Below are positions 1 to 50,155 of a stretch of DNA of 50,155 nt, piece by piece. A program made the position numbers and the translations under genes. Position 1 is the stretch's first letter; every line of letters begins with the position of its first letter. Source of the stretch: Candidatus Zhuqueibacterota bacterium (GTDB lineage Bacteria; Zhuqueibacterota; Zhuqueibacteria; Zhuqueibacterales; Geothermadaptataceae); contig WFVT01000032.1 of assembly GCA_015491485.1 (NCBI GenBank), positions 1 to 50,155 on the forward strand. Direction: 5' to 3'. The notes beneath the pieces are model-generated. The model worked only from the letters and a program-made list of their open reading frames with translations. It was not told where the DNA came from and searched no databases.

Positions 1-99
1 CTGCAATTGATAAGAAATGAACAGGCTGGCGGATACAGTGGCAAGAATGAGCAGAAACAGGTTGAGGAAAATAATTTTTTTACGGAGTGAAAGCGTCAT
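1..99 (-). CDS. 5' fragment of a probable sensor histidine kinase (PhoR-like), truncated by the window edge
   Basis: ATG at 99 (minus), 3 nt after the response regulator stop. Reads MTLSLRKKIIFLNLFLLILATVSASLFISYQLQ (basic N-terminus plus TM helix) and runs off the edge. Not in the ORF track. Kinase identity inferred from position. Confidence 0.6.
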   Translation of the reverse strand, partial: MTLSLRKKIIFLNLFLLILATVSASLFISYQLQ

Positions 100-102
100 A
101 TA

Positions 103-801
103 TCAGCTTTGATCGTCTTTGAACCGGTATCCCACACCTTTGAACGTTTCGATGCGTGCGGCATATTTAGGTCCGAGCTTCTCACGGATTTTTCGGATAT
201 GAACGTCGATGGTGCGGTCAGTAACGATGATGTCATATCCCCAAATGTGGTCGAGCAGGGCTTCGCGGGTCACCACACGGCCGGTCCTTAAAGCCAGATA
301 TTCCAGAATTTGGAATTCCTTTTTGGTGAGCTTGACCTCTTTGCCGTCCACTCGAACGGAAAAGCTTTCGGGCTGAATCTCCAGGCCGTTGAATTTCAGG
401 ACACGGGGTTCCTTACTGCGGCTGACCTGGTTGGCCTTGCGCAACACCGTTTTGACGCGCGCGATCAATTTGCGCAGACTGATCGGCTTGACGATGTAAT
501 CGTCCGCCCCCAATTCCAGGCCGACCACCTCATCGATTTCACTGCTTTTGGCGGTGAGAAAAATCACTGGAATGGACGCCGTTTCGGGTTTGGCGCGCAA
601 TTCCCGTAAAACCGTCCAGCCGTCTTTTTGCGGCAGCATGATATCCAGGATGATCAGGTCTGGATTCACACGCTCGGCCAGCTCCAACGCCTGCTCGCCA
701 TCGCGGGCCGTCACGATGTGGTAGCCCTCGGCCTGCAAATTGAACTCCAGCAGGTCGAGAATGTCCTTTTCATCATCTACGATAAGGATGGTTTGGGCCA
801 T
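103..801 (-). CDS. OmpR/PhoB-family DNA-binding response regulator (PhoB/PhoP-like)
   Basis: REC domain (ILIVDD...IILDIMLP...FLTAK...GADDYIVKP) plus winged helix (LTKKEF...RTIDVHIRKIREKL...ETFKGVGYRF). Start placed at MAQT with GAGGGG upstream. Confidence 0.93.
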   Translation of the reverse strand: MAQTILIVDDEKDILDLLEFNLQAEGYHIVTARDGEQALELAERVNPDLIILDIMLPQKDGWTVLRELRAKPETASIPVIFLTAKSSEIDEVVGLELGADDYIVKPISLRKLIARVKTVLRKANQVSRSKEPRVLKFNGLEIQPESFSVRVDGKEVKLTKKEFQILEYLALRTGRVVTREALLDHIWGYDIIVTDRTIDVHIRKIREKLGPKYAARIETFKGVGYRFKDDQS

Positions 802-1108
802 GGTTGATTTCGCCCCTCGATATGGATTCACGGAGAAGGCAATATCGCCGTTGCCGTTTCAAATCGCCCAAAGATAAGTTGAAAAATTTCGGGAAACAAG
901 GGAATTTATTGCCCCATGGTGCCGAATCGAAATCCAATGGCGTTTTGAAGCCCGCCAAAAGAAGAAGATATGGTAAGTGAATTACGAAAATGTGGCTGAA
1001 TTTACCCGCCAAACCGTCATCCAGATTGAGTTGTCGGCTCAATATGGGTATGAAATGAGCCCGAGATGTCAAATGGATTCAGCGCAGTCCCTGAAAAACA
1101 CCCCGGTT

Positions 1109-1126
1109 CTGTAAAATTGCTGTAAA
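1109..1126. promoter_or_regulatory. Pho-box/OmpR-type direct repeat CTGTAAA-N4-CTGTAAA
   Basis: 7-bp unit repeated with 11-bp period in the divergent region between the PhoB-like regulator and the STAS gene. Resembles the pho box CTGTCAT-N4-CTGTCAY. Confidence 0.45.
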
Positions 1127-1242
1127 CCGAATGTGGGTGGCGAAATTGTTGCATTGGCGTATTCGGAAAGACGAATCGTACGAGCACATGGATGTGTTTT
1201 GAGCCATACAGCCAGGATCAGAGCAACAGGAAAGGAGAGCTC

Positions 1243-1617
1243 ATGCCTTCCATCAAAACCCGGTTCGAAAGCGCCTCCGCGGCATCAACCGCCTGCCGCA
1301 GTCCATTCATGGCCGTCACAGCCACGCTGAAACTGTATGATGATGAAATCACCGGAAGCATCGAACTGTCGGGTCTGGTGGCCGGTTCGGATGCGCAATC
1401 ACTTGCTCAGTTTTTGCGCAAACTGACGGCGTTGCCGGCACAGCGCTGGATCCTGCATCTCCATGAAGTCCGTGTGCTGAGCTTGAAGGGGTTGCAGGCG
1501 ATTTTGAAGTTTGCGAAAAATGTGCAGCGTCGAGGCGCGATGGTCATTATCCGGCAGACCAACCCCATCATCAATCATTTGATTCAGGAAATGGATGTAT
1601 CCGGCTATTTCGAGTGA
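1243..1617 (+). CDS. STAS-domain protein (anti-sigma-factor antagonist-like)
   Basis: AGGAG RBS before ATG 1243. IELSG-LVA...WILHLHEVRVLSLKGLQAILKFAKNVQRRGAMVII pattern fits the STAS fold. Confidence 0.7.
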   Translation: MPSIKTRFESASAASTACRSPFMAVTATLKLYDDEITGSIELSGLVAGSDAQSLAQFLRKLTALPAQRWILHLHEVRVLSLKGLQAILKFAKNVQRRGAMVIIRQTNPIINHLIQEMDVSGYFE

Positions 1618-1775
1618 GCCTTCTCGAAAACGTCCGCACATGGCATAAAAAAACGTCATGGCGAGGAGCAGAGCACCGACGCCTTTCCCTCCCGAATCGG
1701 TGGCCGGGCGCCGCGCTCTGAATCGGCTCGCGATGACGGTGTATGGACAGGCCGACAAGCTGGTCGGCTCGTAGC

Positions 1776-4700
1776 CTATGTCAGCTCTTTTACCAGCGCC
1801 TGCAATGCCGGATTCAGTTTTTTGATTTCATCCTCAAGCACCACACTGACTTCTTCCGCCTTTTCCAGATTGCCTTCTTTTGCCAATTGCTCCAGCTTGT
1901 AAGCAAGATCATAGGCTCTCTGGGCGCTGAATGTACCGACAGAGCCTTTCAAGCTGTGAGCCGCACGGGAAAGCGCTTCCGCATCTTTGTTTTCCAGCGC
2001 TTCCCGGATGTGTTGTAACATTTCTGGACTGGTTTCCAGAAAAATGCTGACCAGCTCCTCCAGCAGTTCCTTGTCCCCCGCCACACCCTCTAAAACGGCC
2101 TCTGGATCCAGCAAGTCCGTTCTTCCTTGAGTAGATTCGGTCATGGCGTTTTCCTCACGGTTGGTTTGATTTAGAATACGATCGATTTCTTTAAACAAAT
2201 TTTCTTTGCGAATGGGTTTGGTTGCGTATCCATCCATTCCAGCCTGTATGCATCGTTCTTCGTCCCCTTTCATTGCGTGGGCGGTGAGCGCAATGATTGG
2301 AATATGGCCGCCGCGTTCTTTTTCCAGGTTTCGAATGATTTGCGTGGCTTCAATACCGCCCATTTCCGGCATCTGTACGTCCATGAGGATCAGATCGAAC
2401 GGTTTCTTTTGCCACAGCTCAACCGCCTCGCGGCCATTTTCAGCAACCTCCACCTCATAACCATGTTTTTCCAGCAAGCGTTTTGCCAGTTTCTGGTTCA
2501 CCGCGTTATCCTCTGCTAATAATATTCGGAGTTTTTTCTCGGATGCATGAGTGCTGTTGGCAATTTCGTCCCATTTTGCCGCCTGAACCGCCTGCTCATC
2601 TGCATCCCCATCGATGACCCGTATTTGAGGTTGACTGACGACACGGATAATTTCATTAAACAAATCCGACGGACGGATGGGTTTTAAAAGGTATGCCGAA
2701 ATGCCGAGTTCCTGACATTTTTGGATGACATCTTTTTGCATGGTCAGGGGCAGCATCATAATGATTTCCGGCGGAGATACGCTTTCATGCTGCTGGTAGA
2801 GGTCCCGGATTTGTCGGACTAACTCAAAGCCGTCCATGTCCGGCATTTTGGCATCGACCAATAATACATGGATCGGTTTTTGATGGCGCAGAGCCGCTTC
2901 GACCCATTTGAGGAGCGTATGAGCATCGTTGGCCAATTGCGGTTGTATGCGCCAGCTCAGCAGGATTTTTCCGATGACCTGCAAACTTCTGCGGTGATCA
3001 TCGACCACCATGACGTTGAGCCGGGTTAAGGCCTCCGCGTACTGTTCCGGATCGTGCTCTTTTTCAGCGCTCTGCTGAACTTGAAACGGAATGACGAATT
3101 GAAATTGACTCCCCACACCGACTTGCGAGGTCACCCAGATGGTTCCTCCCATAAGCTCAACGAGCTGCTTGCAGATCGCAAGGCCGAGTCCCGTGCCGCC
3201 GAACTTCCGCGTGGTGGAGCCGTCCGCCTGCGTGAAGGCGTCAAAAATGACTTTTAATTTGTCTTCAGGGATCCCGATCCCGGAATCGGCAACTTTGAAG
3301 TAAATCAGCTCGGTGTCAGCCTGCGTCTGCGTTCGATGGTAAACGGATTTGATCCGTTCCAGAAGGTCAGATGAAATTCCGGATAGATTGATGTCATCCG
3401 GAAAGTGGCGAATTTGCAGACATTCTAAGACGACTTCGCCCTCTTGTGTAAATTTTATGGCATTGGAAATCAAGTTCATTAAGATCTGCTGCAGCCGATA
3501 CGGATCGCCGACAATGATTTCCGGCAGATAGGGATCGGTGTAATAGACAAATTCCAGCCCCTTCTCCTCGGTTTTGAGAGCAAATGTTTTTACCACATCC
3601 GACAGATGGGCTTTCAGGGAAAACGGAATCATTTCCAGGTCCAGTTTACCCGCCTCAATTTTCGAGAAATCCAGAATATCGTTGATGATATTGAGCAGGG
3701 TGTTGGACGACTGCTGCACGAGCTGCAAATATTCCCGCTGTTCATCATTGAGATCCGTTTCCAGCACAAGATCGGTCATGCCGATAATGGCATTCATGGG
3801 CGTTCGGATTTCATGACTCATATTGGCCAGGAACTCCGATTTCAGCCGTGCAGCCTGATTGGCATGATCCCGGGCGATCTCCAACTCGCGCCGCAATTTG
3901 ACTTCATCTTCAATGGTTTTCATTTCCACCGACAGCTCAGGGTTGCCGCCGGGATCGCGTTTGATCGGGCGAATGGTAAAGATACTGGGGATATAGCCGC
4001 GTCGGGGATTGTGCAACTGCAGTTCGGTTCGGAAATAGCCCTCCTGTAATACCACATCCAGACCGGTGGATATTTTTTGCAAATCCTCGCTTTTGAAAAT
4101 CGGTAGCTCCGTAATGCGTTTATTTTGAATGGTATCCAAAGAAAGACCGGTAAAATTCAAAAAACTATTGTTGGCAATCAGAATCTTCCCCTGGGGATCA
4201 ACTTTGAGAATGAAGGTGTCCAGGCTGTTGATCCATTCTTGGATTTCCCGCTGGCTTTGATTCAGCAGCTCGTAGAATTTCTTTTGTTCAAATAAAATGT
4301 AGCCAAAGAAAAGCACCGCTACACAGAACAGTAAGATAAAAATGCCCCCGACCAAATAATTGGTCTTCTTGATTTGGTGCAGGACGGCCGAATGGGGAAT
4401 GGAAAAAACGAAACCAATAGGCTCGTCCCAGATTTGAATGGGCGTGTAGGCGGCAACAAATTTTTCCTGGGTCAGTGCATCGCCGTTGTCCGTTCGTGCG
4501 TAAAAGTGCGTTATGCCGTCAAATCCCTGTTTGAGATCATCAAAAAAGCGGCTCAATCCCGGGCTGTTTTCTTCCGGGAAAAAGTTTTCAGAACTGAGGA
4601 TGGTCTGATTGGTGGCAAAATTATACACCCACACTTTCAGGTTTAAATCCAGAAGAAAATTTTTGAAACTGTTTAAAAACAGCGTTTGAGGCGAAAGCAC

Positions 4701-5225
4701 CAACACGACGTTGCTCAGCGTGTACTGATTGCGGCGAACCGGCTTGAGGTAGGCCGGACGTTTGCCGGATTCGGTGCCGACCTGAATTTTGAAATGCTCG
4801 GATATTTCACGAAACGGCAGGCGGTTATCCTTTTTGCGCCTGGAGCCAGCAATATGAAAATAGTTGTTCTCATCTTTGCGGATTTCCAGCAGCACGCTGT
4901 CCGGCGTGTACCAGTAAATGGCTTCAAGCCAGTCTTCGTATTTCGAAAAAAAACGCCCGAGCTGGCGCTGCACTTCAAATCGATCGCCGTCTTCGAAAAT
5001 CACCAGCTCTGTGAGATAGTCCAGATCCGTATGGACGTCCTGGTGCCTTAGCATCAGCCGTTCGCGGGCAAACTGCGCCTGACGGAGCAAGCGGCTGCCG
5101 GTTTGTTGCAGGGCTTTGGAATGAATGCTGATCAGAAACTGATAGCCCCCATAAATAATCGCCCCTGCAATCAGCAGAAAAAGGGTAACGAGAAAGCGCG
5201 TGTTTATAGGCCTCGGAGTTGCCAT
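1776..5225 (-). CDS. Hybrid sensor histidine kinase (periplasmic sensor, PAS, HisKA, HATPase, 2x REC, Hpt)
   Basis: Two TM helices. H-box FLANMSHEIRTPMN, N-box NLISNAIKFT, G-boxes DSGIGI and FGGTGLGL. Two REC domains (LLVDAKMP; ILMDVQMP). Hpt motif AHSLKGS. Confidence 0.95.
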   Translation of the reverse strand: MATPRPINTRFLVTLFLLIAGAIIYGGYQFLISIHSKALQQTGSRLLRQAQFARERLMLRHQDVHTDLDYLTELVIFEDGDRFEVQRQLGRFFSKYEDWLEAIYWYTPDSVLLEIRKDENNYFHIAGSRRKKDNRLPFREISEHFKIQVGTESGKRPAYLKPVRRNQYTLSNVVLVLSPQTLFLNSFKNFLLDLNLKVWVYNFATNQTILSSENFFPEENSPGLSRFFDDLKQGFDGITHFYARTDNGDALTQEKFVAAYTPIQIWDEPIGFVFSIPHSAVLHQIKKTNYLVGGIFILLFCVAVLFFGYILFEQKKFYELLNQSQREIQEWINSLDTFILKVDPQGKILIANNSFLNFTGLSLDTIQNKRITELPIFKSEDLQKISTGLDVVLQEGYFRTELQLHNPRRGYIPSIFTIRPIKRDPGGNPELSVEMKTIEDEVKLRRELEIARDHANQAARLKSEFLANMSHEIRTPMNAIIGMTDLVLETDLNDEQREYLQLVQQSSNTLLNIINDILDFSKIEAGKLDLEMIPFSLKAHLSDVVKTFALKTEEKGLEFVYYTDPYLPEIIVGDPYRLQQILMNLISNAIKFTQEGEVVLECLQIRHFPDDINLSGISSDLLERIKSVYHRTQTQADTELIYFKVADSGIGIPEDKLKVIFDAFTQADGSTTRKFGGTGLGLAICKQLVELMGGTIWVTSQVGVGSQFQFVIPFQVQQSAEKEHDPEQYAEALTRLNVMVVDDHRRSLQVIGKILLSWRIQPQLANDAHTLLKWVEAALRHQKPIHVLLVDAKMPDMDGFELVRQIRDLYQQHESVSPPEIIMMLPLTMQKDVIQKCQELGISAYLLKPIRPSDLFNEIIRVVSQPQIRVIDGDADEQAVQAAKWDEIANSTHASEKKLRILLAEDNAVNQKLAKRLLEKHGYEVEVAENGREAVELWQKKPFDLILMDVQMPEMGGIEATQIIRNLEKERGGHIPIIALTAHAMKGDEERCIQAGMDGYATKPIRKENLFKEIDRILNQTNREENAMTESTQGRTDLLDPEAVLEGVAGDKELLEELVSIFLETSPEMLQHIREALENKDAEALSRAAHSLKGSVGTFSAQRAYDLAYKLEQLAKEGNLEKAEEVSVVLEDEIKKLNPALQALVKELT

Positions 5226-6220
5226 AAAGTCCAACCCAATTCATCGATTTTTGCCGACATGATGGAATACACTTCCCCTGCAATCGATAGCACAACGTCT
5301 CGCCGGTTTTGCTGAATCACGGCTTCGGCGACCTCCCGGATTTCTCGAGTTGGGCTTTTCAGTAAATTAAATTGCTCCGACCGGAAGGTATTTGAACGAA
5401 TAGTGGCAATGTATTTATGATTCACCAGGGGAGGAAGCCGCAGGATTTTGGCTCCCTGTTCCTCGGTCGCAATCACCAGACCTTCATGATCAACGATCAG
5501 GAAGATGCCGTCCTCGGAATTCAAATACCGGTCGGCAATGTTTTTGATGGTGACATCGATGCCGGCGACGCCCACAAATTGATTTTTGACGTACACCGGT
5601 GCGATCGTGGAAACCGTCCAGCCGCGCCCGGCGGGATCCACATACGGCTTGTTGATCCACAGGCTTTTGCGTTCCGGGTTATGCTGTTCATCCGCCAGAT
5701 AAAAGAAATTGAATTGCCGCACGTCAAGTTTGGGCTCGAATACCATCAGCACATCAAAGTAAGGGTAGATGCGGCAGAAACTTTCGGGATCATTGAAATA
5801 GATTTGACTGACTTCAGGGTAAATATCCACCACCGGCTTCATGAATAAATCAAAAAATTCTGTGAAACGCGCACGGGCACGGATGCGATCGTCCACGGGA
5901 ACGGCTCCGGACACGAACAGTGCGGATCCACCGTCATCTTCGGGCTTGTACAGCACCGTTTTTTCATACATGGCATATTTGGATCGGGTGAGTCCGTCTC
6001 GAAGCCGGTTTTGATTTTCATAAATCCCGCGAATATAATGACTGTAAAATTCCACCATTTTTCGGATGTGGAAAAAATCCCGATTGATCTGAGAGGCGAT
6101 ATTTTCCAGTTCAAAAAGTAAATGATTATCCTGATCTTTTGCCTGATTTTGGGAGCATTGCCAGGCAACCATCGTGACGAAGAAAAACAGAAGTGCGGAT
6201 TTTAACCGTTTCATGATCAT
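5204..6220 (-). CDS. Stand-alone dCache-domain extracytoplasmic (lipo)protein
   Basis: Signal peptide ending AWQC. Cache motifs WINKPYVDPAGRGWTVSTIAPVY...GVAGID...FLIVDHEG...LGWTL. No second TM helix or output domain. 3' end overlaps the kinase start. Confidence 0.8.
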   Translation of the reverse strand: MIMKRLKSALLFFFVTMVAWQCSQNQAKDQDNHLLFELENIASQINRDFFHIRKMVEFYSHYIRGIYENQNRLRDGLTRSKYAMYEKTVLYKPEDDGGSALFVSGAVPVDDRIRARARFTEFFDLFMKPVVDIYPEVSQIYFNDPESFCRIYPYFDVLMVFEPKLDVRQFNFFYLADEQHNPERKSLWINKPYVDPAGRGWTVSTIAPVYVKNQFVGVAGIDVTIKNIADRYLNSEDGIFLIVDHEGLVIATEEQGAKILRLPPLVNHKYIATIRSNTFRSEQFNLLKSPTREIREVAEAVIQQNRRDVVLSIAGEVYSIMSAKIDELGWTLWQLRGL

Positions 6221-6572
6221 TTCCCTATCTATTTTTTGATTTGGCAATTCCCAAATAATGCGACAATTGGCCTAATTTTTAGGAAATAATTACTATGCGG
6301 CCTATTTTTATGCTATTACATCGGCAGGATTTTAAAATTCTTGGAAAAAAACTTGCCGTCATGCCAGGACGATAGCTCGGCGGGGAAGACGGGGTCGATC
6401 GGGGAGAGCCACGTTATGGAGGGAACGGATTTCAGCGGACATTTCGGTGATACCGGGTGGAAAAGCCGTTTACGGAAAAAAGCCTTGCCCGGCCTGCGAT
6501 ACGTCACGCAGGCCCGGAGGAAATGGAGCGAGTGGATTCAGCAATCGCGAACAAGCGAGCGGGGCTGTGGCT

Positions 6573-9092
6573 TCAATATTTTGCCAGCAGGCGCGCCGCC
6601 CGCACGATGTGTTCCGGGCTGACAAGAAATGCTTCTTCCAGTGGCGGACTGTACGGCACGGGCGTGTCCAGCGCGCCGAGCACGCGCACCGGCGCATCCA
6701 GATATTCAAACGCCTCTTCGGCTATCATCGACGCGATAGATTGCCCGATGCCGCCGGTTTTGCTGTCTTCCTGTACAATGAGCACCTTGCCGGTTTTTTT
6801 GGCGCTCCACAAAATCGCCGTGCGGTCCAGCGGTTGGATGGAGCGCAGATCCAGCACCAGGCACTGAAGGCCGTCTTCGGCTTCCAGTTGCCGGGTGGCC
6901 TCGAGACAGCGATGCACGTAGGCACCGTACGTGATGATGGTCAGGTCGGAACCGTCGCGCTTTAGATGCGCCCGGCCGATGGGCAGCAGCCGATCCGCAT
7001 CTGCAGGCGGCAAGTCTTCTTTAATGTTGGCGGCGCGGTACAGCGCGATGTGCTCGTAAAACAACACCGGATTATCATCCCGGATCGCGGCTTTGAGCAA
7101 TGCCTTGGCTTCGCGGGGCGTGGATGGGCAGACGATTTTGAGTCCCGGTGTGCGGAAAAACCACGGTTCGGTGTTCTGTGAATGGTACGGGCCGGCCTGC
7201 CGCAGTCCGCCCCACGGCATGCGGACCGTCATCGGCACCGGATGATGCCAGCGGTAGTAAATTTTTGCTGCATTGTTGACCAACTGATTAAAGCCGCTGG
7301 CGACAAAATCGTTGAACTGGATTTCCGCCACCGGGCGCTTGCCCATAAGCGCCGCGCCGGTGGCCGCCCCGATGATCGCGGACTCAGCCAGCGGTGTGTT
7401 CAGCAGTCGGTCTCCGAATTTATCCAGAAGCGATTTGAGAATGACAAAGGCATTGCCATACTTGCCGCCAACGTCTTCTCCAAGAATGAACACATCCGGA
7501 TCGCGGCGCATCTCCTCCTCCAGCGCCTCAACGATCGCCTGCCAGAAGGTTTTTCCTTTTGGATCGGGGGTGAAACCAACCGGTTCATCGCTGTGCCAGT
7601 CCGGTATATCCGGAAATACCGATGTGCGGTTTTCGAGCGGTTCCACGTGCACTGCAGGTACTCCGTCGGTGAATACCGGGTGGCCTGCCAGTGAAACTTT
7701 GGGCCATTCCGCCTGTTTGACGCGTTCAGCCGCCGCTTCGATTTCGGCTTCCACTTCGGATATCATCCGAGCAATCTCGCTCTCCGTCAGCAGGTTTTCC
7801 CGAAGGAGCTTTTCGCGATAGCGGGCGATCGGATCTTTGCGCCGCCAGTATGCATATTTTTCCGCATCCACATAGCCGCCATCGCGGATGTCGGGATATT
7901 CCAGAAACTGGTCGGGTTCGTGGCCGAAGTACAGCATATCATCGTGGTGGGCATGCCCGCACATGCGCATACAAACCAGCTCCACCATCACCGGGCCCTC
8001 CCCGCGGCGGCAGGCTTCGGCGGCTTCGGTAACGGCGGCAAAGACCGCTTCCGGATCGGTGCCATCGACGGTGATGCCACGGATGCCGTAGCCCCTGGCA
8101 CGCTCGGCCAGCCGCTCGCAGGCGAACTGCTCGTTGACCGGCGTCGAAAGCGCGGTTTGATTGTTCTGCAAGACATACACGATGGGCATTTTCTGCACGG
8201 CAGCAAAATTGATCGCTTCGTGCCATTCGCCGGCGGAGGTGGCGCCCTCGCCGTTGCAATTGATGACCACCCGTCCCGTGCCTTTCAGCGCCAGGCCGAT
8301 ACCGCAGGTGGTGCCGGTGCTGATGGCGATGGGCGCGGCCGGCGGCAACACCCCGATATCAAAATCGCCGATGTGCAGGTCTTTGCCCTGGGTAGGAACG
8401 CCCGGTTTCCCCATTTGTGCGGCCATCACGTCGTAGGGCTCCAGCCCCATGGCCAGCGCCAGCCCCAGATCACGGATCATCGGCGCCACGATGTCGCCGG
8501 TGTAGCGGCCGTTGTCCCGGTACCGTTCGCCGCGGTGCAGCCGGATGCCGGCGGCGTAAATCGCTTCCTGGCCCATGGACCGGAATCCCTTGCCCTGAAA
8601 CGGAGTGCCGTCCGGTAGCTTGATTTCATTACTGGCAAAAAATTTTTTCAATCGGGCATCCAGATAGCGGGTGCGGAGCATGCCGCGCAGAATTTCGATT
8701 TTCTCCTGTGGTGTCAGACTGGCGCGCAGCCGCAGCCGCTCAAAAGCCGCCCGGATGTCAGCTTGCAAGCCATGCAGAAACCGTTCACGTATGTTGACGG
8801 CGGACAGCATGGGGACGACTTCTTTTTTTTGCCAGGCGGTGGGAATTCGATTCAGAAGTTCTGGAAGGCGGTTCACGAAGTGATCTTCAGTTTGCTGGAG
8901 TGCCGAAGCCGTCATTCGGCCGGGCTGCCGTGCCAAAAGCTCTTGCAACTCCTGAAACAAAGCGCCGGCAGCGGCGGGAACGATTTGAAACAGCGTCTGA
9001 TGCAGCTCGAGCAAAATATCCGATTTGGCAAAACGCGGAGAAGATGCTTTCTTTTTCGGTTTGCGTGTGCGGGCTTTATTCTGGATGGCCAT
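6573..9092 (-). CDS. 2-oxoacid dehydrogenase E1, fused alpha/beta subunits (TPP-dependent)
   Basis: GQEA motif, TPP motif GEGATSAGEWHEAINFAA...QNN, then E1beta motifs GEDVG, NTPLAES, EIQFNDF, HSQ, and transketolase C-terminal domain DLRSIQPLD. Confidence 0.92.
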   Translation of the reverse strand: MAIQNKARTRKPKKKASSPRFAKSDILLELHQTLFQIVPAAAGALFQELQELLARQPGRMTASALQQTEDHFVNRLPELLNRIPTAWQKKEVVPMLSAVNIRERFLHGLQADIRAAFERLRLRASLTPQEKIEILRGMLRTRYLDARLKKFFASNEIKLPDGTPFQGKGFRSMGQEAIYAAGIRLHRGERYRDNGRYTGDIVAPMIRDLGLALAMGLEPYDVMAAQMGKPGVPTQGKDLHIGDFDIGVLPPAAPIAISTGTTCGIGLALKGTGRVVINCNGEGATSAGEWHEAINFAAVQKMPIVYVLQNNQTALSTPVNEQFACERLAERARGYGIRGITVDGTDPEAVFAAVTEAAEACRRGEGPVMVELVCMRMCGHAHHDDMLYFGHEPDQFLEYPDIRDGGYVDAEKYAYWRRKDPIARYREKLLRENLLTESEIARMISEVEAEIEAAAERVKQAEWPKVSLAGHPVFTDGVPAVHVEPLENRTSVFPDIPDWHSDEPVGFTPDPKGKTFWQAIVEALEEEMRRDPDVFILGEDVGGKYGNAFVILKSLLDKFGDRLLNTPLAESAIIGAATGAALMGKRPVAEIQFNDFVASGFNQLVNNAAKIYYRWHHPVPMTVRMPWGGLRQAGPYHSQNTEPWFFRTPGLKIVCPSTPREAKALLKAAIRDDNPVLFYEHIALYRAANIKEDLPPADADRLLPIGRAHLKRDGSDLTIITYGAYVHRCLEATRQLEAEDGLQCLVLDLRSIQPLDRTAILWSAKKTGKVLIVQEDSKTGGIGQSIASMIAEEAFEYLDAPVRVLGALDTPVPYSPPLEEAFLVSPEHIVRAARLLAKY

Positions 9093-9312
9093 GGATCTTT
9101 CCCTTACGTATCGTTGATGATGCTGTCAATACGAAACATCACTCATGCGTGCCGGAACCAAACGAATCTATTCCATAATATAAGCGACGCAAATCGTGAA
9201 TGCAAAACAAACTCACGGAACCGCTGTCTCAGTGGTTCCGCAGTGCTTGACTTGTGAAGGGCAGAGAATTAATTTGCAACCGTTGAAAGCAAACATCGGT
9301 TCGGTCAATGAA

Positions 9313-10494
9313 ATGAACGATGACGTTCTAATCAAACGATTGCAGACCCACCTGGAAAAATTGTCGGTGGATTTCCCCCATCGGGGAAGCTGCACCCTCA
9401 ATGAAGGCATGGCGCAGAGCTATTGCGCCGAAGTGCTGCGATCGCTCGGTCTGAAACCCGAGGCGCAGGAATTCAGAAGTGTGGCTTCGGCTTACCGGCC
9501 GTTTATTCTGGCCTCAGCGCTGCTATTATTGACCTATCCGCTTTTCCAATGGATGCCGCTCGCCGCCGGCCTGCTTGCTGCGGCGGTGACGATCTCCGCA
9601 TTGATGGAATTGATGTTGATGCCGAATTTACTGACCTTGATCCTGCCGAAAAGCAACAGCCGCAACCTGATCGTGCGCATACCGGCCGGACGGGAAAGCA
9701 GGCGAATCCTGGTGGTGATGAGCCACATCGATTCCCACCGTACCCCGTGGATTTTCCGTACACCGACCACGTTTCGAGTGTATCAGCTTCTGAGCACGAT
9801 GGCCATGCTTGCCTTTGTCGGATTGCCGGTGCTGTATGGACTGGACCTTCTGGGCGTCTTAGATCTAAGCGGGATTTATGCCGCGCCCGCCCTCGCTCTC
9901 ATCGCCGTGATTTTTTTTATGACTCTCCAGGCCGAACATTCACCTTACACCGCCGGCGCCAATGACAATGCCTCGGGAGTGGCGCTGCTACTGGAACTGG
10001 CGCGGCGCTTCCGCGCAAAGCCGCTGGAGTATCAGGACGTCTGGTTGGTTATCAGCGGTTGTGAAGAAGTCGGCGCGCACGGGGCGCGCGCGTTCGTGAA
10101 GCGCTATGGCAAAGAGCTACGCGACGCCGTGGTTCTGGTGATCGACAATATTGCCGGCAAAGACACGGTTCCGTGTTATTATGAAAAAGAAACCATGCTC
10201 CTGCCGATGAAATATCCTTCGAATATGTTGGCTCTTGCCCGCGAGGTGGCGGAAGCCCATCCGGCGTTTGGCGCACGGCCCTTTTCACAGCGGGGGGCAT
10301 ATACCGACGGCACTCCGGTGTTGCAAGCCGGTCTTGCCTGCATCAGCATTGTCAACCATACCGCTTCCGGCTGGATACCCTATTGGCATCACCCGGACGA
10401 TACCCTGAGTCATATCGATTGGGAAGCCTATCACCGCAGTATCGGTTTCATTTTGAAGCTCATCGAGCGGCTGGAAAAACAGGCGGCGACGTGA
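9313..10494 (+). CDS. M28-family metallopeptidase with internal membrane segments
   Basis: Zn-ligand motifs SHIDS, GANDNASGVA, GCEE, IDN, YWHHPDD, with hydrophobic inserts. Confidence 0.85.
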   Translation: MNDDVLIKRLQTHLEKLSVDFPHRGSCTLNEGMAQSYCAEVLRSLGLKPEAQEFRSVASAYRPFILASALLLLTYPLFQWMPLAAGLLAAAVTISALMELMLMPNLLTLILPKSNSRNLIVRIPAGRESRRILVVMSHIDSHRTPWIFRTPTTFRVYQLLSTMAMLAFVGLPVLYGLDLLGVLDLSGIYAAPALALIAVIFFMTLQAEHSPYTAGANDNASGVALLLELARRFRAKPLEYQDVWLVISGCEEVGAHGARAFVKRYGKELRDAVVLVIDNIAGKDTVPCYYEKETMLLPMKYPSNMLALAREVAEAHPAFGARPFSQRGAYTDGTPVLQAGLACISIVNHTASGWIPYWHHPDDTLSHIDWEAYHRSIGFILKLIERLEKQAAT

Positions 10495-10928
10495 AAGCCG
10501 CTGGTTTTTGTTCTGAGCGGTCGAGGGATAGTTTGAGGAAAAGATGCGAGCCAGTATATCTCATTGAATTCAAATTGAAACAGCGGCGATCCGGAACGTT
10601 TTGATGAATCCGTCGGCTGTCCCAAATCCGCCGGTAGAAATGGGATGCCGGGCCATGGAGCTATCGCGCCGCTTTTCGGACACCGTATTACTGCTCGGCC
10701 AATCGCTTGCCGGGATGGCGGCTGGTTAAAACCATTTCAATATGCTGGATATTGGCAGGGCCCAAAACAGAATCTTCCGGAATCGGCGGTTTCCGCAAAG
10801 TGGGGGGCGGGCGCGAAAACAAATATCGGCGGGTTCCTCTTTTACCGAAATGGCGTTGTATGAAGCTTACGGGGGCGTCCCCGGGGATTTTCACGTTCCG
10901 CAAATCCAAACCATTGTGCGGAGGAGCT

Positions 10929-13250
10929 ATGGCACGGAGATGGAAAACGACCGGACTCTGGCTTGCGGTGGCCGGATTTGTATTCTGGGTGCTGATCTAT
11001 GCCCCGCTACCGGGACTGGAAACGCCGCCGGCCGCTATCGGCTGGAGCAGCGAAGATGAAGCGGCACGCATCCAAGAAAATCAGCTTGCTCGCTTCGATG
11101 AAATCCGCAAAGCACGCAATCTGCAGCGCCCGTTTCCTCAGATGATCGTCCGCAGCGATAACCCCACCACTCCGGAGAAAGTCGAACTGGGCCGGCTGTT
11201 GTATTTTGATCCCATCCTGTCGGGCGATAATGACCTGTCGTGCGCGCACTGCCACCATCCCGATCTCGGGTTTTCCGATAACCGGGGGGTGTCCATGGGG
11301 CGTGGAGGCAAGGGCATCGGCCCGGAGCGCCGGGGCGGCGCCGTGCTGCGGCGCGGCTCGCCCACCATCTGGAATGCGGCGTACAACCATGCCCAATTCT
11401 GGGACGGTCGGGCACGTGATCTCGAGGATCAGGCACGAAGTCCCATTCAGGACAGCCAGGAAATGGCGCAGGACAGCTCCGAACTGGTGCAGGAACTCCG
11501 CGCCATTCCCGAATATGTGGCGCTGTTTCAAAACGCTTTCGGCGGCGAAGCAGCCGAAGCCGTGACTTTTCAGAACGTGGTGTACGCCATCGCCGCATTT
11601 GAACGCACCATTATCAGCAACAATTCGCGGTTCGATCGCTATGCGCGCGGCGAACACGATGCACTGTCACCGGCAGAACGCCGCGGTCTCAATGTGTTCC
11701 GTTCGCTGAAAACCCGCTGTTTCGAATGCCATAACTTTCCTACCTTCGCCAATCCGGATTTCAAAGTGATCGGTGTGCCGGATTTGCCGGGACAGGAGCC
11801 GGATTTAGGGCGGGGAGAAATCGACGGGCCCGCTTATAATCGCGCCTTTAAAGTACCGACCCTGCGCAATGTGGCTCTTACTGCGCCTTACATGCACAAC
11901 GGTGTGTTTCAAACCCTGGAGGAAGTGATCGATTTTTACGCCGGCGGTGGTGGGCGTGGACTCGGACTCGATATTCCCAACATCGATGACAAAATCCGTG
12001 CGTTTGGTATCACCGAACAGGAAAAGCAGGATCTGATCGCTTTTTTGCATGCGCTGACCGACGAGTCCAACAAGCCGGAAATCCCCGACCGCGTCCCTTC
12101 CGGGCTGCCGGTGGTGCCACGGTTGCAAAACCAATCGCCGGAGCTGGCGGCGTTTCAGCAGCAAAAGCATCCACGCAAGCGGGTGCGGCTGCAGCGGGTG
12201 GGACGGCGCATTATCGTTCGCCCGGGACAGTCGATTCAGGCCGGTATCGATATGGCGACAGCGGGCGACACGGTTTGGGTGATGCCCGGTGTGTATCATG
12301 AAACGCTGACCCTGGACGTCTCCGGCATCACCTTGCTGGGGCAGGTGGTGGACGGCCAGCGGCCGGTGCTCGACGGCCGGAACGTGCTTGCGGATGGCCT
12401 CATCGGCTCCGGCAGTGATGTGGAAATCCGGAATTTCGTGGTGCGAAATTACACCGCCAACGGCCTGATGTTGAATGGAGCGGTCAATGTCACATTTCGT
12501 GACCTGCTTTGTGAAAATCCCGGGCTGTATGGGGTCTATCCCGTAGAATGCGTCAATGTGCTCATCGAACGCTGTGAAGTTACCGGTGCGCGGGATGCAG
12601 GCATTTACGTGGGGCAATCGAGGGACATCGTCGTGCGCGATTCCAGGGCTTACGGCAATGTTACCGGTATTGAAATTGAAAACTGCGTGAATGCGCTGGT
12701 GGAAAACAACGAGGCATTCAACAACGCCGGCGGTATTCTGGTGTTTTTGTTGCCGAACAATCCATCCAAAGTGTCGCTGAAAACCCGGGTCGTCAACAAC
12801 CGGATTTACAGCAACAACCATGTGAATTTTGCTGATCCGAACGCCATTGTCAGTAAAGTGCCTTCCGGTAGTGGACTGCTGATTCTGGCGGCGGATGAAG
12901 TGGAAGCCACCGGCAATGAAATCCGCGACAACCGGTCTTTCGGCCTGGCCGTGATCGGACTGGATATGGTGTTCGGACCGGGCGCGCGGTATGACGTGGA
13001 TCCGATTCCCGAACGCAACTGGTTCCACGGCAACCGGTATGAAAATAACGGTTTTGCTCCTCAGGGCATGATCGAGGAACTGGGATTTAAAGGCAAGGAC
13101 ATCATCTGGGATTTGAGCGGTTATGACAATAGCTGGGATGAGCCGGGCGCCAGCAGCATGCCTGCGGTGCTGCCGAAGAAATCCTGGCCGGATCTGGTGC
13201 GGCGGGCCAACTGGCGGTTCTGGCGGCTTTTAATGCGGCTCATGGGCTGA
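10929..13250 (+). CDS. Di-haem MauG/cytochrome c peroxidase-family protein fused to a C-terminal parallel beta-helix domain
   Basis: GGAGGAG RBS, N-terminal TM/signal. [48 protein letters not shown]...DFY. Then beta-helix repeats (GLYGVYPV...[15 protein letters not shown]...GIEIEN...GGILVFLLP). Confidence 0.9.
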
Positions 13251-13406
13251 ATAGCCGTATCCGTGTGGTGAAAATAGCATTTCTTGCGTTTGCACCTTCC
13301 GTCCTCGACTGGCGCAGGAATCTCCTGGTGATCATCCGGCACCGGACCATGAGTGATATTTGACCTTTGTTTTTCCGGTCAGGATGCGGTTCACCGCACG
13401 GATTCA

Positions 13407-13994
13407 TCAGCCCGGCACGTAGATTCCGAAGGCTTTGAGTTCGCGCACCAGTGCCATAAGCGGCAGCCCGATGATGGCCGTCCAGTCATCGCACTCGATG
13501 TGTGAAAATAAAGCAATCCCCTGTGACTCCAGCATATAGCCGCCGGCGCAGTTGAAGGGTTGATCGGTGCGGATATATGACCAGATGGCTTCATCGTTCA
13601 GGTCGTCGCGCATTTTCAATCGGGCTTCATCGAGAAAAGACCGGCTCTGTCCGGTGGCCGGATGCAGCAGCGTAACGGCCGTAAAAAGCTGGTGTACGGT
13701 GCCGCGCATGCGCACGAGTTGTTCAAAGGTACGTTCCGGAGTGCCGGGTTTTTGCAAAATCGCATCGCCCAGCGCCGCGACCTGGTCGCTGCCAATGATC
13801 ACGGCATCCGGATACCGATCGGCAAGGGCTTCGGCTTTCAACCGCGCCAGGCGCATGGCGCGGGCTGCCGGTTTCTCGCCGGGAATCACGGTTTCTTCCA
13901 CCCCCGGCGCTTCTGCGATGAACGGCAGCCGCAGCCGTTCGAGCAAATTCCGGCGGTAGGGCGACGAAGACGCCAGGATAATCGATTTTTGCAT
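13407..13994 (-). CDS. maf: Maf-family nucleoside triphosphate pyrophosphatase (YceF-like)
   Basis: ILASSSPYRR, IGSDQV, KPG, CAGGYMLE, IIGLP. The Y/Q/E residues match the YceF subfamily rather than YhdE. Confidence 0.9.
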   Translation of the reverse strand: MQKSIILASSSPYRRNLLERLRLPFIAEAPGVEETVIPGEKPAARAMRLARLKAEALADRYPDAVIIGSDQVAALGDAILQKPGTPERTFEQLVRMRGTVHQLFTAVTLLHPATGQSRSFLDEARLKMRDDLNDEAIWSYIRTDQPFNCAGGYMLESQGIALFSHIECDDWTAIIGLPLMALVRELKAFGIYVPG

Positions 13995-14127
13995 GGCTCA
14001 ACAAACCTCCATGATCATGAAAAACAGCTATCAGAGAGGGGACGGCTTTCGCCGCCACACTGTCGCCTCTTTGTCCTTCGACCGGTTTCTCTATCCGGTA
14101 TGAACACCAACCCCGTTGATTCAATGT

Positions 14128-14155
14128 AAAAAGCCGGCTTTCAAAGCCGGCTTTT
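14128..14155. terminator. Intrinsic terminator hairpin (potentially bidirectional)
   Basis: AAAAAGCCGGCTTTCAAAGCCGGCTTTT, an inverted repeat flanked by A and T runs, ~25 nt downstream of the asparaginase stop. Confidence 0.75.
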
Positions 14156-14179
14156 GGGGAACTTCTTTGCGAATAACGA

Positions 14180-15250
14180 CTATTGTTTTTTTCGCTCGTA
14201 CAGATAGCCGCCTTCATAGACATGGAAGCCTTTGTCATCCATCCAGGCGACGCGCGGTGGGCGGTCTTTCGATCCCAGAATCGAATAGCAGCCCACCTCT
14301 CCCTTTTTGTTGATGGCGATGAATTTGTCATTGAAATCGATGGGGACTCCGTTGCGCTTGTTGATTTCGACAATTCGTTCGCAGGCCATTTTGCAGGCTT
14401 CATTCGGCGATTTGCCTTCTCGCATCAGTTGCACCACATAAAAGCTGCCCAGCGTGCGGATCACTTCCTCGCCGCGGCCGGTCGCACCGGCGGCGCCGAC
14501 TTCGTTGTCAACATACAACCCGGCGCCAATGATCGGAGAGTCGCCCACCCGGCCCGGGATTTTAAAGCCAAGGCCGCTGGTGGTGGTGATGCCGGCCAGG
14601 TCCCCGTTGGCATCCATGCCCAGAACGTTGATGGTGCCGGTGATCCGTTTCTTGTTGTAATCCACTCCTTCCGGAGCCGGCAGCCAATCATCCCTGTCAC
14701 TTAAATTTTCCTTCCATTTTAACCACAGCAGCCGGGCCTTTTCGGTCAGCAGATTCTCAATTTTGAAACCGTGCATCACGGCGAACCGCTGGGCGCCTTT
14801 ACCGACCAGCATAATATGATCGGTGCGCTCCATCACCCGGCGCGCCACACTACACGGCGTCTTGATGCCTTCCAGTGCGGCAACGGATCCGCAATTGTGC
14901 GTCGGGCCGTGCATGATGGAAGCGTCGAGCTGAACCACTCCGTCTTCATTGGGAATGCCGCCGTAACCGACAGTGACATCCTCGGGGTCGAGTTCCACCA
15001 CATTCGCGCTTTTTTCAACCGCGTCCAGCAAAGCTCCGTTGTTGCTCAAAATTTCGTATCCCGGCTGTGTGACCTTTTCACCCCATTTCTGACCGCGGCT
15101 GCACACAATCACCGGGCCTTGAGCTACCGGGCCGCGCATGGATTTTCCGGTTCGGATTGCCGGAGAAGCCAATTTCCCCGGCAAAAAGGTGGATACACCC
15201 AATCCTGTCAATGCCCCTAAAAAACGTCGTCTGTCCATGTTTTGATTCAT
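14180..15250 (-). CDS. N4-(beta-N-acetylglucosaminyl)-L-asparaginase / isoaspartyl peptidase family Ntn-hydrolase, Tat-exported
   Basis: Tat motif DRRRFL. VGYGG, LDASIM, TTTSG, GRVGDSPIIGAG, ATGRGE. Nucleophile Thr in ITG|TIN. Confidence 0.9.
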   Translation of the reverse strand: MNQNMDRRRFLGALTGLGVSTFLPGKLASPAIRTGKSMRGPVAQGPVIVCSRGQKWGEKVTQPGYEILSNNGALLDAVEKSANVVELDPEDVTVGYGGIPNEDGVVQLDASIMHGPTHNCGSVAALEGIKTPCSVARRVMERTDHIMLVGKGAQRFAVMHGFKIENLLTEKARLLWLKWKENLSDRDDWLPAPEGVDYNKKRITGTINVLGMDANGDLAGITTTSGLGFKIPGRVGDSPIIGAGLYVDNEVGAAGATGRGEEVIRTLGSFYVVQLMREGKSPNEACKMACERIVEINKRNGVPIDFNDKFIAINKKGEVGCYSILGSKDRPPRVAWMDDKGFHVYEGGYLYERKKQ

Positions 15251-15277
15251 GATTCCATCCCTTTTTAAACTGAATAC

Positions 15278-16678
15278 TTAATGGATATTTGAAGATTTGG
15301 ACATGAGTTTTTCGATTTCTTCGATTGTGCGCGGCGCGCCTTTGGAAAGAATTTTCGGCCCTTCCTCGGTGATTAAAATATCATCCTCGATGCGCACGCC
15401 GATGTTCCAATATTTTGGCGGAACTCCATGTTTGCGGCCGGTAGCCTCGGAAATATAGATACCCGGCTCGACCGTGATGACCTGATTGGCCTTCAAAGGG
15501 CCGCGACTGGATACGTCGTGTACATCCAGTCCGATATGATGGCTGGTACCGTGCATGAAAAAAGCACGGTAAGTGCCGTTGCGGATGTTGGTTTCCACAT
15601 CACCTTTCAAGATGCCGATTCGGATCAATCCTTCCACGACTTTGCGCACGGCGGCCTGAGCCGGCGCCCAAAAGGAGGCACCGACTTTGGCGGCGGCGAT
15701 GCCGGCATTCTGCGCTTCAAGAACAATGGTGTAAATTTCGCGCTGGGCATCATTGAATTTGCCGTTCACAGGGATGGTGCGGGTGATGTCGGCGGTGTAC
15801 ATGCCGTACTCTGCCCCGATATCAATGACCACCATGTCGCCGTCCTGCATTTGGCGGCGGTTGGTATTGTAGTGCAAAATGCAGGAATTGGGTCCCGAAC
15901 CGATGATGCTGGGAAAGCCTGTCCGCTCGCTTCCGTTTTTTTTGAAAATGTATTCGATAACGGCTTCCAACTGATATTCGTACATGCCCGGCCGCGCCGC
16001 CTTCATGGCTTCGCGGTGGGCCTCGCAGGTGATGTCGATGGCTTTTTGAAGCAGGGCCAGTTCCGTGCTGTCTTTCACTTCGCGCATGCGGTTTAGAAAT
16101 TTTCCGGGGTGTGCAACGGCAAAGTCGTACAGCCGCTCTCGCGCACGCCGGATAAAATCCATTTCTTTGCTTAGCGGTTCATCCAGCCCCACGGGTTTGG
16201 TTTTGATATAAAGCGTATCGATGTTTTGCAAAAGGGCGGGCAGGTAATCGTCAAACCGATCGATGGGGAGCGCGGCCTGAACGCCGAGAACGGATTTGGC
16301 ACGTTCCACTCCCAGACGATACCCCTCCCAAACCTCCATGCGGGGATCGCGTTTCCGCAAAAACAGGATTTCTTTGACGAATTTCGATTCGTCGCGCACA
16401 TAAATCCCCCGGGGACTGAGCACAAGAATGGCTTCCGGTTCTTCGAAGCCGGTCAGGTAGTAAAAATCGCTGTCCTGCCGGTATTCATAATCCACATCGC
16501 CGTTGCGGCGAGCCACAGGAGCCGCCTTGAAAATGGCGACGTTTTTTTTGCCCAAATTGTTTAAAAGGGCTTTCCGCCGGGCTTTGTAAAGCTCGGGCGA
16601 ATCCTGTGCGGCAATGGATGAAAACCAGAGGCAGAATAAAATAAACCAACGCGTGCTTTTGCCCATGTTCGACCTCAT
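15278..16678 (-). CDS. pepP: Xaa-Pro aminopeptidase (M24B), with signal peptide
   Basis: YRQDSDFYYLTGFEEP N-domain. Metal ligands IDIGAE, ADITRT, HGTSHHIGLDVHD, TVEPGIY, GVRIEDD. Confidence 0.92.
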   Translation of the reverse strand: MRSNMGKSTRWFILFCLWFSSIAAQDSPELYKARRKALLNNLGKKNVAIFKAAPVARRNGDVDYEYRQDSDFYYLTGFEEPEAILVLSPRGIYVRDESKFVKEILFLRKRDPRMEVWEGYRLGVERAKSVLGVQAALPIDRFDDYLPALLQNIDTLYIKTKPVGLDEPLSKEMDFIRRARERLYDFAVAHPGKFLNRMREVKDSTELALLQKAIDITCEAHREAMKAARPGMYEYQLEAVIEYIFKKNGSERTGFPSIIGSGPNSCILHYNTNRRQMQDGDMVVIDIGAEYGMYTADITRTIPVNGKFNDAQREIYTIVLEAQNAGIAAAKVGASFWAPAQAAVRKVVEGLIRIGILKGDVETNIRNGTYRAFFMHGTSHHIGLDVHDVSSRGPLKANQVITVEPGIYISEATGRKHGVPPKYWNIGVRIEDDILITEEGPKILSKGAPRTIEEIEKLMSKSSNIH

Positions 16679-17518
16679 GATTATATGCGTTGGGGAGATG
16701 AAGAATGAACTTGTCTTCCAGATCTCCCCCTGAAAACTGACGGTCGGCCGGAAATGATGTAAGAATAATCGCCGCAGTCAATTTATCCTCAAATTGCTGA
16801 TGAATATAGGCGAAAGTACAAGAAGCTGTCAAGCGATTTCTGACTGAATATCTGCAGGTCCTCCGGTTTTGGCTTTGAAATCCGGCAGCGTGAAATTTTG
16901 ACGGAGAAATGAAAAGCAAACCATCGCCACGGGACGCTCCAACAGCTTCGATTTGGCGCCCTTCCCGGACAGGCGGGAAACCAAACAGGGAACGTATCTC
17001 TCGCAGAGACGCCGAGCGCGCGGAGAATGTTCATTGCTATTCGGCGCGACTTGCCGGAATGCCCGCCATTTGAAGTTGGGGATTAATGATGTTTCATCCG
17101 CCACGGATAAACGCGGATGCATTGTAGCACAAGCTTCCAGCTTGTGATATCCGGGAGCGGTGATTTTTACAAGGCATGGAGAGTTTACCCCAGGCCTCTT
17201 TGTTTTATCAAATCAAGTGATCACCATAACATGTTTGAAAATCATTCCATCGGTTCAGAAAATCAAAGCAAGCCGAGTGCAAAATGCCCGGGCTGCCCAA
17301 ATTTTGCTTGTAATTCGGATGCGGCTGCGCTATATTTTTTCTTTTAGGATCAAATTTCGTTAGCTTGTGATTTTTTATAAAGATAAATCAAATTATCTGC
17401 TTCGATTCAAAGGCATTCAAAATGATCAGCCGTCTATTCAATCGAATTGATCCGTAGCGGCAGATATTCCCGGACATGAAAACGTTGAAATCGGTAGGAC
17501 ACGACGACCGGCTTTTTT

Positions 17519-19348
17519 ATGAAACAGAATACCTTACACCGTCGTTTATCCTGGCTCGGCCTGAGTTTCGCAGCTTTCTTGCTGCTGCAGAGCTGTAGCT
17601 CCACGCCATCTTTACGTCAGCCCCAACCTCCGGCCGCCGCCACACCCCCTGCGCCGCAAGAACCCAATCCCCGTGCGGTGGATCTGGTGATTCGCGGCAC
17701 CCTGGAAGAACTCATGGGCAATTATCAGGCGGCGCTTTTGGCCTATCAAGAAGCGCAATTGTATGATTCAACTTCGGTGGGGCTGTACGTCGCCATTGCC
17801 ACGGCTTACCAGCGGCTGCACAAAATAGAAAGTGCGATTAAAGTCCTCAATCAGGCGCTGGCCATTGATCCCAACCACCGTGACGCACTGGAAACGCTGG
17901 CGATTTTGTACGAATACCGGCGCGATTACGCTGCGGCTCTGCGAATCTATGAACGGTTGGCGCGGCTTGCTCCGAACGATCCGGAAATTCTCGGCCGCCT
18001 GGCCATGCTGTATGCGCAAACAGGAGAGACGGAAAAAACGATTCAGGGATTCCAGCGGTTGATCAGCCTCGGTCAGGCAAGTCCCGAAGTCTGGCGTTCC
18101 CTGGGACGGCTGTATCTGCAGGCAAAGCAGTACGATAAAGCCATTCAGACACTGCAAAACTGGGTGGAAAGCGATCCTTATAACGAAGAGCCGTACGTGG
18201 AAATCGGCCTGATTTACAAAGTCAAAAAAGATACCACCGGGCTGATTGAGTGGTACCGTCAAACTCTGAAAGACCATCCTGATTTCCAGTTTATCCGGGA
18301 AGAACTGACCAATCTGCTGGTGGGCCTCGGCAAGATCAATGAAGCCATTACCATGTTCGAGCAGCGTGTGGCAGCCGACAGCTCCGATCTGGTGCAAATC
18401 AGTCAGCTTGGCAATTTATATTTGCAGAAAGGGGATACTCTCAGAGCCCGGACCCTGTTTGAGGAGCTGTTACAGCGCTATCCCGATGACTGGCGCGTCT
18501 ATTACAACCTGGGCAAACTAAGCTATGACAGCGAAAAATGGCAGGAAACCGCCCGGTTTTTGCAAAAAGCGGCGGATATGAACCCCAATGTGCCGCAAAT
18601 CTGGATCATGTTGGGACAGGCTTTCTGGCGCATGGACAGCCTGCAGCAAGCCGAGGCCATGCTGGAGCGGGTGTGGCAACTTAACACCCGAAATCCGCAG
18701 GTGTGGTTGATGCTCGGACAAACCTACTTTCAGATGCAGCAATGGGATCGCGCGGAACAGGCAGCCATTCGGGCGCATCGGCTGGCGCCGGAGATGTTCT
18801 TCACCAACTATTTGCTGGGACTCGTGTTAAATCAGCAAAACCGCAGCGAGGAGGCGGTTCCGTATTTTGAGATGGCGCTCCGGATCGATTCCACGGATGT
18901 GAACGCCATGGGCATCCTGGCGGCGATTTACAACGACCTTGGCCGGTATGCGCGTTCGGATTCTTTGTATGAACGGGCACTTCAATTGGCGCCGGACGAT
19001 CCCATTCTGCAAAACAATTTCAGTTACGGTCTGGCTGTGCGCGGCATCCGCTTACAGGAAGCACTGGAGCTGGTCAACCGGGCGCTGGAAAAACAGCCCG
19101 ACAACCCCGCGTTTTTGGATACGAAAGGCTGGGTGCTGTATCAAATGGGGCGGTACCGCGAAGCGCTGGAATGGATTCAAAAATCGCTGGAAATCCGTGA
19201 CGACAGCGCAGAAGTCTGGGAACATCTGGGCGATGTTTACGAAAAATTGGGGCAAATCCAGGAGGCAATGAAAGCCTGGCAAAAAGCCTATGAACTGGAC
19301 AATCAGCGTGAAGCCGTTTTGAAAAAATTGAATCATTATAAAAATTGA
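17519..19348 (+). CDS. Tetratricopeptide-repeat lipoprotein
   Basis: Lipobox-like LLQSC, Pro-rich linker, many TPR repeats, C-terminal NNFSY...FLDTKGWV...EHLGDVY. Confidence 0.9.
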   Translation: MKQNTLHRRLSWLGLSFAAFLLLQSCSSTPSLRQPQPPAAATPPAPQEPNPRAVDLVIRGTLEELMGNYQAALLAYQEAQLYDSTSVGLYVAIATAYQRLHKIESAIKVLNQALAIDPNHRDALETLAILYEYRRDYAAALRIYERLARLAPNDPEILGRLAMLYAQTGETEKTIQGFQRLISLGQASPEVWRSLGRLYLQAKQYDKAIQTLQNWVESDPYNEEPYVEIGLIYKVKKDTTGLIEWYRQTLKDHPDFQFIREELTNLLVGLGKINEAITMFEQRVAADSSDLVQISQLGNLYLQKGDTLRARTLFEELLQRYPDDWRVYYNLGKLSYDSEKWQETARFLQKAADMNPNVPQIWIMLGQAFWRMDSLQQAEAMLERVWQLNTRNPQVWLMLGQTYFQMQQWDRAEQAAIRAHRLAPEMFFTNYLLGLVLNQQNRSEEAVPYFEMALRIDSTDVNAMGILAAIYNDLGRYARSDSLYERALQLAPDDPILQNNFSYGLAVRGIRLQEALELVNRALEKQPDNPAFLDTKGWVLYQMGRYREALEWIQKSLEIRDDSAEVWEHLGDVYEKLGQIQEAMKAWQKAYELDNQREAVLKKLNHYKN

Positions 19349-19358
19349 TAGGCAAGGA

Positions 19359-20222
19359 TTGCCCGTGTTCATGCCGAAAACGCCTTCGGAAGCGACATTC
19401 CAACGCCGGTTTCCTGCCTGGTTTCGGTGTTTCTCCGGGCGAATACTGCTTACAGGGCTGGCAGGTTTTTTATCCTTCAGTCTCAACGCATGTGCTCTAA
19501 TAAAGCGGCCGCCTGTGGCCGATTTGTCGCGCACGCCGCCTCAGGAAATCTACCGCCGTGTGCAGCACAATTTTGATAAAATTCACACCCTGGAAGGCAG
19601 GGGGCGTTTGATTGTTGAGGTGCCCGGAACGCAGTTCGCCGGCCGGGCCCGCATTCTGGTCAAAAAGCCGGATTCGCTGTTTATCACCGCCAAAGCGATT
19701 CTCGGCGTGGAAGTCGGCTTTTTTTTCGCAGACCGCAAGCATTTCAGCAGTTATTCTCCATTTGAAAACACCTACTACACCGGGCCGGTCAGCCAAATGC
19801 ACCGCCTGGTGCTGTTTGAGATGCAACTTCCGTACGAGCAGCTCTTGTATGCCATTCTGGGGACCGCTCCGCTGCGGCTCGACGATTCCACACGGGTGAA
19901 GGTGGTGGATAATCAGTACGTTTTCGCCCGGCCGTGGGGTGATTATGTGATGGTGCAAAAGATCGAACCGGGCAAGTTTGTGGTTTCGGAAGCATTGCTG
20001 GTTGATCGAAACGGCAACATCTATGTCAAGCAGACATTTTCCCGGTTCCGAAAAATTCAGGGTGTATGGCTGCCGCAAATTATCCGCTTGTTCCGGCCGC
20101 AAACGCGTGAGCGGCTGACCGTCTATTATGAGCAGGTCCGGATCAATGTACCGCTAAAAAGCGAAGAATTTACATTTACAATCCCCGAAAATGCACGACG
20201 CATCCGGCTCAATGATCAATAA
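19359..20222 (+). CDS. DUF4292 / LolA-LolB-like fold lipoprotein
   Basis: Lipobox LNAC, KPDSLFITAKAILGVEVG, C-terminal WLPQIIRL...FTFTIPENA. Follows the TPR gene, as in FCB-group loci. Confidence 0.7.
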   Translation: MPVFMPKTPSEATFQRRFPAWFRCFSGRILLTGLAGFLSFSLNACALIKRPPVADLSRTPPQEIYRRVQHNFDKIHTLEGRGRLIVEVPGTQFAGRARILVKKPDSLFITAKAILGVEVGFFFADRKHFSSYSPFENTYYTGPVSQMHRLVLFEMQLPYEQLLYAILGTAPLRLDDSTRVKVVDNQYVFARPWGDYVMVQKIEPGKFVVSEALLVDRNGNIYVKQTFSRFRKIQGVWLPQIIRLFRPQTRERLTVYYEQVRINVPLKSEEFTFTIPENARRIRLNDQ

Positions 20223-20238
20223 TCGGTCTTCGAAATTT

Positions 20239-21207
20239 ATGGGTGAGAAGCGTTCGCTGAGTATTGTCATTCCGTTGCTGAATGAAGTGGAATCGCTGCG
20301 CGAACTGCATCAAAAAATTCAGCAGGCTCTGGAAGAAGTGCATGAGCCTCCGCTTGGTGAGGTCGAAATCATTTTTGTGGATGATGGTTCGGATGACGGC
20401 TCGTTTGAGGAGCTACAATCGCTGCGGGAGGTTGACTCTCGAGTGAAAATTGTGCAGTTCCGCCGGAATTTTGGGAAATCGGCGGCCCTGGCCGAGGGAT
20501 TCCGCCGCGCCCGTGGGGACTATATCATCACCATGGATGCCGATCTGCAGGATGATCCGTTTGAAATCAAGAACCTCATTCACACTCTGGAAAGCAAAGG
20601 CTATGACCTGGTTTCCGGCTGGAAAAAGCAGCGCCGGGACCCTTTTATCAAGCGCTTCACCTCCAAAATTTTTAATGCGGTTACCGGTTTTCTCACCGGC
20701 GTTCATTTGCACGATATGAATTGCGGTCTCAAGATTTATCGCCGCGAGGTGATAAAAAGTGTTCAGGTGTATGGTCAGCGGCACCGGTTTATCCCTGTCC
20801 TGGCGGCGCAGGAGGGATTCCGTGTCGGTGAAATTGTGGTGCGACATCATCCGCGAAAATACGGGCAGACCAAATACGGCCCCTCCCGATTTCTTGCCGG
20901 TCTTCTGGATTTGATCTCGCTTTTATTCCTGTCACGGTACATGAAGCGTCCTCTGCACCTGTTCGGCGGCATCGGTTTGCTGAGCTTTTTGATCGGCAGC
21001 GGAATCAATCTCTATCTGGCTTACGAACGGCTGTTTCTGGATAAATACCTCACCAACCGTCCGTTGCTGTTTTTGGGGATTTTGCTGGTGATCGTGGGGA
21101 TCCAGTTGTTTTCGCTCGGGCTGTTGGGTGAGATGATCACCGAATCCCGCGCGGAAAACCTGCATTACAATATTCGCAATGAAATCGGCTTTGATGATGG
21201 CCACTGA
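20239..21207 (+). CDS. GT2 polyprenyl-phosphate glycosyltransferase (ArnC/GtrB/DPM-like)
   Basis: SIVIPLLNE, FVDDGSDD, RNFGKSAA, MDADLQDDP, and two C-terminal TM helices. Confidence 0.92.
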   Translation: MGEKRSLSIVIPLLNEVESLRELHQKIQQALEEVHEPPLGEVEIIFVDDGSDDGSFEELQSLREVDSRVKIVQFRRNFGKSAALAEGFRRARGDYIITMDADLQDDPFEIKNLIHTLESKGYDLVSGWKKQRRDPFIKRFTSKIFNAVTGFLTGVHLHDMNCGLKIYRREVIKSVQVYGQRHRFIPVLAAQEGFRVGEIVVRHHPRKYGQTKYGPSRFLAGLLDLISLLFLSRYMKRPLHLFGGIGLLSFLIGSGINLYLAYERLFLDKYLTNRPLLFLGILLVIVGIQLFSLGLLGEMITESRAENLHYNIRNEIGFDDGH

Positions 21208-21366
21208 CCCCGGCGAATCCCCGAACGCAATGTCGCTTCGCAGCCGGTGCTTTCGTGGAATAAGTTGCTGTTTGGCTCAAGCCCGATCGAAACCTCCGGG
21301 CGGAATGAGGAATGGCCGGGAGGATTTAATCAGACCAGGATTCCATCAATCCCGAAAACGAATCGC

Positions 21367-22512
21367 ATGAAAATCGCTTTTTTATCCACATTTTATCCGT
21401 TTCGCGGCGGTATTGCTCAATTTAACGCCAAACTCCTGAGGGAGCTGGAAAAAGAACATGAGGTCCATGCCTTTACCTTTACGCGGCAATATCCCGGCCT
21501 GCTGTTCCCGGGAAAAACCCAATACATCACCGACGACGATACCGCCGATGCCATCCAAGCCATCCCGGTGCTGGATTCCATCAATCCATTGACCTACATC
21601 CGGACTGCAAGGCGGTTGCGGCAGGTTCAGCCGGATTTGCTGGTGACGCGCTTCTGGATGCCGTTTTTCGCACCCTCGTTGGGGTATGTCGCCGGGCGGT
21701 TGCAGAAGCACGGGGTCGTCACAATCGCGATTCTGGATAATGTCGTTCCTCATGAGCCGCGCCCCGGAGATGATGTGTTGATTCGCTACTTTTTGAAGCG
21801 GCAAAGCGGATACATGGTGATGACGCAAGCTGTCGAGCAACAGTTGCTCGTCTTTAAGCCGGATGCCCGCTATCGGTTGCAGCCCCATCCGGTATATGAT
21901 CATTTCCCGCCGCCGATCCCGATGGCGGAGGCGAGGCAAAAGTTGGGCATTCCGCAGGATAAAAAGCTGCTGTTGTTTTTCGGATTTATCCGGCCGTACA
22001 AAGGTCTGGACTTGGCGTTACAGGCCCTTTCCCGCCTGCCCGACAATGTCTGGATGCTGGTCGCCGGAGAAGTGTACGGGGATTTTAAGCCCTATCAACA
22101 GCTCATTGAGGATTACCGCTTGCATCACCGGGTACGGCTCACCCTCGACTATATCCCCGATCCGGAGGTGACCGTTTATTTTTCCGCTGCGGACGTACTG
22201 GTGCTGCCGTACCGTTCAGCCACACAAAGCGGCATCATGCAAATCGCCTATCACTACCATTTGCCGGCGGTGGTAACCCATGTCGGCGGTCTGGCGGAAA
22301 TGGTAGAGCATGGGATCACCGGATTGGTTATCCCCCGATCCGATCCCGAACGGTTGGCGGCGGCGCTTCAGGAGTATTTTGCTGCCGATTTGCGAGAGCC
22401 GTTTTCGAAAAACATGCAGGAACGCAAAAAGCGATATAGCTGGCGCGCATTTGCCGGGGCGTTGCTGGAGTTGTATCAGGAATTAAGGCAGGAAACCGTA
22501 AAACAGCCATGA
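21367..22512 (+). CDS. GT4 (GT-B) glycosyltransferase
   Basis: YPFRGGIAQF, FFGFIRPYKG, LPYRSATQSG, VGGLAEMV. Confidence 0.92.
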   Translation: MKIAFLSTFYPFRGGIAQFNAKLLRELEKEHEVHAFTFTRQYPGLLFPGKTQYITDDDTADAIQAIPVLDSINPLTYIRTARRLRQVQPDLLVTRFWMPFFAPSLGYVAGRLQKHGVVTIAILDNVVPHEPRPGDDVLIRYFLKRQSGYMVMTQAVEQQLLVFKPDARYRLQPHPVYDHFPPPIPMAEARQKLGIPQDKKLLLFFGFIRPYKGLDLALQALSRLPDNVWMLVAGEVYGDFKPYQQLIEDYRLHHRVRLTLDYIPDPEVTVYFSAADVLVLPYRSATQSGIMQIAYHYHLPAVVTHVGGLAEMVEHGITGLVIPRSDPERLAAALQEYFAADLREPFSKNMQERKKRYSWRAFAGALLELYQELRQETVKQP

Positions 22513-23474
22513 ACTCCATGTCCTCAATGCGGCCGAAAGATCAGGAAGCCGGACAAATAGCCGAACCGCATGTGGTGATCGTGCTGGTCAACTGGAATGG
22601 GAAAGATGATACCCTTGCCTGCCTGGAATCCCTGCAGAACGTACGCTATGCGCACAAAACCGTGGTGGTGGTGGATAACGGTTCCCGGGACGGCAGTGTG
22701 GATGCCATACGTAAGCGCTTCCCCGACACCCTGCTGATTTGCAATGAGCGAAACGAACGTTTTGCACGAGCGAATAACCAGGGCATCCGGATCGCACTGC
22801 AACAGAATGCCGATTACGTGCTTTTGCTGAACAACGACACCCTGGTGGATCCGGATTTTTTACACCATCTCGTCAGGCGTGCCGAAAGCGATGCATCGAT
22901 CGGTATGGTGGGCGGAAAAATCTATTATGCAGACGATCCGGACCGCTTATGGTTCGCGGGCGGGGGCGTGGATCTGTGGCGGGGGCGCATCTGGCACTAC
23001 GGTTTGCGCCAACCAGATAAGGGCCAATATAACCAACCCCGCGATGTCGATTATGTGACCGGCTGCTGCATTCTGGTAAAGCGCTCATGCATCGAAGCCG
23101 TTGGAGGGCTGGATGAATCTTATTACATTTACGGTGAAGACGTGGACTGGTGTTTCCGGGCCCGGCAAGCGGGATTCCGGGTGGTCTATGAGCCTGAGGC
23201 GAAAATCTGGCACAAAATTTCTTCCAGCTCAGGCGGTAAACATGCCCCACATGCCATGACCGGTTTCAAAGTGTACCACAAAATCCGCAGCATGTTGAAG
23301 TTCTTCCGCCGGCATGCCCGCTGGTATCACTGGATCACTTTGCCATTCGGGATGGGGCTGGAAGCCGTTCGCGCGGCGTTCTGGCTTGCCTGGCACGGCA
23401 ACTGGCAGGCCATACGCGCCATGTTCCGTATCATCGTACCGGGCCGTTCACGAGCGGATCAGGCGGGAGGCTGA
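22509..23474 (+). CDS. GT2 glycosyltransferase (WbbL/rhamnosyltransferase-like)
   Basis: VNWN, VVDNGSRD, LLNND, TGCC, YGEDVDWC, WHK. ATGA overlap with the previous gene. Confidence 0.92.
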   Translation: MNSMSSMRPKDQEAGQIAEPHVVIVLVNWNGKDDTLACLESLQNVRYAHKTVVVVDNGSRDGSVDAIRKRFPDTLLICNERNERFARANNQGIRIALQQNADYVLLLNNDTLVDPDFLHHLVRRAESDASIGMVGGKIYYADDPDRLWFAGGGVDLWRGRIWHYGLRQPDKGQYNQPRDVDYVTGCCILVKRSCIEAVGGLDESYYIYGEDVDWCFRARQAGFRVVYEPEAKIWHKISSSSGGKHAPHAMTGFKVYHKIRSMLKFFRRHARWYHWITLPFGMGLEAVRAAFWLAWHGNWQAIRAMFRIIVPGRSRADQAGG

Positions 23475-24788
23475 ATGAGACTCAGTCGTCATCTGGAAAA
23501 AGGCTTTTGGACGGTAGCCGATAAGGGCCTGGTGGCGGCTTTTGGCGTTTTCTTGCTGCTGGTGATCCGCGTGCTTCCTGAAGAAGAATTTGGCGATTAT
23601 CTTTTGATTCAATACACCTTTCTCATTTTATCCCATCTGTCCTTTTCGTGGGGCATGGCGCCGTATGTGAAATATTTTTATGAAACCCAAAACCGTCTTG
23701 CTCTGCAGACCCACGCGCTGATATTGGTTGGATTGTTCTTCACGCTGATGACCGCGGGCATCTGGTTTTTCCGCGTTCCTCTGGGGGAGCTGCTGAAAAG
23801 CGCCCATTTCCCCTATCTGGCGTACTTTGTTCCCTTGCTTTTTTTGACCGCCTTCGGTAAATTGTTCGCCAATGAAATATTTCGGGCCACCCACGAAATT
23901 CAGCGCATTTTCTGGATCGATTTCACCTACTACACGGTGAATGTCGTTATTATCCTTGGCTATATCGTCCAAAATCGGTTGGATAGTGCGGCGCTGTTGC
24001 TCAATATTAATGCGTTCGCGTATGTATGCTCCAGCATCGTCGGTTTTTGGAGTGTGCGGCGGTATATCATCCCCGGCTTTCAGATCGAGCGCCCCTTATT
24101 TTGCAAAATGGCGCGCTTCGGGCAATATGCTTTTGGCGCCGGGGTTAGCGCCACCATTTATGACCGCGCCGATAATTACATCATTTCCGCCATGCTGGGC
24201 GTCCGGGCACTGGCGCTGTTTGGCACGGTGAAGCTGTTTTTGCGCTTGTATGACATTTTTAAACAGGCCGTGACTTTGGTGGCGTTCCCGGCGTTTGCCC
24301 GGTTGCATGCTGAACAGCGGCAGGACGATATCAAGAGTCTGTACGAAAAAGGCATTTTTTACGCCAATGTGATTCTCGCGGCAATCATGATTTTCCTGAT
24401 TGTGGCTGCGGACTTTTTTTATGATGTTATTCTGGCGGGAAAATATCCGGGAGGGGCGTTGTTATTGCGCCTGTTCAGTCTTTTAGGGCTGGTTATCGGT
24501 TGGTTGACCGTGGGGGAAGGCGTGTTGTTTGGCATCGGAGCGGCGCGGCAGGCGTTCCTCTCGCGGATGATCGCCACTCTGTCCAGTCTGATTCTCAATG
24601 TCGTGTTAATTCATTTTTTCGGGATCATCGGAGCCGCGCTGGCCTCGCTGATTTCCATTACCCTTCTGACGCTTCTGGTGACGTATTTTGTGCACCAGCG
24701 TGTCGGAGTGAGCATCACCGGAATCTTCAGCCGGCGCAGGGATGTGGTGATGTTTTTGCGGGAGATTTGGCAAAACCGCAAGCTGTAA
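23475..24788 (+). CDS. Wzx/MATE-like oligosaccharide flippase
   Basis: About 12 hydrophobic segments, DRADNYIISAMLG, FPAFARL, FGIIGAALA. Sits within a glycosyltransferase cluster. Confidence 0.85.
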   Translation: MRLSRHLEKGFWTVADKGLVAAFGVFLLLVIRVLPEEEFGDYLLIQYTFLILSHLSFSWGMAPYVKYFYETQNRLALQTHALILVGLFFTLMTAGIWFFRVPLGELLKSAHFPYLAYFVPLLFLTAFGKLFANEIFRATHEIQRIFWIDFTYYTVNVVIILGYIVQNRLDSAALLLNINAFAYVCSSIVGFWSVRRYIIPGFQIERPLFCKMARFGQYAFGAGVSATIYDRADNYIISAMLGVRALALFGTVKLFLRLYDIFKQAVTLVAFPAFARLHAEQRQDDIKSLYEKGIFYANVILAAIMIFLIVAADFFYDVILAGKYPGGALLLRLFSLLGLVIGWLTVGEGVLFGIGAARQAFLSRMIATLSSLILNVVLIHFFGIIGAALASLISITLLTLLVTYFVHQRVGVSITGIFSRRRDVVMFLREIWQNRKL

Positions 24789-24917
24789 TAATGGCATACG
24801 CATAACGAAACCAATGGCGGCATTGAAAAGGCCCCGTTTACCGCAGCCGATTCTTTGCCCCAAAAACAGCGATGCCACTCTAATCTTTGCATGCTGACGT
24901 AGGAGGGAGGAAACTCC

Positions 24918-27506
24918 ATGGCCAAAAAGAAACGCAAATCCAGGGCTTCACAGCCGGCGCAGTCGAGTTCGAAAATGCCGGCGCCGACGTTGGTCGAGAC
25001 TCTGGCGCAGTATCCGGACTGGTCGGCTCTGGGCATCTTTATTCTTTTGATGGCGATTTTTTTTAATGAAATCATTTTCGGCAGCAAAATCTATTTCAGC
25101 CCGGATTTACAGGCGCCCGCAGCCCTGGCCACGCCACTGAAAAAAGCGCTGTGGGAAGACGGTATTTATCCGTTGTGGATTCCTTACATTTTTGCCGGTA
25201 TGCCCAGTTTCGCCAGCCTCATTTACACTCCGTTTGTGTATCTGCCCTATATCATCTTCACCTTGCTGAATCAGGTGGTGAGTTTGCCTCCGCTTTTGCA
25301 GCATGTGATCCACTATCCGATCGCTGGCATCGGCGTGTATTTGTATCTCCGGGAATTCAAGGTGGATTTTGTCCCATCGTTGCTCGGCGGCATCGCATTT
25401 ATGTTTACCCCTTATTTGATCACGATGGAAGTTTTTGGGCACGGCTCGCAAATGATGACCGCTGTGTATATGCCTCTGGCACTCTGGGCGGTGGAACGGC
25501 TGTTCCGCCACGGACGGTTGCTGCATCTGGGTATTGCCGCATTGATTTTGGGCATCCAATTCCAGCGCGGTCACGTGCAGATTGTTTACTATACGTGGAT
25601 GGTTCTGGGCGGATATTTTCTTTACCACGCTGTTCGGAAAATCCGTCAGGGCGAAGCAAAGAAATTGCCGCTGATGACCGGTCAATTTGCCTTAATGAGC
25701 GTCCTGGCATTCGGTTTATCCGCGGTCCTGTATTTTTCCATTTATGAATACATGCCCTATTCCATTCGCGGCTCCGAGTCGGCGCTGGCCGCAACGACAG
25801 GTCCGGTTCAAAAAGGCGTCGGCTTCGAATATGCCACCCAATGGTCGTTTTCACCGGCGGAAATGCTGACGTTTATCAATCCATCCTTTTTTGGTTTTGG
25901 CGGCCCCACGTACTGGGGCACCATGCCGTTCACCGATTATCCCAATTATATGGGCATTCTGGTGCTTTTGCTGGCGGTATTTGCGATCCTCTACCGGCGG
26001 CAACATCCTGTGCTGTTCTGGGCGGTGGCGGCCGGTGTGGCGTTGCTGATTTCGTTTGGGAAGCATTTTGCTGTATTCTACAAACTGCTATATGAGCTGT
26101 TGCCGTTTTTCAACCGGTTTCGGGTGCCGGTGATGATTCTGATTGTGGTGCAGATGAGTGTCGCCATCCTTGCCGGTTTCGGATTGCAGCGATTGCTTGC
26201 CTTCATCCGCGCCAACCGTGATGCGAGACAACGGCAGATGCTGAGTAGCCGATGGTTTATAGCGGCTGCCGCGATCATCGGTGTGGCGCTGTTGATTACT
26301 GTGGCGCGGGATGCGTTCTTCAGTTTCATGCAGGGCTTGTATCCAGACCAGTATTCGCCTTCCGAACAGCTCATGCTGGACCGCCGCCGGTTTGACATGC
26401 TGTTGAAGGATTGGTGGCTGGTGAGTCTCTGGCTTGCCGGTGGGATGGTGCTGGTGGCTCTGGCGTTGCGCCGACAGGTCGGTGAGCTGGTGTTGGGCGC
26501 CGGCGTGCTGCTGATCACCCTTGCCGATCTGTGGGCGGTGGATTTCCGTCTTAACAAACCGACGCCCAAATCCCAGCTCGACCGGTATTTGCAGGCCGAT
26601 GAAATAAGCCGTTTTTTACAGCAGGATAGCACGCTGTATCGCATTTTGCCGCTGGGCCGTTTGTTCAACGAAAATCGGTGGGCGGCTCAGGGCATTCACT
26701 CTCTGGGCGGATATCATGCTGCAAAGCCTCGCGTGATTCAGGATTTGTTCGACATCACCCAACTCGAACGCAACTATGCTATGAAATACTACCGGATTGT
26801 CGGACAGAGCGGCCGGCAACAGTTGCAGCCCCTGCAGGCCGATCAGGTGGATGCGCGCCAGAGGATCAGTCACCAGAATTTGCTCGATTTCTTGAATATC
26901 AAATATGTGATTTCGCCCTATCCTTTGCCGGAGCCGAGCCTGCAGTTGCGCCATCAGGTCAGCTATTTTATGGGGGGGCAGCCGATACCGTTGAACATTT
27001 ATGAAAATCTGCAGGTGTTGCCGCGGGCGTATTTGGTCGGCGGTTATCGGAAGTTTGACTCTCCCCGCGAGGCTTTGATTTACCTGACGTCCGAAGCCTT
27101 TGATCCGAGAAAGGAAGTGCTGCTTTACCGTGATCCGGACATCGTCCCTGAACCCGATAGTCTGGCAACCAGCGAAATGGTGGAGTATGGATTGCAAAAA
27201 ATCGTTGTCCGCGTGAAAGCGGAAAAGCCGCAATTGCTTTTTCTGTCTGATACCCATTATCCTCCGGGATGGCATGCCTTTCTGGATGGCAAAGAGGTGC
27301 CCGTTTTGCAAGCCAACCATGCGTTTCGGGCGGTGGCGGTTCCGGCCGGAGAACATACGATCGAGTTTCGGTACAACTCGAGGTCGTTCTGGAACGGCCT
27401 GTGGGTCAGCCTGGCAAGTTTGCTGCTGATTGTGGGATGCATTGTTTTAGGCAGGCGCAGAGCCGTGGCGGAGTCCGAACAGGTGGAACGAGCTGAAACC
27501 GCCTGA
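24918..27506 (+). CDS. YfhO-family multi-pass GT-C membrane protein
   Basis: PLWIPYIFAGMP, HVQIVYY, QWSF, YWGTMPFT...YMG, FNRFRVP, GYHAAK, LPRAY, SDTHYPPGW, ANHAFRAVAVPAGEHTIEFRY. Strong RBS. Confidence 0.88.
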   Translation: MAKKKRKSRASQPAQSSSKMPAPTLVETLAQYPDWSALGIFILLMAIFFNEIIFGSKIYFSPDLQAPAALATPLKKALWEDGIYPLWIPYIFAGMPSFASLIYTPFVYLPYIIFTLLNQVVSLPPLLQHVIHYPIAGIGVYLYLREFKVDFVPSLLGGIAFMFTPYLITMEVFGHGSQMMTAVYMPLALWAVERLFRHGRLLHLGIAALILGIQFQRGHVQIVYYTWMVLGGYFLYHAVRKIRQGEAKKLPLMTGQFALMSVLAFGLSAVLYFSIYEYMPYSIRGSESALAATTGPVQKGVGFEYATQWSFSPAEMLTFINPSFFGFGGPTYWGTMPFTDYPNYMGILVLLLAVFAILYRRQHPVLFWAVAAGVALLISFGKHFAVFYKLLYELLPFFNRFRVPVMILIVVQMSVAILAGFGLQRLLAFIRANRDARQRQMLSSRWFIAAAAIIGVALLITVARDAFFSFMQGLYPDQYSPSEQLMLDRRRFDMLLKDWWLVSLWLAGGMVLVALALRRQVGELVLGAGVLLITLADLWAVDFRLNKPTPKSQLDRYLQADEISRFLQQDSTLYRILPLGRLFNENRWAAQGIHSLGGYHAAKPRVIQDLFDITQLERNYAMKYYRIVGQSGRQQLQPLQADQVDARQRISHQNLLDFLNIKYVISPYPLPEPSLQLRHQVSYFMGGQPIPLNIYENLQVLPRAYLVGGYRKFDSPREALIYLTSEAFDPRKEVLLYRDPDIVPEPDSLATSEMVEYGLQKIVVRVKAEKPQLLFLSDTHYPPGWHAFLDGKEVPVLQANHAFRAVAVPAGEHTIEFRYNSRSFWNGLWVSLASLLLIVGCIVLGRRRAVAESEQVERAETA

Positions 27507-27536
27507 TCCCATTGCAGTTGGGGCAAAAGAAATAAA

Positions 27537-27564
27537 TTGCAATTAAAGCCGATAATTTTATATT
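27537..27564 (+). promoter_or_regulatory. sigma70-type promoter (TTGCAA-N16-TATATT)
   Basis: -35/-10-like hexamers immediately upstream of a structured RNA region. Confidence 0.55.
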
Positions 27565-27571
27565 GTAATGT

Positions 27572-27821
27572 TTGGCTTATCCCGAGAGCTGTGAGCTGTC
27601 CCGGAGCCGGGGATTGCTTCCGGAAGAGCCACGCCTGTGGAAGCGGGCATCCGGAAAAAAGCATTATAGGATATCCGCCCCGGTAGGAAACTTACGGAAC
27701 GAAATGTCGGACAGGCACGGGCTGAAGGTCGCCGTGACCACCGGAGCGACTTCAGGGGCCACGGAAAAGCCGGAAGCTGCAGCATGCCCATACGGATGAT
27801 GCTGCGCAGGGCTTTTATTTT
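27572..27821 (+). ncRNA. Structured non-coding RNA or leader, family unassigned (6S-like possible)
   Basis: Nested helices CTGTCC/GGACAG, CCGGGG/CCCCGG and TGCT-TTCCGGA/TCCGGAA-AGCA. Further hairpins CTGAAG-GTCGC/GCGAC-TTCAG and GCAGCAT/ATGCTGC, then a T-rich tract. No credible ORF. Confidence 0.55.
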
Positions 27822-27876
27822 AATATCATGAAATTCCGCTTGGGATTGCGGCAACCCCTTTCATAGGAGTGCATGG

Positions 27877-28347
27877 ATGAGACTGGTGGATATTTTATCG
27901 GAAGAAACCATCAAAGTGCCTCTGGAAAATAAAGAAAAGAAAGCGATCATTGAAGAACTGGTGGATGTTTTAAAGGCAAAAAACAAGATCGAAGACCGTG
28001 AGAAAGTACTCAAGGCTATTCTGGATCGCGAGGCGGTGATGAGCACCGGTATCGGCGACGGCGTGGCGATTCCACATGGGAAGAGCGACGGCGCCCCGCA
28101 ACTGGTTGCGGCGTTGGGGATTGCGCCGGACCCGGTGGATTTTGAAGCCATCGACAATAAGCCGGTACAGATTATCTGGTTGCTCATCGGCCCCCCCGGA
28201 AAGACCGGTCCTCATTTGAAAGCGCTTAGTCGGATTTCTCGATTGATGCACAAAAAAGAATTCCGTGAGCGTTTAATTCAGGCGGGCAGCCCGGAAGCCG
28301 TACTGGCTGAAATTCATAAAGAGGAAGAGAAATATTTTGAAATGTAA
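27877..28347 (+). CDS. PTS IIA (Ntr/fructose-type) domain protein
   Basis: REAVMSTGIGDGVAIPHG (phospho-His), DFEAIDNKPV, HLKALSRISR. AGGAG RBS. Confidence 0.92.
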   Translation: MRLVDILSEETIKVPLENKEKKAIIEELVDVLKAKNKIEDREKVLKAILDREAVMSTGIGDGVAIPHGKSDGAPQLVAALGIAPDPVDFEAIDNKPVQIIWLLIGPPGKTGPHLKALSRISRLMHKKEFRERLIQAGSPEAVLAEIHKEEEKYFEM

Positions 28348-28414
28348 ACCGGGCGCATCGCCGGCGGAAATGGAAAGTTGAGCATCAGTCGGAGAAAACC
28401 AGGGAATCGTGTCG

Positions 28415-28753
28415 ATGAAGTTGCTTTTTATCATTCTCAATAAAGAAGAATATTTGGATGAAGTTTTAGAAGCGTTCCTTGAATTGGGATTGCGCGGGGC
28501 AACGGTGATTGACAGCGTGGGCATGGGCCGTATCCTGGCGTATGAAATTCCGATTTTTGCGGGCTTGCGAAGCCTGTTACCCGGAAATCGGCCGTTCAAT
28601 AAAACGATTTTCACTCTTGTCGAAGAGGAAAAAATTCCGGATGTGATTGCGGCTGTGGAGCAAATCATTGGGCCGCTGGAAAATCCAGGAACCGGAATCG
28701 CCTTTGCCATTCCGGTGGAATTTGTCAAAGGCCTGTCACCCAGCATTGAGTAG
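28415..28753 (+). CDS. P-II-superfamily (GlnB-like fold) protein
   Basis: MKLLFIILNKEEYLDEVLEAF..GATVIDSVGMG...PGTGIAFAIPV. GlnB-like fold without the canonical T-loop Tyr. Confidence 0.75.
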   Translation: MKLLFIILNKEEYLDEVLEAFLELGLRGATVIDSVGMGRILAYEIPIFAGLRSLLPGNRPFNKTIFTLVEEEKIPDVIAAVEQIIGPLENPGTGIAFAIPVEFVKGLSPSIE

Positions 28754-28761
28754 GAAAACGA

Positions 28762-30036
28762 ATGGCTCAGTTTCATCGCATCAAAGGAACTCATGATATT
28801 TTGCCGCAAGACGCCCGAAAATGGCGCTATGTTGAGGGCGTGGTGCAGGAAGTCATGCAGCGGTACAATTTCAGCGAAATCCGGACGCCGATTTTCGAGG
28901 AAACCGCCTTGTTTGCACGGGGCATCGGGCAATTGACCGATATCGTTTCCAAGGAAATGTACACCTTCCTGGATCGCGGCGAAAAATCGCTGACCCTGAA
29001 GCCGGAAGGCACGGCGCCGGTCATTCGGGCATTCATTGAACACAATTTGGGAGAAAAAAAACCGGTTCACAAATTGTACTACATCAGCCCCATGTTCCGG
29101 CAAGAAAATCCTCAGGCCGGCCGCTTGCGCCAATTCCATCAATTCGGGGCGGAGCTGATCGGCTCACCGGCGCCGGAAGCCGATGTGGAAACCATTGCGC
29201 TGGCGGTGGATATTTATGAGCGGTTTGGGCTGAAACAGTTTACTTTGAAAATCAACAGTGTGGGCGATGCCGCTTGCCGGGTGCCCTATAAAGAGCAATT
29301 GCAGGCATTCTTACGTCCCCGGCTGGATAAGCTGTGCCGCTCGTGTCAGGAGCGGTTCGAAAAAAATCCGCTGCGGATTCTGGATTGCAAAGAAGAAGGC
29401 TGCCGAGAGCAAACCGCCGAAGCACCTCGCATCACCGACCACCTGTGCGAGGCATGCCACCACCATTTCGAGGCGGTGAAAACTCTGCTGAACCGGCTGG
29501 AGATTGCTTTCGAGGTGGATCACCGGCTGGTTCGCGGTTTGGATTATTATACGAGAACCGCTTTTGAAATTATCAGTGGTTCATTGGGGGCACAGAATGC
29601 GCTGGGCGGCGGCGGCCGCTACGACTTGCTGGCTGAAGAACTGGGTGGGAAGCCTACACCTTCGGTGGGGTTTGCCGCCGGCATCGAACGACTGCTTATG
29701 GTACTTGAAAAGGAGAACTTGTTGCCCGAGTTTCAGGAAGGCCCGGATGTGTTCATTGCGACCCTCGGAGAAGCGGCAAAGACCTGGGCTATCCCCGCCG
29801 CGCGTCGGCTCCGCCGGCAAGGCTTCAAAGTGGATTACGATTTTATGGGACGGAGCCTGAAAGCACAGATGAAAGAAGCCAACCGTTCGGGAGCGCGTTT
29901 TGCGTTGATTGTGGGCGATAATGAACTGCAGGCCGGAGAAGTGGTGTTGCGTGACCTTGCGACCAGCGAACAGGAAACGGTCGCCATGGATACCATAGAT
30001 GAAATGCTCCGGCAACGGACGGCCAGTCAGTCTTGA
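28762..30036 (+). CDS. hisS: Histidine--tRNA ligase
   Basis: KGTHD, TPIFEET, KEMYTF, LKPEGTA, GRLRQFHQ, LVRGLDYYT, GGGRYD, GFAAGIER, anticodon-binding domain. Confidence 0.98.
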   Translation: MAQFHRIKGTHDILPQDARKWRYVEGVVQEVMQRYNFSEIRTPIFEETALFARGIGQLTDIVSKEMYTFLDRGEKSLTLKPEGTAPVIRAFIEHNLGEKKPVHKLYYISPMFRQENPQAGRLRQFHQFGAELIGSPAPEADVETIALAVDIYERFGLKQFTLKINSVGDAACRVPYKEQLQAFLRPRLDKLCRSCQERFEKNPLRILDCKEEGCREQTAEAPRITDHLCEACHHHFEAVKTLLNRLEIAFEVDHRLVRGLDYYTRTAFEIISGSLGAQNALGGGGRYDLLAEELGGKPTPSVGFAAGIERLLMVLEKENLLPEFQEGPDVFIATLGEAAKTWAIPAARRLRRQGFKVDYDFMGRSLKAQMKEANRSGARFALIVGDNELQAGEVVLRDLATSEQETVAMDTIDEMLRQRTASQS

Positions 30037-30159
30037 TGCCGCGTGATGCGGATCGACCGGGCAACCCCTGCCGCCAGGTGCCGAAAAATTCACTGCAAAA
30101 CGGCGAGGTTTGCAAGTACATTAAGGGAAACATCCGGTCAATCAGAGAAGGCGAATTTC

Positions 30160-30951
30160 ATGGAAGATATGCTGTCACGGAGCGATGTGAAGACGCTGGC
30201 CAGGCTACAGCAGAAGAAATTCCGCCTGGCCGAGCAGAAAATTTTGGTTGAAGGACCACGCTTAATCATCGAAGCCTTGCGCTCCGACTGGACGGTTGAA
30301 AAGCTGGTGTACACAGGGGATTTCCGCAATCGCCCCCTCGCAGACGATTTGCTTGATATCGCCCGCAGCAAAAACATACGGGCTTTTGAGGTTTCGCGTG
30401 CTGAATTTAAAAAACTCTCTGATACCGTTCATCCGCAGGGAGTCCTGGCGGTTGTCCAGATCAAGCGATGGCCTTTCACGCCGATCGAGCTGTTGGAGCA
30501 GACGGCCAGAAATCTATTTATTGCCATCGAACGGCTTCAGGATCCCGGTAACCTCGGCACCATCATCCGCTGTGCAGAGTGGCTCGGCGCCAATGCGGTG
30601 GTGGTGGGGCCCGAATGCGTCGAATGGGGAAATCCCAAAGCCTTGCGAGCCAGCATGGGGGCGGTATTTTATATTCCGGTTTTTGAGATCGAAGATTTTT
30701 ACGAATTTCTGGCTGAAGCGAAGCGGCGTGGCGCCGTATTTTATGCTGCTGATCAGCAGGGGGATTTTCCGTATTCCACCTTGCGCTATGCTCCCAAAAA
30801 AGTTTTGCTTCTGGGGGAAGAGGCACGCGGTTTATCCGAAGACAGTTTGAAATATGCGGATTACAAAATCGCCATCCCCAAGCGTGGGAAAATGGAGTCT
30901 CTCAACGTGTCGATAGCTGCAGCGATTCTAATGGCGGAAATGGTACGGTAA
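30160..30951 (+). CDS. TrmH/SpoU-family RNA methyltransferase
   Basis: VEG, HPQG, QDPGNLGTIIR, RASMG, GEEARG, ESLNV. Confidence 0.93.
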   Translation: MEDMLSRSDVKTLARLQQKKFRLAEQKILVEGPRLIIEALRSDWTVEKLVYTGDFRNRPLADDLLDIARSKNIRAFEVSRAEFKKLSDTVHPQGVLAVVQIKRWPFTPIELLEQTARNLFIAIERLQDPGNLGTIIRCAEWLGANAVVVGPECVEWGNPKALRASMGAVFYIPVFEIEDFYEFLAEAKRRGAVFYAADQQGDFPYSTLRYAPKKVLLLGEEARGLSEDSLKYADYKIAIPKRGKMESLNVSIAAAILMAEMVR

Positions 30952-30960
30952 AGGGCATTC

Positions 30961-31809
30961 ATGGAGCAATATAACGATCAACCGAAAATGTATCCATCGC
31001 CGGGCGAAGCCTTTGGCATCCTGATTTTGACATTTTTCCTGACCATCCTGCTGGTTCCAGCTCTCCGCATGGCTTTTGGATTTGATCCCCAAAGCAAATG
31101 GAGCCTGTTCTGGAGCGAACTGTTTATGATCGTTCCAGCGGTTGTGATACTGGCACGCCGCCGGTATTCGCTTTCCATGGTACTGCGTCTCCGTCCGGTT
31201 AGCGGCCGGGTCTTGCTGCTGAGCGTTTTTATCGGTTTCACCCTGTCGATCATCGGCGACGAGCTGGAACGGCTGACCCATTTCATCCTTCCTTTACCGA
31301 AGGAGCTGGAATCTCTGTTTTCATCCGAATTGCTCAAAAATATTCTGACTGCCAACAGCCTGCCGGAATGGATTTTACTGATCGCCACCCTGATGATATT
31401 TGCCGGTTTGTTTGAGGAAATGCTGTTCCGGGGGATGTTACAAAACGCTTTAGAAGATCGGATGGATATTACCCGCGCCGTGATTTCGACGGCCATTATC
31501 TTCAGTCTGATCCATTTTAATCCATATTGGGTGGTTCCGATTGCCATTTTGGGGGTGTTTTTGGGTGTGCTGGCATGGAAAAGCCAATCCATTTTTCCCA
31601 GCGCCATTGTTCATGCCGTCAATAACGGCATGGCGCTTCTTGCCGCCAACCTTCCTGAAGAGCGGACACAGATATTTGTTTGGAACGGCCATGTCCATCC
31701 GCTGATTCTTCTCGCTGCCGGAGTGGGGTTGTATTATGGCATGCGGCTGTTTTACCGCTTCGTGGAGGAAGACACCGAAATCCCGACATTTTTAAATCAA
31801 CCCCTGTAA
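30961..31809 (+). CDS. CPBP/CAAX-protease (Abi) family intramembrane metalloprotease
   Basis: EEMLFRG, FSLIH, HAVNN motifs in a multi-TM protein. Confidence 0.92.
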   Translation: MEQYNDQPKMYPSPGEAFGILILTFFLTILLVPALRMAFGFDPQSKWSLFWSELFMIVPAVVILARRRYSLSMVLRLRPVSGRVLLLSVFIGFTLSIIGDELERLTHFILPLPKELESLFSSELLKNILTANSLPEWILLIATLMIFAGLFEEMLFRGMLQNALEDRMDITRAVISTAIIFSLIHFNPYWVVPIAILGVFLGVLAWKSQSIFPSAIVHAVNNGMALLAANLPEERTQIFVWNGHVHPLILLAAGVGLYYGMRLFYRFVEEDTEIPTFLNQPL

Positions 31810-31914
31810 TGTAAAATTTCTCCACATGCTGAAAATCTGTTCCGCACCTCCTCTAAGATGTCTCTAAAATCTAACGGTAAGCTTTAACAGAAACCTCACA
31901 ATGGGCAGGCATCG

Positions 31915-32304
31915 ATGAACCGAATCATCATCCTGAATGAGGAGCTGGAGTCGCAAATGAGGATGTATTTGGCACTATGCGATCGTTACCGTGTTGAAAT
32001 TGCCGAGGATGAAGCGAACTTGATGCGGATGATTCGCAGGAAAAATCCCAAATTGGTTTTTATTGATGCGGATTACAGTGGTTTTAATGGTAATGGAAAA
32101 ACAATTTTTAAAACCATTGAGAAGATCAAAAAAAAGTACAGGGATCTCAAGGTCATTGCCATCACAGGCAATCATGACCGCAGGATGCTGGAACGTGTCC
32201 GCGAGGTGGGAGGGGATGGTGTGCTGCTACGCCCATTTCACGAAGACGAGGTGATCGAAAGCGTGGACCGCTTTTTCCCAAGTTTGGATTCCGTATTGAG
32301 CTGA
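31915..32304 (+). CDS. Single-domain response regulator (atypical receiver)
   Basis: CheY-like pattern IIILNEE...LVFIDAD...VIAITG...VLLRPF. Acidic pocket altered and conserved Lys replaced by Arg. Confidence 0.8.
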   Translation: MNRIIILNEELESQMRMYLALCDRYRVEIAEDEANLMRMIRRKNPKLVFIDADYSGFNGNGKTIFKTIEKIKKKYRDLKVIAITGNHDRRMLERVREVGGDGVLLRPFHEDEVIESVDRFFPSLDSVLS

Positions 32305-32394
32305 TCTGAACACCGCAGGGATGCGGTGCCGGTGCGATCGGCCCGGCCTTCAATCAGGGCCACAGCCTTTTATGCGACTCCTGACATTCACCAG

Positions 32395-32427
32395 GGCTGT
32401 TTCTCTTATGAGAGACAGCCTTTTTTT
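32395..32427 (+). terminator. Intrinsic terminator
   Basis: GGCTGTTTCTC-TTAT-GAGAGACAGCC followed by T7. Confidence 0.8.
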
Positions 32428-32575
32428 ATTTGTTTTTTGGAAAACTTTTTATAGTTTTTAGCTGAAAAATTGGGCTGTGAACCATCATAACGAGCCTCAC
32501 CCATCACCTGCAATTCTAATAAAATGGAGCGTGCAACAGGGGGCAAGGACGAAAACAAGCAGCAGGGATAAGGCA

Positions 32576-32953
32576 ATGAAACGCATTCTGGTTTTGGAAG
32601 ATGAGGAAAACCTGTGCCGTTTATATCAGCAGGTTTTGACGGAAGAAGGCTTCGCCGTGGTCATCGCGAAAGACCGCGATACCGCCTTGAATTTGCTGGA
32701 ACGGTATCCGTGTGATCTGGCCGTTGTGGATATTAAGCTGGGAACAGAAAACGGGCTGGATTGCATACAAGAGATGCTTCAGCGGAAAAAAGATTTGCGC
32801 ATTATTATTCATTCGGCCTACGCCGTGTATAAACAGGACTTTTCAAGCTGGTCTGCAGATGCCTATTTGCTGAAATCGTCTGATATTGACGAACTGGTAC
32901 AAACGATACACCGCTTATTAAAAGCCCCAAAGGCCAAAGCGAACATCGTTTGA
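32576..32953 (+). CDS. Single-domain response regulator (CheY-like receiver)
   Basis: ILVLEDE, VVDIKL, IIHSAY, YLLKSSD. Confidence 0.9.
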   Translation: MKRILVLEDEENLCRLYQQVLTEEGFAVVIAKDRDTALNLLERYPCDLAVVDIKLGTENGLDCIQEMLQRKKDLRIIIHSAYAVYKQDFSSWSADAYLLKSSDIDELVQTIHRLLKAPKAKANIV

Positions 32954-32996
32954 TCGCTCCACGGATACAGGGAACGATATATGGGAGGGAAGGCCA

Positions 32997-33806
32997 TTGA
33001 GTGAAACTCGTACTTGTCCGGTCTGTCTGAAAACGTTGCCGGATGATCTGCAAGCTCAGTTCTGTCCTTATTGTGGCGCCACCCTGATTGAAACCGAGTC
33101 CTCCTCTACGGCGATTCCGACAGAAGCATCTGGCGGAGACCGTGATTCTCAGGTTCCGCCGGGCCGGAAAGGCATCCCCTGGGAAGAAACGTCGGCCTAT
33201 CCCGATTTTATTCAGCGGTTGACCCAAACATGGTCGCAATCGATGCTGCAGACGGGGGAATTTTTCCGGCAGATGCGTTTGGAAACCGGGGCAGGGCCGG
33301 CGCTGCTCTATGCGTTGATAATGATCATCATGGGGCAGGCGTTTAATGTATTCTGGCAGCAGTTTTTCGCCCATCGTTTTACAGAATATTTTGAAGATTT
33401 TTCTCCTTTCGTCGAACATTTGATGGCCGTTTCGGGAGCGCAGCAACTCGTGCTGGGGCCGTTGCTGGCTCTATTGGGATTGTTTGTTGGGACACTTATT
33501 TACCACCTTTCTCTGGTGATCGTGGGTGGCGCCCGGCATGGCATGGCTACCACATTCCGTGTGCTGGCCTATGCCGAAAGCACGCAACTGCTTATGGTGA
33601 TTCCACTTCTGGGACAGTTCATTGCCATGGTGTGGAGTATCGTGATTATGATCATTGGTTTTAAGGAAGCTCATGAAACCACTATGGGCCGGTCTGTTCT
33701 GGCTGTGCTTTTACCGATCCTGTTTTGCTGCGCCCTGATTTTGATCATGGTGATGTTGGTCGGCGGCGTTCTCATGAATTTGAATTCGGGCGATGCCATT
33801 CAATAG
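32997..33806 (+). CDS. Zinc-ribbon plus YIP1-family membrane protein
   Basis: TTG start after a GGGAGG RBS. CPVC...CPYC, IPWE, five TM helices with TFRVLAYA and GFKEAH. Confidence 0.82.
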   Translation: MSETRTCPVCLKTLPDDLQAQFCPYCGATLIETESSSTAIPTEASGGDRDSQVPPGRKGIPWEETSAYPDFIQRLTQTWSQSMLQTGEFFRQMRLETGAGPALLYALIMIIMGQAFNVFWQQFFAHRFTEYFEDFSPFVEHLMAVSGAQQLVLGPLLALLGLFVGTLIYHLSLVIVGGARHGMATTFRVLAYAESTQLLMVIPLLGQFIAMVWSIVIMIIGFKEAHETTMGRSVLAVLLPILFCCALILIMVMLVGGVLMNLNSGDAIQ

Positions 33807-34233
33807 AATATCAGATCAAAACGCCATGTCCTGGATACGGAGAGAGCCGGCTCCTCGTTTTGAGTTCCATGCCGGTTGGATTTTCCTGGGAGCCGCGCTA
33901 ACCGGATGGCTGCTGTTAAAAACATGGCCTCAGGTTGTTTTTATTTCCTGTCCCTGGAAACAGGGGTTGGGGTATCCTTGCCCTACATGCGGCACCACCC
34001 GGTCGGTGCTTTCTCTCATGCAGTTTCAGCTTTTGGACGCGTTTCGTTACAATCCTCTCATCACCGGGACGATTTTGGTGGGAGTGGGTACCGGCATAGC
34101 CGCATTGTATCAGGCCGTCACCGGGCAAAGATGGGTGCTTTCGCGCCGTCCCGGGAAGGGGGTGCGCTGGGCATTGTTGTGGGCGATCATCATCGTTGCA
34201 AATGAGGCTTATTTGATTCTGAATGGGATTTAG
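33793..34233 (+). CDS. DUF2752-family membrane protein
   Basis: CPWKQGLGYPCPTCGTTRS...AFRYNP motif. Confidence 0.85.
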   Translation: MPFNRISDQNAMSWIRREPAPRFEFHAGWIFLGAALTGWLLLKTWPQVVFISCPWKQGLGYPCPTCGTTRSVLSLMQFQLLDAFRYNPLITGTILVGVGTGIAALYQAVTGQRWVLSRRPGKGVRWALLWAIIIVANEAYLILNGI

Positions 34234-34376
34234 ATTTCACCAACAAATATATCTCTGGCAGCCAATCCATGGTAACACGTTCTCAGCAAACATGTTCACC
34301 CCGCATGACACTTTGAAACCTGACTGGAGCTCGGAAATCAACCATTCAAACCCGCTGAATGAAACAGGAAAATTCT

Positions 34377-35225
34377 ATGCTGATAGGGATTACCGTAAGC
34401 CATTTTGATGGCATCCGGCCTTCACGGCTGCTGCGCATCGCTCAGAAAATGGGCGTGGAGTTTGTTGAATTTAACCGATCCCTGATCGAGGATATTGAAG
34501 AAGTGGCCAGCCGGATGGGAGACACACAGAGCGGCTATCATCTCCCACTGGCTGAAGAGGATGGCTTTGATTTTTCCTATCACCATTATGAACGACAGAT
34601 CGATGAGGTGGTTCGGGCGCTTAACCAATATGCCCGGCCACTGAATTTACGCTATGCGCTGACGCATCCCCCGCAGCCGGAGCTGGTCTCCCAGGAGATC
34701 GAATCCTCGATTGAATTCTGGGTGCAGAATTTGAAAAAACTCGAGGTTCCCATTCTCCTCGAAAATGTCGTCAACTGGGGCGAAAGTGATTTTGACAATC
34801 TGATTCGGCATTTGAGAAGTGAATTGGGATCACAATTCTGGGGCGTATGTTTCGATGGGCCGCACAGTCTGCTGGAGGGAGAAGATGTTTTTAGTCGCTT
34901 TCGTGCCCTGGCGCCACACATCCGCTGTTTGCACCTTTCGGACTGCAGCCAAACCGAAGACCTGCATTTGCCGTTTGGCATGGGAGGGGCTTTCCCCATT
35001 CGGGAGTTTTTAAAGACTTTGAAAGCGTCCGGGATTGATGCCATTGTCAATCTGGAAATCAACCCCGGCTCGCTGGATAACCTGCGGCAGCTCATCGAGA
35101 GTTATTTGCTGGTGATGAAGTATTTGCAGCCCGGCCGGTATTATATGACCAAAGCCGGGCTGTTGTGGAAAGTCCCTGCCGTAAAAAAAGAGCTGTCGCG
35201 CATCCTTGCCGAAGCGGAAGTTTAA
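34377..35225 (+). CDS. Sugar-phosphate isomerase/epimerase / AP endonuclease 2 TIM-barrel protein
   Basis: GYHLP, LTHPP, LLEN, CFDGPH, LHLSD, DLHLPFG, NLE metal motifs. Confidence 0.8.
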   Translation: MLIGITVSHFDGIRPSRLLRIAQKMGVEFVEFNRSLIEDIEEVASRMGDTQSGYHLPLAEEDGFDFSYHHYERQIDEVVRALNQYARPLNLRYALTHPPQPELVSQEIESSIEFWVQNLKKLEVPILLENVVNWGESDFDNLIRHLRSELGSQFWGVCFDGPHSLLEGEDVFSRFRALAPHIRCLHLSDCSQTEDLHLPFGMGGAFPIREFLKTLKASGIDAIVNLEINPGSLDNLRQLIESYLLVMKYLQPGRYYMTKAGLLWKVPAVKKELSRILAEAEV

Positions 35226-35767
35226 CCGAACAGCAAGCGGCAGATAAAAACCGCCGCAAAAATACCGGCGGCATCGGCAATAAGCCCGGAAGCCACGGCA
35301 TGCCGCGTCTTTTTGATATTGACCGCACCGAAATAAACGGCAAGAACATAAAATGTTGTTTCCGTGCTGCCATAAATGGTGGAGGCCAGATAGCCAATAA
35401 AACTATCGGGGCCGTGCGTTTTAATCAGTTCAGTGACTATGCCGAGGGTACCGCTTCCCGATAGCGGCCGCATGAACGCTGCCGGCAGCACCTCGGCCGG
35501 CATGCCGATGAGATCGGTGATCGGGGATACCAGGCGGACGAAAATCTCCATAGCCCCGGATGCCCGGAACATGCCGATAGCCGCCAGGATCGCCACCAGA
35601 TAGGGGATGATCTTGACCGCAATTTCAAAGCCTTCCTTTGCACCCTCGATGAACGTTTCATACACTTTTACCCCTTTGGCAAAACCGTACACCGGAATGC
35701 CGACCAGCATGATCGGAATCGCCCAGTCCGAAATGATCTGCATGATGTTTTTGAAAAGCTCGCCCAT
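35222..35767 (-). CDS. spmB: SpmB-family (nucleoside-recognition gate) membrane protein
   Basis: VYETFIEGAKEG, RPLSGSG, HGPDS, GSTETTFYVLAVYFG. Confidence 0.9.
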   Translation of the reverse strand: MGELFKNIMQIISDWAIPIMLVGIPVYGFAKGVKVYETFIEGAKEGFEIAVKIIPYLVAILAAIGMFRASGAMEIFVRLVSPITDLIGMPAEVLPAAFMRPLSGSGTLGIVTELIKTHGPDSFIGYLASTIYGSTETTFYVLAVYFGAVNIKKTRHAVASGLIADAAGIFAAVFICRLLFG

Positions 35768-35785
35768 GAGTCTGTCTCCGACGGT

Positions 35786-36424
35786 TTACAATGAATTTGA
35801 ATCACCGGAAGATTCTGAAGCCGCTTTCATTGGATCCGTATTTCTAAAGGCGGGGAGTTTTCCCAGAAGAATGGCCGTGATGACTCCCACGGCGGTTGCG
35901 GTGGCCGAGGCAAAAATGGTGGTGAAAATGATGCCGAACGGATCCTGCGAACCGGTGGCCACCCGCACGCCGATCATAGTGGCTGGAATTAATGTGATGC
36001 TGGCCGTATTCAGGGTCAGAAAAAGCACCATGGCATTGGTGGCCGTATCTTTTTGTGGATTTAGCGTCTGGAGTTCTTCCATGGCTTTAATGCCCAACGG
36101 TGTGGCGGCATTGCCCAGGCCAAGCCAGTTCGCGGCAATGTTCATGATCATCGCGCCCATGGCCGGGTGTTCCGACGGGACGTCCGGAAACAGCCGCCGG
36201 GTGATGGGCCGGATCAATCGCGCCAGAAGCCTGATGAGTCCGGCTTCTTCTGCGATGCGCATGATGCCCAGCCACAGCGCCATGATGCCGATCAAGCCGA
36301 TGGAAATATCCACCGCTGTTTTGGACATGTTCACGGCTTCTTTCCCGACATCAGCCATATTGCCGTTGACCGCCGCCACGATCAGGGCAATCACGATCAA
36401 TCCAAGCCAGACATAATTCAGCAT
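35786..36424 (-). CDS. spmA: SpmA-family (nucleoside-recognition gate) membrane protein
   Basis: MLNYVW, LWLGIMRIAEEAGL, ANWLGLGNAATPLG, LNTAS. GGAGG RBS. Confidence 0.9.
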   Translation of the reverse strand: MLNYVWLGLIVIALIVAAVNGNMADVGKEAVNMSKTAVDISIGLIGIMALWLGIMRIAEEAGLIRLLARLIRPITRRLFPDVPSEHPAMGAMIMNIAANWLGLGNAATPLGIKAMEELQTLNPQKDTATNAMVLFLTLNTASITLIPATMIGVRVATGSQDPFGIIFTTIFASATATAVGVITAILLGKLPAFRNTDPMKAASESSGDSNSL

Positions 36425-36804
36425 ACATTCCTCCTGCCGGTTCTTTTTTAAAACAGTAATCATGATGAAGCTTCACGGGCTTCAACCGGTTCCCAACATG
36501 AAGCGTTTTGGACACGCATGAATCGTCTCAGTGTGTCGGATTCAGAAATCACGCCGGGATGGTACGAATTTTTGCAGTTAAAACTAATATTTTTTGGAAC
36601 AGGGACAAGCAAAAAAGCCGCGAAGCCGCAGAAAAATTGTATTGTGATCCGGGGAGCGGTTACGTATATTTATCCGATTGCTTTCAGGGCAATGCGGTTG
36701 ATAAGGGCAATGAAACGATGACGCCACTCTGCCCGATGGATTGAATCGATGGGCAAGGCGTAATTCCAATTGCAGCGGCGTAGAGGGAGATAAAGGAGGA
36801 AACG

Positions 36805-37146
36805 GTGAAACTGGGATACATCGAATACATGGATTGCGCGCATTATCTGCCCGGTCATCCCAAATGCGGGACCTTGCACGGGCATACGTATAAAGTTGAA
36901 ATCGTCATCGAGGGGGAAAAAAAGAACGGCATGATTATGGATTTTGGTGATCTGAAGCTGGTTCTGAAAGAGGTTCTCGCCGAGTACGACCATCGTTCAC
37001 TCAACGATTTTCTCGATTATCCATCCGTGGAAAACATCGCAGAAATGTTGCAGGCAAAATTGAAAAACCGGCTCGCGTTCCCTTTTCTATTACGCGTGTG
37101 GGAAGGCGAGGGAAAGTGGTGCGAAATTGACAGCCGAGAAGGTTAG
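36805..37146 (+). CDS. queD: 6-carboxytetrahydropterin synthase (QueD/PTPS)
   Basis: AH-L...[37 protein letters not shown] start after AAGGAGG. Confidence 0.92.
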
Positions 37147-37157
37147 AGGAGAAGCCT

Positions 37158-37577
37158 ATGAAACATTTGACCGAATACCTCTGGTTTGAAACGCCGGAAC
37201 GGCGGGCTTACATCAACATCACGCCGCAGATTGAAGCCCTGGTGGAAAAAAGCGGGGTGCAAGAAGGCCTGGTGCTGGTCGCCGCCCAACACATCACCGC
37301 ATCGGTATTTATTAATGATGACGAACCGGGGCTCATCCGTGATTTTGATGATTGGCTGGAAGGCCTTGCCCCTCACGAGCCGATTTCGAAATACCGCCAC
37401 AACCGCACGGGGGAAGACAACGCGGATGCCCATCTGAAACGGCAGGTCATGGGGCGGGAAGTGGTGGTGCCGATCACCAAAGGAAAATTGGACTTCGGCC
37501 CCTGGGAACAGATTTTCTACGGTGAGTTCGACGGGCGCCGCCGTAAACGCGTTGTGGTCAAAATTATCGGAGAATAG
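37158..37577 (+). CDS. yjbQ: YjbQ (UPF0047) family protein
   Basis: [40 protein letters not shown]. Confidence 0.92.
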
Positions 37578-37616
37578 TCCGGGTTGTTAAGAATTGTACA
37601 CGTTTGTGCTTATTTC

Positions 37617-37645
37617 TTGACATTCCTGCCATAGTGCAATATATT
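37617..37645 (+). promoter_or_regulatory. sigma70-type promoter (TTGACA-N17-TATATT)
   Basis: Perfect -35 and near-consensus -10 with a 17-bp spacer, upstream of the PP2C-TPR gene. Confidence 0.7.
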
Positions 37646-37721
37646 CTAAAGATTTATTGCACCAGGGGGCTGCAGTAGATTTCGGCGACGCATGTTTTCA
37701 TTCAGGAAAATGTGGGTGGAG

Positions 37722-39266
37722 ATGCAGACAAACAATGGGGAATTCCGTGGAGAAGAACCTGCCCCGGTATCCACGGCTGCGACGATTGATGGTAACGGGG
37801 ATTTACCTCAAAGTGAGATTTTGCCCTACATTCCGCAGACTCAACAGCAGCGCAGTGGATTTCTCGTTGATTTTCTCTATATCCGTGGCCAACTCGGCGG
37901 TACCGACCATCTCGATTTGATCATGCTGGGGAGCAAACAGTACGGGGTGCTCCTTGCCCAGTTGCCAGTGCGTGTGCGCGAACAGTTGAATGATTTCTCG
38001 ATCCTGAAACGCGTGATTCGCGATCAGAATGCCGGGCAATCGCCGTCCGGCGCCATCCGCGCCCTCGAGAGTTTGCTGGTCGAACATTTTAAGCGGCATG
38101 AAAAATTAAAAGCCGCTTATGCTATATTCAGTCCCCAAAATCGCAGCATTCGGTTTGCCACCACAGCCCACGCCTCGATTTTTCTTTTCCGGCAGGAGCA
38201 TCGGCAGATGTACCGTTTGCTTTCCGACGACGGCGGTTTTTCTGCCGCTTCAATGGATGAATATGACTACCGTACTCATCCATCCACGCTTTTGCCGGGA
38301 GCGCCCAGTGAAGCTGTGCGCCTGGAACAGCACGATCTGATTTTAATGGTTTCCGATGGTTTCCTGACATTGAAAAATACATGGGGTGAAAGTTTGGGCA
38401 TGGGGCGGCTGAAAGCCTTCCTGGATGAACACGGCCATATGCAGCCGGGGCCGTTTCTGCGGAAGCTGCAATCCGAAATTGAAGCGTTTACCATGGGGGA
38501 GCCGATCCAGCAGGACGTGACCGTGGTTGCGGTTAAAAATATGCTGGCCAACGATGAAGGGGTTTATGATGACGATGCGGTCGATCTGGACTCCCGGTTC
38601 CTGACCCTGGACGAAGAAGCCGAGCTGTGGCAAATCTCACAAGAATATCCTGACCTGCGTTTGCGGGAATTGCTGCAAAAAGTCGATACCCGTTTTCAGC
38701 GGTTGGGCCCGGATCGTATTCGGTTTTATTTGAAAAATGATCATCCGCACTGGCTGAACGGAACCGCCCGGCCTCCGATTCCGCCCCGGCGCTTCGAAGG
38801 CCTGAAAAGCCATTTCCACCAAAAGCTGGTAGAGGCTTTTCCAATCCGGCAGCTCCTCTACCGGAAATACGAATTTCGCGGCAATACCGATGCCATCGCC
38901 CGGGCGTTGGAGCACTATCAAAACGGGCATTTCCAGGAGTCGCTGATCGAGTTCGTTAAAGTGCGTAAAGCCATCGTTGAAAATGAGTCGGTTTATTGTT
39001 TTTTTGGTAACTTGTATCTTCTGCTTAATATGACAATCAAAGCCCGGCAGGAATACATGCGAGCCTTACGCCTCAATCCCCGGTGCGTCCATGCTTACCT
39101 CGCCCTGGCGTACATTGCCTTGCTGCACAAAGATTACGAAGGCGCGATCCACTATCTATCCACCGCCATCCGGCTTGATAGTCATCTGAAACTCTACGAG
39201 CGGTTTTTGCATCACATGCTCACGGCTCTGGATAAACAGAACGGCCATAAAGAATGGATTGCCTGA
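37722..39266 (+). CDS. Degenerate SpoIIE/PP2C-like domain plus C-terminal TPR protein
   Basis: PP2C C-terminal motifs LILMVSDG...GESLG..RL...QQDVTVVAVK. N-terminal motifs degenerate (GGTDHLD, LLAQLP). TPRs in the last ~130 aa. Confidence 0.7.
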   Translation: MQTNNGEFRGEEPAPVSTAATIDGNGDLPQSEILPYIPQTQQQRSGFLVDFLYIRGQLGGTDHLDLIMLGSKQYGVLLAQLPVRVREQLNDFSILKRVIRDQNAGQSPSGAIRALESLLVEHFKRHEKLKAAYAIFSPQNRSIRFATTAHASIFLFRQEHRQMYRLLSDDGGFSAASMDEYDYRTHPSTLLPGAPSEAVRLEQHDLILMVSDGFLTLKNTWGESLGMGRLKAFLDEHGHMQPGPFLRKLQSEIEAFTMGEPIQQDVTVVAVKNMLANDEGVYDDDAVDLDSRFLTLDEEAELWQISQEYPDLRLRELLQKVDTRFQRLGPDRIRFYLKNDHPHWLNGTARPPIPPRRFEGLKSHFHQKLVEAFPIRQLLYRKYEFRGNTDAIARALEHYQNGHFQESLIEFVKVRKAIVENESVYCFFGNLYLLLNMTIKARQEYMRALRLNPRCVHAYLALAYIALLHKDYEGAIHYLSTAIRLDSHLKLYERFLHHMLTALDKQNGHKEWIA

Positions 39267-39352
39267 TCCGGTAAAATCGGTTGGTGCGGTCGTGCCCCGA
39301 ACCGCTTGTTTATTTCTCGCAAATGACGATAAATAGGGGTGAAAACAGGACA

Positions 39353-40153
39353 ATGGCGCAAAAGGAAACCTTGATGAAAGAAAACACGACCGCTGCACCA
39401 GCAGCAGAGCAGGATCAGTTGGAAGACGCTCTGGACCGGCGACGCAATTACCGCATTGATGTACCAGGTTCTGATATTCCGGTGCGGGGCGAGCTCCAGC
39501 TCATGGACGGCACCGTTATCCCGGTGGAGGTGGTCAACTACAGTGTTTCCGGGTTGTTCTGCTATGGTCCCCCTGAGCTACCCCTCCAGGAAGGCGATGT
39601 ACTGGATCGCATCCGGCTGATTTTCGCCCGTAAGCCGACTATCGAGTTTTCCGGTGAAATAGTCCGCCTGCAGAAAAATGAGGAAAATGTTTTTTGCGGT
39701 ATCCGGTTTTTTGAGCAGAACCGCAAACCCAGTAGCCCGCCGCCGGCGCCAGACAGAAGAAAACCCGGCGAAATCGATGAAATGACCAAAGCCCGGTGGA
39801 TGGAAAAGCTTCACGCCATTCCGAACTATTTCCGGGTGTCTCATGTTGAGGAACAAATGGAAGCCGAACGAGTGGCCTACGCGGCTTTTGAAGAGTTGAC
39901 AAAAGACTTTACCGTGGAAGAGCGCTGGTGGTTTTATGAAATGCTGGACGAGTTAAAACGAAAAGAGCCGTTTTATCCCCCACGGCTCCTTCGTGAATTT
40001 ATTCTGGTTTGTGAGTATGGCTACACCGCCATTCCAGGACGCCCCGACTGGCACTCCGGACGAGTATCCTTCTGGGAGCGTTTACACAACGTCTTTCTGG
40101 GGATTAAACTGTTTCTGAAAAGGCTTTTAGGCCTCTCTTCACAAAAGCCGTAG
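39353..40153 (+). CDS. PilZ-domain protein with C-terminal helical domain
   Basis: RRRNYR (RxxxR) and NYSVSG ((D/N)xSxxG), then GEIVR...CGIRF. Confidence 0.82.
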   Translation: MAQKETLMKENTTAAPAAEQDQLEDALDRRRNYRIDVPGSDIPVRGELQLMDGTVIPVEVVNYSVSGLFCYGPPELPLQEGDVLDRIRLIFARKPTIEFSGEIVRLQKNEENVFCGIRFFEQNRKPSSPPPAPDRRKPGEIDEMTKARWMEKLHAIPNYFRVSHVEEQMEAERVAYAAFEELTKDFTVEERWWFYEMLDELKRKEPFYPPRLLREFILVCEYGYTAIPGRPDWHSGRVSFWERLHNVFLGIKLFLKRLLGLSSQKP

Positions 40154-40181
40154 TCGTGCCGATTCCATCCCCCGGCCGCCG

Positions 40182-40322
40182 TCAGTTATCACCCTTCATG
40201 TCTTTCAATAATTCAATCTCACGTTCCAGTTGCTTTTGGCGCCTTGCAATGCTCACCATATATCCAAAAAGCAAAATCCAGACGACGGCATAGCCGGCAA
40301 ACAGATAGCCCAGATTATCCAT
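40182..40322 (-). CDS. ccmD: Haem exporter protein CcmD (46 aa; not in ORF track)
   Basis: Translated by hand: MDNLGYLFAGYAVVWILLFGYMVSIARRQKQLEREIELLKDMKGDN. GGGAGAGG RBS, directly after ccmC. TM helix plus charged tail typical of CcmD. Confidence 0.85.
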   Translation of the reverse strand: MDNLGYLFAGYAVVWILLFGYMVSIARRQKQLEREIELLKDMKGDN

Positions 40323-40342
40323 TTCGATCCTCTCCCTGTTTT

Positions 40343-41029
40343 TCAACGTTCTTGCAAAGCAATCGCTTTTTTCATTTCATTGATTTCCATCCGCGCTTTT
40401 TCCAGGCGCAGCCGGGTGAACAGCAGATAAAAATAGAAGAGCAAAAATACGGCAAGACTAAAAAGCAGTGCGAACAGCATTTGCGGATGCAGACCGCTGT
40501 CCTCACCGCCCATCAGAACCGGCTCCGGATGGATCGTCCTCCACCAGCGGATGGAAAAATACACTATGGGGACATCCACAAAGCCAACGATAGCAAAAAC
40601 CGCAGCGAAGCGGGCGCCCCGCTCATCCTCACCGGTGAAGTCGCGCAAGACCAGATATCCGACATAGATAAACCACAAAATCAGCGTTGTCGTTAACCGG
40701 GGATCCCAGGACCACCAGGTGTTCCAGGTGGGCTTTGCCCAAATGGGGCCGGTGACCAAAACAATGGTGGTGAAAATGATCCCGATTTCCGCCGAAGCAT
40801 AACTAATGCGATCGTAAAAATAATTTCGCTTCAATAAAAAAAGTGCGCTATAAACGGCGACGACAAAAAATGCCAGGAACGCGGCAAATGCCGAAGGTAC
40901 ATGAAAGTAAAAGATTTTTTGCACGGCCCCCATGGTCTTTTCGATTGGGGCATAAATAAAAATAAAATAAAGGTTCAGAATCATTCCAACCAGGAGTAGC
41001 CATCCCAACCATTTCGTCCATCGTTCCAT
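40343..41029 (-). CDS. ccmC: Haem exporter/chaperone-loading protein CcmC
   Basis: IFYFHVP, WWD motif GPIWAKPTWNTWWSWDPRLT, WWRTIHP. Confidence 0.95.
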   Translation of the reverse strand: MERWTKWLGWLLLVGMILNLYFIFIYAPIEKTMGAVQKIFYFHVPSAFAAFLAFFVVAVYSALFLLKRNYFYDRISYASAEIGIIFTTIVLVTGPIWAKPTWNTWWSWDPRLTTTLILWFIYVGYLVLRDFTGEDERGARFAAVFAIVGFVDVPIVYFSIRWWRTIHPEPVLMGGEDSGLHPQMLFALLFSLAVFLLFYFYLLFTRLRLEKARMEINEMKKAIALQER

Positions 41030-41056
41030 GATCCTGGCTCCTTCCATTGATTTGGT

Positions 41057-41734
41057 CTATTCTTCCACCACGTATTCAAAAGTCGCATAACAGATGGCAA
41101 CGAAAATCACATCAAAAGCCAAAAGAATGCGTACCCATGCAAAAACCTGGTTCCAATCATCACTGCGCAAAAGCCCGCCCGTGGCGTTGACGGCGGATAG
41201 AATCACCGGCACCACGACGGGAAACAGCAGTATCGGCAGCATGATTTCACGGGCTTTGGTGTTTACGGCAATGGCGCTAAACAACGTTCCCACAGCCGCA
41301 AACCCAATGGTTGCCAGAAAAATGATAAGCAACAGCGGCAGTAAAAAATCGGAAAATTGCAGATTGAATAAAATGATAAACAAAGGCAGCGTCAATAATT
41401 CAACCAACGTCATGAAAATGATGTTTCCGATCATTTTGCCAAGATAAATTGCGCCGCGATCGATAGGGGATAGAAGCAAGCCGTGGAAACAGCCTTTGTC
41501 GATTTCATAAATAAAAGAACGATTGAGCCCCAGCATGCCGCTGAAGGTGAACGCCACCCAGATGATCCCCGGGGCAGCTTCCAGGGCATAAGAGCTTCCC
41601 GGATCGAAAGTAAAGTTAAAGATCACCACCACCAAGAAGCTGAAGATCATCATGGTGGTGATGGTTTCCCGGCTGCGGTACTCATGCAACAAATCTTTAT
41701 AAGCAATAGCGAAAATTTTGCCAAGGTAGCTCAA
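41057..41734 (-). CDS. ccmB: Haem exporter protein CcmB
   Basis: KDLLHEYRSRE, PGIIWVA, IYLGK, LPILLFPVVVP. TTG start overlaps the ccmA stop. Confidence 0.93.
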   Translation of the reverse strand: MSYLGKIFAIAYKDLLHEYRSRETITTMMIFSFLVVVIFNFTFDPGSSYALEAAPGIIWVAFTFSGMLGLNRSFIYEIDKGCFHGLLLSPIDRGAIYLGKMIGNIIFMTLVELLTLPLFIILFNLQFSDFLLPLLLIIFLATIGFAAVGTLFSAIAVNTKAREIMLPILLFPVVVPVILSAVNATGGLLRSDDWNQVFAWVRILLAFDVIFVAICYATFEYVVEE

Positions 41735-42441
41735 GCGGCACCTCCGGCTGCGACGACTTTGTGATAGTGCGCCTGAAATTCGGTTTCATCCACGTGGTCG
41801 GCTGATTCGAAGTAAGCCACCTTTCCACGAACAAAAATCGCGACCTGATCGGCTAACTCGAGACCGTGGGTTAAATCATGCGTTACCAGAAGAATGGTCC
41901 TCTTCTCGCTTTTGAGTTCGGAAAGCCAGTGTTTGAGCATGGAAGAAGCATGCTGATCCAGGCCGGTAAAAGGTTCGTCAAGTAACAGAATGTCCGGCTG
42001 GTGCAACATGGCGCGGGCAATGGACAGCCGTTGCTGCATGCCTCTGGAAAAGGTGCGGACAAAGTCATCAGCACGCGCCAGCAAGCCGACCTCCTCTAAT
42101 GCCTGTTGAATGCGTTTCCTGGCATCCGGCAGGCTGTAAAGTTTGGCATAAAATTGCAAATTTTCGAAAGCGGTGAGTTCATCATAGAGGAAGGTGGAAT
42201 GTCCGATCACCCCGATGCGCTGACGGAAGGATTCGGCATGATCGCGCAGGTTTTTGTCATCAAAATAAATTTCACCGGTGGAAGGCCTGGACAGCGTGGA
42301 AAGAATCCGGATAAACGTGGTTTTGCCGGCGCCATTGGGGCCGAAAATGCTCAGAAAGGTGCCGGTTGGGATTTCCAGGTTGATGCCGCGCAGGGCATAA
42401 TGGGTCCCAAATGATTTTGTCAGATTTTTTACGACGATCAT
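41731..42441 (-). CDS. ccmA: Haem exporter ABC ATPase CcmA
   Basis: Walker A GPNGAGKTT, signature FSRGM, LLLDEPFTGLD. Upstream of ccmB. Confidence 0.92.
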   Translation of the reverse strand: MIVVKNLTKSFGTHYALRGINLEIPTGTFLSIFGPNGAGKTTFIRILSTLSRPSTGEIYFDDKNLRDHAESFRQRIGVIGHSTFLYDELTAFENLQFYAKLYSLPDARKRIQQALEEVGLLARADDFVRTFSRGMQQRLSIARAMLHQPDILLLDEPFTGLDQHASSMLKHWLSELKSEKRTILLVTHDLTHGLELADQVAIFVRGKVAYFESADHVDETEFQAHYHKVVAAGGAA

Positions 42442-42475
42442 GGGCGTGCTTCTGTTTCAGAGTTCTGGCTCTGGC

Positions 42476-42874
42476 TCAATGGTACAACGCAGCCCCGCAA
42501 TTCCGGCAGAAACGGTCCCGGGCATGTACGGGAGTTCCGCATTGCGTGCAGAATCGTTGCCCGGCCTGCGCCGGTACTTTTCCGCCCCGTCTGCGCCGTC
42601 CCGGACGCACCTGATCCAACTGTTTGAGAATTTTTACCGCCTCGGCTTTGTACTGGGACCTCAGCTCTTCAAAATCCTCCCTGGAAAGCTTCCCCATTTC
42701 ATAATCAAATTCGATGTCTTTGATGGCTTTGTAGATTTCAACCTTCTTGGCCTCAAGGTCTTCGATGCTATGATTCACATCAAATGCCATGGTCTCATTC
42801 TTGGACCTGAAAAAAGGATAGCCAATATAAATGGCCGCTAAAATCGCCAGGGATAGGGCAATCAATTCAAGCAT
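42476..42874 (-). CDS. Membrane-anchored CcmI-N-like protein with C-terminal zinc ribbon
   Basis: N-terminal TM, IKDIEFDYEMGKLSREDFEELRSQY, CTQC...CRNC. Confidence 0.75.
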   Translation of the reverse strand: MLELIALSLAILAAIYIGYPFFRSKNETMAFDVNHSIEDLEAKKVEIYKAIKDIEFDYEMGKLSREDFEELRSQYKAEAVKILKQLDQVRPGRRRRGGKVPAQAGQRFCTQCGTPVHARDRFCRNCGAALYH

Positions 42875-42896
42875 GATTTGTTTCCTTCAGAATCAA

Positions 42897-43412
42897 TTAG
42901 ATATCCAACTTTTTCAACTCTTCTTCCACACGCGAATCATACTCATCCAATCCTTTCGATGAACCATCGGCGGTTTGGGCGGCCGCATCATCGACAGTAG
43001 GGGCCGCTTGCTCGGCCGTCGGGGTTTTCCATTTCTTAATATAATAGAAAGCGATGATGCCGCCAAGCGCGATGGCCAAAAAAGGGAACGTCCACGCAGT
43101 GATATTAAAGCCCTCTTTCGTAGGTGCCGCCAGAATCGCTTCCCCGTATTTTTCCCGCATTTTAGCCAGGATTTCTTTCTCCCCCAGCCCGGCTTCAATG
43201 TAGCCGATGACTTCCTTTTCCAGTTTCGCTGACTCTCCACAGGTCATGGAAACCCGACAATCGGAAACCGTTAAACTGCAGCCGCAATGGCAGGCTAATT
43301 GGGAATCCACTTTCTTCATCAAGGCTTTTTGGTCAGGATCCAGACCGGCGTAGCCGGTGGATAGCGATAACAAAAAGGCTGCAAAAAAGAGCAGTGAGCG
43401 TTTACGGTTCAT
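42897..43412 (-). CDS. ccmH: CcmH/NrfF-like cytochrome c biogenesis protein (Cys-rich variant)
   Basis: Signal peptide, LACHCGC...C...C, then EIL..MREKYGEAILAAP..GFN..AWTFP and a TM helix. Confidence 0.8.
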   Translation of the reverse strand: MNRKRSLLFFAAFLLSLSTGYAGLDPDQKALMKKVDSQLACHCGCSLTVSDCRVSMTCGESAKLEKEVIGYIEAGLGEKEILAKMREKYGEAILAAPTKEGFNITAWTFPFLAIALGGIIAFYYIKKWKTPTAEQAAPTVDDAAAQTADGSSKGLDEYDSRVEEELKKLDI

Positions 43413-43659
43413 GGACGACCTCCAGATCTATTTCCAGGCAAAAGAGTTCGAAATTCATGAATTGCAAAATCCCGGCAACTCGTTGAAATTAAAATACACC
43501 TTTTCACGGTATTAGTCAAACATTTCGTTCACAATGTCATCGATTCATTCAGTTTCGTTTACCGGCACTTTTTGTCACATATCTGTTTCCGCAAGCAAAC
43601 GATGTCCGGGCATTTGGGGGGCGGCGTCAGTCCGTTCCGCCGATCCTTGATCCACCTGC

Positions 43660-46146
43660 TTAAATGCGTGTTCTTTTCAATAAGTTGGCATTGCTTACCA
43701 CTGTGATGGAACTGGTGGCCATGGCGATTTCTGCGATCACCGGATGCAGAAGTCCCAATACCGCCATGGGAATGGCAAGCAAATTATAGAAAAACGCCCA
43801 GAACAAATTCTGCTGAATTTTTCGGAAGGTAGCCCGCGAAAGTCGGATGGCCGATACCAGGGTATTCAGATTGCCACTGACCAGCGTGATATCGGCGGCT
43901 TCGATGGCAATATCCGTACCGGTGCCGATGGCAATACCGACATCGGCGCGTACCAGTGCCGGGGCGTCATTGATCCCATCGCCGACCATGGCAATGGGCC
44001 CGTGCTGCTGGCGCAGTTTGTTGACCTCCTGGACTTTTTCATCCGGCAGGATTTCCGCCACGACATAATCGATGCCCACCTCACGGGCAATGGCTTCCGC
44101 GGTGCCGCGTCGGTCGCCGGTAATCATCGCGGTTTTCAAGCCCAGGCGATGTAAAGCATCGATGGCTTCCTTTGCCTCGGGCTTTAGCGTATCGGCGATT
44201 CCCATGATTCCCGCAAGGTTGTCCTGTACGGCAATGCAGACGACCGTCCTGGCTTGATTTTCGAGCTTGATGATCGCATCTTGCGCCGGCGAGGTGGAGA
44301 TACCAAGGCTTTCGAAATAGGTGGGAGACCCCAAAATTACGGTTTCGCCTGCAACAACGCCATGTACTCCCTTCCCAGGCAGTGCCTCAAAATGGGTCAC
44401 CGGGATTGTCTGAACGCCTTTGGCCTTGACGGATTCCATAATGGCGTGCGCCAGCGGATGTTCAGACGCTGCTTCCAGCGAACCGGCCAGGGAGAGCAAC
44501 CGGGTTTCATCAAACCCGTTCAGCGGGATGATATCCGTTACCTGCGGCTTGCCGATGGTGAGGGTGCCGGTTTTGTCAAAGGCAATGATTTTGACATCTT
44601 TCATGGCCTGAATGGCCTCCCCTTTACGGAAAAGAATGCCGCGCTGTGCGCCCATGCCGCTGCCGACCATGATTGCCGTTGGCGTAGCCAGCCCCAGAGC
44701 ACACGGGCAGGCAATAACCAGAACCGCAATCGCGGCAAAAATGGCCAGGGTCAATGTATTCATGTCCGGATGAATCCAGGGGAGAAAACCGGCTGCCGCT
44801 TCCAGCACGAATCGCAACGAATCGGCGGCAAACAACCACATGAAAAACGTGGCAATTGCCAGCACCACAATAATCGGCACAAAAATAGCCGTAATTTTAT
44901 CCGCCAGCGCCTGAATGGGAACGCGCGTGCTTTGCAGTTCTTCCACCAATTCAATCATTTTGGCCAAAAACGTATCCTTGCCCACACGAGTGGCGCGAAC
45001 GATTAGACGGCCCGTTTGGTTGACGGTCGCGCCGATGACTTCATCTCCGGGCTTTTTCGGCACCGGCATGGACTCACCGGTGGCCATGGATTCATCGACG
45101 CTGCTTTCCCCTTCTTCCACAATGCCGTCGGTGGGGATTTTTTCTCCGGGACGCACCACCATCAAATCCCCCGGCTGAATTTGTTCGATGGGGATTTCCA
45201 CCTCCTGACCGTTCCGCAGCACATGGGCGGATTTGGCGCCCAACTCCAGTAGTTTGCGGATCGCCTGGGATGCTTTTCCGCGGGCTCTTGACTCGATGTA
45301 ACGGCCCGTGAGGTGGATGGCCATGATCATGGCGGCTATTGCGGAGAAGTCAGCCATGGGAAGGACAAACCCGATCAGCCCGGTAGCCAGACTGGCGAGG
45401 GTTCCCAGGGCGATCAACACATCCATGTTGGCGCCGCCATGGGAGACGCTGCGCCATGCAGATGCCAGAGTTTCGCTGCCCGGCCAGAACACGACCGGGG
45501 CGGACAGTAGAAAAAGCACCAGATGATAAACATGCTCGCTGGGCCACATGATGCCGAAAAACATTTCCGGCAGCATCCACAGCATGGCGGGAACGGCAAA
45601 TGCCCAGGCCTGAACCATGCGCCGCCGCGCATGGCGCCACTTGGCATCTTCATCGTCTGCAGCAGGCGCTGCCTCCGCGGCAGAATCCGGCTGGGCGTGA
45701 TAGCCGGCTTGCTCGACGGCTTTTATTAAAGCGTCGATGCCGACACGATCTGTATCGACCTGTACAACGGCTTTCTCGGTGGTTAAATTGACGCCGGCGT
45801 CCATCACTCCGGGTGTGCTTTTGAGCGCTTTTTCGACCCGGGCGACACATCCGGCGCAGTGCATGCCCTCGATTTTTAAAACCACTTTGTTGCTTTCATG
45901 CTCAACACCATAGCCGGCTTCGGTGACCGCCTTCTCGAGATCAGCAAGGGTCGTTTGACGGGGATCGTATTGAACGATAGCTTTATTGGTGGCTAAATTG
46001 ACCCCGGCATCGATCACACCGGGGGTGTTTTTGAGGGCTTTTTCAACCGTTGCGACACAACCGGCACAGTGCATGCCGGTAATTTTTAGATGGGCCTTTT
46101 GAATATTGTTTTCAGTTATATCGGGTAACCGCGTTTCTATCTCCAT
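43660..46146 (-). CDS. copA: Cu(I)-translocating P1B-1 ATPase
   Basis: Two HMA domains GMHCAGC, TGES, CPC, DKTGT, SEHP, GDGIND, YN and MATSS Cu(I) ligands. Confidence 0.95.
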
Positions 46147-46209
46147 AGTACTGCTCTCGTTATCATGACCGGGTTAGGTGGATCATCAACCTGTACTTCT
46201 GTACCGTAT

Positions 46210-47070
46210 TCACCTGCGTTTTCTGCCCGGACTCTTCCGGGACGTCGCCGGGGCTTCCGGAAAATCCCGCTGTTTGGCAAGGTACCAGATGTATCCTCCT
46301 GCGATAGCCATGAGAATGCTGATCGTTTGTGCGTGAGTGATGCCAAGACCCGGGATTTTGGGGGTCATGCGGAAAAACTCGGTGACAAACCGTTCGAACC
46401 CCAAAGCTATCATCGATAGTCCGAAAAGCTGGCCGGTTCGCATCAGCTTGCCCCGCAGTTTCCACAGCATGAAAAACAGCAGCATGGATAGTAGAAAATC
46501 ATAAAGCGGCGTGGGATGTACCGCGATGTCAGCCGGAATGGGCTGTCCGGGGTACATCTTGGCGTACAGGGCCTGCAATTTCGGGTTGTTCAAAGTGGGA
46601 ACCACACCGTTGGTGTAATGCATTGCCCAGGGCAAATCCGTTGGCGGTCCGTAATCGCCGTCGCCGGCAAGCTGGCAGCCCAACCGGCCGATACCGTATC
46701 CCAGCAATATCAAGGGAGCGATTGAATCACCGCCGCTCATGATGGGAATGCGCAGGCGTTTCAGAGTCCACACGACGGCGATTACACCGCCGATCAGTCC
46801 TCCGTACCAGACCAGCCCGGCTCCGGAGAAAATCATGGAGAAAGGGTCTCTTAAAAATTCCTGCCAGTGCTCGATGATAAAATAAAGCCTGGCTCCGATA
46901 AATCCACCCAGCACAGCCGCCACCGCAATGGAATTGGCCATATCCGGGTCGATCTTTTTGCGTGCAAATTCCTTCCGAAGCACGAGGGTCGTTATTAGAA
47001 ATCCCAGCATCGCCATCAAGCCAAAGCTATGGATGGTGATGGGGCCGATTTTGATCAATTCAGGATACAT
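46210..47070 (-). CDS. lgt: Prolipoprotein diacylglyceryl transferase
   Basis: GARLYF, GLVWYGG, GRLGC...GDYG, HPTPLYD, RFVTEFFR. Confidence 0.92.
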   Translation of the reverse strand: MYPELIKIGPITIHSFGLMAMLGFLITTLVLRKEFARKKIDPDMANSIAVAAVLGGFIGARLYFIIEHWQEFLRDPFSMIFSGAGLVWYGGLIGGVIAVVWTLKRLRIPIMSGGDSIAPLILLGYGIGRLGCQLAGDGDYGPPTDLPWAMHYTNGVVPTLNNPKLQALYAKMYPGQPIPADIAVHPTPLYDFLLSMLLFFMLWKLRGKLMRTGQLFGLSMIALGFERFVTEFFRMTPKIPGLGITHAQTISILMAIAGGYIWYLAKQRDFPEAPATSRKSPGRKRR

Positions 47071-47078
47071 AGCGAACC

Positions 47079-47615
47079 TTAGTTTTGGGGTAAGGGCAAC
47101 TTGGGAGTTGTTTGTAATTTTTCTTTCAGGCGGTTGGCGTCCGGGATGGGCGCACCTTTGCGGTGTCCCCAGCGCTGTTCCACCATTTCCGCTACATGAA
47201 ACGGCTTGTGGCCGGATTGAAGCTGGGCGTAAATGAAGGCTCTCACCTCGGATGCGCCGTTCTTCATTTCACAATCGCACACTTCAAGCCCGTCATTGCA
47301 GGACCCGCAGGGACAATTGAACTGGGCGGCAACTTCATACACCTGGGGATACGTGGCGGCCAGTTGAGGACCTCGAAGGTGTGGATCGAACGCCTGAACT
47401 CCGCGTCCAGTGTTTCCGGATCGCGAATACATCGCAACAGCGCCGATAATGACACCGACCAATACCGCCGCTGTAATCAGCGGCCAGTTGGTGTTGGGGG
47501 ATGATTTCGCTGCGACCGGTCGGGCAATGGGAGGACGCTGATGAAGTGGGGCACCGCAATGCGGGCAAAATCGGTCCCGCTTAAATACTTTTCGATGACA
47601 TTCTGGACATTTCAT
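47079..47615 (-). CDS. Zinc-ribbon / TM / Cys-rich (CcmH- or PCYCGC-like) membrane protein
   Basis: CPEC...CPHC, one TM helix, then FNCPCGSC...CDC followed by a helical segment ending VEQRWG. Confidence 0.7.
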   Translation of the reverse strand: MKCPECHRKVFKRDRFCPHCGAPLHQRPPIARPVAAKSSPNTNWPLITAAVLVGVIIGAVAMYSRSGNTGRGVQAFDPHLRGPQLAATYPQVYEVAAQFNCPCGSCNDGLEVCDCEMKNGASEVRAFIYAQLQSGHKPFHVAEMVEQRWGHRKGAPIPDANRLKEKLQTTPKLPLPQN

Positions 47616-48092
47616 AGCACACCGGATGGTTTCAAGTTCGCATCTCTAAACATGAAATGGTAATATGTACAGCATACTCGTAAAACAACCCGCGTCCATA
47701 AAAACACATTGATTCACATCCCGTATTCACGTTATCAGACAGGCGCTTTTCAATGCGTAAAAAAACGCCTGGTGACGGCTAAGGCTAAACCGCCAACAAG
47801 TTGAAAATTAATACATCCTTGTTACAAAAGCAACTCTCATATGGCTGAAGCGGAAAAATCGGCTTGCTTTGAAACGGTAAAACGGCCTTTTCCCTGAAAC
47901 GGTTGCACGCTGAAATGCTTATTGGAGGAACAATCTTTTCCGAAAGCCTCATCCCCTGCGCATGGAAGCGAAGGCTCCGGAACAAAATCTGTGCATCGGA
48001 AGCATCGGAGGCCTGAGCATTCAGAAAAAGGGCTCGTGCGATACTGGAGCCGCAAGAATCTTGTCCCCCACGGGGAAGAGAGACGAAAAGGA

Positions 48093-48647
48093 TTATTTCA
48101 CCAGGACCACCGCCGTGCTCGTGAGCTGGGGGGTAATATCGAGGCCGAGGAGCTGCATGGCCTTCGAATTGACATGCACTTTGATCTGGTCTGCGCTTTT
48201 TTCGGCGAATAATGTGGCGCCTTTTTGCACCATTTCCGAATCAGGGGCAATCAGCATCACGCGGGAAGACACGGCTTCTTTGATCAAATATCGGCGTGCA
48301 GAAGGATGTGTCAGAGCGGCATCCGGGAATATCCATACCACCTCAGCGCCTTGAATATTGACCAGATAGCGAAAGTTTTTCAGAACATTTTTCAGTTCCC
48401 GGGTGTCTTTAATGATAATCTTAACCTGCAGTTGGGCGCTGATTCGGGCGAGACGTTCCGGCAGGTCGCCCCGTTTGGATAAATCGCAGAGAATACCGAT
48501 TTTTCGAATCTGTGGATTGAGTTGTTTGAGAATGAAGACTTGCTGCAGCGGGGTAAGCCGGATTTTATTCACCCGGTCACCGGCCGACCAACCGGTGGCG
48601 GATAAGCTGATGATGACAAGGCTGCATGTCAAAAATTTAATCAACAT
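48093..48647 (-). CDS. Secreted protein resembling a half ABC substrate-binding (PF04392-like) / YfiR-like domain
   Basis: AGGAG RBS, signal peptide, IRKIGIL, VWIFPD, MVQKGA, VHVNSKAMQLLGLDI. Confidence 0.6.
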   Translation of the reverse strand: MLIKFLTCSLVIISLSATGWSAGDRVNKIRLTPLQQVFILKQLNPQIRKIGILCDLSKRGDLPERLARISAQLQVKIIIKDTRELKNVLKNFRYLVNIQGAEVVWIFPDAALTHPSARRYLIKEAVSSRVMLIAPDSEMVQKGATLFAEKSADQIKVHVNSKAMQLLGLDITPQLTSTAVVLVK

Positions 48648-49210
48648 GAATCGTGCTCCTGCTCTCTGGGTTGCCCCCGACTGCAACCTGATATATGCTG
48701 CCGGCTCAATAAGAAGTGTCTCCCTCCTCCGGAGACATGAATAACACCGAGACATCAGAAAATTTCCACAACCGACAGCGCAACAAGTGAAGATTCTTTT
48801 ATGAGTGAGACCTGTACAAATCTGTCGTTATGTTTCAAGAGCGGGTGTCCGGTAGCGCGTTGCGTCCGGTGCTTATCCCACGATAAAAACGGCTGAATAT
48901 TCGGATGATTGAAATTGAATTTAAGGAACACTCTCATTGATCACGGGCAAAGCCGGGCCATTTTCCATAAAGTGCTATTTCTTGAATCGACTGGCTCAGA
49001 AAGAATCTTGAATTGGATTTAACCGTTTTTATCCGGAGGCGAAAGGTGGGGACGGCTCAGCCGCCAAAAGGACGGAGCCCCTTAGCGAAATGATTCTGAT
49101 GCCGATAATTTTATGGACTTCATGGCACTTATGGTAGCATGCAATTCTGCGTCGTTCCGGAATAGCCTGTAAAATCATTTTAGGAATACAGGATTTTCCC
49201 CACAAATGTA

Positions 49211-49238
49211 TTGACTGTTAGGACGGGAAGATTATATT
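49211..49238 (+). promoter_or_regulatory. sigma70-type promoter (TTGACT-N16-TATATT)
   Basis: -35/-10-like hexamers ~85 nt upstream of the transglycosylase ATG. Confidence 0.5.
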
Positions 49239-49323
49239 GTGGGAAGTTGATGAATTGGCGACCCATGGCGGAAAGGATGTCCACTGGAGAATGCAGTTTT
49301 GGGCAAGAACAAGGGATTGATGT

Positions 49324-50140
49324 ATGAGTAAACGACCTGTTTCAGGCCGTTATCGGGCTTTTGGATTTTGGATGGTGATGGTTTTTATGGTGGTGCCGCG
49401 GGCTGATGCGCAGACTCAGGCATTCGCCCGCTATGATCGGGCTTTTGCTGCAAAGTTCCCCCTACCGGAAGTTCTGGTCCCCAATGTGGAGTTTTGGAAG
49501 AAAATTTATGCGCAGTACTCCTACCACCAGGTTCTTATCCATGACGCCGAAGATCTTGACATTGTCTATGAGGTCGTGGATTTTCGCGATTTATTCCCCG
49601 ATCCTGAAAAAGTCAGCGACCGGAATAAGTGGAAGCGCATCGAGAAGATTAAAAAGCGCTATAAACGGAAGCTATACAATATGGCTGTAAAATTGCAACG
49701 TCGGCAGCCATTGAACGATGAAGAAAAACGGATCGTGGCCCTGTTTGGCGATCGCGCCACCCCGTATCGGCTTCGTCGGGCGGCGCGAAACATTCGCGGC
49801 CAAAGAGGAATGAAAGAGAAGTTTCATGAAGGGTTGGAACGGTCCGGGCTGTATTTCGATCATATCCGGGACATTTTCAAACGGTATGATTTGCCGGAAG
49901 AGCTGATCATGCTGCCGCATGTGGAATCATCGTTCAATTACAAGGCCTATTCCAAATATGGCGCTGCCGGCATCTGGCAATTCACCCGGGGCACCGGCCG
50001 GATGTTTCTGAAAATTACCTACGATGTCGATGAGCGCCTCGATCCGATTCTTTCGACGGAAGCGGCTGCGAAGTTGCTCAAGCGAAATTATCAGGAATTG
50101 CAATCGTGGCCGCTGGCGATCACCGCGTATAATCATGGCC
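49324..50140 (+). CDS. Lytic murein transglycosylase (MltD-like SLT domain), 3'-truncated
   Basis: Open frame from ATG 49324 to the contig end (not in the ORF track). NVEFWKKIY, LPHVESSF (catalytic Glu), GAAGIWQF, DERLDP, AITAYNHG. Confidence 0.9.
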
Positions 50141-50155
50141 CTGTCTCTTATACAC
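50141..50155 (+). other. Nextera/Tn5 mosaic-end adapter read-through (technical artefact)
   Basis: Terminal CTGTCTCTTATACAC equals the first 15 nt of CTGTCTCTTATACACATCT. Confidence 0.93.

Follow-up and report, generated by a model that had tools for sequence, protein, structure and literature searches.

The question raised by this locus is what a di-haem cytochrome domain accomplishes when it is joined, in one polypeptide, to a parallel beta-helix. The gene lies among housekeeping genes in the window, the whole stretch of 50,155 nucleotides that was analyzed, from contig WFVT01000032.1 of a Candidatus Zhuqueibacterota bacterium. To our knowledge, few di-haem enzymes of the MauG type have a known substrate, the finding of the partner being the hard step, and BthA still has none. 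In the fused family the partner is part of the same polypeptide and one construct therefore holds both oxidant and target, so that long-range oxidation from haem to substrate becomes directly testable; the fusion also opens a first route to the function of the TIGR03805 beta-helix family, which is repeatedly wired to c-type cytochromes. Our literature search found no paper on a fusion of a MauG-type enzyme with a beta-helix or on the function of TIGR03805. The main text of the BthA paper does not contain the words 'fusion', 'fused' or 'helix' (PMC6405878), and its supplementary network table may include the fused family. The reading that we prefer, with a probability of roughly 40%, is that of a peroxide-driven oxidase which would work through its His/Tyr-ligated haem on a ligand held at a conserved patch of the beta-helix.

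Gene layout and the di-haem domain

The encoded protein, P0001, is in line with its relatives in length (737-828 aa), and the open reading frame, the haem-binding motifs CAHCH and CFECH, the Trp of QFWDGR and the Tyr codon at 11937-11939 are all as the initial annotation had described them. The features of the gene are as follows.

10920..10926, + strand: Shine-Dalgarno-like run GGAGGAG, 2 nt ahead of the ATG, read from the sequence
10929..13250, + strand: whole open ORF of P0001, 773 aa and stop
10932..11000, + strand: N-terminal hydrophobic helix, residues 2-24 (AlphaFold2 helix)
11151..12083, + strand: bCcP/MauG-type di-haem domain, about residues 75-385 (PF03150, Foldseek)
11241..11255, + strand: first CxxCH (CAHCH), C105-H109, peroxidatic haem (motif, conservation)
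11400..11402, + strand: inter-haem Trp158 (invariant in 66/66; role from PMC11892367)
11718..11732, + strand: second CxxCH (CFECH), C264-H268, electron-transfer haem (motif, conservation)
11937..11939, + strand: Tyr337 (TAC), predicted sixth ligand of the second haem, at the MauG Tyr294 / bCcP Met position
12084..12233, + strand: linker, residues 386-435, with the conserved VPSGLPV (conservation)
12237..13070, + strand: TIGR03805 parallel beta-helix, residues 437-714 (NCBIfam, AlphaFold2, Foldseek)
12528..12683, + strand: conserved polar/aromatic patch on three successive rungs (Y534, Y537, D556, Y560, Q563, S564, E582, E584, N585)
13071..13247, + strand: C-terminal cap W727-D728, then Trp/Arg-rich helix 755-772 (helix from AlphaFold2; conservation)

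The full-length AlphaFold2 model of P0001 has a pTM of 0.87, and its N-terminal helix is probably a signal anchor or signal peptide. Since the attachment of c-type haem requires export, the protein can be presumed to reside in the periplasm. A scan for promoters and terminators gave nothing bearing on the gene above shuffle expectation.

In line with the HMM matches that the initial annotation had anticipated, both domains score over the cut-offs of their families, the haem domain with PF03150 (residues 82-243; 192.1 bits against a cut-off of 25.6; 1e-56 in Pfam) and the beta-helix with TIGR03805 (235.3 bits in NCBIfam against 141.5; 238.1 in the genome search). The models for MauG proper (TIGR03791, 223.2 bits against 443.85) and for MbnH (TIGR04039, 242.5 bits against 362.85) match residues 75-386, both under their own cut-offs. 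Both CxxCH motifs, at C105 and C264, and W158, the inter-haem Trp within QFWDGR (residues 156-161), are invariant in all 66 fused relatives, as are H110, P111 and D112 after the first CxxCH. The motif PYMHNG...IDFY, spanning residues 320-337, ends in Tyr337, which falls on Tyr294 of MauG when residues 298-338 are aligned ungapped with residues 255-295 of the MauG chain, is equivalent to a Tyr in MbnH (6e1c) and sits in the Met column of the alignment with MacA (4aal). All 66 fused relatives carry this Tyr, and so do all 113 short relatives that extend over its column. According to PMC11892367, His-Tyr ligation defines the MauG-type members, which use H2O2 as oxidant and form Fe(IV)Fe(IV)=O. 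On sequence grounds the haem domain is thus of the His/Tyr (MauG) type, with Tyr337 as the probable ligand of the second haem, which upholds the earlier assignment; a Met in place of the Tyr, named at the time as the finding that would speak against it, is not what the alignments place at the ligand position.

The two hallmarks of a canonical bCcP, a His/Met electron-transfer haem and a distal His on the peroxidatic-haem loop, are both absent at the sequence level. At the position of the distal His P0001 has Arg, and most of the 66 relatives have Lys, Arg or Leu; the four residues most frequent at this site do not include His, which occupies the neighboring position in 3 of 66. Residues of the peroxide pocket are kept, with E178 in 66, Q168 in 63 and P172 in 55 of the 66 relatives. 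Foldseek matched the haem domain to bCcPs, MbnH and MauG. Compared over its full length with solved sequences, the domain is closest to the canonical peroxidases of Geobacter, CcpA (3HQ6) and MacA (4AAL), at 1e-56 and with the best fold E-values, followed by MbnH (1e-42) and MauG (just 1e-29); around the Tyr ligand the best local match is MbnH (PDB 6E1C, 5e-11), which also has the lowest rmsd among the fold matches (2.9 A, with 3.7 A for MauG). P0001 shares with canonical bCcPs the peroxide-pocket Glu and Gln and calcium-site-like residues, and differs from them in the Tyr that replaces the Met ligand, in the absence of the distal His of the activation loop, in an insertion in that loop and in the added C-terminal beta-helix. 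With MauG (PDB 3L4M), which acts in tryptophan tryptophylquinone biosynthesis, it has in common two c-type haems, the inter-haem Trp, the Tyr at the Tyr294 position, PYMHNG and the lack of a conserved distal His. However, the partner of MauG is preMADH, whereas that of P0001 is the covalently fused beta-helix, and no mau genes lie near its gene. BthA of Burkholderia (PDB 6NX0) is likewise a His/Tyr di-haem protein, with unknown substrate (PMC6405878), but it is distant in sequence (1e-16) and has no beta-helix and, according to PMC11892367, neither the inter-haem Trp nor the calcium site, while P0001 keeps Trp158 and calcium-site-like residues.

These comparisons bear on the possibility that P0001 is an ordinary periplasmic peroxidase for the detoxification of H2O2, with the beta-helix as scaffold, envelope anchor or docking site for an electron donor. 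Such a role would fit the closeness of whole-domain sequence and fold to canonical bCcPs, the fact that P0001 is the only PF03150 gene found in its own genome, and the peroxidase activity retained by a Tyr-to-His variant of BthA (PMC6405878). Yet the Tyr in place of Met is invariant, the distal His is lost in most of the family, MauG-type members are described as poor in peroxidase activity in PMC11892367, and the conserved polar patch of the beta-helix implies a specific ligand, all of which makes simple detoxification quite unlikely.

The beta-helix and its conserved patch

The AlphaFold2 model of the beta-helix alone is of high confidence (pLDDT 94.6, pTM 0.92), and in Foldseek its closest fold matches are epimerases and lyases acting on uronate polysaccharides, with AlgE4 first (E 2.6e-8, TM 0.57) and then PL6 and GH28, TM-scores of 0.5-0.57 that denote a shared fold only. 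Across the CASH-type AlgE4 A-module, PL6 lyases, GH28 and NosD, which share the right-handed parallel beta-helix, TM-scores range from 0.3 to 0.57. A profile search against solved structures matched, weakly, the N-terminal cap alone, whose motif is common to PL6 lyases and pectinesterases, and a search of the ESM Atlas returned only stand-alone beta-helix clusters.

The residues of the patch listed above vary little or not at all within the fused family, and Y534, D556, Y560, E582, E584, N585 and N599 are kept in all four architecture classes described below. We propose that this patch, extending over three rungs, is a candidate ligand or active site. Acidic and aromatic residues on successive rungs are shared with CASH-type enzymes; the catalytic residues of the AlgE epimerases, Tyr149, Asp152, His154 and Asp178 (PMC7385640), were not identified in P0001, and the comparison holds at the level of the fold. 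Among the fused relatives, not one Cys, His or Met of the beta-helix is invariant, and since an invariant His is lacking a known carbohydrate-enzyme mechanism is not supported. Searches with Pfam, NCBIfam and profiles found no known redox cofactor motif in this domain.

In the linker P386 and S391 are invariant and V389 and P390 nearly so, and the C-termini of short relatives show that the haem subunits of split forms end just past the VPSGLPV motif. The C-terminus is Trp-rich, as pointed out before, with five Trp in the last 47 residues (727, 736, 753, 762 and 765); among the 66 relatives W727 is kept in all, W736 in 55, W753 in 47, W765 in 43 and W762 in 23, so that in this region only W727 and D728 are invariant.

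Fused, split and other architectures

The fused enzyme family is large and widespread. Of 7999 clusters scored, 2941 matched at E <= 0.001, with both domains present in all of the best 120 listed, and a single ORF of 720-900 aa is present in 65 of the 80 loci retrieved from at least 12 phyla. Haliangium ochraceum, a cultivable carrier, has a copy with 60% identity, P0108. In the own phylum (167 genomes) 11 matches over the cut-off were found, including one in an unpublished genome (G158), all in long open frames; ten of these are 779-870 aa in length, and the eleventh, found where a short contig begins, has 496 aa. An assembly chimera, raised earlier as a possible source of the fusion, is ruled out by these three surveys. 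Adjacent split genes exist as well, in Myxococcota and in one Halioglobus MAG, and NCBIfam confirmed split adjacent pairs at loci L084 and L071; an unrooted tree requires 2 changes of split state. Marinimicrobia, Poribacteria, Planctomycetota, Acidobacteriota, Verrucomicrobiota and Chloroflexota are among the heterotrophs of sea and soil in which the family is common, and hence a role in oxidative turnover of polymers or metals would matter ecologically.

The beta-helix family itself comprises 1043 representatives at E <= 1e-30. Among the best 149 of these, 14 have an N-terminal CCP/MauG domain, 11 a C-terminal SO2930 di-haem domain and 9 a single C-terminal CxxCH of a mono-haem cytochrome c, while 115 are without cytochrome, in agreement with the earlier statement that this beta-helix is usually a separate gene. 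SO2930 is mentioned in one paper. All-against-all clustering of the neighboring ORFs of the 80 loci and the window did not reveal a partner gene that is conserved from phylum to phylum, the most frequent cluster occurring in 11 of 81 places, and a Pfam tally of 63 close same-strand neighbors gave lineage-specific families only. In 4 Anaerolineae loci a gene for a small class I cytochrome c lies 14-36 nt upstream on the same strand.

The variety of cytochrome partners could be explained by a dehydrogenase independent of peroxide, with the beta-helix as the catalytic redox module, perhaps metal-bound, and the haems relaying electrons to or from the respiratory chain. The fusion of the family to three unrelated cytochrome modules, the conservation of the patch whichever the cytochrome partner and the upstream cytochrome genes in Anaerolineae all agree with such a relay, and indeed the mono-haem fusions and these upstream genes fit electron transfer with the respiratory chain equally well as peroxide chemistry. 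However, the family strictly keeps E178, Q168 and the five-coordinate design, for which a relay would have no need, the low potential of a His/Tyr haem (PMC11892367) would make for a poor relay to oxidases, and the beta-helix shows none of the known redox cofactor motifs, so that we consider this explanation improbable.

A further possibility is the handling of copper in the manner of NosD or MbnPH, in which the beta-helix would bind or pass on copper after oxidative tailoring. It draws on weak matches to the NosD models (PF05048 at 38 bits; TIGR04247 at 49.5 bits against a cut-off of 300), on the close structural relationship of MbnH and on an LPMO_10/BIM1-like gene that, in two related Myxococcales loci, follows the beta-helix gene at a distance of 10 nt. 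But this gene accounts for just 2 of the 63 close same-strand neighbors, and the ORF downstream at locus L071 is unrelated to the LPMO-like gene of L092; the NosD match is far under the cut-off; His, Cys and Met are never invariant in the beta-helix; and neither nos nor mbn genes were found in the neighborhood, nor an MbnP-like (TIGR04052) gene anywhere in the 92% complete genome of the bacterium itself. A role in copper handling is accordingly very improbable, and the metal site considered in the initial annotation, if understood as a copper or thiol site, is not supported by the invariant residues.

Domain docking and a proposed mechanism

In the complex model the beta-helix was placed on the Tyr-ligated haem half with a score of 0.78 (0.77-0.79 in three runs), the best control giving 0.00; 58 of 80 solved complexes attained this mark, as did 2 of 110 mismatched pairs, a calibration that is only rough here because our own alignments were used and haem was included. 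The runs share at least 85% of contacts, with a partner pLDDT of at least 89, and the docking of two covalently linked domains is in itself a weak test. The modelled interface involves the helix 248-261 before the second CxxCH and residues 316-319 and 328-331, that is, the side of the Tyr-ligated haem, on which the beta-helix is thus predicted to dock. Its residues D441, D463, D489, N511 and position 514 are specific to the class with a CCP partner. Y534 lies at the edge of the predicted interface, and the residues that the model names there include no C-terminal Trp. The occurrence of both fused and adjacent split forms among the surveyed loci upholds the Rosetta-stone link that had been drawn from the fusion.

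An alternative is the self-maturation envisaged in the initial annotation. In a single event the di-haem domain would modify the beta-helix of its own polypeptide and leave there a Tyr- or Trp-derived cofactor or a metal site, the mature beta-helix being the working enzyme. Models for such a process are MauG acting on preMADH and MbnH acting on MbnP, and, according to PMC11892367, all characterized His/Tyr members with a known substrate oxidize a partner protein. MbnH, too, works with a dedicated partner protein, though one of a different fold, and because no MbnP-like protein was found in the 92% complete genome the beta-helix is the only evident partner. Candidate targets are the strictly conserved Tyr534, at the modelled interface, and Tyr560, and the invariant W727; moreover, some planctomycete loci contain a second, free beta-helix paralogue just downstream. 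On the other hand, a permanent 1:1 fusion would be costly for a one-off maturase, and the beta-helix family also occurs in fusions with mono-haem cytochromes c, which are incapable of peroxide activation; together with the SO2930-type fusions these fit electron transfer during turnover better. Of the five Trp near the C-terminus all but W727 vary, and the model lists none of them as an interface residue, so that self-modification of this region is doubtful; invariant Cys, His or Met from which to build a copper site are lacking. Overall we regard self-maturation as unlikely.

In the peroxide-driven oxidase that we prefer, P0001 would function on its own as an oxidoreductase of the periplasm, held at the membrane by its N-terminal helix. 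The first haem is expected to be five-coordinate and to react with H2O2, because the peroxide-activating pocket is conserved and no distal His ligand is present; the second would be ligated by His and Tyr, with Trp158 bridging the two haems. By analogy with MauG, MbnH and BthA, the di-haem module is expected to form a high-valent oxidant of the bis-Fe(IV) type, which would draw electrons at long range via the Tyr-ligated haem. The beta-helix on this haem half would present the Tyr/Asp/Glu/Asn patch, starting at the edge of the interface, and the patch would hold a reducing substrate that is oxidized in catalytic turnover, for which a glycan chain is the likeliest candidate, ahead of a carboxylate-bound metal ion.

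A more specific and improbable extension is that the TIGR03805 beta-helices form a hitherto unrecognized class of cytochrome-coupled redox enzymes, in whose fused form a bis-Fe(IV) di-haem would draw electrons via Y534, Y537 and Y560 from a glycan bound at D556, E582 and E584; on this reading the site might also bear a Tyr-derived cofactor installed by the haem domain. If this were true, glycan oxidation along the Tyr path would represent a haem-driven, copper-independent counterpart of the lytic polysaccharide monooxygenases. The pair of TIGR03805 with TIGR03806 (SO2930 family), fused in P0176 and P0199, has the same beta-helix family and the same conserved patch as P0001; in contrast, its cytochrome is unrelated and C-terminal, and the surface modelled as interface differs between the classes.

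Haem domain and predicted tyrosine ligand of the fusion protein

The initial annotation had described two CxxCH motifs, QFWDGR, PYMHNG...IDFY and a tyrosine at codon 11937-11939 in the fusion gene, and all of these elements were recovered in its translated product.

Features of the fusion gene and its product
10920-10926, + strand: GGAGGAG run before the fusion ORF
10929-13250, + strand: open reading frame of the fusion protein, 773 aa
Residues 105-109 and 264-268: CxxCH motifs
Residues 156-161: QFWDGR
Residues 320-337: PYMHNG...IDFY
11937-11939, + strand: codon of Tyr337

Since database relatives measure 737-828 aa, the start at 10929 is favoured over an upstream TTG at 10707. The proposed family searches bore out both domains, with 192.1 bits for PF03150 and 62.4 bits for PF13229 (Pfam) and 235.3 bits for TIGR03805 (NCBIfam), which passes the cut-off of 141.5; the NCBIfam models of MbnH and MauG matched below their cut-offs (242.5 vs 362.85 and 223.2 vs 443.85 bits, respectively).

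Among solved structures, the canonical peroxidases Geobacter CcpA and MacA were the top sequence matches to the whole haem domain (1e-56), followed by MbnH (1e-42), MauG (1e-29) and BthA (1e-16). The segment bearing the sixth ligand was closest to MbnH (5e-11) and then to MauG (4e-10); within it Tyr337 pairs with MauG Tyr294 in an ungapped alignment and occupies the Met column of MacA. Where bCcPs carry the distal His of their activation loop, the fusion protein has Arg, and its loop contains an insertion; among 66 fused relatives K, R or L predominates at this position, His being outside the four commonest residues. Both CxxCH motifs, W158, E178, F336 and Y337 are invariant in these 66 relatives, and Tyr was found in all 113 short relatives covering the Y337 column (the other seven of 120 end before it). 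According to one source, His-Tyr versus His-Met ligation sets MauG-type members apart from canonical ones, the MauG-type members employ H2O2 as oxidant with formation of Fe(IV)Fe(IV)=O, and the inter-haem Trp and calcium site are usually retained (PMC11892367). With Tyr invariant in the ligand column, the protein is less likely to be a plain peroxidase, the role for which its whole-domain matches to CcpA and MacA would speak.

The full-length AlphaFold2 model (pLDDT 90.1, pTM 0.87) matched the fold of bCcPs (E 2e-21), MbnH (rmsd 2.9 A) and MauG (rmsd 3.7 A), and the PDB search with this model returned no entry spanning both haem domain and beta-helix.

Conserved patch of the beta-helix and its modelled docking to the haem domain

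The beta-helix was modelled confidently from 75 sequences (AlphaFold2; pLDDT 94.6, pTM 0.92). Its nearest Foldseek neighbours were the A-modules of the mannuronan epimerases AlgE4 and AlgE6 (E 2.6e-8, TM 0.57), followed by alginate and PL6 lyases, RbmB and GH28 enzymes, all of them alike at the level of the fold only, and among PDB sequences a profile search hit the N-terminal cap alone. Invariant in the fused family are Q437, Y456, Y534, Y537, D556, A557, Y560, G562, V578, G580, E582, E584, N585, N599, G602, N624, N629, N630, G647, D656, N663, N668, N702, W727, D728 and G731. The same alignment contains no invariant Cys, His or Met in the beta-helix, and the window's own genome (92% complete) contains no SO2930-family or MbnP-like gene. 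A copper-handling role is less likely.

Judging from strand register in the secondary structure of the model, not from coordinates, the pair Y534/Y537, next Y560 and finally the pair E582/E584 would occupy three successive rungs of one sheet. In PL6 lyases calcium is bound by one Asn and two Glu of neighbouring rungs, and GH28 enzymes employ three carboxylates in a comparable position. Judged by the fold relatives and the residue composition of the patch (Tyr/Asp/Glu/Asn), a glycan is the first choice for the putative ligand and a carboxylate-bound metal ion the second.

Of 1.84 billion representatives searched by profile, 1043 were beta-helix relatives at E <= 1e-30, and the best 149 (one 5481-aa protein left out) represent four architectures.

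Architecture of the best 149 of 1043 beta-helix representatives
N-terminal CCP/MauG domain: 14 (8 complete, 6 fragments)
C-terminal, two CxxCH: 11 (P0176 and P0199 pass the cut-off of TIGR03806, the SO2930 family)
C-terminal, one CxxCH: 9 (P0150 passes the class I cytochrome c cut-off, P0144 is just under)
No cytochrome: 115

Among these 149 the patch residues Y534, D556, Y560, E582, E584 and N585, as well as N599 and the Asn positions, are retained in all four classes, and the beta-helix family therefore appears to possess one common functional site and has been joined repeatedly to c-type cytochromes. Other architectures of the TIGR03805 beta-helix were also observed: a tandem double beta-helix (P0128, 884 aa), a giant protein matched over 13 stretches (P0242, 5481 aa) and a beta-helix with a choice-of-anchor V / MXYO-CTERM-type domain (P0220, 808 aa).

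A complex model with separate chains for the haem domain (alignment of 72 rows) and the beta-helix (alignment of 75 rows), plus two haems, reached a score of 0.78 (0.77-0.79 in single runs), compared to 0.00 for the best of three controls. Of 80 solved complexes 58 attained this mark, as did 2 of 110 mismatched pairs; the calibration is only rough here, given the use of own alignments and of a ligand carried along. The runs had at least 85% of contacts in common, with partner pLDDT of at least 89. The model supports binding of the haem domain to the beta-helix, which is likely in any case because the two parts are covalently joined; a fold search of the PDB found no solved complex resembling the pair. 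The predicted interface is formed by helix 248-261 (directly preceding the second CxxCH) and residues 316-319 and 328-331 (directly preceding Tyr337) of the haem domain, and by rungs 459-519, L533 and Y534 of the beta-helix. In the CCP-partner class the interface residues D441, D463, D489 and N511 are conserved, but in the SO2930 class they differ, a pattern that fits a partner-specific surface adjoining the family-wide site.

The best-supported reading is that the fusion protein acts as a self-contained peroxide-driven oxidase. H2O2 would be activated by the predicted five-coordinate haem, W158 would share the oxidising equivalent between this haem and the His/Tyr haem, and the docked beta-helix would supply electrons from a ligand bound at its Tyr/carboxylate patch. 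Self-maturation of the beta-helix by the haem domain is possible. A relay-only role of the haems is less likely.

Fused, split and free forms

A word-indexed search with the fusion protein gave 2941 clusters at E <= 0.001 among 7999 scored, and both Pfam domains were present in all of the best 120 (59-100% identity). In one-genome-per-species contigs a relative was encoded in 201 of 242 candidate stretches, and 80 loci were retained for comparison, originating from Poribacteria, Marinimicrobia, Calditrichia, Acidobacteriota, Planctomycetota, Armatimonadota, Verrucomicrobiota, Sumerlaeota, Chloroflexota, Myxococcota, Nitrospirales, Deferribacteres and Pseudomonadota. The survey of fused versus adjacent forms suggested in the initial annotation revealed one ORF of 720-900 aa at 65 of the 80 loci and adjacent split genes, haem gene first, at L084 (Halioglobus), L071, L087, L092 and L093, the first two pairs being confirmed by NCBIfam; at L070 a haem ORF is present. 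TIGR03805 and PF03150 each had one match in the window's own genome, both being the fusion ORF. Within its phylum, TIGR03805 exceeded the cut-off in 11 of 167 genomes, all in long open frames, one cut by a contig end and one from the unpublished genome G158. In a tree of 72 haem domains most phyla stay together (15 label changes vs a minimum of 12), and on this unrooted tree the split state requires two changes. The only database names of the fused proteins are 'cytochrome c peroxidase' and 'parallel beta-helix domain-containing protein', and our literature search found no publication on a fusion of a MauG-type haem domain with a beta-helix.

At five loci from Planctomycetota and Sumerlaeota a second beta-helix-like ORF without cytochrome domain follows the fused gene. 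The paralogue at L089:10187-11449 passes the TIGR03805 cut-off; the others (382-526 aa) emerged from ORF clustering.

Second beta-helix-like ORFs without cytochrome domain
L064:10485-11633, matching Pfam Beta_helix and NosD
L066:10379-11527, assigned through ORF clustering alone
L085:9974-11554, likewise; overlaps the end of the fused gene
L051:13446-14798, likewise

Genomic neighbourhood

Genes flanking the fusion ORF in the window
6573-9092, - strand: fused E1 dehydrogenase, 839 aa
9196-10494, + strand: membrane M28 peptidase, gap of ~430 nt upstream of the fusion ORF
Maf, - strand
asparaginase, - strand
aminopeptidase P, - strand

The M28-family peptidase is likely membrane-embedded, as its N-terminal half is long and hydrophobic. 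The 839-aa protein is a single chain that unites two parts of a 2-oxoacid dehydrogenase, one E1 alpha-like (E1_dh) and one E1 beta-like (Transket_pyr, Transketolase_C). Across the 80 loci and the window no neighbour cluster was common to more than 11 places, and the recurring neighbours are lineage-specific. At nine loci, restricted to Marinimicrobia and unclassified marine MAGs, a CotH, Lamin-tail-domain (LTD) and FlgD_ig-like protein of ~800 aa is encoded 13-118 nt downstream of the fused gene (L025 (3106-5505), L026, L031, L033, L034, L035, L038, L061 and L068). In four Anaerolineae loci a gene for a small class I cytochrome c lies 14-36 nt upstream of the fused one on the same strand (L074:7387-7800, L075:7425-7796, L076:2890-3270 and L078:7385-7819); similar-size ORFs in L073 and L085 had no Pfam match. 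In the split-form L092 and L093, two related Myxococcales loci, an LPMO_10/BIM1-like (copper-protein-like) gene of 233-234 aa lies 10 nt after the beta-helix gene on the same strand (L092:8862-9560 and L093:9027-9728), a possible link to copper or oxidative polysaccharide chemistry. In one Thermoanaerobaculia locus, finally, a truncated-globin-like gene (Bac_globin, L029:7441-7827) precedes the fused gene at a distance of 78 nt.
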